Virus record (IMG/VR): IMGVR_UViG_3300011422_000003
Location: 1 to 43,626 of that record
Source of the DNA: a virus
Lineage: Duplodnaviria; Caudoviricetes
Reading direction: 5' to 3' (one strand)
DNA length: 43,626 nucleotides
Every line of letters begins with the position of its first letter. The first letter of the stretch is position 1. The notes below the pieces were generated by a model. It ran no database searches, was not told the DNA's origin, and saw only the letters and a list, made by a program, of their open reading frames with translations. The translations under genes were made by a program, and so were the position numbers. Positions 1-43,626 of the stretch are shown here, piece after piece.

Positions 1-123
1 ATAAAAATAATATGAACTTTTCTTCATTTCCCCCATTTTTCCCCTTTACAAACATCTCAAGAACTCCTATATTTCTATCATCCACTCTGGATAACAGAGA
101 TGGCGGTTGGAGCTTCCGAGAGG
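1..123. repeat. Terminal direct repeat, copy 1 (circularity overlap)
   Basis: Bases 1-123 are identical to 43504-43626. Most simply an assembler overlap from a circular or circularly permuted genome. Confidence 0.95.
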
Positions 124-307
124 GTAGCCCTCTGATACGGGTAAGTGAGCACAGCGTAAAGCTGATTAGTCTTACGGATTATCCCCTACAGAGATTGTGT
201 ACCGGCCCTCTCAGAAGGACAAAGGATAGGAAAACCCCAAAGAGGTTGCTAAGTTCAACCAGGTACCCTGCACCACTTCAAAGTGGTGACTCTGCGGTAA
301 AGCCTGG
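85..307 (+). ncRNA. Candidate structured leader RNA upstream of the early operon
   Basis: Dense nested pairings: 85-89/95-99, 119-124/128-133, 141-145/171-175, 152-155/161-164, 244-248/256-260, 259-263/303-307, 271-278/281-288. No credible ORF. Confidence 0.5.
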
Positions 308-341
308 GCGAGTGCTAGTAATCAAGGCGAGTACAGTATAA

Positions 342-392
342 CCCCTCTGCTAGTGTGTGCTAGCACCGATGATTGCTAAAGCATGAAAGGGG
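342..392 (+). ncRNA. Type III hammerhead ribozyme-like element (variant core)
   Basis: Stem III CCCCU 342-346/AGGGG 388-392; unpaired C347; stem I UGCUAG 348-353/CUAGCA 360-365; core CCGAUGA 366-372; stem II 373-376/381-384; GAAA 385-388. Confidence 0.7.
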
Positions 393-398
393 ATATTT

Positions 399-581
399 AT
401 GAAGTTTGACGATTTGACATTAGGTGATATGTTCACATTTTCTATTCACTCTAAAGAGGTTTGGGAGAAAGTAAGTAGTATACATTGTGTATTATTAAAC
501 TACCCCGATGAAGAGGTAGATGAAGTATATAGTGTTAATCAAACAGTCTACGCTTGTGATGTAGTGAAAGTGAGGGGGTGA
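399..581 (+). CDS. Hypothetical early protein (60 aa)
   Basis: ORF with GGGGA Shine-Dalgarno; first gene of the rightward early block. Confidence 0.75.
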   Translation: MKFDDLTLGDMFTFSIHSKEVWEKVSSIHCVLLNYPDEEVDEVYSVNQTVYACDVVKVRG

Positions 582-584
582 GGT

Positions 585-650
585 ATGTTTTGGTTGCTGG
601 TGCTATTTATCCTTTTCGTTATCTTCTTAAATGTGTTTAAGAGTCAGTAG
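585..650 (+). CDS. Very small hydrophobic membrane peptide (MFWLLVLFILFVIFLNVFKSQ)
   Basis: GAGG SD directly upstream; fills the gap after 399-581; below the ORF-track size cut-off. Confidence 0.5.
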   Translation: MFWLLVLFILFVIFLNVFKSQ

Positions 651-653
651 GTG

Positions 654-674
654 TTTTACCTTTAACGTGTAAAA
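654..674. promoter_or_regulatory. Inverted repeat TTTTAC-N9-GTAAAA (candidate operator)
   Basis: Perfect arms at 654-659/669-674; related copies at 1185, 1782 and 43483. Confidence 0.45.
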
Positions 675-697
675 TGTGAATAAAGGGGAAAAGAGAA

Positions 698-874
698 ATG
701 GGAACAAGTGTAACACAGTGGACTATTGCAGACCTAGCAGAGTACTGTGAGCATTGCATGGTGATTGCGATCAAGGATGATGAGAAGTATTGCGATGAGT
801 GTGCAAGTGAGGTGACAGAATGGCTTGCTGTGAAGTATAGTGAACAAAACGCTGTTGAGAAAGGGTTGTACTGA
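698..874 (+). CDS. Small zinc-ribbon protein (58 aa)
   Basis: Translated by hand: CEHC...CDEC; SD upstream; TGATG coupling to 874. Confidence 0.75.
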   Translation: MGTSVTQWTIADLAEYCEHCMVIAIKDDEKYCDECASEVTEWLAVKYSEQNAVEKGLY

Positions 875-1182
875 TGAAAACACTTGCGCAAGCATTGCTC
901 AATGTGTCAGCAAAGTTGCCAATTGAGGATAAAAAAGTAGCTGATAGACTAGGCAGAGCGTATGATATTGTGGGGCAGCTTGGTAGTGGGTATGACATCG
1001 TAAAGAAGAATAACGGAACGTACAAAGTATACAAAGAGAGCACTTTACTGTTAGAAGATAATAGTGTATACTACGCTATAGTTGATGGCATGTGCAGTTG
1101 CCCCGATGCACCAAGTGCAAGGGGCAATATGTGCAAGCATCGCCTTGCTGTGATGCTCATGGAAGAGATGCAGGCTGAATGA
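874..1182 (+). CDS. SWIM zinc-finger protein
   Basis: CSCPD...CKH motif (CxC...CxH) near the C-terminus. Confidence 0.85.
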   Translation: MKTLAQALLNVSAKLPIEDKKVADRLGRAYDIVGQLGSGYDIVKKNNGTYKVYKESTLLLEDNSVYYAIVDGMCSCPDAPSARGNMCKHRLAVMLMEEMQAE

Positions 1183-1184
1183 CA

Positions 1185-1205
1185 TTTTACCTTGAAAGGG
1201 TAAAG
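1185..1205. promoter_or_regulatory. Second TTTTAC-N9-GTAAA(G) element, overlapping the SD of gene 1208
   Basis: TTTTAC 1185-1190, GTAAAG 1200-1205; can also fold as an RNA hairpin. Confidence 0.45.
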
Positions 1206-1207
1206 CG

Positions 1208-1714
1208 ATGGCGGTAGCAGAGATGAAAGCATTAACAGGGGAAGGGTTTGAGGTACAGGTCGATGAGAGTGGTGTGCGTACACTGTGGTTACAGGTGCAT
1301 ACAAACGGTAGTGCAGTGTATGATCTTGCTGAGATTATGCCTGCTGTGCAAGAGAGGATTGAAAGTGGTAAAATGCCAGCGGGTGTATTGGCAAAGGAAG
1401 TAGGCCGGGTTGTGATGCATACAGAGCAATTGCAAGGGGCATTGTCAACGTTGTTCAAGACGTATGGTAGAATGGTAGGGGATGTAAAGAAGGCAAGTGG
1501 GCCTAGGGTGAGTACAGCGTATAAGGCACGGTTTGCACTGCTTGATGGGATGAAGAATAAGATGTTGAAGGAGTATGCCAGGGATTATATCCCCGATGAA
1601 GTGGATAACTTTATCCTGACTGACAGCGGTGATAGGGAAGCACTTATCCATCGCTTGTGCACTGTGCTGGTTGAGGATGTAGAGGGTGGTGAAGGGGAAA
1701 CAGTAGCAGAATAA
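1208..1714 (+). CDS. Hypothetical protein (168 aa)
   Basis: Long ORF in operon orientation, followed by a terminator. Confidence 0.8.
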   Translation: MAVAEMKALTGEGFEVQVDESGVRTLWLQVHTNGSAVYDLAEIMPAVQERIESGKMPAGVLAKEVGRVVMHTEQLQGALSTLFKTYGRMVGDVKKASGPRVSTAYKARFALLDGMKNKMLKEYARDYIPDEVDNFILTDSGDREALIHRLCTVLVEDVEGGEGETVAE

Positions 1715-1747
1715 TAACGGATTGTGGGGCATTCTGAGCGGTTGTGT

Positions 1748-1785
1748 AAGGGGTTAGGGCATTTTAGCCTAACCCCTTTTCTTTT
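1748..1785 (+). terminator. Intrinsic terminator
   Basis: AAGGGGTTAGG/CCTAACCCCTT stem followed by a T-rich tail. Confidence 0.8.
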
Positions 1786-1802
1786 ACCTTTGTGAGGTCA
1801 CT

Positions 1803-1994
1803 ATGCCAATGGTATCAAATAATATACAAGGTTTCTTTTCTTGTACTATGTGTTGCCACGGTAGAGTGTGGTATAGACTCTCCAGCAAGGATACAAATAA
1901 GGAAAACGTAAAAGAGACTAATTATACTAACGTATACTGTGACATTTGCCGGCAAGCGTATGCTATCAAAGTTGTTATTGAAGAGAGGAAATAA
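1803..1994 (+). CDS. Small zinc-ribbon protein
   Basis: CTMC...CDIC; GAGG SD. Confidence 0.7.
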   Translation: MPMVSNNIQGFFSCTMCCHGRVWYRLSSKDTNKENVKETNYTNVYCDICRQAYAIKVVIEERK

Positions 1995-2000
1995 TAGCCT

Positions 2001-2708
2001 ATGCGTTATGTGAAGATCAGTAAGTTTCTAGAGGAAAAAGAACAGGTTAATTGGTTGGTAGAGGGGTTGTTACCGGATGTAGGGTGGACGCTGTTTTTTG
2101 GCTTAAAGGGTATAGGTAAGACAACATTTGCCATACAACTCTGCGAAGCATTGCAAGCAGGTGCACCTTTCATGGGGAGAAAGACGAAGAAGACTAGGAT
2201 ATTGTTTATACAAGCTGACAGCGTTGCGATGGAGTGGAGGGAGATACTCAAGAGGGTATCACCTAAGAATGAAGGTTTTACTGTTGTTGATGTTCCTGCC
2301 CGTTGCCTTGGTGACAACAACTATGTAGCTACGCTTAAAACGTTTATTGATACAGTCAAACCTGGCTTCATTGTGTGGGATAGCTTGTACAAGCTGGCAA
2401 GTGATGATATTAACAACGCTAAGATACTGCTCAGTATTGAGAAGATGATAGCTATGTGTGACGGTATGCCTTGGATGTTGATACATCACCCTCCCCATGG
2501 GGAGAGTAGAGCCGCTGGCAGCTCATCACTAGGCAACACATGCAGCAATGAATGGTGTCTTCTCGGTAGTAAGCTACGCATCGATAAAAGTCGCTTAACA
2601 GCAGAAAAGGAGTTATTGCTGAAGCGCAATAAAGATAATGGTGGTTTGTGGGAATTGCATCAACATAAGGTGGTAAAAGGTGAGAGTTTTATGGATAGGG
2701 AAATATGA
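2001..2708 (+). CDS. AAA_25/RepA-like RecA-fold ATPase (helicase-like, no primase domain)
   Basis: WLVEGLLP lead-in, Walker A GLKGIGKT, Walker B IVWDSL, LIHH and RAAGSS motifs. Confidence 0.85.
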   Translation: MRYVKISKFLEEKEQVNWLVEGLLPDVGWTLFFGLKGIGKTTFAIQLCEALQAGAPFMGRKTKKTRILFIQADSVAMEWREILKRVSPKNEGFTVVDVPARCLGDNNYVATLKTFIDTVKPGFIVWDSLYKLASDDINNAKILLSIEKMIAMCDGMPWMLIHHPPHGESRAAGSSSLGNTCSNEWCLLGSKLRIDKSRLTAEKELLLKRNKDNGGLWELHQHKVVKGESFMDREI

Positions 2709-3040
2709 AGATGAGAAAAGCACAATACCCCACACAATGTAAAGACTGTGGCAGTGGTGATGTGATACGGGTGTTTGAGAGGCATAGAGAGTTAGAAAAA
2801 AACTACTTCAATGATGTCCTCTGTCCGCCTTGTCTGCAAAGCAGAGCCCAGTTACAAAACATGAAGGAAGATAAGTTACCATTCCACAAGTTACTTGCGA
2901 AGATTAGAGGTGAGATGATGAAGGCCATACATCACATATGTGCTAGTGATAGGTTAAAGAAATACAAAGGCGTCAACCCTTATGCACATGTGAATAACCT
3001 TCCTAACTATTGGATAGAGCAACTTCAAGGGGGGAAATGA
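2705..3040 (+). CDS. Hypothetical protein with CxxC...CxxC
   Basis: CKDC and CPPC; ATGA overlap with upstream gene. Confidence 0.7.
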   Translation: MKMRKAQYPTQCKDCGSGDVIRVFERHRELEKNYFNDVLCPPCLQSRAQLQNMKEDKLPFHKLLAKIRGEMMKAIHHICASDRLKKYKGVNPYAHVNNLPNYWIEQLQGGK

Positions 3041-3210
3041 TGACTGTCGAAGAGTTAATTGAGAAATTAAAACAGTTCGACTTAAAAGAGACTATATACA
3101 GGTATGATGGAGAATATGGTAGGCAATGTATAGAAAGTGTTAGTTATATGCAATGGTACGTTAGTGATGGTTTGAAGTATGAGACTGTAACATCTTTAAC
3201 TATTGAATAA
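3037..3210 (+). CDS. Hypothetical protein
   Basis: Start reassigned to ATG 3037 (ATGA overlap); MTVEELIEKLKQF N-terminus typical of small phage ORFs. Confidence 0.7.
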   Translation: MMTVEELIEKLKQFDLKETIYRYDGEYGRQCIESVSYMQWYVSDGLKYETVTSLTIE

Positions 3211-3224
3211 AGAGAGGGGAAATA

Positions 3225-3425
3225 ATGAAAGAACCGGAAATATCATGCTACGGTGTAAAGCAAGGGATGATAGGGGATGTGAGTGTTATAGAGTATCTCT
3301 TCGCTGTGAATCAGTTACCTATCAGAACAGTGATGTACCTCAATGAAAGGGATGTTAGTCATAACAGTTTGATACAAGAGGCATGTACGTATACGTTCTT
3401 TCACTATATGAATAGAGGTGTGTGA
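3225..3425 (+). CDS. Hypothetical protein
   Basis: SD and operon position. Confidence 0.6.
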   Translation: MKEPEISCYGVKQGMIGDVSVIEYLFAVNQLPIRTVMYLNERDVSHNSLIQEACTYTFFHYMNRGV

Positions 3426-3754
3426 TGGATAGAACGCCAGCAGTGCAATTAACAGAAACAGAAGCTATTGCATTAGCAGAGTCACAATGGTGGAAGGATA
3501 AGGATGCAATAGTAATAGCTGTATTTCAGCTATCGCAAGAGAGGTTATGTGTAGATTTTAGTGATTTTCACAAAGCTGTTGAGTCAGCGTTAGGTAGAAG
3601 TGTGTGGACACATGAGTTTGCCTATCCTGATCTACTGTGGGATGAATTACATGAAAAGAGAGTACCACCTACTTTTAATGATATACTCAATATGTTACCG
3701 ATAGATAAGGTTATAATCATTGAAAGGGAGAATGATGGAAAGAAAGTGGAGTAA
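3422..3754 (+). CDS. Hypothetical phage protein
   Basis: Overlaps both neighbours; LGRSVWTHEF motif resembles a recurrent phage hypothetical family (recalled, not searched). Confidence 0.75.
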   Translation: MMDRTPAVQLTETEAIALAESQWWKDKDAIVIAVFQLSQERLCVDFSDFHKAVESALGRSVWTHEFAYPDLLWDELHEKRVPPTFNDILNMLPIDKVIIIERENDGKKVE

Positions 3755-5165
3755 CTACAGCACAGCTATCTTCTCTCACTTCACTGAGAGTGATGATAAC
3801 CTGATAGTGCAAGCATGCCCTGGTGCTGGTAAGACGACGAACATTGAGCATATATGGGGGCTTGACAACAAACCAACAGTGTACACTGTTTTCAATAAAC
3901 ACAATCAGCTAGAGGCACTTGAAAAGCTTCCTGTTAAGGCTAACAGCGCAGTATTGACACTTAACGGTCTAGGTGCAGGGATTGTCAATGCTACCTTTGG
4001 TAGGGTGACACTTGATAAGTACAAGGTGCCTAACCTCATCAAAGCAATGGCATCATATAAGATGGGGAGGAGTAAAGAGAGTAGAGAGAGGCAGTATATA
4101 CTTGCCAATATGGTCAGCATTGCAAAGTGTATGGACACTGGTGCAGGGTTTAGTGAGGAGATGTATGACAATGCTGTGAGTGTGTATGACATTGAAGAGT
4201 ACCCCTCTCTCTATCAGGAAACTGTAGACATACTAGAACGTAGTGATAACATGACAAACGTCATTGACTTTCAAGATCAGCTACGCTTTCCTGTCATTTA
4301 TGACTGTGTAATGCCGCAGTATCATAATGTGCTTGGAGATGAGGTGCAGGATTTCAATGCTGTGCAAGCGGCGTTGCTGTCAAAGCTGAAAGCACAGCGT
4401 TATGTGTTAGTGGGTGATAGTCACCAGAGTATCTATGGCTTCCGTGGTGCAATGAATAACAGCATGAGTATCCTCAAGGAACAATTCAAATGCACTGAGC
4501 TACCGCTCTCAATCACTTATAGGTGCGCAAAGGGTATTGTGAAGGAGGCAGCAAACGTCTACAAGGATATAGAAGCGTGGAGTGAGAGTCCACAGGGCGT
4601 TGTACGCTACAGCGATGGTGACAACGAACAATACACCAGCGACGATATTATCCTCTGCAGGATGAACAGACCACTCATTGCACTAGCGTATCAACTACTC
4701 AACAACAACACACCATGCCATGTGAGAGGGAGGGATATTGGGGAAGGTTTGGTGAAACTGATCAATAAACAAGGTTGCTTCACTGTACGTGAATTGATAA
4801 CAAGGCTCAATGATGAGTACACTGTGGAGGTAGAGAAGGCGAGAGTAAAAGAAGATGATGATAAGATACCACGTCTACAGGATAAGTATGGTAGTGCGTT
4901 GCTGTTTTGTAATAGAGCAAAGCTAGATGACACACCAGAGATGGTGATTGCTGCTATCAATACGCTGTTTGAGCAGGGGAGAGGCGTATGCCTCAGCACT
5001 GTGCATAAGGCAAAGGGGTTAGAAGCACAACGTGCTTTCATCCTTGACAGTGCATTACATAGCACCTTTACCCAACGTGCAAGGCAACAATGGCAGAGAG
5101 AGCAAGAGAGAAATATATTGTATGTTGCGATAACAAGAGCGAAGGGTGAGTTAGTATATATGTGA
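3732..5165 (+). CDS. UvrD/Rep-like superfamily 1 DNA helicase
   Basis: ACPGAGKT, DEVQD, VGDSHQSIYGFRGA, LSITYRC, STVHKAKGLE, YVAITRAK (motifs I-VI). Start moved to ATG 3732. Confidence 0.95.
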   Translation: MMERKWSNYSTAIFSHFTESDDNLIVQACPGAGKTTNIEHIWGLDNKPTVYTVFNKHNQLEALEKLPVKANSAVLTLNGLGAGIVNATFGRVTLDKYKVPNLIKAMASYKMGRSKESRERQYILANMVSIAKCMDTGAGFSEEMYDNAVSVYDIEEYPSLYQETVDILERSDNMTNVIDFQDQLRFPVIYDCVMPQYHNVLGDEVQDFNAVQAALLSKLKAQRYVLVGDSHQSIYGFRGAMNNSMSILKEQFKCTELPLSITYRCAKGIVKEAANVYKDIEAWSESPQGVVRYSDGDNEQYTSDDIILCRMNRPLIALAYQLLNNNTPCHVRGRDIGEGLVKLINKQGCFTVRELITRLNDEYTVEVEKARVKEDDDKIPRLQDKYGSALLFCNRAKLDDTPEMVIAAINTLFEQGRGVCLSTVHKAKGLEAQRAFILDSALHSTFTQRARQQWQREQERNILYVAITRAKGELVYM

Positions 5166-5440
5166 GGTATATATGTGTGAAGAGTAAAATACACATCTCT
5201 TGTGGCAGTAATACACTTTGTGGTTTATTAAGTAGCAAGGTGAGAGTTACTGCTCATGTAGAAATAGTAACCTGTCAAGAGTGTTATGGGAAGTATATAA
5301 AAGGGGAGTATAAAAGATTCAAATACATACACAATGCTGTTAATGATTATGCCATTATGATGTATAGAGAAGCATTAGAGAGAGGTATTACTATTGAAGA
5401 AAAAGAGAGATTTAGAGTTATGCTGAGGTTAAGCTTTTAA
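5162..5440 (+). CDS. Small zinc-binding protein
   Basis: H...LCG...VTCQEC pattern, also seen in 10303-10494. Confidence 0.65.
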   Translation: MRYICVKSKIHISCGSNTLCGLLSSKVRVTAHVEIVTCQECYGKYIKGEYKRFKYIHNAVNDYAIMMYREALERGITIEEKERFRVMLRLSF

Positions 5441-5465
5441 TGTATATGTAAAGAGGAGATACACT

Positions 5466-5675
5466 GTGAGAGCAAGTTGCTCTGCCTCTTTTGAGATAAC
5501 ACTCAACATGTGTGGTATGTCTTATGATTATTGGTTACTACTCTTTCAAACAAAACATATGGTCAAACGACAAAGGAAAACTATAGAGAAACTCATTAAG
5601 AAAGTGCAAAGGGTACATACGGGTAAAGGATTCTATATTGCAGGTGTATATGTGATGAAAGGGGAGAAGGTATGA
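5466..5675 (+). CDS. Hypothetical protein
   Basis: GAGGAG SD; overlaps next gene. Confidence 0.55.
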   Translation: MRASCSASFEITLNMCGMSYDYWLLLFQTKHMVKRQRKTIEKLIKKVQRVHTGKGFYIAGVYVMKGEKV

Positions 5676-5917
5676 CTGAGAGTGAGAAGGTTATACGTGC
5701 ATTCACACAAGAAACGTGTGCATTTATTACACAGCACTTCCCACAGGGAGAGCACAACCCTGCAGTCATTGCTGCTTACCTGTCAACAGTTATCACTTTG
5801 GTTTGGGAAGGGTTTTGTAAGGATGAAGTGGAGCTCGTTGACACGGTGAGAGCCTTTGCAACGATGCTGCATGCAATGCCAGAAGAGTGTTATTTCAACG
5901 GTGATGAAGAGGGGTGA
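5672..5917 (+). CDS. Hypothetical protein
   Basis: Last gene of the early block. Confidence 0.7.
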   Translation: MTESEKVIRAFTQETCAFITQHFPQGEHNPAVIAAYLSTVITLVWEGFCKDEVELVDTVRAFATMLHAMPEECYFNGDEEG

Positions 5918-5928
5918 AAGAGGGGTGA

Positions 5929-5973
5929 AAGTGACAGTGCTCCATATGTACATATGGGGGAAGTGACAGTGCT
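5929..5973. repeat. 16-bp palindrome flanked by 13-bp direct repeats
   Basis: CCATATGTACATATGG at 5942-5957; AAGTGACAGTGCT at 5929-5941 and 5961-5973. Confidence 0.85.
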
Positions 5974-6013
5974 GCCTTAAAGGGGGGAAGAAGGGGTAAG
6001 TGGTTGAAAAGGA

Positions 6014-6295
6014 AGGTGAGATGGCTTATGTTGGGGGAGAGCATTAGCTCTAGTCCATCTCACCTAATCCCCTTTGTCAGCTACCAAACTGTACTGGAGT
6101 GGAGCAAAGTGGGCTAAGTGTGTGTGACAAGCAGGCATCGTGCAGTTTGTACTGACCTAACCTAGTGCAAGTGAGACCAAAGCGAGGGTGAACTGTACCT
6201 ATGTACACGCTATCAAAGTGAGAGAGTACTGATAGGTACTGGTGGTGCTGTTTGCACTAGTGACCAGATCAGTGCTGTCCAGGGAACCCATAAGC
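6014..6295 (+). ncRNA. Candidate large structured non-coding RNA
   Basis: Pairings 6014-6024/6055-6065, 6085-6094/6140-6149, 6074-6079/6125-6130, 6149-6155/6269-6275, 6162-6170/6252-6260, 6195-6202/6232-6239, 6024-6030/6289-6295. G-U pairs favour the + sense. Confidence 0.55.
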
Positions 6296-6381
6296 TGTCC
6301 CCACTATGCCCCCTCACACCCCCAGTGATCCCTCTCAAACACTCTAAAAATTTCTCCTCACTGCCCTCCACACACTCTCAT

Positions 6382-6410
6382 TTGACACCTTTCCCTGACA
6401 ATGTTACACT
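6382..6410 (+). promoter_or_regulatory. Sigma70-type promoter
   Basis: TTGACA-17 nt-TACACT with extended -10 TG. Confidence 0.85.
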
Positions 6411-6446
6411 CCCCCTACACACCCTTGCACTGAAAGGGCACTGTTC

Positions 6447-6761
6447 ATGAGCACATCCCCACTCTTCATCGTCAATGTCAATCAAGGAGGAGCTGAACTG
6501 ATGGCAACACTTGCTGAAGTAAAAACTGCGGTAGAGGAACTACAAAGTAGTGCACAACTTGTTGAAGACGGCCTTGACACCCTTGTAACCCTCATCACTG
6601 ACCTTCGTGCACAGGTCGCTGCTGGCGGTGGAGTAACTGAAGCACAACTTGATGAAGTAATGAGTGGTATTAATGCAGTGCGTGAACCGCTTGCGGATAG
6701 CCTTGACAAACAAGCTGCTGTGAACACCCCACCCACTCCTGTTGATCCACTCAATCAGTAA
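6447..6761 (+). CDS. Small helical/coiled-coil protein (alternative start ATG 6501)
   Basis: Own promoter; AAGGAGG SD before MATLAEVK at 6501. Confidence 0.8.
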   Translation: MSTSPLFIVNVNQGGAELMATLAEVKTAVEELQSSAQLVEDGLDTLVTLITDLRAQVAAGGGVTEAQLDEVMSGINAVREPLADSLDKQAAVNTPPTPVDPLNQ

Positions 6762-6799
6762 CACACAGTGGGGTAGTACTTGCTACACAGCACAAAGTG

Positions 6800-7012
6800 C
6801 TACCCTCTCTCCTTCACCTCCATAAACCTCTCAAAAGCATACCTAGCTGCACTAATACTTCTCAAGAACTCAGCTAACTCCACAGAGCTGTCAAACGATA
6901 GACAAAGCTGCTCCACTTCACTCAACATCCTTCTAAGCCTCTCCACACTCTCTTTATCACTATAACTCACTGAAACAGCTATCACTGCTCTGTCCACTTT
7001 ACCTCCTATCAT
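6800..7012 (-). CDS. Hypothetical protein
   Basis: Last ORF of the leftward block. Confidence 0.55.
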   Translation of the reverse strand: MIGGKVDRAVIAVSVSYSDKESVERLRRMLSEVEQLCLSFDSSVELAEFLRSISAARYAFERFMEVKERG

Positions 7013-7262
7013 ACCTCTCTATCCCTGTCCCATCCACCTTCCACAACATCACCTTCACCCTCTCCACCTCACTCTGCACTTTCACCACTTCCCTTTGCAA
7101 CATCCACAACTCTTGCCTCACCCCTTTCACATCCTCCCTCATCTCTGTATATAAATACCCTCCAATACCTATCAACAAAACAAAAACACCCCCTGTTACA
7201 CCCCACAATACCCTTTGCACTACAGCCCATACCTCTTTACTACTTAACCCCGCTTCAATCAC
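6999..7262 (-). CDS. Single-TM protein with coiled-coil tail (holin/lysis-accessory candidate)
   Basis: VLWGVTGGVFVLLIGIGGYLY hydrophobic segment followed by a heptad-like region. Confidence 0.65.
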   Translation of the reverse strand: MIEAGLSSKEVWAVVQRVLWGVTGGVFVLLIGIGGYLYTEMREDVKGVRQELWMLQREVVKVQSEVERVKVMLWKVDGTGIERYDRR

Positions 7263-7271
7263 ATATCCCCT

Positions 7272-7613
7272 TCACCTTGGCATCTCTCCAGGTGTAATGA
7301 TAACAGAAGGTGGTGTAGTTTCTACTGTCACTGGAACACTCATCGTCGGCGTTGCTGCTAATGCAAGCCTCGCCTTCTCCGCAGATGCAATCTCTAAATC
7401 CTTCGCTAACAACAGGGCATCTCTCATTGCCACTTTCATCTTCTCAGCATCTAATGCTGAGTTGACTAGTGTATGAATCTTCCCCGTTCTAATAACTGCT
7501 ACCCCTGCAGCAATAGCCCCTATCAGTGAAATCAACACACCACCAACAGACGTAACTAATAACGCTATAACCTTTGCGTCATCCATAGTTATCATATGTG
7601 CAGCAGTTTCCAT
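7272..7613 (-). CDS. Single-TM protein (holin-like candidate)
   Basis: Start reassigned to ATG 7613 (GGAGG SD); long hydrophobic helix followed by IHTLVNS. Confidence 0.65.
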   Translation of the reverse strand: METAAHMITMDDAKVIALLVTSVGGVLISLIGAIAAGVAVIRTGKIHTLVNSALDAEKMKVAMRDALLLAKDLEIASAEKARLALAATPTMSVPVTVETTPPSVIITPGEMPR

Positions 7614-7615
7614 GC

Positions 7616-7771
7616 TTACAACCTCCCACTTAACACTAGCACAATGAGGATAATCAACAACACAAACCCTATCCCTGATGGCCCATACCCCCAATTATGC
7701 CAATGCCCTCCCACTTGTGGCAACCCTAGAAACACAAGCAAAATAATAATCACAATTAAAAGCATACTCAC
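7616..7771 (-). CDS. DUF3309-family small membrane protein
   Basis: Hand translation MSMLLIVIIILLVFLGLPQVGGHWHNWGYGPSGIGFVLLIILIVLVLSGRL has the LP...WGYGPSG...GRL signature; absent from the ORF track. Confidence 0.85.
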   Translation of the reverse strand: MSMLLIVIIILLVFLGLPQVGGHWHNWGYGPSGIGFVLLIILIVLVLSGRL

Positions 7772-7797
7772 TGCATCACCCCCCTATTAAAACCACC

Positions 7798-9120
7798 TTA
7801 ATAACTCACAACCCTCCTGGGACTAAAAACAGCAGGAGCAGGTGCACTACCAGAAACATACGCCCCTACATCAGGAGGTACAGAATACACCACCCCGTCA
7901 ATATCACTAACCACCCCTAACCCTGATACACCAAACCCTATAGCTGGCGACCCTATTTGTAAATGGTAATCATCAGCAGCTATATTAACCAAAAGTGGAT
8001 CACTTGTTGAATTACCACTCACCGTATTTCCACTCCCCGTATTACTAAACGCCGTACCATCGCTGAAGATATTATTCGTAATTGTACAACCTGAGCTAAA
8101 TGCTCTAAAGAACGCCCCACTGCTATTTGCCTCACAGATATTATTTCTAAACGATACATTGCTCGTGGGATGTCCAGAGTCTACACCACCTGTAAAACAC
8201 TGCGGATTATTACCCACAATCGTATTATTCCAAATCTGGTGATTACCATTATTACTCCCCTCAACTAAAAACCCAGGGCCAATGTTCTTATAAATCAAAT
8301 TTGCCTCAACCCTTGACCCTGTGATAAAGTGATACAGTGTAATCCCCCCACCACTACCCGCCGCCCTCAACCCATTGTTAAAAACCCTATTCCTTGCAAT
8401 GTAATGCCCATTACTCGCACTACTCGCATTCAACTGTATCCCAAACCCACCACAGTTCTTAAATGTACTTCCAACTGCGGTAAAATCACTCCCTCCAGAT
8501 ACATACAAACAATGTGATCCCTCATGATCCCCTGCTGTCTGGTGTGTTCCATCTACAACACTATTCTCCACCCTCACATTAACACTACTACTCCCTGTAG
8601 CGATACCAAAAGAGTTAGTGCCAACAGAATTACTCACATCTCTAATAAGCATGTTGCTGATAATGATATTTGCCACCCCTGCACCCATACCTATCCCCGC
8701 TGGTGCAGAAGCATTACCTAACGACCGTCCATCAATAACAAAATCTTGAAAGGTCCAATACACTACCCCATTAAGCCCTAATACCTCTACCCCACTACTC
8801 GGTCTCATTTCAGATACACCTACACACGCAGGGGTAGTCTTCATAGTAATAACATTACCGACAGTACCGTCATTGACTGTAATACTCACCCCAAGCCTGG
8901 CTGTTTGTGTAAACACCCCTCCTGTACAATCCAACAAAACGTTATCCCCCGCAACAACTTGCGGAAGCATAAAGGCAAACGTCTGACACGGTGCACCTAC
9001 GGTACAATTAGCATTATTTACCCCCGTCTGTTTAATATACCAATCTCTCGCTAAAACATCTTGCGCAAGGAACGCAAGGAAACTACACACCATAACAAAC
9101 ACCACAAACACATACATCAT
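7798..9120 (-). CDS. Right-handed parallel beta-helix (pectin-lyase-like) protein with signal peptide
   Basis: Repeated N/G-rich rungs; C-terminal DPLLV...[11 protein letters not shown]...PDVGAY; hydrophobic N-terminus ending VLA|RDWYI. Confidence 0.85.
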
Positions 9121-10292
9121 GCTGGTGTCCTTCCTAATGTCAACTCCACCCCTATAACCCTTACAGCATTATTATGACCATCCCCTGCATCTGTAGCATA
9201 CCTCCCCAACTGCACATGCCACAAATTCCCCGCATTACACCCCGTCATTACAACAGGACTCACAACAGCATCATTTAACTGATTCGCAGTCGCTTTGGCA
9301 TTATCAACCACCGTCGACAACACAAACGATGGTGTATCTAAAACCCCATCAGCGGTACAAGCCGTCCCCACCTTAAAAGTCACCCCTTCTACACCCCCTT
9401 GTGTAGAAAGCCACTTCACCTTAGCAGTCACACTAACCCCACTATTCCAATCATCAGGTAACACCAATGTTATCTGCACTGTCAAATCAACACTGTTTGC
9501 AAACTCTGCTACAGCCTTTTGTATACTCGCTCCTGTAAGACACACTGCAATAGGTGCGCTAGCTGTAGGTACATCCCACAATAACGCCGGTGTGGTATTC
9601 TGACATGATGCTAAAGGCAACCATATCTTACTCGTTGTCACTCCACTACTACCTGCAGGTGTTCCCCACGTTCCATCCCCCCTCCAAAAGGTTGTAGCAC
9701 TTGCCCCACTACCACTCCCTAAATTAGCAACAGGTAAATTCCCTGTTACCTCCGTCGTCAAGCTAACATTACTCGCTGATAGCACCCCACTTGTTAAATG
9801 AGCAACTCCTGTCCCTGTTGCTCTCTTACCAGTCTTCCCCGCTGTACCACTAAACAATACAACCTCACCGTCAACAGATGTAGCTGTGTTACTGCTAAAA
9901 TCTCCTCCACCTCCCCCACCACCACCAGAGGTACGGAGCATGTTATTAGGTTTATCCCACACGTTGTTGAGAATCGTCCGTGTAGTCTCAAACGCTCCTT
10001 GTGCTCCCACTCCCGGAGTAGTCATTAACCTCGCATTTGCCTTATCCCACACATTGTTAAATATAGTCTGCTCAGTCTCAAACACCTGTTGTGCATCAGC
10101 TACTCTAAGAGTTGTCCCACTAGAGGTAGTTACAGGTAGATTATCTACACCTACTTTATCCCCCGCATCCCATACACTATTAGGTATCGAGGTTACTACC
10201 TCCTCTTCCTCCACCACATCTCTAGAAAATCTCACATGCACAGCAAAGAACGCCACCACAGCTAACACTGCTACAACTGCAATCCTTTTCAT
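9117..10292 (-). CDS. Putative fibre/virion appendage protein with N-terminal signal-like segment
   Basis: [10 protein letters not shown] and [10 protein letters not shown] fibre-type motifs, poly-Gly hinge, three N[SN]VWD repeats, C-terminal beta domain. Confidence 0.7.
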
Positions 10293-10302
10293 CCCTTCTC
10301 CT

Positions 10303-10494
10303 CTACACCTTAAATGCCCCTACCGCTTTCCTTTTTATCTTCACAAGACACCACTTACACGTCACTTCATCATCAAACACACTCACCACCCCTTTCCTCT
10401 TCACCTCATCATCAAGTGCAAACGGCTCACACAACTTATACCCAAACTCTCCATCAATCTTCTTATGCACTACCAACTTCCTTACAAGTGGCAC
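10303..10494 (-). CDS. Small zinc-binding protein
   Basis: VH...LC...VTCKWC; same pattern as 5162-5440. Confidence 0.65.
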
Positions 10495-10505
10495 TACTTA
10501 CCCCC

Positions 10506-11021
10506 TCATATAAACATCTGAGCAGCTCTAACCACCGCTTCAGCAAGGACTCCATGTTCACTCTTCGCCTTCTCTAACAACGTATTAATCCTCTCTAACT
10601 CCACACTAGCCTCTCGTATATCCTTCTCATACCTCTCAACCTCCTCCTTCATCTCCCCTCTCATCTTCTCATTCTCCCCCTCCAACTTCGCCTTTGTCGC
10701 TTCCAACTTCCTTATATTCTCCTCAACCTGCTCCCCCCTCTTCCTCTCATACGCTGCAATGTTCTTCTCCACCTTATCCAACGCAACCTTCTCCTGCGCT
10801 TGCATGTTACTCAACCGTTGCTGCACTTCCTCCACCTTCCCCTCTACCTCACTCAACTTATCCAAAGCGGGCTGCAACTCCGTCTTTACCTTCCTATACG
10901 TCTGTAACACCTTCCCTGCATTCTCCAGACTCTTCCTCTCTTGCACTAACCTACTCAACACCGCTTCAGCATTCCCAACATCCTCAAGAGACACTTGCTC
11001 TGCCATATCCTTACCCTCCAC
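10506..11021 (-). CDS. Coiled-coil protein
   Basis: E/K-rich heptads over almost the whole length. Confidence 0.8.
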   Translation of the reverse strand: MEGKDMAEQVSLEDVGNAEAVLSRLVQERKSLENAGKVLQTYRKVKTELQPALDKLSEVEGKVEEVQQRLSNMQAQEKVALDKVEKNIAAYERKRGEQVEENIRKLEATKAKLEGENEKMRGEMKEEVERYEKDIREASVELERINTLLEKAKSEHGVLAEAVVRAAQMFI

Positions 11022-11718
11022 TTGCGATAGTCAAATTATAAGTAGTCTGCAATCCATCACCATTCGTCCCTACTAATGGAAAAGCCCCCGTCAGTGACCT
11101 ATCCCACATTGTACCGGCAGCATTAGCTGAGAACAGTCCATGCTCTGCCACTGTAGGTGTTCCACTATCCAACGTATTCGTTGCTACACTTGTGTACACA
11201 TCACTCGTCGGTTGACTCTGCACTCCTGTTGCCCTGATATTCCCTGTATACTCTGTTGTCAACTCTGTTGTCAACGCTGTCTGCGTAGCAGCTTCAGCTG
11301 TACTCCCTGTCCCAAGACCATGAAAGTTAAACGTTGTTAAATCAAACCCCGCTGCTGTGGCAGCATCAAACTCATCTACCAACTCATCTCTCCCTGCATT
11401 TGTCACCACGTTAAAACTCGCTATCCCAAACAACCTATCCTCCCCTGAAAGCCCATCAAACTTCCTCACCCACAGTGTTCCATACATAAACTTATGCCCA
11501 CTAATTGCACTCGCTTTCTTCATCAACTGCAACTTCCACACCTGACCTATCAACCTCTTCGCATTTGCACAGCGCCACTTCATCACCTCTGGTGCTAACC
11601 CCGTGTGAGGCATACTCCAATACACCACCTCCTTAAACGTCAACCTCCCCTTTGGTATAGCCTCAACCTTACTCACCCTCACAACCCCAAACGGTCTTAC
11701 TACACTCTCAGCATTCAC
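11011..11718 (-). CDS. Putative virion structural protein (tail-collar/fibre-attachment-like)
   Basis: NVVTNAG, GTGST...TAL..E and EHGLF...GTM.DR motifs. Confidence 0.7.
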   Translation of the reverse strand: MNAESVVRPFGVVRVSKVEAIPKGRLTFKEVVYWSMPHTGLAPEVMKWRCANAKRLIGQVWKLQLMKKASAISGHKFMYGTLWVRKFDGLSGEDRLFGIASFNVVTNAGRDELVDEFDAATAAGFDLTTFNFHGLGTGSTAEAATQTALTTELTTEYTGNIRATGVQSQPTSDVYTSVATNTLDSGTPTVAEHGLFSANAAGTMWDRSLTGAFPLVGTNGDGLQTTYNLTIASGG

Positions 11719-11720
11719 AA

Positions 11721-13412
11721 CTACCTCCTTACCTTTCTCCTAAACCACGGTAGCATTGTACTCAACACTACCCCGCTACCTGCTATAAAGACACTCGTAA
11801 GACTTCCAGCTAACCCTACCAACCCCACTGCTCCACTCAACGTCACCCTCCTGATATAGTTTACAACTAAACCCCCTACTGGTGTTACACTGCCACTCAA
11901 CCTCTTACTCACTACCTTAACAACACTCCCTACTGGTGTAACCACCCCTCCCAAAACCTTACTAACCCTCTTAACAACACTACCACTTACCCCTACACTA
12001 CCACTCAACACCTTACCAACCCTCTTAACCAAACTCCCTGACAGAGCTACAGCACCAGCTAAGATAACACTAAACCGCGCTGCATTTATCACACCCCCTA
12101 CAGGTGTAACTACCCCTACCAGTATCTTACCAACTCTCTTAACCACCACACCAGTAGGTGTAACTACCCCACCTACTACCTTATTAACCCCCTTAACAAC
12201 TACCCCTGATAACGCTACAGCCCCGTCAACTGTAACTACATATAAAGTCCCACCGCCACTGATAAAAACACTTGATATACTACCAACAAAAGAAAGCGCA
12301 CCGCTTAACACTTTATTAACCTGTTTACTTAGCACCCCTAAAGGTGTTACTACCCCTACAAATACCTTATTAACCTGTTTACTCAACACCCCTGTAGGTG
12401 TAACTGTACCTAACAAAGTCTTATTAACCCGCTTTACAAGCAACCCAACCGGTGTCAAAGAGCCCGCTAAACTAACAGCACTTCTAAGGGCAACTGCTAA
12501 TGTTCCACTCACACCTACAACACCACTCAACACCTTCCTTACCGATTTAACAAGCAACCCAACTGGTGTTAACCCTGCTGATAATGCTTTATTAACCTGC
12601 TTTACTAACACCCCTACAGGTGTAAAAGTACCAGCAACTGTTGTTGTGTACAGTGTACCACCACCAGCTTGAGGGCGGATTACATACCTATACGCTGTCT
12701 GCCACCAAGGTCCAGACAAACTTACTGGACGCCAACCACCATTACTGTCAAAGTTCACATTGGTAAGTGTACCAGTGTTACCATTAATACGCTCACGTGC
12801 TACTGTGGTTGTTGCCCCCTCAACACCGTCAAGTAAATCCCAAAACCCCACAGGAATACCAAGTGCATAAGGACCGAGAGTTGCTAATACCAGCATAGAC
12901 TCAGTTGTATTGTAATCTCTATTATAAATAGCAATCCAATCCAGTGTTCCATCCATGAAGTCGCTAAAACTGGCACCGGTATTCGTCCACGCACCTATGG
13001 TGTAATCCTCACCAGCTGCAGGGCCAGTATACGTCCATGGGTTTCGAGTAGCGGTTTCATTGAAAACGATAGCCTTGGTCTCAAGATTATAGCAAAAGTG
13101 GCGTACATTATTTGATGCAGCACTTGTAACAGTTGTAGCCAGGAAATACCATACATTCGCTGCAACAGAGCCCGTACTTGCAAATGATGTTACAGACCCA
13201 CTATTATCTGACAGGTGCATATTATTTGTGTTATTAATCTCCCACTCAATCCCCCTTGCAACACTGTTAGTGGCGATTTGTAAGAGGCCATGCCAGCGGG
13301 TAACAGCATCAAATCGTACAACGCAAGCCATCGTAATTGGCAGTGCTGTTGGGGCACCTACAGTATCAGTAGTACTAATCCTTGCGTCTGTTCCATCAAA
13401 TTGAACTGGCAT
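11721..13412 (-). CDS. LamG/concanavalin-like domain plus ~18-aa repeat stalk (putative fibre)
   Basis: FDGTD, WYFLA, YTIGA and DWIAIYNR LamG motifs; C-terminal repeats of the type LxGxVTPxGxLxKxVxK. Confidence 0.8.
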   Translation of the reverse strand: MPVQFDGTDARISTTDTVGAPTALPITMACVVRFDAVTRWHGLLQIATNSVARGIEWEINNTNNMHLSDNSGSVTSFASTGSVAANVWYFLATTVTSAASNNVRHFCYNLETKAIVFNETATRNPWTYTGPAAGEDYTIGAWTNTGASFSDFMDGTLDWIAIYNRDYNTTESMLVLATLGPYALGIPVGFWDLLDGVEGATTTVARERINGNTGTLTNVNFDSNGGWRPVSLSGPWWQTAYRYVIRPQAGGGTLYTTTVAGTFTPVGVLVKQVNKALSAGLTPVGLLVKSVRKVLSGVVGVSGTLAVALRSAVSLAGSLTPVGLLVKRVNKTLLGTVTPTGVLSKQVNKVFVGVVTPLGVLSKQVNKVLSGALSFVGSISSVFISGGGTLYVVTVDGAVALSGVVVKGVNKVVGGVVTPTGVVVKRVGKILVGVVTPVGGVINAARFSVILAGAVALSGSLVKRVGKVLSGSVGVSGSVVKRVSKVLGGVVTPVGSVVKVVSKRLSGSVTPVGGLVVNYIRRVTLSGAVGLVGLAGSLTSVFIAGSGVVLSTMLPWFRRKVRR

Positions 13413-13581
13413 CGTCTGCCCTTAGTATGAGCACACTGATAATCATAAGCCCTGGACGCTCATATATCCGTCGATGGACAGCAAACCAAAGTTTAACTTG
13501 CCGCTCAAGTGGTGCTGTATGATGTATACGTACTGTGCTGCCATCACTGTAGTTTACATCTATGACAAACAACGCCATCAT
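13396..13581 (-). CDS. Small protein, tandem paralogue 3
   Basis: MALFVIDVNYSDGSTV...YERPGL. Confidence 0.7.
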   Translation of the reverse strand: MMALFVIDVNYSDGSTVRIHHTAPLERQVKLWFAVHRRIYERPGLMIISVLILRADDASSI

Positions 13582-13781
13582 TGTACCCTTTGTGCTTCGA
13601 CTGCTGCTATACTTGTAATTGTCAGCTCCGGACGCTCATATTTACTCTGATTCTCTGTAACAACAGCTATGGCCTTATCCCTTGCCAGCAACATATGTTC
13701 TTGCTCAACGACATCAACAGTAATACCAACGGTACTATTGTCATTGTAAGTAATAATAACTTGAAAGAGATAATCAGCCAC
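13578..13781 (-). CDS. Small protein, tandem paralogue 2
   Basis: MADYLFQVIITYNDNSTV...YERPEL. Confidence 0.75.
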   Translation of the reverse strand: MADYLFQVIITYNDNSTVGITVDVVEQEHMLLARDKAIAVVTENQSKYERPELTITSIAAVEAQRVQ

Positions 13782-13980
13782 GTGTATTCCTATCCCTTAC
13801 GGTTGTTCTACGAATAGCTTGTGTTCCACGCCGGTATTTAGTATCAGCATATTGTGCTACAAATGCATCGAGTTCAGTACGTGCTTCACTGCGGGATGCT
13901 ACATTTGTAACATCAACTGTGATCGTATCAACTGTCTGGTCTCGCTGTTCAATATCAACCTCAAATAAAAAATCAGCCAT
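13774..13980 (-). CDS. Small protein, tandem paralogue 1
   Basis: Start reassigned to ATG 13980; MADFLFEVDI...ITVDV...KYRR. Confidence 0.75.
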   Translation of the reverse strand: MADFLFEVDIEQRDQTVDTITVDVTNVASRSEARTELDAFVAQYADTKYRRGTQAIRRTTVRDRNTRG

Positions 13981-13987
13981 AGCACAC

Positions 13988-14524
13988 CTATGTTGTTGTA
14001 TACGTGAAGTATACACCTGTAACCTGCGCATCCACAGCGTTTAATGTATCTGATGCGTTATCAGCGTCTCTACCAACCATAACAGTAATCATATCTTCTG
14101 CAGCGGCACTGTCACTCGCCGGTGTAATAGATGTTGTCTGTAACGCTTGACTTGTAGTACCTGCTGCGGTTGTTGCTGTTGAGACTGTATTGAAAATCTT
14201 ACTATTAGGAACCTCTGTACCACCTGGGGTTATAGCAGCTATAGCTGACTTCCACACTACGTTAGCTGCACCTGTCCCTGATGCACGCTTCCAGTGAATA
14301 ACAACAGTCCCTCCTGATGCGTAATCCCCAGGAAGTACAAACGTAAAGAGCGCATGCTCATCACTTGTACCGTCAAAGAGCAACTCAGTAAAGTACACAT
14401 CTGGTGCATTGGTAGGTTCTGTTCCTGTTGATTTAACAACTTGAGCTTGACAGAACAAGTTGTTAGTTGTCCCATCCGGTAGTGTAAGCGGTCCAGGCCA
14501 GAGTATAATTGTCCCCGTTGCCAT
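13988..14524 (-). CDS. Beta-rich structural protein paralogous to the C-terminal domain of 9117-10292
   Basis: FVLPGDYASG...W versus [10 protein letters not shown]...W; VGRDADNASD versus [10 protein letters not shown]. Confidence 0.75.
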   Translation of the reverse strand: MATGTIILWPGPLTLPDGTTNNLFCQAQVVKSTGTEPTNAPDVYFTELLFDGTSDEHALFTFVLPGDYASGGTVVIHWKRASGTGAANVVWKSAIAAITPGGTEVPNSKIFNTVSTATTAAGTTSQALQTTSITPASDSAAAEDMITVMVGRDADNASDTLNAVDAQVTGVYFTYTTT

Positions 14525-14548
14525 AAAAGCCCCTTTATACCATACCTA

Positions 14549-14911
14549 TTACCTCTTCTTTACAATATACACCGCTATAAACACAGCTACTCCCGCACCA
14601 CCTGTTACAACCCCCTTGATAGACTGCACAGCAGGTCCAACTGGCTTAATTGGCCCCAACGGTGTCAATGATGTAAAAGAAAGTGGTGAGCCATACGCAT
14701 CATCCATTGCACCAAACACAACCCCATTTAATGACCCTTGAATACTAACCGTACTCCCCCCTACTGTTCCATACACATGCACACTCACATCGCTATAGCC
14801 ATCATTAATGGTCAACACACTTGTACTGTCACCTGTAGCTAACGGTCCTGCAACCAATAACGTCGCATTCATTATTGCATCAGGTTGAACAATGAAACCC
14901 ACCTCAGCCAT
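14549..14911 (-). CDS. Small beta-sandwich structural protein (decoration/spike-base-like)
   Basis: VHVYGTVGGSTVSIQGSLNG pattern; start reassigned to ATG 14911. Confidence 0.65.
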   Translation of the reverse strand: MAEVGFIVQPDAIMNATLLVAGPLATGDSTSVLTINDGYSDVSVHVYGTVGGSTVSIQGSLNGVVFGAMDDAYGSPLSFTSLTPLGPIKPVGPAVQSIKGVVTGGAGVAVFIAVYIVKKR

Positions 14912-15191
14912 TACGCTCCCCCTCTTCATACCTCTTCACATCAGCAGCCATTTGTATCTCCATCTCCACCCTCTCAATCGCTGCACTTACACTCGCTTTC
15001 ACCAAACCAATATCACTCAACACCCTCGCTAACCCCTCATCATTATCAAGTGTAAGTGACACTTTATGTATATCTTCCACCAACTCAAGCATCGCTTTGT
15101 ATACACTCAACACACTTTTCTCTTCACTCTCTTCACTCTCTTCAATAGGGGGCTTCACACTTGTTCTCGCTACTCTTGGCTTCTCCATCAC
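14904..15191 (-). CDS. Hypothetical protein
   Basis: Overlaps neighbours in the leftward operon. Confidence 0.65.
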   Translation of the reverse strand: MMEKPRVARTSVKPPIEESEESEEKSVLSVYKAMLELVEDIHKVSLTLDNDEGLARVLSDIGLVKASVSAAIERVEMEIQMAADVKRYEEGERNG

Positions 15192-15517
15192 TTCACCTCA
15201 CTTTTCATAAACTTCCCATTACTGCCCCTAGCAGGCATAGTAACGTTACTAGCTGTTGCCATATACTTAACATCTTCCTTTTCTTGTGCTTGCAGTGCTG
15301 TAAAGAGCTGCCTTTCAAACTCCTCATCAACAGCTTTCACAATACCCTTCTTCACAGGTATAAACGCTACGCTAAACATATACCCCGTCTCAGTCGGCTT
15401 CAAATCAACAATCTCTACACTCTCCTTAAACATCTTCCTGTTAAAGTATTCACCTACTATCTTACTAATCAACTCACTTGAGAGGATGACAACGGTATCC
15501 GCCTCTAACTCAGCCAT
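15188..15517 (-). CDS. Hypothetical protein
   Basis: Operon position; C-terminal RGSNGKF motif. Confidence 0.7.
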   Translation of the reverse strand: MAELEADTVVILSSELISKIVGEYFNRKMFKESVEIVDLKPTETGYMFSVAFIPVKKGIVKAVDEEFERQLFTALQAQEKEDVKYMATASNVTMPARGSNGKFMKSEVK

Positions 15518-16203
15518 TTTCTACCTCATTATACATCTTAACAGGCTCTCTTGTTGTACTTTTATACTCATTAGAATCAAATATAACATCTATCATCTTC
15601 AAAAAGGTTTCCTTACTTATACTGCATGAAGGTGAAAAGGTATGAAATTCCTCCTTTACATCATCTGACGGTATATTAACAACAACCTCTATAGTAATAT
15701 GTCTAGTTATCACCTATACACCCTACCTCATCGTATACTTTATTAGCGTCCTCTCTCACTTCCTCTAAACTCAATCCCTCACTGTATACAAAGACAGCGA
15801 GAGCCTTCACAACAACTTTATATTTTTCCTTTAATGCTTCATATTCTTCCTCTGTCACCATTTCTCCATCCTCCTATAATACCCCCTTCTCTCGTCAATA
15901 ACAGCCCTCATCACCTTCACCCACACCTTTCTCTTAATATGCTTCACCTTCACTCTCAAACGCCTCAAACACCACCCCCCTATTAAAATCAAAAGGTTAA
16001 GCAAGCCGAAACTGATGTTCACCGCCAGAATGAAAAGCGATATTACATACAGAAGTATCGTGTTCATTTAACCGCTCTTGCCAGTAACAACTGAGACTGT
16101 TGTACTGCTCAACCTTTGTCTTTTCATCATACAGCACTTCATCCCACATACTTACAGCTACCAGCACAGACCCATCATCATTAACCGCGACACCCTGTAT
16201 CAT
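15510..16203 (-). other. Run of four small overlapping ORFs (15510-15713, ~15703-15861, 15855-16067, 15997-16203)
   Basis: Translationally coupled short ORFs; 15855-16067 has a TM helix followed by a basic tail. Confidence 0.55.
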
Positions 16204-16238
16204 CTCAACTACCCCACTGCTTCATCACTACAAAAGGG

Positions 16239-16343
16239 AGGTAAAGGCTGACAAGTTATTGGCGAAATGAGAAAATAGCTACGAGCTAGTTACTCCCAAT
16301 AATCGTGCCGTTTTAAGCGGTTTGATAATGCCAGCCTTTACCT
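16239..16343. ncRNA. Intergenic multi-stem element closed by a 12-bp helix
   Basis: AGGTAAAGGCTG 16239-16250/CAGCCTTTACCT 16332-16343; inner TTATTGG/CCAATAA, TAGCT/AGCTA and CCG/CGG stems. Confidence 0.6.
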
Positions 16344-16702
16344 TATACATCGCATTCTTGTCTCTTACTAACCCTCAACCAATCAGCATAGAGCTGCTGT
16401 GCGCTATCACTGTAGACATTGGAGAGTAGCCACTGATACAGTGTCTTATCACCCTGTGGCTTTCCCTTATCATCAAGTGCACCTTTTAACAGTATGGAGA
16501 TGAAGTTGTCATCGTAGAAGGAGTGGAGGAGGGTGTCTGCAATCTTCTTTCTGATGGCATCTCTGTTATCTCTCCCTTTCTTGCCAAGGGAGAACCACCA
16601 TACTCTCCCCCCTGGCTTTTGTTGGATCATGTCAATGATAACATCAGCGGTAGAGAATGCCATATAGCGAAGTTTGCAGTTACGATTCTTAAACGTTCTC
16701 AT
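16343..16702 (-). CDS. Hypothetical protein (119 aa), probably leaderless
   Basis: ATG 16702 lies 7 nt downstream of a consensus -10 box; the longer ORF-track start runs through the promoter. Confidence 0.75.
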   Translation of the reverse strand: MRTFKNRNCKLRYMAFSTADVIIDMIQQKPGGRVWWFSLGKKGRDNRDAIRKKIADTLLHSFYDDNFISILLKGALDDKGKPQGDKTLYQWLLSNVYSDSAQQLYADWLRVSKRQECDV

Positions 16703-16709
16703 CTTGAAG

Positions 16710-16738
16710 ATTATACCAGAAAGGTGTATGCTTTTCAA
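16710..16738 (-). promoter_or_regulatory. Sigma70-type promoter for the leftward block
   Basis: TTGAAA-17 nt-TATAAT with extended -10 TG. Confidence 0.85.
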
Positions 16739-16908
16739 GCATTTTGTTGCGGTCTGAAGGGTGAGTTTGATGAGAGGGAGGAAGGGGGCAATGGCAGTGA
16801 ATAGTTGTGTACCTAACAGCACTAACCCCAAAACACCTTTATCGCTCTTTTCATCCACTGGACTGAGCGATGTGGAGAAACCTGCTGTCACCTTCGACAG
16901 GATACGCA

Positions 16909-16937
16909 TAGTCAAACCTTACCAGTTAGAGTATAAT
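16909..16937 (+). promoter_or_regulatory. Sigma70-type promoter for the terminase operon
   Basis: TAGTCA-17 nt-TATAAT, divergent from the 16710-16738 promoter. Confidence 0.6.
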
Positions 16938-17039
16938 ACTGAGGCGACTTATGAGCAGGAGCAGGTGCAGTTACCTTATACTGCAAAAGGGTTAGGGTTA
17001 CAAGGAAATTATCTCCCTCTCCTACAAAGGATTATGTTA

Positions 17040-17387
17040 ATGAGAACGTATTATGCAATTACCATTGAGGAAATGGATACTTTCTTACGTCACAGAGGCT
17101 TTACCCTTATCATCCTCCCCAATGTCAAGGAAGCTGTCTACAGCCACGTTATTGACAAAAATGTCTGTGTGCGTGTCTATACAGGTATCGTCAATGGTAT
17201 CTCTAGGGATAGAGGGGAAGATGCCATTCGTGTAGCGACTGTTAAGCGCTTATACACTGGCAAAATCATCCCCATTGGTGCAAGGCAGAGCAAAGTCTAC
17301 CGCCTTGAGAACTGGAAAGAAACACTCCGCACTCGTATTGACAGTGTGATAGATTTCTACTACGCTTCAGTAAGAGCTGGGGTATAA
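17040..17387 (+). CDS. Hypothetical phage protein
   Basis: Start reassigned downstream of the promoter (AAGGA SD); RVYTGI...SR..GEDAIRV...NWKETL motifs. Confidence 0.7.
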   Translation: MRTYYAITIEEMDTFLRHRGFTLIILPNVKEAVYSHVIDKNVCVRVYTGIVNGISRDRGEDAIRVATVKRLYTGKIIPIGARQSKVYRLENWKETLRTRIDSVIDFYYASVRAGV

Positions 17388-17399
17388 GGAGTTATACAT

Positions 17400-17663
17400 A
17401 TGGGAATCGGTATTTTATCTGTAAGTGAATTTGCCTGTTGCCACATTGGCGCCTGCTCTGCTATCCAACGCTTCCTTACTACTTGTACAATCCACGATAT
17501 TTCACAATTAGAAATGGGTGATAGGACCTTGTACACAATAGAGCATCCCTACTGTAATGAACCCTCTATATGTAAATATGTCTGTGTACTCAGCGCAACT
17601 AAATATGGAAGTGATAACTCTGTTATAGAGTGTGAAGTAACAGGTTTGGGTAGGATAGAATGA
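17400..17663 (+). CDS. Hypothetical Cys-rich protein
   Basis: AAGGAG SD; ATGA overlap with terL. Confidence 0.65.
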   Translation: MGIGILSVSEFACCHIGACSAIQRFLTTCTIHDISQLEMGDRTLYTIEHPYCNEPSICKYVCVLSATKYGSDNSVIECEVTGLGRIE

Positions 17664-19279
17664 CCGCTATGTCTGATAAACAAACAACCTACGATCTCAT
17701 AGACTTCTTCCCTGATTGTGTACTCCCTCACTGTGAACAGCAGGGTGAAGTACACCAACACATCCTCCCCCATCAACAAGACATCCTTGACTGCACCACA
17801 AAGTACCTCTACTGTCAGGGTGGTGTAGGTAGTGCAAAGAGCCTCGCCTTTGCTATCAAATGTGTCTACTTATCATTAACCATCCCTGAGAACATTGGCA
17901 TCGTCTCACGTGTAGATTACAAGTTACTTTACAAATCCTCCTGGCGTGAAATAAAAGCGTGCATCAAACGCTTAGTGCAACATGGTTATATCGACTCTGA
18001 CTTCTACCAGAAGAAAATGTTCCGTGACAAAAAACAAGGTGACTACTCCACAATAAACTTCCCCAACGAAAGCATCCTCTACGCAGTACAGAGCAAAAAC
18101 CTCAATGAAGCCCTTGGCTCATCTTATGGCCTCTTCTGGGTAGATGATGCTCAAGAAAGTATGGAGGAATACTTCATTGGAGATAGTACAAGTGCTGGCC
18201 TTCTATCTCGTCTACGTCTACCTCATATCCACTTTGATAGACATACCTACTCTATGGAGAATAGACGACATGGTTCATTACATGGTATGGTTTCTTCTAA
18301 TCCCCCTCCTTATAGTCATTGGCTCCATAAACTCTTTGGTGATAAGCCAGGTATTCACCACATTGGGGAGGATGAAGTAACATGGATGATGGTTTCTACC
18401 CATGACAACCCTTTCGTGGGTGATGATTATGGGAAGGGGTTAGTTGCTGTTCAGCACAAAATGGGCCATAACACTAACACCGTTCGACGTGTTATCTACG
18501 GGGAAAGCATACCAGCGTATAAAGGAATACCTGTTTTCCCTCAATTCAAACATGCTGTGCATGTTGCCCCGCTCAAATTCAGACCTGACCTCCCACTAAT
18601 CCGTAGTTGGGATTTTGGTTATCTCCACCCCGCCGTTCTCTTTGCTAACCTCTATAAATGCACACACCGCACTAACCATTACTTCGCCTTGAGTGAAATA
18701 ACAGATGCAGCTAACGTAAACGTGCATACATTGTATAAAAAATATGTAATGCCTCACACTCAAGCCCTCTACAGCAACGCTACTCTCATCAGAGATTGTG
18801 GTGATAGAAGCGGTTTCCGCCAAAGTAGCAGCAACAAAGACAGCAGAAGTGATATGAAGATACTTATTAATGAGTATCAAATACCTTTTAAGCATGGCTA
18901 CTTTCACCTCACTCCCTCTCTACAGTACGTGCGAGGGCTACTTGAACCTAAGACACCTTGCCCTTGTGGCTTACCGCTTATCCTCATCGGTGATAAATGC
19001 AAGACACTGATAGGTGCGCTAGAAGGTGGCTACCACTTCCCCCACTCTCGCAGCGGCATAACTGCTGACAAACCTGTGGAAGATCGCTTCTTTGCTGATA
19101 TAGCATGCGCTTGGCGGTATGGTGCAGAGAACTATGTAAAATGGGGCTTGCCCTTTGAAGACCAACAAGAAATGCAACAAACTCGTCGTTCTCAATTCTC
19201 TATCCAAAGGCATGATAACACTATGCTGAAGTGGTTAAATGACACTGATACAGCGGCTATGAAGCGTATCACAGGTTAA
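17660..19279 (+). CDS. terL: Terminase large subunit
   Basis: LPHQQ Q-motif, Walker A GGVGSAKS, Walker B FWVDDAQE, SSNPP, STHDNP, RNase H-fold WDFG and GDRSG. Confidence 0.92.
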   Translation: MTAMSDKQTTYDLIDFFPDCVLPHCEQQGEVHQHILPHQQDILDCTTKYLYCQGGVGSAKSLAFAIKCVYLSLTIPENIGIVSRVDYKLLYKSSWREIKACIKRLVQHGYIDSDFYQKKMFRDKKQGDYSTINFPNESILYAVQSKNLNEALGSSYGLFWVDDAQESMEEYFIGDSTSAGLLSRLRLPHIHFDRHTYSMENRRHGSLHGMVSSNPPPYSHWLHKLFGDKPGIHHIGEDEVTWMMVSTHDNPFVGDDYGKGLVAVQHKMGHNTNTVRRVIYGESIPAYKGIPVFPQFKHAVHVAPLKFRPDLPLIRSWDFGYLHPAVLFANLYKCTHRTNHYFALSEITDAANVNVHTLYKKYVMPHTQALYSNATLIRDCGDRSGFRQSSSNKDSRSDMKILINEYQIPFKHGYFHLTPSLQYVRGLLEPKTPCPCGLPLILIGDKCKTLIGALEGGYHFPHSRSGITADKPVEDRFFADIACAWRYGAENYVKWGLPFEDQQEMQQTRRSQFSIQRHDNTMLKWLNDTDTAAMKRITG

Positions 19280-19286
19280 CCAAGGC

Positions 19287-19316
19287 TTGACACCTCCCCT
19301 CTCCCAAACGTACAAT
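19287..19316 (+). promoter_or_regulatory. Sigma70-type promoter upstream of portal
   Basis: TTGACA-18 nt-TACAAT; shares TTGACACCT with the 6382 promoter. Confidence 0.75.
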
Positions 19317-19358
19317 ATCACTACAGCTCCCTTTCCCTTTTAACAGACAGAGATAAAA

Positions 19359-21266
19359 GTGGCTATCACCCAAGAAACACAGCTCAAAGCAGCATACCGC
19401 ACTGCGTATTGTGAACAGACTGCTGAGATACGAATGAGACGGCGGTATGTTGAACAACGCATGTTGAACAGTAGAAAGAAGTGGTTTGGTTATTACGATC
19501 CCTCTTACGTACCAAGTGATAGCAGCACAGGTGTCTACAACATCCCCGCAGCTCGACGTGTTATAGAACGTGCAGCAGTACGTGTGACGAAGCTGTTAAC
19601 ACCAACTGTAAAATGGTTTGAAGTGCAACCGTCTGACAGCTACACTACCCCTGCTGAACGTGTAAGCAACATTGACGCTTTCATGCGTTATGTTATGCGC
19701 AAGAAGATAGACACACGTAGTAACATCAGCCAACTCTCCCGTTCAATGATCATCTACGGTTTCTGCATCCTCAAGACAAGTGTGGATATTCAAAAAGGGG
19801 AGGTGTGGCCTACTCAACGTGCAGTTGACCCTTTTTCCTTTTATATTTATCCTGAAACATCCCCCACTATCCAACAAGCGGAGGATGTGTTTGAAGATTT
19901 ACTCTTCTCTTACAGTAGATACAACACCTTCGTTGCAAAGGGTATTGTTGACCAAATCAACCGTGATGATCTCACCACACCAGACTGGCCTTATCACCTC
20001 GTAGAGCGTATGGCGTATCAAGGTATCTCTAACCCCAACAGCAACGTTGACCAAAAGATAGAGAATATCAAAAGCACCTTAAATAAACAAAACAGCACGA
20101 ACCCCTTTGTCTCACTCACTGAGAAATGGATACGCCGTGATGGTGAACTCTACCAAGTCTACATTGCATGGAATCTTGTAGGTGGACCACGGATAGTGGG
20201 CTTCTTCAAATCAATGTATGATGATCCTATGTATAGAATGGCTATCCATCGTCCCTTACCAGGTGAAACATACACCACCGCACAAATAGAAGACATTGAA
20301 GCACTTGACGATGTGCAAGGGGATATGTTTAACCAGTTCAAAGATGCTGTTGATAGAGAAGGTGGCTTTGTTGCTTTTGGCGGTTCCAGCGGCATGAGAA
20401 GGGACACTTTCAAATACAAAGGTGGAGCGAAGTGGGATTTTGGTAGTGAGAATCCAAAGGATGTGATGCTCAACGTTCAACCCCCTAACACCAGCAACAA
20501 CTTCTTACGAGCATGGCAAGTTACCAATGCAATGATGCAAAGTATGGGTGGTGCAGGGACAATAGCTGAAGGGCAACCTGGTAGGAATATGCCCCGCAGT
20601 GGTGAAGCTGTCTCATCACTTATCAACCTCGGTATGGCTGATATACAAGACATTGCTGAGGTGATAGAACAAGGTGTTCTCACCCCTGGCCTCAGTGACA
20701 TCTACAAAGTAGCCAACATGATCCCCGAAGATCAACTCATGCGTATACCAGGGGGGATAGCTTTCTATGATCCTAACAAAGAGAAACCAACGTCACTTAT
20801 AAAGAAACGAGACATTGCTGGTGACTTTGAGTATGAGTGGGTAGGTTCCCTTCAATTCCAAGCAGACAGCGAACGTGCACAGCGTCTCATGGTCTTTCTC
20901 AATATGTTCCTCAACCCTAACACTCAACAAATGCTTGCACAGCAGGGGTACACTATCAACTTACCCGCTCTCATACAGATGGTGTGGAGAAGCGGCATAG
21001 GTGTACGCGGTTTAGACAACGTTGTTGTCACTATGGGAGAAATGCAACAAATCCTTATGCGCCAACAACAACAAAGTGGTATGCCCATTGGTCCACAAAC
21101 ACAACCTACTAACCTCCCACCTGATGTACAGCAGTTGTTAGATCAAGTGAAAGGACAAGTACCACAGGGACAGCAAGGTGGTCAAAATGGACAAGGAGGG
21201 AGTAACCCTTTATCAGCCTTAACACCAACGTTACCGACAGCTACTAACGGTTTCACTAGGAGGTAA
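19359..21266 (+). CDS. Portal protein
   Basis: 635 aa directly after terL; IIYGFCILK and VDPFSFYIYP motifs; Q/G/P-rich C-terminal tail as in podoviral portals. Confidence 0.88.
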   Translation: MAITQETQLKAAYRTAYCEQTAEIRMRRRYVEQRMLNSRKKWFGYYDPSYVPSDSSTGVYNIPAARRVIERAAVRVTKLLTPTVKWFEVQPSDSYTTPAERVSNIDAFMRYVMRKKIDTRSNISQLSRSMIIYGFCILKTSVDIQKGEVWPTQRAVDPFSFYIYPETSPTIQQAEDVFEDLLFSYSRYNTFVAKGIVDQINRDDLTTPDWPYHLVERMAYQGISNPNSNVDQKIENIKSTLNKQNSTNPFVSLTEKWIRRDGELYQVYIAWNLVGGPRIVGFFKSMYDDPMYRMAIHRPLPGETYTTAQIEDIEALDDVQGDMFNQFKDAVDREGGFVAFGGSSGMRRDTFKYKGGAKWDFGSENPKDVMLNVQPPNTSNNFLRAWQVTNAMMQSMGGAGTIAEGQPGRNMPRSGEAVSSLINLGMADIQDIAEVIEQGVLTPGLSDIYKVANMIPEDQLMRIPGGIAFYDPNKEKPTSLIKKRDIAGDFEYEWVGSLQFQADSERAQRLMVFLNMFLNPNTQQMLAQQGYTINLPALIQMVWRSGIGVRGLDNVVVTMGEMQQILMRQQQQSGMPIGPQTQPTNLPPDVQQLLDQVKGQVPQGQQGGQNGQGGSNPLSALTPTLPTATNGFTRR

Positions 21267-21269
21267 AAG

Positions 21270-21728
21270 ATGGCTATTTATACCAATCTCAAAGTGGTTG
21301 ATAAGAACACAGGTAACACAATCCTCAACATTGATGAAGGCGGCTTCAAAGATAGTGGTGACCGTGTATACTCTCCCTTTGAGTTTCTCTTTGATCGTCT
21401 CTTTGCTACCCCTCTCGCTGCGTATATGTGGCGGTGTATTGAAGGTGTCTGGCGAGTAGCAGGTGTCGGTGCTGATTGCTCTGTCACAGGCGGTGCAGCC
21501 TGTACTGTCGACGTGCTTGTGTGCAGTGCTGCTGTGGCTCCTGGCAGTGGTACAACACAGCTCACAGCGGCTATTGACATTGAAGAAACTGCCCCCTTTC
21601 AACGCAACGGTACACTTATCGCTGCTCCTACAAACATCTTCCCTGGTATGCTTGTAGCACGTGTCATAGCTGGCACTCCAGGTTCCCTTGAAGGTGTCTT
21701 AACCGTTCAACTCAAAAGGATTAGTTGA
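21270..21728 (+). CDS. Putative capsid decoration/minor head protein
   Basis: Small beta-rich protein between portal and scaffold. Confidence 0.55.
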   Translation: MAIYTNLKVVDKNTGNTILNIDEGGFKDSGDRVYSPFEFLFDRLFATPLAAYMWRCIEGVWRVAGVGADCSVTGGAACTVDVLVCSAAVAPGSGTTQLTAAIDIEETAPFQRNGTLIAAPTNIFPGMLVARVIAGTPGSLEGVLTVQLKRIS

Positions 21729-22285
21729 TGGAACAGAACGAAGAACTCGATCTTGCAAAGGTGCAAGAGTTTATCAAAGGTCAAGTTGATACCTATGCAC
21801 AGGAGGCATTTAAGCAGTATCAACAGCCTGCTCCACAGCAACAGCAAGGGCTGACACAGGAACAACAAGCACAGCGTCAATTGCAAGAGATGCTTGAGCC
21901 TTTTATCGCTCCTCGGTTGAATGCTGCACAACTTGCTGCTGCTGATGCAAGAGATACTTCCACCTTTTACAGCGATCCCTCTAACCTTGAGATGAGGGAA
22001 GATGTAGAGAAGATGTTTAATGAGTTGAAGGATGCAGGGAGAGCTATACCGAGAGCTGATATTAAGCGTTATCTCCTTGGTAAAGAATACGAAGCTGACC
22101 CTGTGAAGTTCACTGAGAAGCAAACTGAAAGGCGAAAGGCACAAGTAAAAGCTGCAGAAGGTGCTGTTGATATTGGTCAAGGTGGCTTAGACCGTAACCG
22201 TAGTAACCCTCTCCTTGACGGTCAGAACTTGTGGACTATGCCCCTTGAAGACCTTGAGAAAGCATTGCAAGGGACAACGTTCTAA
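21725..22285 (+). CDS. Putative scaffolding protein
   Basis: Helical Q/E/A-rich protein just upstream of the MCP, ending in a short helix (MPLEDLEKAL). Confidence 0.7.
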   Translation: MMEQNEELDLAKVQEFIKGQVDTYAQEAFKQYQQPAPQQQQGLTQEQQAQRQLQEMLEPFIAPRLNAAQLAAADARDTSTFYSDPSNLEMREDVEKMFNELKDAGRAIPRADIKRYLLGKEYEADPVKFTEKQTERRKAQVKAAEGAVDIGQGGLDRNRSNPLLDGQNLWTMPLEDLEKALQGTTF

Positions 22286-22475
22286 TGACACATCAACTGT
22301 CTACTAATTGTGTGTACTATTTAGGTAGGCTTCACACACAAAGCCTACCTAACTAACTCACTACCAGGAAACGAATTGTACTAGGAGCCAGGGCCAACGA
22401 TTGAATGCCTAGATACGTGTACATAAGCTCTCCGATACTGGTAACTATGTCTACTAACTACAAGGAGTTCTGATA
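22286..22475 (+). promoter_or_regulatory. Structured leader of the major capsid gene
   Basis: 12-bp hairpin 22321-22352; nested TACCAG/CTGGTA, TGTAC/GTACA, CTAGG/CCTAG; TGTCTACTAA repeated at 22298 and 22448. Confidence 0.55.
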
Positions 22476-23771
22476 ATGGCAGATACCTACACCACCTTTG
22501 CAACAATGGCTAATGATGCACCTAATGTGTTCATTGCCAGGAAGATGATTGAGTTACTTGACAGAATGCTCGTCCTTGACAAATGTAGTGAGCCTTTTGC
22601 ACTTGAGAATGGGAACAGTAAGACCCTTCGTGTTGTAAGGGTAAGTAGAGTTGCTCTCCCTAACACCCCGCTCATTGAAGGTGTTACCCCCTCTACTGAC
22701 AGCCTTGTACTTGAAAACGTCAATGTAACCGTTGAGCAGTGGGGCCTTGTCGTTGCCCTTACTGATGTACTTGAGTTGACAGTAACGCACCCTATGGTGA
22801 GCCTTGCCATTGAACGTGTTGCTATGGCAATGAAAGAAACAAGCGAGCGTGAAGACGCTGAAGTGTTGATGGGTGCAACTAACGTCTCCTTCCCTGGGGT
22901 TGTCACCACCCGTAGTGGTCTTGCCGCAACAGATGTATTCAACACCGCTCTTGCCATTACAATGAATGCAAAGTTAGAGATGCGCGGTGCACATAAGTAC
23001 ATGAACAATGGTGGGTATTACATGGGGTTCTTCCAACCCCCACACAAGGCCGCTGTACTTGCAAGTGATACTACTTTTCAGAATGCAAGTAACTTTGCAC
23101 AGCAAGAGCGTCTCATGTACGGTAGAGTGGGCATGTGGATGGGTGTTGAGTGGATTATGGGTAACTTCCTTCCTGTCTACGTTGGTGTGGCTGCAGCCAC
23201 TACAGCAGCAGCAACAGCTACAAAAGCGCAGTACACTGTTGGTCTAAGTGGTACACTTGCCACTGCTAACTACCAACTGAAAGTTGTTGCAAGGGAAGTA
23301 ACTACTGACTATGAGCGGCGTATTAGTGTACAGACTGGTAACATTGCTGTCACCTCCCCTGGCAGTATTGCTGTCGTTATGCCTTCTAGTGTTAACTACG
23401 TCTATGACGTTTACTTGACACAAGCTGGCGGTACGGTAGCATACCTCGTTGCAAGCAGGCAAGCCGCAGGTTCAACGTATACGATTACAACTGCTCCAGC
23501 AGGAACAGAGGCAGTTGCACCAGAAGCCCCTGCACTTGGTATTAATGTGTATACAGGGTTTGTTGTTGGGAAGGGTGCCTTTGGTACTTGTGCACTGAAT
23601 GGCATGTCATTGCAAACCTTCACTACACCTAAGGGTGCAAGTGACAGTGATCCCTTGGCACAAAGACGTAAGGTAGGTGCGAAGTATATGCGGAAGAGTT
23701 TTATCCTTGATAACAACTACATTGAACGGTTTGAAACGAGCAGTGCATTCGCTGCTGCGATACCTGCATAG
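22476..23771 (+). CDS. Major capsid protein, N4-gp56-like (HK97 fold) with inserted Ig-like segment
   Basis: LIEGVTP, VEQWG...LTD, GRVGMWMGVEW and C-terminal SDPLAQRRKVGAK motifs; strong AAGGAG SD. Confidence 0.92.
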   Translation: MADTYTTFATMANDAPNVFIARKMIELLDRMLVLDKCSEPFALENGNSKTLRVVRVSRVALPNTPLIEGVTPSTDSLVLENVNVTVEQWGLVVALTDVLELTVTHPMVSLAIERVAMAMKETSEREDAEVLMGATNVSFPGVVTTRSGLAATDVFNTALAITMNAKLEMRGAHKYMNNGGYYMGFFQPPHKAAVLASDTTFQNASNFAQQERLMYGRVGMWMGVEWIMGNFLPVYVGVAAATTAAATATKAQYTVGLSGTLATANYQLKVVAREVTTDYERRISVQTGNIAVTSPGSIAVVMPSSVNYVYDVYLTQAGGTVAYLVASRQAAGSTYTITTAPAGTEAVAPEAPALGINVYTGFVVGKGAFGTCALNGMSLQTFTTPKGASDSDPLAQRRKVGAKYMRKSFILDNNYIERFETSSAFAAAIPA

Positions 23772-23781
23772 TGGGTGAGTA

Positions 23782-23958
23782 ATGTCATTAAGTTGTGATA
23801 ACTGTAAGCACCCGTTCAGTCAACATGCACCTGCTTATGATGATTACGATTTTGAGCGTTATTGTTATGAGTGTGACTGTATTGGATGGGAAGGTGATAT
23901 AGAGGATGCTTACGATGAAGAGGAGTTAGATAAAATTATAGCTGAAGGGTATATATGA
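23782..23958 (+). CDS. Small Cys/His zinc-binding protein (58 aa)
   Basis: Hand translation: CDNCKH...QH...CYECDC with acidic tail; ATGA coupling to 23955. Confidence 0.7.
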   Translation: MSLSCDNCKHPFSQHAPAYDDYDFERYCYECDCIGWEGDIEDAYDEEELDKIIAEGYI

Positions 23959-24140
23959 AAGTGTTTGTTGTTGTAAAGTGTATAAGTGACGGTGACATTG
24001 CAGGTGTATTCAGTACATTGAAGAAAGCAAGTGAATATGTCGAAAATCATAAATACTCCGCTTTTATCATCACTGAGCACACTGTAGACAGTTACTTTCA
24101 AGAGGCGTCAAGCCATGCCCAAAAAGAAAATAACCCTTGA
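23955..24140 (+). CDS. Small hypothetical protein
   Basis: MKVFVV...GVFSTLKKA pattern common in small phage ORFs. Confidence 0.7.
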   Translation: MKVFVVVKCISDGDIAGVFSTLKKASEYVENHKYSAFIITEHTVDSYFQEASSHAQKENNP

Positions 24141-24630
24141 AGAAGCCTTTGCTGTGTTTGAGCAGCATGGGCTTGAAGTGGAAGTGAGAGGTATACAGCA
24201 ACAACGTGCTGCTGAACCTCTCTCAGCCTTTCTTGAGGGGGGAGGTGAAGAACAAGCACCGCTTGTAGAAGAGGGTAAAAAGACGATGAAAATAACCCTC
24301 TTTGCTGCACATACCATCGGTAATGGCGGGGAGATTGTTGTAGAGAACGGTGAGAAGAAAGTTGTCAACAATGGTATAGTGCAATACGGTCCTGGTATTG
24401 TCACTGTCCCTACACACCTTGCTACTCACCTCCTTCACCAAGACCTTCTTGCACGGAGAGCAGATGAGCGTATGCTGGAGCAAAGGGTACGTACCTATGT
24501 AGTCCATCCAGTACATACAGTAAACGGTACCATTAACGTTGCACGCCACGTCTCTAATGATAACAGCTTTAACCTTTCTGGTTATTTAAGGGACTTAGGG
24601 GATAATGGCGGTGCATTTCAAATAGGGTGA
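24115..24630 (+). CDS. Hypothetical protein (morphogenesis block)
   Basis: 171-aa ORF with GAGG SD. Confidence 0.75.
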   Translation: MPKKKITLEEAFAVFEQHGLEVEVRGIQQQRAAEPLSAFLEGGGEEQAPLVEEGKKTMKITLFAAHTIGNGGEIVVENGEKKVVNNGIVQYGPGIVTVPTHLATHLLHQDLLARRADERMLEQRVRTYVVHPVHTVNGTINVARHVSNDNSFNLSGYLRDLGDNGGAFQIG

Positions 24631-24637
24631 GGAAAAG

Positions 24638-25009
24638 ATGCCTATTCGCTTCGCTATCACCAAGGCAACTGCTCAAGGTGAGACAATGGTGGTTGATGTG
24701 TGTCAGTGGAATCCTGTGAGTGGGGAGGTGTTACATACCGTTGATGAAATGAATGAAATGGCAGATGAAGCACTCAAGTTGAGTGATGTGCGTCTGCTGG
24801 AGATGAATACACGTATCTTAGAGGCTGAGAGCCTAGAAGCATACTGCACCCCTGTAGAATGGGGAAAGATTCTCTCTATCATTGATGTGATGTGTGGAAG
24901 GATGAGAGCAGATACGCTGAGGCATAGATGGCAAAGTGCAATTGAAGAGACAGCAGAGTTAGAGGCCGGTCGCTTAGCAGCTATGAATGGTTGGACAAAG
25001 AATGATTAG
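24638..25009 (+). CDS. Hypothetical protein
   Basis: Operon position, SD. Confidence 0.75.
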   Translation: MPIRFAITKATAQGETMVVDVCQWNPVSGEVLHTVDEMNEMADEALKLSDVRLLEMNTRILEAESLEAYCTPVEWGKILSIIDVMCGRMRADTLRHRWQSAIEETAELEAGRLAAMNGWTKND

Positions 25010-25460
25010 AATACACAATGATAACCTGGGGCGTATCCTCCACTTCACCCTTTTCCAACGTCTCCACACCTTCTGTGTGAAACACACCCCTGAGTTCCCT
25101 GCTGATATTGCAGTGAATGGATGGCTTAACCGTCTCTACAGTGGTGATACTACCCTGCACATCCTTGCTGAAGTAGATGAGCAGTATAACATCACAGAGC
25201 ATGCTTTGCTAGATGTACAAACCTTCTTCAACCAAAAGATCATCTACTGTCATCAGGCACAGCATGATAAGCCATCTATAAGCCACGCTGTTGAGCTTAT
25301 GGAATACATTGACAAGCTCAAAGCACATGAAGGTGCTGTTGCCTCAGTCTTCAGTATTGCCGATAGTAAGCATGCTAATGCCTTCAAGAAGAGACATGGG
25401 TATAAGATACTTCGTACTGTGCTCATAAAGGGTAACGAAGAGGAAGCAAACGATGGGTGA
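25002..25460 (+). CDS. Possible GNAT-fold protein preceding the ejection genes
   Basis: Size, position and C-terminal AFKKRHGYK resemble the acetyltransferase-fold gene found before podoviral ejection genes. Confidence 0.45.
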   Translation: MIRIHNDNLGRILHFTLFQRLHTFCVKHTPEFPADIAVNGWLNRLYSGDTTLHILAEVDEQYNITEHALLDVQTFFNQKIIYCHQAQHDKPSISHAVELMEYIDKLKAHEGAVASVFSIADSKHANAFKKRHGYKILRTVLIKGNEEEANDG

Positions 25461-27042
25461 CGTAATTGGGGGTATCTTTGGTACAAGTAGTACCACTACA
25501 CAGCAAGTACAGCCAGACCGTATAGCACAGCTCCTTAACCTTGAACGCTACGGTCAACTAGCAAACCTCTTTGGTGTAGGTTCCCTTAACCAATTTGCAG
25601 ACATCAACCCAGAGGGTATTTATAATCCCAGCAACTTCTCCACTGATATATCCAGCGTTGCTAGCAATGCAATGCTTGCTAATCAAGGGGTTGATTATAG
25701 CAACTTACTGAGCCTTGATGACTACCGTAGGTCATTTGACCCTGTTACCTCTACATATTATGGGGCGAGTGATAGTCTTAACAGAACGACAGGTGATGCA
25801 CTCCAGGGTGCAGCGGATACTTACGGTCGCAATCGCCAAGACATTAGAAGTCTCTTAGACAGCTCCATTAATCGTAGCTATGGTGACTACAACACAGGTG
25901 TAGCAACAGCAGGCCAGACGTATGGACAGGGTAGTGCTGATGTAGGAAGTGCATACAATGCTGCTATAGCGAGAGGTGACTATGATCTTGCACGCACTAT
26001 CGCCACAGCGGGGCAAGGTGGGGATAGAGCCCTAGGGTTGAATGAAGCCCTTTATCAAAGAGGAAGGGAGGTTAATGAGGGTAACCTTCTCACTTCACTT
26101 GGTCTAGCAGGTGCAGATGCACAGCGTTCGTTGAGTACACAAGATGCAAATAGAGCACGTGCTTTAGAGCTTGGGTTAGGTGCAACAGGTAACTACATAG
26201 ATCAAATTGCTACCCCTCGCCTTAATGCTGCACTTGCATTACAGGGACTTGAAAGCAGCGGTGCTGTCCCTGCAGCTATTGCAAGGGCAACAGCAGAAAC
26301 AGCGATGCCTTACCTGCAAGGTATAGAAGGTGCATATAGCACTAATCAAGCGAATACGCTTAATAGCTTAATGGGCCTACGGGGTGAGTTGACAGGTAAC
26401 AGAACAGCCCTCGACAACGCTCTTGCACAAGAGTTGATGCAGTTACAAACTGGTGTTAACACAAATACACAAAACTTACAGACAGGTGCAGCACAAACCG
26501 CACAAGAGAGCAATGCTGCCCTTGGTGGACAACGGTTAGGTGCACAGACTGCGCTAGCAGGTAACTACCAGAACAACGTCAACCAACTTGCACAAGCCTT
26601 AATGGCAAACAACATCACCCTTGAGCAAGCGGGGATTAGCGCTGAAAGTGCACTTGGGCAACAGTTGATGCAGGTGCAGGGTGCACTGCGTACACAGCAA
26701 CAGCAGGGGATAACAAGTCTTTCTAACACCTATGGGACAAATCAGGCTAACTTTAATCAATCACTGCCAGGTGCATCACAAGCGATGTCGTTGTTGCCAG
26801 GGCAGATGCAAGGCCAGCAAGCACAGTACCTTTCAGGACTACAAGGCATAGCTGACTTCCCCCGTCAATTAAGGGAAGCTGATTATCTTCGCAGGCAAGG
26901 TCTCTTCACCACTGCTTACACTGGTATCCCCTACACACCTGGTAGTACTACCTTTGGCGGTACAGCCACTGGTAACATCTTTGACCAACTTGGTGGGACA
27001 ATACAGAGTGGGTTAAAAGGTGGTGGGAACATTGGAGGGTAG
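25453..27042 (+). CDS. Putative DNA ejection/pilot protein
   Basis: G/A/Q/N-rich low-complexity helical protein; GGIFG...STTTQQ N-terminus. Confidence 0.7.
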   Translation: MGDVIGGIFGTSSTTTQQVQPDRIAQLLNLERYGQLANLFGVGSLNQFADINPEGIYNPSNFSTDISSVASNAMLANQGVDYSNLLSLDDYRRSFDPVTSTYYGASDSLNRTTGDALQGAADTYGRNRQDIRSLLDSSINRSYGDYNTGVATAGQTYGQGSADVGSAYNAAIARGDYDLARTIATAGQGGDRALGLNEALYQRGREVNEGNLLTSLGLAGADAQRSLSTQDANRARALELGLGATGNYIDQIATPRLNAALALQGLESSGAVPAAIARATAETAMPYLQGIEGAYSTNQANTLNSLMGLRGELTGNRTALDNALAQELMQLQTGVNTNTQNLQTGAAQTAQESNAALGGQRLGAQTALAGNYQNNVNQLAQALMANNITLEQAGISAESALGQQLMQVQGALRTQQQQGITSLSNTYGTNQANFNQSLPGASQAMSLLPGQMQGQQAQYLSGLQGIADFPRQLREADYLRRQGLFTTAYTGIPYTPGSTTFGGTATGNIFDQLGGTIQSGLKGGGNIGG

Positions 27043-27047
27043 ACTAC

Positions 27048-28088
27048 ATGCCAACACTCACAGGTAAAATCCTGCATTTTGGTTGGGGTACACCAACACC
27101 TGTGCAAATCAAGGCTACAATAACCACCATGACACAGATACCCTTTGATGGTTTAGTTATTGACCTTGATAAGAACATCGGACCTATCAACACCAGTACC
27201 AAGTTCAGTTGGCGTATGTGGGGACCAACTGTTATCCTTGAAAACGACTACACCCTTGCTATAGCTGCACTCCAAACAACACCGTTTGGTCGCTTCACTG
27301 ATAACTTTCTTCGAGTGAACGTCACACCGGGGGTGATAGACTGGTTTGATCCGCAGTTCACAAACGTCTGTACAAATGCACAACTTGCGGCAAGTATTGT
27401 GAAAAAATGTACCATGCGGGGTATCTTTTTTGACGTTGAAGCGTATCAAGGGAAGCTCTGGGAATATCCGGCACAAGCACTTGCAAGCTCAAAAAGCTTT
27501 GCTGAGTACCAAGCACAAGTAAGGCTCTGTGGAAAGCAATGGATGACAGCTCTTCGTACTGGTTACACTGACTGTAAGGTACTACTCGCCTACGGTTACT
27601 ACCTTGCACATAGACCACCTATACAAGGCGGCACACTTGCAACATCAAAGAATGGGCTGTTACCTTCTTTTATTGACGGTATGCTTGATGCGTTACCCTT
27701 AACGCTACAGTCAACGAACATCCTCTACGATGGGTGGGAGTCAGCGTATGGGTATAAGAGTGAACAAGAATTCATCACTGCATATGATATGATCTATCAA
27801 GCGAATACAACACGATGGTATGGGCCAGGGTGTCAGGTGAAGTTTCGTCAGAACTACCGTTGTGCATATGGCCTATGGATTGACTATCGGTCACAGACAA
27901 CATATGCACCATGGAATGAAACAGACTTCACCAAGAATTACTTCACACCATCAACCTTTGAGCAATCACTCCGTCTAGCACTTCGTTACACCGACCGCTA
28001 TGTATGGGTATATAATAACATTGACTGGTGGACAGGACATATACCACAGGCATATGTTGATACACTCACAGCAGCAAAGGTTATCTAA
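27048..28088 (+). CDS. Putative glycoside-hydrolase-like TIM-barrel protein
   Basis: FGWG, PFDGLV, DNFL, DWFD, GIFFDVEAY, DGWE.AY and YVWVY motifs; aromatic-rich alpha/beta pattern. Confidence 0.55.
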   Translation: MPTLTGKILHFGWGTPTPVQIKATITTMTQIPFDGLVIDLDKNIGPINTSTKFSWRMWGPTVILENDYTLAIAALQTTPFGRFTDNFLRVNVTPGVIDWFDPQFTNVCTNAQLAASIVKKCTMRGIFFDVEAYQGKLWEYPAQALASSKSFAEYQAQVRLCGKQWMTALRTGYTDCKVLLAYGYYLAHRPPIQGGTLATSKNGLLPSFIDGMLDALPLTLQSTNILYDGWESAYGYKSEQEFITAYDMIYQANTTRWYGPGCQVKFRQNYRCAYGLWIDYRSQTTYAPWNETDFTKNYFTPSTFEQSLRLALRYTDRYVWVYNNIDWWTGHIPQAYVDTLTAAKVI

Positions 28089-28426
28089 TGGCTTTCCTTG
28101 ACTTCCTTAATAGTGGTATAGGTGGAATGCAGCAAGCACAGGGGCCTAATATGAGTGGTGGTGCAGGGGTAGGTGCACCTCAGCCTATAGGGCCGACATA
28201 TGGACAATTGGGCAATGCTATTGTGCAGTATGGTTCAAAGCCAGGGAGCAGTGCACCTATGGTGAGTGGTGCATTGAATAGAGCGTATGGGCAAGCTTCG
28301 TTGCTACCACTTGATCCCAATGCGCCTGCTCAACAAAAGGCCCTGGCCGGTCAAGGAGGAGGGGAAGATAACGATACCCTTGCACAAGTAGCCAAGTACC
28401 TCATGGCTATTTTCGGTGGTGTATAA
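28088..28426 (+). CDS. Putative small ejection protein
   Basis: G/A/Q/P-rich, coupled to 28426. Confidence 0.55.
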   Translation: MAFLDFLNSGIGGMQQAQGPNMSGGAGVGAPQPIGPTYGQLGNAIVQYGSKPGSSAPMVSGALNRAYGQASLLPLDPNAPAQQKALAGQGGGEDNDTLAQVAKYLMAIFGGV

Positions 28427-30399
28427 TGGCTGAGCTGCGTTCTCTCTACGACACAGATATACAACAGAGACAACCTGATCTCTACACACCAAGAGAGAGT
28501 CCTCTTGCAACTATTGACCCTGACAACATAGCACAGAGCAAGCAGCAGCTTCCCACAAGCCCTATTGTTAGCGGTATCGAGGAGAGGTTAAAGGCTGAAG
28601 GTAGCAACACCTCTACTCTCTCCCACATTACTGCATGGCTTGGTGCTGCTAAGGGTGACTTTCGGGGTATACAAGCCATTGAGGACTCAAAGAGACGTAC
28701 TGCACTCGCTAAAAGCATGGTCCCTGAACTCACTAGGGTGAACAAACTCATCCAAACAGGTGAGTGGGAAAAGGCTTCTGAATACGTCAACGAACTTGCT
28801 GGTAGCTATGGCACACGTGCTGAGTACCTTGTCCCTTACTTCCAACAGATGCAAGCTGATATTAAGAAGAAACAAGAAGGGTGGCAGAACCTTAAAAGCC
28901 TTCACAACTTCCTCCAAGAATCGGGGGAGATGACAGAGGATAACATTAACTACCCTGTTTTCAAAGCACTCGGTAAAGCTATAGAGAACAGAGATTACCT
29001 CAGTGAAACAAACTTACAAGGTATAATGACACGATATGGTTCACCACACACCCAACTCATTGACGGTAGAGTAACACAGACTTCTTTACTCTCCGGTAAG
29101 ACAAAAACAGAAACTCTCCCCCAAGTATGGAAAGCAAGTGATCTTGACACCTACACAGGTATAAAAGCTGCTGCTGCAGGGGGTATGACTATCAAGGATA
29201 TGACAGATTTAATGAACGGTCGCACTGTGAAGAGGGAAGATGGTACTGTTGTTGAGCCAAACTCAAGAGAAGCGCAGCTCATTAAAGCACACTACGTGAG
29301 TTTACAGCCACAAGAAGCACGGTTGAAGATTATGCAAAGGGTTAATCTTGAACCCGCACTCTATGCACAGCTTCTCAATCAAGGTGTCTCACCTGAGAGC
29401 ATTGCTCTAGGTGAATATGGGAAGAGTGGTTCAACAATGCAAGAGGCTCTTACAGGACAGTCACAACGATTAGCACAACAAACCGCAGATGTCCAAAGAG
29501 CTGTAACCGAAAGCAATCCTGTTCAAGCCGCACAATCAGGGTTTGTCACCATTGGTATTGATCCTAAAGATGCTGCCACTTTCCTCAAACCGCAACAGCC
29601 TATGCCACTCGCTGAGGTGAAGAAGAGTGGGAAGAGAGTGGGTGTCTTTGATAAAGCTGTCTACGATAAACAAGTCGTCCCTGCTTTTAGTGGGATACAA
29701 ACCCTTGACACCATCCCTGAGATACTCAAGATAAACCCCATTGAGACAAAAGGTGACGTGCTTGAACAAGGTGTCAACCAAATGTTAAGCCGTTTCCTTG
29801 GCTACCCTGTTACAAAAAATGCTGAGATACGTCAAGAAGTACGCACCAGGTTAAACCGCGCTATCGAACAAGCTGAGAACATCATCGTCAGTATGAGCGG
29901 TGCAAGTGGACATGATGATAAAGACATTGCAACGTGGAAAGCATTTGCTACTGGTGACTTTAGAACTAATGCTGAAGTGTTAAAGGCTGTTGATGAGATA
30001 CGCAACAGACTTAACCAAGTGCTTGATAGGGCAGTGTCAACGACTATACCCAAGCCAAGTGAGAAGAAAGCAGCTAAAAGCCCTGTAAGTGCTATCGCAC
30101 CACTTATCCCCTCTGCTAAGGGGCAGGTGACAAGGCAACCATATAACAATGATGGCTCCATTTCTCTCCCCGAAGTTGACCCTGAGATTGCAAAGATGGT
30201 GATGGACCGTGCAATGAAGGGCGGTAAAGATAGGGGAGTAACAATACGAATCCCCGATAAGAGTAAAGGTGGAGCATCTACTATAGAAGAAACACCGACA
30301 CAGCCTGTGCCATTTCAACCTTCTACTCCTCCTATCCCCTCAGCACAGGATAGGGTAAAAATGGGGATTGAACAGAAAAGAATGCGGAGGATGAGATAA
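28426..30399 (+). CDS. Putative internal virion/ejection protein
   Basis: 657-aa helical protein in the ejection-gene position. Confidence 0.65.
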   Translation: MAELRSLYDTDIQQRQPDLYTPRESPLATIDPDNIAQSKQQLPTSPIVSGIEERLKAEGSNTSTLSHITAWLGAAKGDFRGIQAIEDSKRRTALAKSMVPELTRVNKLIQTGEWEKASEYVNELAGSYGTRAEYLVPYFQQMQADIKKKQEGWQNLKSLHNFLQESGEMTEDNINYPVFKALGKAIENRDYLSETNLQGIMTRYGSPHTQLIDGRVTQTSLLSGKTKTETLPQVWKASDLDTYTGIKAAAAGGMTIKDMTDLMNGRTVKREDGTVVEPNSREAQLIKAHYVSLQPQEARLKIMQRVNLEPALYAQLLNQGVSPESIALGEYGKSGSTMQEALTGQSQRLAQQTADVQRAVTESNPVQAAQSGFVTIGIDPKDAATFLKPQQPMPLAEVKKSGKRVGVFDKAVYDKQVVPAFSGIQTLDTIPEILKINPIETKGDVLEQGVNQMLSRFLGYPVTKNAEIRQEVRTRLNRAIEQAENIIVSMSGASGHDDKDIATWKAFATGDFRTNAEVLKAVDEIRNRLNQVLDRAVSTTIPKPSEKKAAKSPVSAIAPLIPSAKGQVTRQPYNNDGSISLPEVDPEIAKMVMDRAMKGGKDRGVTIRIPDKSKGGASTIEETPTQPVPFQPSTPPIPSAQDRVKMGIEQKRMRRMR

Positions 30400-31985
30400 T
30401 GGCAGAGCAACAAGAACCACAGGAAATGTATGTTGAAACCATTGATGCAGCGGGGAAGCCTATCACCCTTTTCTCAGCAACGGATAAGATAAGAACTGCG
30501 TCAGAGTTTGCTGATGCGCTTGATAGGTATGATAAAAAGGAAGCTACACCAGGCTTTCTTGTCCTGCCAGGGGGGAGCTTTCAAGAAAAAGCAAGGAGAG
30601 GTTTTGAGGAAGGCCCAGGAAGGTTTGCTAGAGAAACACTCCCTGCTGTCGGTGAAACCATCGGCGGCTTTGCTGCATTATCCCCCATTATGACGCTTCT
30701 ACAAAAGGCTGGTATCATCAGCCCTAAGACAGCAAATGCACCTGTACAAGTTGGTAGAGCAGCGGGGAAAGCTACAGGACAATTCATAGGTGAACAGTTC
30801 GACACCCCTACTGAAGCAGGTATGCTCGCCAGTACTGGTGCTGTTGCACCTTTTCTCCCTGTTACAACAAGTGCAGCAAACACCCTGCTCAAACTCCCCT
30901 TAATCGGTAACGCTCTCGCTACCGGTGCTGCTGGCCTTGCTGGTACAACTGCTATGCGTGCAGCAACAGGTGAAGAACTCAACCCCGCAAGGGCTGTAAA
31001 AGACTTCCTTATCCCCGCTGTCGCTGGTACAGCACAAGGGCTTGTTTCCCATTGGATCACAAAATACATCACTAACAAAAATGGCCCTGAGAGAGTAGCA
31101 AAGGGTATCATAGACACTTTCAAAACAAAACACCCTCAGATGAGTGCTTTTGACAACGTGTTAGACATTGCTACCTCTTCTGCTGATGATGTTGCTACGT
31201 TGACACAACAGATGAGTAAAGGATTAAGGGAAAACAGTCAAGACTACATCGACACTATAATCCCAGAACTACAGAGTATTGTACCTACACGTCTTACTGT
31301 TGGACAGCAGAATGAAATACGTGGTGAGTTAAGAGGCTTCATACGTCTACAAAATAAGCAATTAGATAACATTGATAATGCAAAGTTATATGAAGAAGTC
31401 GGAAAGGAGTTGACAGCGAAGACAGGGGAAATAGCAAGTAAAATGCGGGAGTACTTTCCTAAGGTGAAGAATATCAACCCCACTATCCTCCGTGCAGAGG
31501 GTGTATTAAACACCTTCAGGCAAGAGGCAAGTAAGTTTGACGAAGCAGCACTTGTGCTCCACTACCTCAGGGAGAGTGGTGCTGCTGAAGGGTTAGACTT
31601 CAACAAGTTTGCACAGCTTATTAGGGGGAAGTATCAAGAGAACCCAGGGAGTATGTTAGATCAAGTGAGTAGAATACTAACGCAAGGGGGAAGACCACTT
31701 ACAGCGTTGCCAAGGGTTGAAGCACCGCAAAGAGCACCACAAGGAGCAATGGAGAAGGCAGCAGATTACATGATGGGGAAGCTTGGCCCTATTGGTAAAG
31801 CTCTCACCTTAAGAGATACCCCGTCAGATATGCCCTGGCCTAAACCCGGTCAAAGAATTACAATCGCTCCAGGGAAAACAGTAACAGGTCGGGGTGGAAT
31901 ACCGCTACAACCTCTTGTCAACTTCGGTATTCAAGAAAGCGGTCAGCAAGCCCTACGATCCTTTGACAAGTCGAGAGCACAATGA
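30399..31985 (+). CDS. Putative internal virion/ejection protein
   Basis: G/A-rich hydrophobic segments typical of membrane-inserting ejection proteins. Confidence 0.65.
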   Translation: MAEQQEPQEMYVETIDAAGKPITLFSATDKIRTASEFADALDRYDKKEATPGFLVLPGGSFQEKARRGFEEGPGRFARETLPAVGETIGGFAALSPIMTLLQKAGIISPKTANAPVQVGRAAGKATGQFIGEQFDTPTEAGMLASTGAVAPFLPVTTSAANTLLKLPLIGNALATGAAGLAGTTAMRAATGEELNPARAVKDFLIPAVAGTAQGLVSHWITKYITNKNGPERVAKGIIDTFKTKHPQMSAFDNVLDIATSSADDVATLTQQMSKGLRENSQDYIDTIIPELQSIVPTRLTVGQQNEIRGELRGFIRLQNKQLDNIDNAKLYEEVGKELTAKTGEIASKMREYFPKVKNINPTILRAEGVLNTFRQEASKFDEAALVLHYLRESGAAEGLDFNKFAQLIRGKYQENPGSMLDQVSRILTQGGRPLTALPRVEAPQRAPQGAMEKAADYMMGKLGPIGKALTLRDTPSDMPWPKPGQRITIAPGKTVTGRGGIPLQPLVNFGIQESGQQALRSFDKSRAQ

Positions 31986-32155
31986 TATTCTTCCTTATCT
32001 TTTCCCTTATTATAATAATCACAGCCTTCTCCGCAGCGGAAGGTGGTAAGCCTTTTATCATCCTCTTACTTACCCTTTCAACCTTTATCTTTATCCTTTA
32101 CCTCATAGGCACCTTTCACAGCCAAATACCAACTGTTAAAAACTATCACTACTGA
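31982..32155 (+). CDS. Small two-TM protein (57 aa)
   Basis: Hand translation MIFFLIFSLIIIITAFSAAEGGKPFIILLLTLSTFIFILYLIG...; ATGA overlap; fills the gap before 32163. Confidence 0.55.
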   Translation: MIFFLIFSLIIIITAFSAAEGGKPFIILLLTLSTFIFILYLIGTFHSQIPTVKNYHY

Positions 32156-32162
32156 GGCACCT

Positions 32163-33713
32163 ATGTCCCTTGTACGAGAGCAAGGCTCTGAGATTATCAC
32201 ACAATTCAACGTACCCATAAGAGGTACATGGAAGAACATAGCTGCACACACTGTACCTGTTGATGCACTGTATGATAGTCTCAATGTGTTTATAAGGGAG
32301 GGTAAGCTGCGTAACAGACCAGGGCTAGTCCTCTTTGATGACACTATTTTCCTTGAACCTGTCCTTGGCGGTAACATGGTTGTCACACCAGAGGAAAAGG
32401 TTGTCCTCGCTATCACAAGGAACAGAATATACCAACTCAGCGATGTCACGAATGAGTGGTCTACTCTAAACATAAATGAAACAGGTATAACCTTTGCCCC
32501 TAGTGATAACAGTGTTATTGATATGTGCTTTATGGAAACAAGTGGTGACTACGTTGCTATCATTGCACAGGGGAATAATGTACTGAAGAAATGGGTAGAT
32601 GCACCACGCACTGTGTCAACACTGATAGGGACGAATATACCGAGAGCGGTAAGTGTTTGTGTATCGGCCTCTCGCATTGTTGCACTCGTTGCACCGCATA
32701 CAGTAGTGTGGTCTAATGTACTTAACCCCGCAGTCTTTGATGCACTTGCTTATGCGAAGAGGGCGCAGAGTGGGGATAAAGGGATATGTGTACGTTCCTT
32801 GAGTGCACTCTCCTTTGTCCTTTATAAAGAAAGAAGCATACACACAGCAAGAGCGCAAGCGGGGTTAGATGAAGGTGCAGCATTCTCCTTCAGTGAACCG
32901 CTCTACGTTGATGGACCTGCAGGGGTATATGCAATCACAACAGTGAATGGTGCACATATCTACATGACACATAATGGAAGGGTAGCAACCTTTGATGGTT
33001 CAAGCTACCCTAAGTGGATAGCCGATGGTCTCTGGCTTTTCCTTCAAGATGACATCCAGCCAGGTCTTGCACACTTGATACGTGCTATCTACGACTACCG
33101 CCTTCACACGATCACCTTCTTTTACCCTAAGAAAGGGCATGGCCCAGGGTTAAAGGGAATGGTGCTCATCAACCTCCCCTTTGAGGGACAAGATATTGCT
33201 GAGGCATTGACCACAAGAGCCTTTCTTGGCCTCTGCAACAAAGGTATCAGCCATGCCAATGAGAAGCGGTGGGATAGCCAGGATACCGTCGATCGCTCCC
33301 TTCTCTACAACATCCCTGAAGACAGCCAAGATCGCTCAAATGCCTTCCTCTTCTCTGAGAGAGTAAGCACAGATGACGGTATGTCATACGCATGCTCCTT
33401 CCAAACTGGCCTCCAAGCCATGCCTGATGCAAGGCATACAAAAGTAACAGTAGAAACCTTTGTTGAACGCGGTCAACGCTATGGCTCTATGCTTATTGAA
33501 CCTGTTGTGAGTGACACACTTGAAACACCAAGCGGTACCGTCCCTGATGTCAGCGGACAGCATATCAACCTTGAGTATAACCCCATAAACGAATACATAG
33601 GCTTCAACACAATAGTTCGTTTCTTTGGCCTCCGCTACACATGGAGCAGTGATAACACCGTCCGTTATAGTGGTGCTGTCCTTTACTCGTCATCTAGTAA
33701 AAGGAAGCAGTAA
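32163..33713 (+). CDS. Tail nozzle/hub protein (P22 gp10/T7 gp12-like beta-propeller)
   Basis: N-terminal NV...GKLRNRPG, VVWSNV, LYKERSI and YDYR motifs; 516 aa. Confidence 0.75.
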   Translation: MSLVREQGSEIITQFNVPIRGTWKNIAAHTVPVDALYDSLNVFIREGKLRNRPGLVLFDDTIFLEPVLGGNMVVTPEEKVVLAITRNRIYQLSDVTNEWSTLNINETGITFAPSDNSVIDMCFMETSGDYVAIIAQGNNVLKKWVDAPRTVSTLIGTNIPRAVSVCVSASRIVALVAPHTVVWSNVLNPAVFDALAYAKRAQSGDKGICVRSLSALSFVLYKERSIHTARAQAGLDEGAAFSFSEPLYVDGPAGVYAITTVNGAHIYMTHNGRVATFDGSSYPKWIADGLWLFLQDDIQPGLAHLIRAIYDYRLHTITFFYPKKGHGPGLKGMVLINLPFEGQDIAEALTTRAFLGLCNKGISHANEKRWDSQDTVDRSLLYNIPEDSQDRSNAFLFSERVSTDDGMSYACSFQTGLQAMPDARHTKVTVETFVERGQRYGSMLIEPVVSDTLETPSGTVPDVSGQHINLEYNPINEYIGFNTIVRFFGLRYTWSSDNTVRYSGAVLYSSSSKRKQ

Positions 33714-33987
33714 TGCTTACATTTCTCTCTGAATATATACGTTTAGAATATTATAGACTATTAAACTTAGAGGAAAGAGGTATCTTTGAAAAGGGTACGG
33801 CAGATAAATTCTTATTAAGTATGCAAAGGAACCGATAATGCCCACACTCATAGGTCCACCAATGCAACCACCTAACCCCCCTCTCTTAACGGGTAGGATT
33901 GAAGATGATATAAAGATCATCATGGGTTATATCAATGACCTTGTATCATTCCTCTATGAATACCGCCCAACAGTAGAGGCACCTTAA
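33713..33987 (+). other. Two coupled mini-ORFs: 33713-33838 (41 aa, AT-rich) and 33838-33987 (49 aa, Pro-rich then helix)
   Basis: Hand translation; TAATG overlaps at both starts. Confidence 0.55.
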
Positions 33988-33988
33988 T

Positions 33989-34747
33989 ATGCCTAATCGT
34001 TATTGCCGTGATGAGTTGATAAATGTCATGATAGGTATGGTGCAGTTGTCTAATCTTGAAACGCATGATGCACCGCACGGTGTAGTACAACAACATGCCT
34101 TCAGCATTCAATGGCTTCAAGACATCCTTGACTTCTGGTTTCATATGGTCCCCTTTAGTGCAACAGTGAAGCATGTACCCTTAACCTGCACAGCTAATAA
34201 TGAAATACTCATTATGCCTGCTGATTTTATCCTTGACGTGAGGAATGGCTTGGAAGTACAAACCATACCAGGCGATGAGTACTCATACGATAGATCACGG
34301 AGAGCACCTCTACAAAAGTTTATCAATAGAAGGCTAGTCAATCAAAATGCACGTAATGTAAAATACCCCGAGTGGTATTGTGTTGTTGGGGATGATGGGG
34401 TGATAACGACGCAGTACCAAACTATGAAAGTTAGCCCTATCCCTACTATTGCAACACAGTGTATGCTGTGGTATTATAGCCTTCCACCGAGGATAGAAGC
34501 GAATCAGAAGCCAAAGTTCCCTAACGATCAAGTATGCTTAGATTACTTAAGACTGCGTGCGTTAGAGTGGGCAGGTATCTATGAGCCAGGGACAGCACAT
34601 AAGTACAGCATGAAAGTCGTTGCTGATATGAAGGCAGCAGGACTCATGAATGAGCCAGAGGATGATGAGATACCACTAGATGAACAAGTGCATCGTAGGG
34701 TAGGTCGAGGGGGTGGTAACAGAAATAACTGGATGGGGAGGCAGTAA
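33989..34747 (+). CDS. Head-tail adaptor (tail tubular A-like)
   Basis: MPADF, YPEWY and VSPIP...LWYYSLP motifs typical of podoviral adaptors. Confidence 0.75.
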   Translation: MPNRYCRDELINVMIGMVQLSNLETHDAPHGVVQQHAFSIQWLQDILDFWFHMVPFSATVKHVPLTCTANNEILIMPADFILDVRNGLEVQTIPGDEYSYDRSRRAPLQKFINRRLVNQNARNVKYPEWYCVVGDDGVITTQYQTMKVSPIPTIATQCMLWYYSLPPRIEANQKPKFPNDQVCLDYLRLRALEWAGIYEPGTAHKYSMKVVADMKAAGLMNEPEDDEIPLDEQVHRRVGRGGGNRNNWMGRQ

Positions 34748-34935
34748 TGAGGATGCAGGATGGATGTTATATACCTGTACATATAAAGAAAAGAAGTTGG
34801 TTATCATTTCAAATCAGACGACCAAAACTTATCTATAATCTCTACTTACAATTAAAGCAGTGTAACTTTACAAAGCAACCGAGCTTTATACAAATGCTCA
34901 AAGCACTGTGGTTATCTACACGATATATGGGGTAG
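34747..34935 (+). CDS. Small hypothetical protein
   Basis: TAATG coupling; AT-rich. Confidence 0.5.
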   Translation: MRMQDGCYIPVHIKKRSWLSFQIRRPKLIYNLYLQLKQCNFTKQPSFIQMLKALWLSTRYMG

Positions 34936-34938
34936 ACA

Positions 34939-35340
34939 ATGCCCACTACAGCAGTCCTTGATATCAACGTGTTTGATTTTGCCTTTGATGTTGTTGACAT
35001 CATACCGTCTCTCCTTAAAGTAGTGGTAGAGCGTGAATACAGAGCTATTGCTGCTGGACAAGCTGTTGAGACGGTTATCCACCTTATTGACAACATCACC
35101 ACTCCAGGTAGACAGTTCCCCTTTACCCCTACTGTCCCACCCACTATAGAAATATACAGTCCCACTGACACCGTTATCCTGGCTGCTACAGCTATGAGAC
35201 AAGTAGGGGATGGTATCTTCACCTACAGTCACCAGACAACAACAGGCTATGCTGTCGGCCCTTACAGTTCCATTTTCAGATGCACTAATGGTGATAAAAC
35301 AATGGTGACTAAAAAACACACAACCTTTGTTATCAAATAG
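34939..35340 (+). CDS. Putative Ig-like virion protein
   Basis: IYSP...M...GDGIFTY...G.Y pattern. Confidence 0.6.
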   Translation: MPTTAVLDINVFDFAFDVVDIIPSLLKVVVEREYRAIAAGQAVETVIHLIDNITTPGRQFPFTPTVPPTIEIYSPTDTVILAATAMRQVGDGIFTYSHQTTTGYAVGPYSSIFRCTNGDKTMVTKKHTTFVIK

Positions 35341-35349
35341 GAGTAAAGA

Positions 35350-35862
35350 ATGGCTGAGATAATCACACATTCATTTGTATCCGCAAAGACACAAAGCCCT
35401 GACACTACCCTTGTCAGTAAAAATGAATGGAATGATGGGCATGTCTTATCAGGGGGAGCAAATGGGCAGATTTTAGTATACGATAACACCCAAGATAATA
35501 ACATGAAATGGGTAGATGGAGCTAATTCCTACACAGGTGGAGCAAGTACAGGTGCAGTTGCTTCCCCGCTAAACACAGCAACACTCGTTACAATAATCGC
35601 GGCAAGTAATAGTATTGTTCAACTAAACCCTGACCTAGCCTGTACAACATCAGGTGGTGCAGTTTATACTTTAGACATCAAGTTGAATGGATCAACTATT
35701 CTAACCATTAGTAACATCGCATCAGGTGTACAGTTTACTTACCCTTACTCCTTCGCCATCACACCAGGTACATATACACTAAGTGCTACCTTGACAGCAT
35801 CAGCGGGTACATTCACATCAACAGCGATTAACTTCAGAGTTTTCACCATAGGTAAAATATAA
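35350..35862 (+). CDS. Short tail fibre/spike-like protein
   Basis: ITHSFVSAK...LV...WN..H N-terminus, NGQILVYD motif, T/S-rich beta C-domain. Confidence 0.65.
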   Translation: MAEIITHSFVSAKTQSPDTTLVSKNEWNDGHVLSGGANGQILVYDNTQDNNMKWVDGANSYTGGASTGAVASPLNTATLVTIIAASNSIVQLNPDLACTTSGGAVYTLDIKLNGSTILTISNIASGVQFTYPYSFAITPGTYTLSATLTASAGTFTSTAINFRVFTIGKI

Positions 35863-36173
35863 TGGCGATTCTTTTAACGAAAACATTACAAACTGTAATG
35901 TATAATCTTTACATTAAGACAGAGTTGAATATAGTTGAACAGGATAACAGGTTGTATTTAATACAGAACATATATCAAAGCAAAGGGCATTTTGATGATG
36001 ATTTTTTACCGATAATAAGGAGAAGGTTTAATACAGCAAATCCGAATATTATCCGTATAGTGAGGTCGTTGATGAGGGAGGATTTTCCCTCTGCTGTATT
36101 AGCGGTGGAGACATTCCTTGTACAAAACGTGGCGTATTATCAAGGGGGGAGTGTGGAGAATGGGATAACGTAG
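35862..36173 (+). CDS. Hypothetical protein (possible fibre chaperone)
   Basis: Coupled to 35350; its stop abuts the convergent polymerase stop. Confidence 0.6.
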   Translation: MAILLTKTLQTVMYNLYIKTELNIVEQDNRLYLIQNIYQSKGHFDDDFLPIIRRRFNTANPNIIRIVRSLMREDFPSAVLAVETFLVQNVAYYQGGSVENGIT

Positions 36174-37277
36174 TTATGCATATACTTTGATACCTGCAGT
36201 CATCACCAACGAGCGTCCTTCATAGGTAATAGGTCGCTCAATAAGTGATGATAGATGTTCTTTAAATTCTATAACCTGTTGTACTGGATCACTACCAAAG
36301 AAATCCCTCAATACTATTTTTTTAAATGCTAACTTATCGCCGTCATGGGCGTTGTGTAGTAGTCGAACGTAGTTACCGTATCGATCCTCAATAATATTCA
36401 ACGTCTCATTGTTATAGTCACTCACAGTACCGCTTATCATATGGCTGAAGCCTTCTCTGCCTGTTTCAGCACTACTGTCAAAGAAGATACGCCTAAAGCC
36501 ATAAAGAGATCGAGCAACTCTTTCCCTTCTGATTGAAGCCATAATTGCCAGCTTTCTCTTCCACGCACCCCCTTTAGATGCAATATACCGTTTGGCAAGA
36601 CGCTCAAGGTCTTTATAATCAACTCCATATTGTTCTACTCCGTTGATACGATGCACAAACTTATACGACTCAGTATACTTTGCACCATGATTAAAGTTCT
36701 TTGCTAAGACCCGTTGCTTTGTATCCTTTCCTTGCCAGTTATAACGAGTACGCCATTCACTATCCTCCGCTGAAGTGTGAGGGTTCTTGAGGTTAGATGG
36801 ATAGTCCATGTTAAAAATATTACAACAGGTAATTGTATGAAGGTCAAACCCTTCACTGTGAGCAGTGATAGCTTGCTCATCATTAACGATAAGATCATGT
36901 ATCTTCCCCTCTATGTTGTCATGGTCCCATGTTATGAGGATTTCATCATTGTCAGGGAGGAGAATATCACGGATTGACCAGCACTCATCTGTCCACTCAT
37001 GTTCACTACGAGGGCACTCTTGATTCACACACGCTCTAGGCCAGTTTGTTATCCACGTTGACCATCTCCCACTTGTCTGCGTTGGTAAGTGGTGGAGGTA
37101 GAGGCGTTTCACCCCTACCAGTTTATTAACCGTACCAGTTAACAGCTTACTGTCTTCACTGTATGCCAGCCTAAGCTGCGCCAGTTCTATCTGCTTAGAT
37201 GTACTCTTAGGGTTAGCAATAATCTTGCGGAGGGTATCCCTAGCAAGACTTTCCTCTACTGCTGCTTTATAAGGCAT
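36174..37277 (-). CDS. polA: Family A DNA polymerase, C-terminal (palm/fingers) subunit
   Basis: TSGRWST, motif A DHDNIEGK, DLHT, motif B RVLAKNFNHGAKY, SLYGFRR, motif C AHDG. Confidence 0.9.
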   Translation of the reverse strand: MPYKAAVEESLARDTLRKIIANPKSTSKQIELAQLRLAYSEDSKLLTGTVNKLVGVKRLYLHHLPTQTSGRWSTWITNWPRACVNQECPRSEHEWTDECWSIRDILLPDNDEILITWDHDNIEGKIHDLIVNDEQAITAHSEGFDLHTITCCNIFNMDYPSNLKNPHTSAEDSEWRTRYNWQGKDTKQRVLAKNFNHGAKYTESYKFVHRINGVEQYGVDYKDLERLAKRYIASKGGAWKRKLAIMASIRRERVARSLYGFRRIFFDSSAETGREGFSHMISGTVSDYNNETLNIIEDRYGNYVRLLHNAHDGDKLAFKKIVLRDFFGSDPVQQVIEFKEHLSSLIERPITYEGRSLVMTAGIKVYA

Positions 37278-37280
37278 CTC

Positions 37281-37853
37281 TCAACAATCCCTCCTACAAC
37301 CACACCTTCTATCTAAACTCCCACACCATACACAGAATGTATCAATAACATCTAACCTATCGCTATCCCTCTTAAAAGAAGACATTATACCCTTAACAAC
37401 ATACTTCACAAACTCTAAATCTTCATCGTCGATAGGGAGGGTTATAGTTATTGCTTGCATTACTACACCCCACATACAGCAAAAGCTAGTTGATACTTCT
37501 CATTGTAATAAAGCACCTTAGCACCACTGTGGAGTGGATTTTCTTTTATCCTATCCAATAAATCTTGATCTTCCCTCACACTATAATGCTCTATAGATAC
37601 CATACTATCAATCACATCGTAGAGAATAACTGTTATCACTTTAGCCATATAGTTCCTCAACCCTTACTGTAAGTTTCCTATGGTAGTTAAACGGTATATG
37701 ATGCCTATCACCACAGAAGTAATCCCCTACAGCAGAGTGTATCACTGTACCGCGCTTGTACTTACCTTCAGTAACTCTACTTAGTTCATCATGTATCGCT
37801 TCATTTAATGAGCGTAAGGAACCGTTCCAGCATATGTTTATTTCAACCTCCAT
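37281..37853 (-). other. Three small ORFs (37641-37853, 37463-37660, 37281-37475) between the two polymerase genes
   Basis: Overlapping start/stop codons; the last ends in FCVWCGS...CGC. Confidence 0.7.
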
Positions 37854-39330
37854 ACAATTCTTCCCTCATCCTTTTACTCCCCCCTAGCTTAAAGGTACTA
37901 TCCCCTGTTATCTCTTGTGCTCTTTTTTCATACTCTTGTAGACGTTCAATTAATATCCACTTCACATCGTCAAGGCGAGAGGTGTCAAGCAGTGCTCCAC
38001 TTTGTTGAGCTTTGTCAATGATAGGTATAAGGGGTAAGCGGTACTTTTGATACACCGCCCAACTTAATCTATCCCTCTTAAACTCAGGGATGAAGTACCC
38101 CCTCCACTCTTGCATAGGCTCATAGCTGTCAAAAGCGCTGTACGCTTCGGGTTCATCCTCTGGTAGGTGTTTATACCTATTCAGTGTACCATAAATGCTG
38201 TTGATGTAATTAAGAGAGTGCGGCTCACCAGGCCACAGCACAGAATGTGCAAGCATCAAATCCTCAACCTTCACAGCACGCATATCCACCAAATTAGACA
38301 GATAAGCAACATCAGCAAGAGCGTTTTGTATGAGGACAGTTGATCCCTGTCGTACAGGAATAACATTATCACCCCCACTATCATGCTCAACACAGTAGAG
38401 ATTATAAGCTGAGTCACACATACTCCATCGGTATAACTCCTTTGTGTCGGGGTTGTACTCTGTATCGAAGGAGGAATAAGCAGGCCAGTTTTGAGGTGCA
38501 TTGCTACTCCACTGAGGTGGAGGTAAAGGCCACTCACCTCTCAACAACATACCTAACTTATGGAAGTCTTGATAGGTAGCGTGTGTGTACTTCTTATTAT
38601 CACCGTAGTTGAGTGCAGCAATGTGCATGGTGAAAAAGACTACCCTTTTATCCTCCAACAAAGAATGATAGCGAGAGGTATCAACAGTCCTGATAGTGCT
38701 GTAATCCCCCACTTCAACTCCATACCCTCTCCAACTTTCAAGTACCCCCTGTTTCTTCTTATACTCATCTTGATCTTTAGCAAGGCCAGTCATTTGAAAC
38801 ATAGCATGTCTACCCATTGTCACTACAACTTGTACGCTATCAGGGATGTGAAGGTGTGTTGCTTTGCAATGGCGCAGTGCTTTAACTATATCACTCTTTG
38901 TCTTATCATTATCCAAGCGCATACCTGCACTGATCGTGGGTAAATCATCAGCTTCTGCCTGCTGCATACCCTTTACACCAGCAGCCTTCATAGCAAGGGC
39001 TGGTCTACAACGGATGGCATTCCCTACTGACACTTCACTACGCTTCAAACCGCTCTCAGGGAGGAACTTTTTGTTGAAGTCTTGTCCCGTCTTGCCTATA
39101 AGTGGCTGTGACTCCACATCCTTAAACTCATCACTATACACCCCCTTCCCACTAAACCTCCTTCTCACTAACTCCTTCCCTTCAGCTTCATTCCTTCCTG
39201 GGTTTTGAGCAAGAAAAAAAACCTTGCTGCCAGGTACAATATAATCAGGTGTATAGCTGTTAGCAGGATCAAAGCGATAAACATAGAAAGGGCACCCTTC
39301 ACAGCTACTTGGTAGCATCATCGCGTTCAT
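37843..39330 (-). CDS. Family 4-like uracil-DNA glycosylase domain fused to PolA 3'-5' exonuclease and first half of the thumb
   Basis: CEGC, AQNPGRNE, PLIGKTG, NAIRCRP and MHIAAL (UDG); FDTE, QNALAD, DLMLAH and YSAFD (Exo I-III); GALLD...GDSTFKLGGSKRMREELY (thumb). Confidence 0.88.
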   Translation of the reverse strand: MNAMMLPSSCEGCPFYVYRFDPANSYTPDYIVPGSKVFFLAQNPGRNEAEGKELVRRRFSGKGVYSDEFKDVESQPLIGKTGQDFNKKFLPESGLKRSEVSVGNAIRCRPALAMKAAGVKGMQQAEADDLPTISAGMRLDNDKTKSDIVKALRHCKATHLHIPDSVQVVVTMGRHAMFQMTGLAKDQDEYKKKQGVLESWRGYGVEVGDYSTIRTVDTSRYHSLLEDKRVVFFTMHIAALNYGDNKKYTHATYQDFHKLGMLLRGEWPLPPPQWSSNAPQNWPAYSSFDTEYNPDTKELYRWSMCDSAYNLYCVEHDSGGDNVIPVRQGSTVLIQNALADVAYLSNLVDMRAVKVEDLMLAHSVLWPGEPHSLNYINSIYGTLNRYKHLPEDEPEAYSAFDSYEPMQEWRGYFIPEFKRDRLSWAVYQKYRLPLIPIIDKAQQSGALLDTSRLDDVKWILIERLQEYEKRAQEITGDSTFKLGGSKRMREELYGG

Positions 39331-39455
39331 TCCCCATAATCCAAGTTACCCCATACCAATGTCCTATTTCACCTCTTGCAAACAGTGCAGCCCTTCTCTT
39401 TCTCCTGTAAATCCTGTTCCACTTTATACACTTCTTTACCCAACTCATATCCACC

Positions 39456-39683
39456 TCAATACAACGGTATAGGGTTAGCCTCTATAATCGTTCTTGCCTG
39501 TGTATCCCACTCAAGAATCATATTGCACTCTCTGAATATAGTATAACAAACTTCAAAGCACTCTTTGCTGCAAGCAGAGACAGAAAGGTTATATGCTTCA
39601 TCCTTCCCCTTCCTCACCCCACAAGCAGCACATTTGAATGTCACTATCTCATTTACTTGAGGTCGTAGTGTATAATGACTCAT
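39456..39683 (-). CDS. Small zinc-finger protein
   Basis: CAAC...CSKEC (TRASH/MYM-like spacing). Confidence 0.7.
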   Translation of the reverse strand: MSHYTLRPQVNEIVTFKCAACGVRKGKDEAYNLSVSACSKECFEVCYTIFRECNMILEWDTQARTIIEANPIPLY

Positions 39684-39891
39684 CTTTTATCCTACTTAAC
39701 CGAGCCTTTTAGCTCTAGTGTCCTGTACGCCGCTACTATCTCCCACGCTTCCCTTGTCTTTTCTGCCAAGTTTGACCATGTCTTTACTCCTTTGTAGTAT
39801 GCTTCTTCTGGGCTACCGTAGTATGAAGTGAGCCATATCTCATACGCTTCTAACCCGTTCATCGCTTTATCTCCATTAGTGTTAACTTTGA

Positions 39892-40037
39892 AACACCCTC
39901 ACCTCTCCACAGGCTGAGTTGCACAGCCTTTCACTGTAGTCATCCTCATACGAGATAGAGAGGGGAAACCGTAACTCTATCACTAGCGGTATGAGGTACA
40001 GATTACATCACTCATGAAGGAGAGGTGAGGTGGTGTT
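39892..40037. ncRNA. Candidate ~145-nt structured RNA (three-way junction plus long irregular hairpin)
   Basis: CCTCACCTCTCC 39897-39908/40019-40030; AGGCTG/CAGCCT 39911-39929; TGTAGTC/GATTACA; CCTCATAC/GTATGAGG; GATAGAG/CTCTATC. Confidence 0.7.
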
Positions 40038-40043
40038 AGTTAC

Positions 40044-40673
40044 CTACCGCTGCCGTACAGTACGCTCAACCTTCCGCTTCAAGTCAACCACCACAGGGCT
40101 ATTATCCCCCTTCATCGTACGGATGATATAATCATCTTCAGCAAGAAAGTAGACCAACTTGCGGATAGTAGGCCGTTCTTCTTTGACAGCAAAGTAGAGG
40201 TCTTTGGCTCGTAGCCATAACTTTGTTGCCATATCAATCTTAGTAGGATCATCAGCTTTGAAGCGAGCATCAGGAGAGCAACGGAGGAATAACTTAGGTG
40301 TATACACATGCTCTCCTACCGTTCTACTCTCCACTTCAACGGTGAAGGAGAATATAGTCCTCCCTGCAGGATCAACGTCATCAGGGGCGTTGTCATTACT
40401 ATACACCCTCTTCTCAAACTCACACCGCCCACTCTTAAACCAATCCCCTGCTGGAGGATCAATAGCAGCCCTCAACCGCTCATCCCTTGCTTCATCCATC
40501 CCCTTCTCGTCAAGTTCCTCTAACGACATACCCCCCACTATAGACGTATTCCCATTACTACTTGCACTTGTGTAAGCTGGCTTCGTTGCACTGTCATCCA
40601 TCTCTTCAGGGATGTCATCAATGTCATCGTTATCTTCACTGCCTTTGGGGTTCACATTATTCCTGTTAGCCAT
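40044..40673 (-). CDS. Putative single-stranded DNA-binding protein
   Basis: Downstream of the Sak4-like gene; acidic disordered N-terminus, then PPAGDW and beta strands as in phage SSB-like proteins. Confidence 0.45.
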   Translation of the reverse strand: MANRNNVNPKGSEDNDDIDDIPEEMDDSATKPAYTSASSNGNTSIVGGMSLEELDEKGMDEARDERLRAAIDPPAGDWFKSGRCEFEKRVYSNDNAPDDVDPAGRTIFSFTVEVESRTVGEHVYTPKLFLRCSPDARFKADDPTKIDMATKLWLRAKDLYFAVKEERPTIRKLVYFLAEDDYIIRTMKGDNSPVVVDLKRKVERTVRQR

Positions 40674-41041
40674 TAGCTTTATCCTTTTCGCTTTGATTAC
40701 GTTTTGTCAGTTCATCATAAAGCAGCTTTAACTTCTTCTCACTAAACTTCAGTTCAGCCAAACTTACAGCTATAGTCCTCTCCTCTGATGCTATCACAGC
40801 TTTTATATCCGCTAAAGTTAACTCACCCATCGACATGCTCACGAGCTTTGTCCCTTTCTTTATATATCTCAGCCTCAATCAACGCTACCATCTGATGCGC
40901 TGCATTCTTCACAGCCACATCATCACTTCTCTCTGCCACATTCATCCAATGTTCGAGTTCAACTGTCAACTCTTGAATAGTCAAAACCATCACACCCTCT
41001 TCATCAAGTTCTGCAAAGCAGGCCATGTTTGATGTATCCAA
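40666..41041 (-). other. Two small helical ORFs (40666-40878, 40823-41041; true starts probably shorter)
   Basis: Both contain an LT[IL]x[ED][IL] helix start; overlapping in operon. Confidence 0.55.
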
Positions 41042-41841
41042 GGGGCCTTCTCCATAGCCCTTGTCACCTTTAACCCCTTTATCCCCACACCCATTACTTC
41101 ATCTCTTGGCAGGAACTGCCAGACGTGGTGGAGTTCGCTGTCATTACTCTTCTCACAACTCCCATGAATACAACGTACTCTCAGCTTGGCTGATACCCTC
41201 ACATCAAAGCGAGAGACAACATTGGTTGCCATATTCCCAGGGAGGTAAGGCCAGAGGTATCGTGTCGCTTCCATCCCTCCAGCCCTTTCACTATCTGTCT
41301 TAGCTGCTTGCCAGTCTTCTAACACAGTCACACCAATGAAAGGTATCTCACTTGCGTAGAAGGCAGCAAGGTACTGTCCAAACGAAGTGTGCCCTTGACT
41401 GTAAAAGCGTGCGCCTCTATACGGATCAACCTTCCCTTTTGTGCTGTCCCAATTCAACTCTTCACCTGCTAAGTATTGCCCCCCTGTAATGATGTTAAAG
41501 TTGTGGTGATACAAGTGGTGGATACCGTCAATAAACAACTTATCAGGTTTATTCTTCCTTACCTCCTTGTATGTCTCGTTAAAGTCATGCACAGCTTGTT
41601 CACTCCACTCTACACTGTGCATATCATCTTCACTGTCCATTACACTGTAGTAGCTGCTAATGGTATCACTATCCTCTGGTAGTGACCTTACCCCTGTCTC
41701 CCCTGGACAGACAATGATAACAAGTGACTTCCCTTCCTCTGCAAAGGTTTGTATACTATGTGTCTTACCGCTGTTAGAGAAGCCACTTATGAGTAGGCGA
41801 AGCTTGGTGAACTCCCCTGTACCCCTTTTAACCATTGGCAT
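40990..41841 (-). CDS. AAA_24/Sak4-like ATPase (single-strand annealing)
   Basis: LRLLISGFSNSGKT Walker A, LFIDGI Walker B, PYLPG...SRFD motif. Confidence 0.8.
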   Translation of the reverse strand: MPMVKRGTGEFTKLRLLISGFSNSGKTHSIQTFAEEGKSLVIIVCPGETGVRSLPEDSDTISSYYSVMDSEDDMHSVEWSEQAVHDFNETYKEVRKNKPDKLFIDGIHHLYHHNFNIITGGQYLAGEELNWDSTKGKVDPYRGARFYSQGHTSFGQYLAAFYASEIPFIGVTVLEDWQAAKTDSERAGGMEATRYLWPYLPGNMATNVVSRFDVRVSAKLRVRCIHGSCEKSNDSELHHVWQFLPRDEVMGVGIKGLKVTRAMEKAPWIHQTWPALQNLMKRV

Positions 41842-41843
41842 CT

Positions 41844-42314
41844 TTATCCCTTTTCACTTTCAACTTTTACCCGCCTTTTTACATACTCTTCAACAAGCCT
41901 TTGTATCTTCACCTCCCTTGACGGTTCAATATATGAATTGTATATATACCCCGCTTTGTGCATCTCCACATCAAGCATAGTATCACTCATACTCCCATAA
42001 AACTTCTTCGCTGCCGTCTCTGCTGCTCTCGCCTTATACGCTTGCCTTTGCGCTGTTGTTATAGAGCCATTCACCCTTAACAGTATCTTCTGTGCATTCT
42101 GTACATGCTTATCAATCCACTCAAGATGGGTGAGTATCTTCTCACTCTCATAGAGAAGTGTTTTCACACCGTAACGGTCAATGTTCTCCTTGAGGTAGTT
42201 AACAAACTGCGCCGTCTCATCATGAGAGTAAAAGTCAGGGAGCTCTACTCTCTTTTGTCTCTTCGTTGTGACTGCTGTGCTGCTTTTATCCACGGTCTGT
42301 TGTGCTCCTTTCAT
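41844..42314 (-). CDS. Hypothetical protein; leaderless ATG 42314 or SD-led GTG 42293
   Basis: ATG is 6 nt from the -10 box; AAGGAG precedes the in-frame GTG. Confidence 0.75.
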   Translation of the reverse strand: MKGAQQTVDKSSTAVTTKRQKRVELPDFYSHDETAQFVNYLKENIDRYGVKTLLYESEKILTHLEWIDKHVQNAQKILLRVNGSITTAQRQAYKARAAETAAKKFYGSMSDTMLDVEMHKAGYIYNSYIEPSREVKIQRLVEEYVKRRVKVESEKG

Positions 42315-42320
42315 ATAGAG

Positions 42321-42349
42321 AGTATACTCCCTCTGTGAGAATACGTCAA
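42321..42349 (-). promoter_or_regulatory. Sigma70-type promoter for the replication block
   Basis: TTGACG-17 nt-TATACT; the -10 lies in the palindrome GAGTATACTC (42320-42329). Confidence 0.85.
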
Positions 42350-42382
42350 TATCAAAATGGAAAAAAATGGAGGAAAAATACA

Positions 42383-42640
42383 GTGAGTGGAAACGGCGGA
42401 TACAGCTTGAAAATGAGGCAGCTAGGAAAGCCAGAATACAGGCTTATGAAGGCACTGCTTGAACGCTACCAGCTGAGAGACAGCGCAGAGCTGTTCAGCG
42501 TTGCCCTGTCTCTCATGTACGAGGTCTCCCTGTACAAGCATGGGGAGGGGGAGAAGTGGATTGCACAGGTCATTGACACGCTCTCCTCCACTCCTGAGAG
42601 CCACCGTACCTACGATACGCACACACCCCTAGAAAACTGA
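42383..42640 (+). CDS. Putative ribbon-helix-helix transcription regulator
   Basis: GGAGG SD before GTG 42383; YSLKMR strand followed by two helices (PEYRLMKALLERY, SAELFSVALSLMY). Confidence 0.55.
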   Translation: MSGNGGYSLKMRQLGKPEYRLMKALLERYQLRDSAELFSVALSLMYEVSLYKHGEGEKWIAQVIDTLSSTPESHRTYDTHTPLEN

Positions 42641-42701
42641 TCGCTACGCTCAGTGGGAGAGTGAGGCCCCATGGCTGGGCCTCCCCCTTCGGGGTTCACA
42701 G

Positions 42702-42730
42702 AGTGTATTACTGAAACGCAAAGTCGTCAA
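42702..42730 (-). promoter_or_regulatory. Sigma70-type promoter with no clear downstream gene
   Basis: TTGACG-17 nt-TACACT, firing into hairpins at 42636-42694 and antisense to 42383-42640. Confidence 0.8.
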
Positions 42731-43040
42731 GGTAATTCTGCAGAGCACGATGCACCACTAACGACGTAGAGCACCTCTCTACTATGAATGAAATTCATCA
42801 ATAACTTTTTACTAGTTCTCCTGTTAGGACTAAAAATGAGTAATGGATGTTTGATAGATTTTATCTATAAGGTTTGTAAGGTGTTGAAAAGGAAGGAGAA
42901 AAAAGTTTCAGTGGTGCTGTGTTTTACGCCTGTTTCAACCCGCCGGTGGCTCGGATATGCCTACGGCGTTCGGCCCTTTTAGAACAAGCTCTCAAAGGCT
43001 CCACAATGGCTCACGTTGCCTTTGAGTAACAGTGACTCTC

Positions 43041-43072
43041 CCTGTAAGTGACCTGGCCTGTAAGTGACCTGG
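43041..43072. repeat. Perfect 16-bp tandem duplication
   Basis: CCTGTAAGTGACCTGG x2. Confidence 0.9.
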
Positions 43073-43503
43073 GGGTAATCTGGACAGCTAATAGCCAGAA
43101 AGTCACCGTGCTATACAATTTGCTGGTATCCCCCTTGACCTTTTAGAGGGGTTGAGGGGGGAGTGTGATATGACAAAAAATGATAGCTCCTTCACATCAT
43201 ACCAGTTCAAATCAACCTCTCTCACTTTGACATACTTCTACTCCATCCATTCTACTCCACCCTATCTCTACCTTTCCATTCTATTATTAACTCTACTATC
43301 TTACCTCACTGTAATACTCACTGATATACTTCTATTCTATCTACTTTACTCCACTTTATATCTCTCTATTCTATTATTGACTTGACTATCTTATTTCAAT
43401 CTAGTTCACTTCGCACCTACTACTATGCTCAACCCTTTGTATATAATGTGGTGTAATTGCAAAGATTGTGCCATCTCTACTGTTTTACCCTCATCGCAGT
43501 AAA

Positions 43504-43626
43504 ATAAAAATAATATGAACTTTTCTTCATTTCCCCCATTTTTCCCCTTTACAAACATCTCAAGAACTCCTATATTTCTATCATCCACTCTGGATAACAG
43601 AGATGGCGGTTGGAGCTTCCGAGAGG
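43504..43626. repeat. Terminal direct repeat, copy 2
   Basis: Identical to 1-123. Confidence 0.95.

Follow-up and report, generated by a model that had tools for sequence, protein, structure and literature searches.

A family A DNA polymerase of uncultured phages is encoded in two genes with a conserved cut at the thumb tip

We examined the DNA polymerase locus of an uncultured sediment/groundwater phage in a window of 43,626 nucleotides, the whole stretch of DNA analysed, which makes up a virus record rated 100% complete and holds only one PF00476 match. The sole PolA detected there is of the Pol I type and is encoded by two genes, with the chain cut at the thumb tip. The first-pass annotation, made from the sequence alone, had described such a split into a UDG-exonuclease gene and a polymerase gene; both open reading frames lie where it placed them, and the C-terminus that it quoted for the upstream product and the start that it quoted for the downstream product match the sequence. 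We confirm that this two-gene PolA with its thumb-tip cut is conserved, and more than 100 relatives carry it. The assembly across the gap between the genes, which the annotation had singled out for checking, held up: contigs of runs X1 and X9, either of which may itself be the source of the window DNA, span the whole region with zero differences. In run X12 the region is covered by five pieces, with no joint.

Table 1 Features of the split polymerase locus, with the evidence on which each rests
Feature	Position	Strand	Basis
Subunit 2 (polymerase chain), 367 aa: short basic N-terminal arm, thumb helices H2 and I, palm, fingers	36174..37277	-	Pfam, Foldseek, alignments
His197 of subunit 2, motif B position B3 (Pol I F762, Taq F667)	36687..36689	-	His in 105/105; alignments
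Cys/His insert of subunit 2 (C83, C88, H93, C99), between R-W-S motif and motif A	36981..37031	-	each residue in 105/105; gap in Pol I alignment
Gap gene 3, ~59 aa, Cys-rich end	37281..37460	-	sequence; homologues in gaps of L007 and L010
AGGAGG Shine-Dalgarno-like site	37290..37295	-	12 nt ahead of pol ATG, long spacing
Gap gene 2, ~61 aa from ATG at 37648	37463..37648	-	start inferred from SD-ATG overlap
Gap gene 1, 70 aa, no family	37641..37853	-	sequence and locus comparison
TATG overlap: conserved Tyr codon plus following G gives ATG of gap gene 1	37851..37854	-	17/18 loci examined
Subunit 1 (UDG-exonuclease chain), 495 aa: family-4-like UDG, DEDDy 3'-5' exonuclease, exo-palm linker, palm start, thumb helices H/H1	37843..39330	-	Pfam, Klenow alignment, model, Foldseek
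Residues 421-495 of subunit 1: linker and palm-start helices, thumb helix H (450-475), H1 (485-493)	37846..38070	-	model, predicted complex, Klenow alignment
3'-5' exonuclease domain, ~residues 280-420 (boundaries approximate)	38071..38493	-	column counts
UDG-like domain, ~residues 1-265 (boundaries approximate)	38536..39330	-	columns in 109 homologues; Sulfolobus family 4 UDG alignment

Subunit 1 matches the Pfam UDG family (E 7e-9) and aligns to Klenow as far as Pol I F591 (profile E 3e-8). Its model, predicted alone at pLDDT 94, is matched by Foldseek to family 4 UDG as well as to Pol I. The DEDDy exonuclease motifs Exo I (DxE), Exo II (NxxxD) and Exo III (YxxxD) are all present; D289, E291, D340, Y397 and D401 are found in 109/109 homologues and N336 in 108/109. 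The chain ends one or two residues past a conserved Tyr in 76 of the 109 homologues and at most six residues past it in 97.

Alignment of subunit 2 begins at Pol I residue 626 (hhalign probability 95.8). Its Pfam DNA_pol_A match (E 8e-6) falls under the curated cut-off, and its family A fold was confirmed with Foldseek, where the best matches are Klenow, Bst and Taq (E 1e-13, TM ~0.65); the chain modelled alone reaches pLDDT 93. The motif A Asp, the motif B Arg/Lys/Tyr and the motif C His-Asp of family A are present, with D118 (Pol I D705), R189, K193, H311 and D312 (D882) in 105/105 sequences and Y201 in 101/105. By fold and motifs, subunit 2 qualifies as a family A DNA polymerase, and the two chains together would probably carry out templated DNA synthesis. 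Alignment marks two positions within these motifs as unusual: the His at Pol I 762 and, in motif C, a Gly that replaces E883. The Cys/His insert in the palm likely represents a putative zinc site. At the new N-terminus, 5-11 residues precede a conserved Leu in 98/105 sequences, and the chain starts with Met-Pro in 70/105.

The gap between the genes measures 565 nt (37278-37842) and holds three small open reading frames on the same strand (~70, 61 and 59 aa), as the first-pass annotation had reported. Also present are the AGGAGG site, at a long spacing, and the in-frame stop that it had noted upstream of the second gene; the stop is the TGA of gap gene 3 (37283-37281), 3 nt ahead of the pol ATG. 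Gap gene 1 shows a dN/dS of 0.25 against relative L007, and in relatives its homologues occupy different places in the gap or lie beyond the pol gene on its downstream side. Gap gene 2 matches no Pfam family and has a single weak PHROG match (E 0.03). Counts of internal promoters and terminators are at chance level (8 vs 9.3 and 2 vs 2.3, respectively). No RNA data set was listed as containing the sequence, a result that speaks neither for nor against expression. Among the 18 loci compared, the lone exception to the TATG overlap is a locus without the gap gene; elsewhere, Tyr codons are TAT in 206/405. The overlap likely provides translational coupling.

A survey of relatives for the same breakpoint, which the first-pass annotation had suggested, found the split at the same site in 26 of the 27 locus rows that hold both halves, the exception being a distant phage from Manatee Spring; the 27 rows include duplicates, and 18 less redundant loci were used for comparing gaps. 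The break recurs at this site in L045 and L050, two distant loci with 31-33% identity. The shared break spans loci of 31-79% identity and, as judged by sequence comparison, is inherited lineage-wide. With dN/dS of 0.07-0.13 in five of six half-by-relative comparisons, those with unsaturated dS, both halves are indicated to be under purifying selection. The thumb had been said to lack little or nothing, which is true of its length. In the unbroken close relatives P0123 and P0124, seven residues lead from the conserved Tyr to the conserved Leu (six before the residue preceding the Leu), and this phage has 12 free-end residues at that position, with nothing missing relative to them. The statement does not extend to the sequence of the H1-H2 loop (~592-607 of E. 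coli Pol I), because two unrelated free ends replace it.

Natural fusions with a short linker occur among relatives. An AU test in which all 54 split rows were forced into a single clade rejects one fission without later reversal (p 1e-93), and the sequence trees need several fissions or re-fusions. Three quick trees place P0123 and P0124 within the split rows. Despite this nesting, their reading as re-fusions is not established: in the AU test on the UDG-exonuclease half, their placement outside the core split group is not rejected (p 0.61) and the constrained tree scored higher.

The predicted complex of both chains has an ipSAE of 0.86 against 0.01 for the best control. This exceeds a pass mark that 116 of 157 solved complexes attain, as do 2 of 215 mismatched pairs. 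Because the two products of a split gene often succeed in this test through their likeness to solved Pol I structures, the value indicates compatibility, not binding. Prediction runs agree on at least 92% of contacts, with partner pLDDT of at least 84. About 180 confident contacts are spread across the exonuclease, palm and thumb, and residues 421-495 of subunit 1 hold most of its predicted interface. A heterodimer is thus predicted, as the first-pass annotation had proposed. Its further proposal of assembly through the two thumb helices is not supported, since the best-predicted contacts, between chain 1 residues 422-441 and chain 2 residues 257-262 and 290-306, lie outside the thumb. Its description of the UDG-exonuclease subunit as detachable likewise lacks support: the interface extends far past the thumb, and the exo-palm linker helices and the initial segment of the palm belong to this chain as well. 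With such an interface, this chain would likely be an obligate subunit.

We consider it highly probable that a replicative UDG-exonuclease-PolA was cut at the thumb tip and that the two chains fold together as an obligate heterodimer that would copy DNA, proofread and possibly excise uracil. The long SD spacing and the unusual residues at Pol I positions 762 and 883 weigh somewhat against this reading. The linker, palm-start and thumb H/H1 helices of chain 1 would pack onto the palm and thumb H2/I of chain 2 through the large predicted interface. The cut may have landed in an insertion-tolerant surface loop past helix H1, and its fixation may be owed to the remainder of the fold, which would keep the two halves in contact. 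With a start signal inside the last codons of gene 1, translation would be coupled to the gene that follows, and this would permit a build-up of small genes between the halves. In chain 2, the free N-terminal arm, which is basic, may replace the lost DNA-contacting loop. The Klenow deletion 590-613, at the thumb tip, is reported to lower processivity.

Several alternatives were weighed against this reading. The chains might form a loose, exchangeable pair, in which chain 2 works alone and the UDG-exonuclease binds reversibly, so that the two could be regulated separately or uracil could be repaired without the polymerase. Each chain is confidently predicted to fold alone, one locus (L040) has a pol half with no UDG-exonuclease gene within 2.3 kb upstream, and gene order and coupling could give an excess of chain 1; a search with the L040 pol half as query found no viral locus. 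We regard the loose pair as improbable, given the spread of confident contacts over three domains and the stable complexes formed by split PolB precedents. Chain 2 has neither thumb H/H1 nor the palm start; with one half of the thumb and some of the palm absent, it is unlikely to work alone. Still less probable is that the halves are rejoined before or during translation, by a self-splicing intron or a ribosomal hop, into an ordinary single chain. Phage PolA genes can carry group I introns, as in SPO1, and the distant relative L045 has an endonuclease-like open reading frame inside its pol gene. Against rejoining, gap length varies between -35 nt (overlap) and 995 nt, all three relative frames occur, and gap-versus-gap BLAST similarity is confined to the shared small genes. 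In L026, the open reading frames of the halves overlap in different frames and there is no gap. Neither free end is constant in length or sequence, and chain 2 retains its own Met start. The gap has no Rfam match at gathering score (three weak ones, E 0.1-0.9) and an RNA folding z of -0.46; together with the gap comparison, these results do not fit a gene interrupted by a group I or II intron. No intein halves are visible at either new terminus, where the chain 2 arm is short and variable. Splicing of the two halves is unlikely on this evidence. A decayed gene or an assembly error, to which the sub-threshold Pfam score of the pol half might point, has a negligible probability: it is refuted by conservation of the break across many divergent loci, and the identity of the X1 and X9 contigs across the region and purifying selection also speak against it.

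A separate question is whether the UDG domain is catalytic. Its assignment as family-4-like with putative 4Fe-4S cysteines is supported by its top Foldseek match, Sulfolobus family 4 UDG (E 9e-8), and the four candidate cysteines that the first-pass annotation had pointed out, C10, C13, C108 and C155, are indeed kept in 108, 109, 109 and 109 of 109 homologues. The pocket comprises Q42, N43, E48, L77, N104 and H236, of which E48 (equivalent to E47), N104 (N80) and H236 (catalytic H155) are each found in 108/109. Retention of the catalytic His, together with the Asn and Glu that bind uracil, makes an active glycosylase plausible, a weaker claim than the heterodimer and one to which we give about an even chance. 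In a variant of the main reading, the heterodimer is real and its UDG is catalytically inactive, serving in DNA binding or processivity as has been suggested for N4-like PolAs; we put its probability a little short of even. The EG/EA doublet of family 4 motif 1 (GE(A/G)PG) is absent, with QN in its place (Q at the E41 position in 107/109, N at the G42 position in 96/109); the F54 position is Leu in 108/109, and a long insertion stands where N89 would be. A scan of ~57 window open reading frames turned up neither a dUTPase nor a base-modification gene, and the UDG region of relative L055 is visibly degenerate. Against a dead module stand the retained active-site equivalents, the four cysteines and the Asn at the G42 position, which corresponds by motif position to N18 in the GINPG motif of MUG. 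N18 is the water-binding residue of MUG, and in Tth UDGa the single change E41Q lowers efficiency ~900-fold and was rescued by a polar residue at the G42 position (QD doublet; PMC5387724). The QNPG found here compares with ENP in CP-51 and GEAPG in vir526, both from single-chain UDG-PolAs.

The closest published parallel is the S-SBP1-like split PolA of T7-like cyanophages, which is likewise a family A enzyme divided into two genes by fission, with an AlphaFold-predicted reassembled enzyme, free new termini and overlapping open reading frames as in L026 (Czernecki et al. 2023, PMC10201439). There, however, the cut lies at the exonuclease-polymerase boundary and leaves a whole polymerase chain, the genes are adjacent and lack a UDG, and the phages belong to the T7 cluster; in the present enzyme, the polymerase domain itself is cut, past thumb H1, and up to four unrelated genes separate the halves. 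With a cut at Pol I 591 and no T7-like record among matches at E 1e-5, the pair does not belong to that class. Single-chain UDG-PolAs (SPO1, SP-10, SP-15; N4-like cluster 17) share the order family-4-like UDG, exonuclease, polymerase and, like this pair, a UDG predicted to contact the polymerase part (PMC10201439). Neither half matches SPO1-type phages at E 1e-5, and SPO1-type PolAs were reached only via a fused relative, at ~22-23% identity in the polymerase part; for the single-chain class as a whole, the figure is ~22-24%. Two chains and this distance set the pair apart from that class. Split PolBs (T4-like gp43, phiKZ polymerase) also form one stable enzyme from two genes, 2 bp to kilobases apart, and T4-like gp43 is cut at a helical hairpin tip (the finger tip), comparable to the thumb tip here, but they have the family B fold and are cut in the fingers or palm. 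RM378 was dropped as a split-PolA precedent because its polymerase is classed as PolB (PMC3061061). PhiKMV-like PolA carries a thumb-tip insertion after helix H1, the very site cut here, in one unbroken chain, so change at this site is evidently tolerated; the T7 thioredoxin-binding domain is likewise a single-chain insertion with no chain break (PMC10201439). The nearest record among 50,697 annotated phages is the Manatee Spring podovirus PolA (MW202742.1, UOF81315.1), which shares the UDG-exonuclease-polymerase order, a ~41 kb genome and an AAA gene upstream, but is unbroken (815 aa), with a long thumb, Tyr at 762 and 26-28% identity.

Split polymerases and UDG-PolAs are thus already published, and the thumb-tip PolA cut is the new element in the literature searched (main texts without supplements, few subscription papers), where neither such a split nor His762 was found. 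The only published PolA fission found separates whole domains, whereas this cut runs through the DNA-gripping thumb and is maintained by strong selection in a deep, common soil/groundwater phage group. A more encompassing reading, which we hold tentatively and judge rather unlikely as a whole, is that these widespread phages use a three-activity heterodimeric replicase with an open thumb tip: the free basic arm would replace the DNA-gripping loop, an active QN-site UDG would edit uracil or a modified pyrimidine during synthesis, His762 would make nucleotide selection in this subgroup different from that of the known Phe, Tyr and Leu classes, and the thumb would be an evolutionary hinge with several cuts and rejoinings at two different sites. 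Split and unbroken relatives at ~50% identity offer a natural test of what thumb-tip continuity means for processivity and fidelity, and bear on whether UDG on PolA is a second editing site. Position 762 is used for typing viral PolAs, and the His class is absent from the literature searched. Surveys with polA as marker would count these genes as fragments.

A host search with the pol alignment over genome contigs returned no locus; with the UDG-exonuclease alignment, one distant contig in a Nitrospira MAG was found, too distant for a host call and possibly mis-binned. In the annotators' labels, the two halves appear as 'uracil-DNA glycosylase' and 'hypothetical protein'.

The two-gene PolA of this phage is real, selected and lineage-wide, and most likely forms an obligate heterodimer. 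The halves are separated by 565 nt with three small ORFs, the pol gene has an AGGAGG 12 nt upstream of its ATG together with an in-frame TGA, and the ORF ends are as quoted in the first-pass annotation, which had described this arrangement correctly. In a Klenow alignment, the profile of the UDG-exonuclease half (chain 1) covers exonuclease motif III, the linker, the palm start and helices H and H1, ending at F591 (Pol I numbering), and the alignment of the pol half (chain 2) with Pol I begins at thumb helix I and runs onward. Two free ends stand where Pol I has its H1-H2 loop. The confident AlphaFold2 model of chain 1 (pLDDT 94) resembles family 4 UDG plus Pol I, and that of chain 2 (pLDDT 93) resembles Klenow, Bst and Taq. 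The exonuclease and polymerase carboxylates are all invariant among 109 aligned UDG-exo and 105 aligned pol halves. The N-terminal arm of chain 2 is basic across the 105 rows (Lys/Arg 0.20 and Asp/Glu 0.05, vs 0.14 and 0.13 in the remaining protein), with a similar charge bias in 41 distant short proteins, and may take over the role of the lost loop on DNA. According to PMC10201439, phiKMV-like PolAs carry an insertion of ~100 aa after helix H1, the same site as this cut.

The break is inherited. Of 1,637 similarly sized candidates, 146 are relatives of the pol half, and of 4,889 candidates 149 are relatives of the UDG-exo half; a search of longer proteins added two fused relatives among 2,503 candidates. 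The pol alignment holds the query and 104 of the 120 matches listed; the self match was dropped, as were near-duplicate, partial and mis-started rows picked out by eye. The UDG-exo alignment holds 109 of 120 matches listed, leaving out nine partial and two fused. Chain 1 ends 1-2 residues past a conserved Tyr in 76 of 109 proteins and within six in 97, and 5-11 residues precede the conserved Leu of chain 2 in 98/105, with a Met-Pro start in 70/105. A survey of relatives, proposed at first pass, found the same breakpoint in 26 of 27 locus rows with both halves (window and duplicates counted), the single exception being the whole PolA of Manatee Spring phage. dN/dS is 0.07-0.13 in five of six comparisons, the sixth being saturated.

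Misassembly and splicing had both been raised as ways in which the split could be false. Contigs of two sequencing runs cross the split region unbroken and show no differences; in a third run, which carries no source flag, the region falls into five pieces and shows no joint, and a fourth is patchy. At least half of the region's words are present in 14 of 24 listed runs, labelled freshwater sediment or groundwater, 11 of which are possible sources of the window DNA. No intron was seen in the gap by Rfam, RNA folding or gap-vs-gap comparison. The window, an entire virus record of 43,626 bases, has direct terminal repeats and a completeness rating of 100%. Genes for terminase, a head-tail adaptor, the major head protein and internal virion proteins were identified, as were those for a UvrD-type helicase and AAA proteins, and there is a single PF00476 match in the whole genome.

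Across 18 less redundant loci, the spacing of the halves varies between an overlap of 35 nt (L026) and a gap of 995 nt, and each of the three frames occurs. The gaps contain at most four small genes, which are not the same from locus to locus. These look like mobile passengers, because a homologue of the window's first gap gene sits downstream of the pol gene in the relative L001. At 17 of these 18 loci, which include close kin and so are not independent, the conserved Tyr is encoded by TAT with G as the next base, and the resulting ATG starts an ORF of at least 59 aa; the locus lacking this signal is the one lacking a gap gene. TAT occurs at 206 of 405 other Tyr codons of these genes. In 102/109 proteins the conserved Tyr is directly followed by Gly, Asp, Glu or Ala, fitting the need for a codon starting with G. 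We infer that translation passes through the gap genes on to the pol gene. Several gap genes themselves end in Leu/Ser-Tyr-Gly through the same SD-TATG overlap as the UDG-exo gene, and start-signal microhomology may drive gene insertion here. An L001 gap gene has ten initial residues resembling the usual pol-subunit N-terminus, the L001 pol gene starting with GTG, and is possibly an insertion with a duplicated start region. A NADAR-domain gene is the sole gene between the halves in L037.

The predicted complex of the two chains scores 0.86, with 0.01 for the best control; 116 of the 157 solved complexes attained that mark, as did 2 of the 215 mismatched pairs. Since split-gene halves tend to pass through likeness to solved Pol I structures, this shows compatibility only. 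Contact agreement between runs is at least 92% and partner pLDDT at least 84. The predicted interface comprises residues 246-253, 359-371 and 420-493 of chain 1 and 9-70, 84-109 and 256-317 of chain 2. Its surest contacts involve the linker and palm rather than the two thumb helices through which assembly had been proposed. The earlier idea of a detachable uracil-sensing/proofreading subunit looks unlikely: because chain 2 lacks half of the thumb and the palm start, the modelled pair would be an obligate dimer.

All 105 pol halves and the three fused close relatives have His at position B3 of motif B (Pol I 762). More distant members and sister groups mostly carry Tyr or Phe there, four distant rows in the same automatic alignment also having His; the residues named there in the accessible part of PMC10201439 are Phe, Tyr and Leu alone. 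An insert ahead of motif A has invariant C83, C88, H93 and C99 (105 pol halves). In the UDG domain, the four candidate Fe-S cysteines noted at first pass are kept in 108 or 109 of 109 homologues, and the equivalents of E47, N80 and H155 in 108 each; QN replaces the EG doublet, Leu replaces F54 and N89 is absent. In Tth UDGa, H155 is the most important residue, and E41Q by itself is strongly harmful, an effect largely reversed by a polar partner (QD) (PMC5387724). Taking the kept and changed residues with these mutant results, we rate the chances of glycosylase activity as near even.

When 1.84 billion representatives were searched with a profile, 1,518 matched (95 at 1e-30). The best 150 of them, with ~20 added rows, were labelled split or fused by start point; most of the distant split labels go by the N-terminus, with loci examined for L040, L045 and L050 alone. 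The tree of the post-thumb region has 101 rows (54 split, 47 fused), leaving out rows with unclear starts, under 70% filled or without the anchor motif (seven) and two duplicates or fragments. These trees are quick and midpoint-rooted or weakly rooted. A branch with SH-aLRT 100 sets 38 fused rows against 54 split plus nine fused, and at least seven split/fused changes are needed, four forced by starred branches. A single clade of all split rows was rejected (AU p 1e-93). Two histories fit: a single old fission with later re-fusions, or repeated cutting of a short-thumb ancestor at one and the same loop. The thumb measures 76-87 residues in the nine inner fused proteins vs 91-157 in 35 outer ones, compared with 89 in E. 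coli and 85 in the window; the count leaves out two mis-anchored rows of a single protein and two unmeasured rows. For the UDG-exo half, an AU test did not reject that the fused close relatives P0123 and P0124 lie outside the core split group, so that the changes may have run either way.

In L055, which belongs to the same wider lineage, the cut lies at a second site, past thumb helix I; the upstream gene there retains the whole thumb and has a degenerate UDG region, and 17 short representatives start near this point, some possibly fragments. The L045 pol-half gene has an in-frame insertion of ~150 aa overlapping an endonuclease-like ORF in another frame, an intron or degenerate intein. P0254, P0260, P0268, P0356 and P0359 are over-long, match the profile in pieces and possibly bear inteins. 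In L040, the stretch upstream of the pol half, which begins at the contig end, has small genes over 2.3 kb or more and no UDG-exo gene. Relatives carry dATP/dGTP pyrophosphohydrolase (PHROG 801) and 'DNA repair exonuclease' (PHROG 7339) genes downstream of pol; none of these types was seen among the scanned window ORFs.

Features of the split polymerase loci and their positions
Feature	Location	Strand	Remark
UDG-exo half (chain 1)	window 37843-39330	-	495 aa
Pol half (chain 2)	window 36174-37277	-	367 aa
His at PolA position 762	window 36687-36689	-	invariant in core group of 105
Gap genes ending Leu/Ser-Tyr-Gly	window 37641-37660; L007:3344-4026; L019:5485-5769		
Gap gene with pol-like N-terminus	L001:4774-5019		
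NADAR-domain gene	L037:645-1088		
Second split site	L055:5242-7735		contig in Nitrospira MAG; pol gene starts after helix I
Examples starting near second cut	P0311, P0330, P0344, P0348, P0361 and others		
Pol-half gene with insertion	L045:934-2382		
Endonuclease-like ORF	L045:1052-1558		PHROG 5046, E 5e-13
Small genes upstream of pol half	L040:1-2342		
PHROG 801 / PHROG 7339 genes	L050:11489-11800 and 9901-10734; L055:7748-8644		
ORF-poor stretch	window 42650-43626 and 1-6800		A+T runs at end

Both kinds of enzyme are already known, and the window PolA is a variant of each. Split PolA is published for S-SBP1-like phages, whose cut lies at the exo/pol boundary whereas this one lies at the thumb tip, and published UDG-PolAs are single chains, unlike the two chains here (PMC10201439, in part). 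Split PolB enzymes are also published and have been shown to be stable complexes (PMC3061061 and PMC13648687). No PolA split at the thumb tip was found in the literature covered. The enzyme is a good biochemical target for its His762, QN UDG site, Cys/His insert and repeated cutting or rejoining.

No primase was identified among the window ORFs. Transcription diverges in this genome, the minus strand carrying replication genes and the plus strand, over the terminal join, the AAA_25 and UvrD helicase genes, and the long ORF-poor stretch at this divergence is possibly an origin or promoter region.
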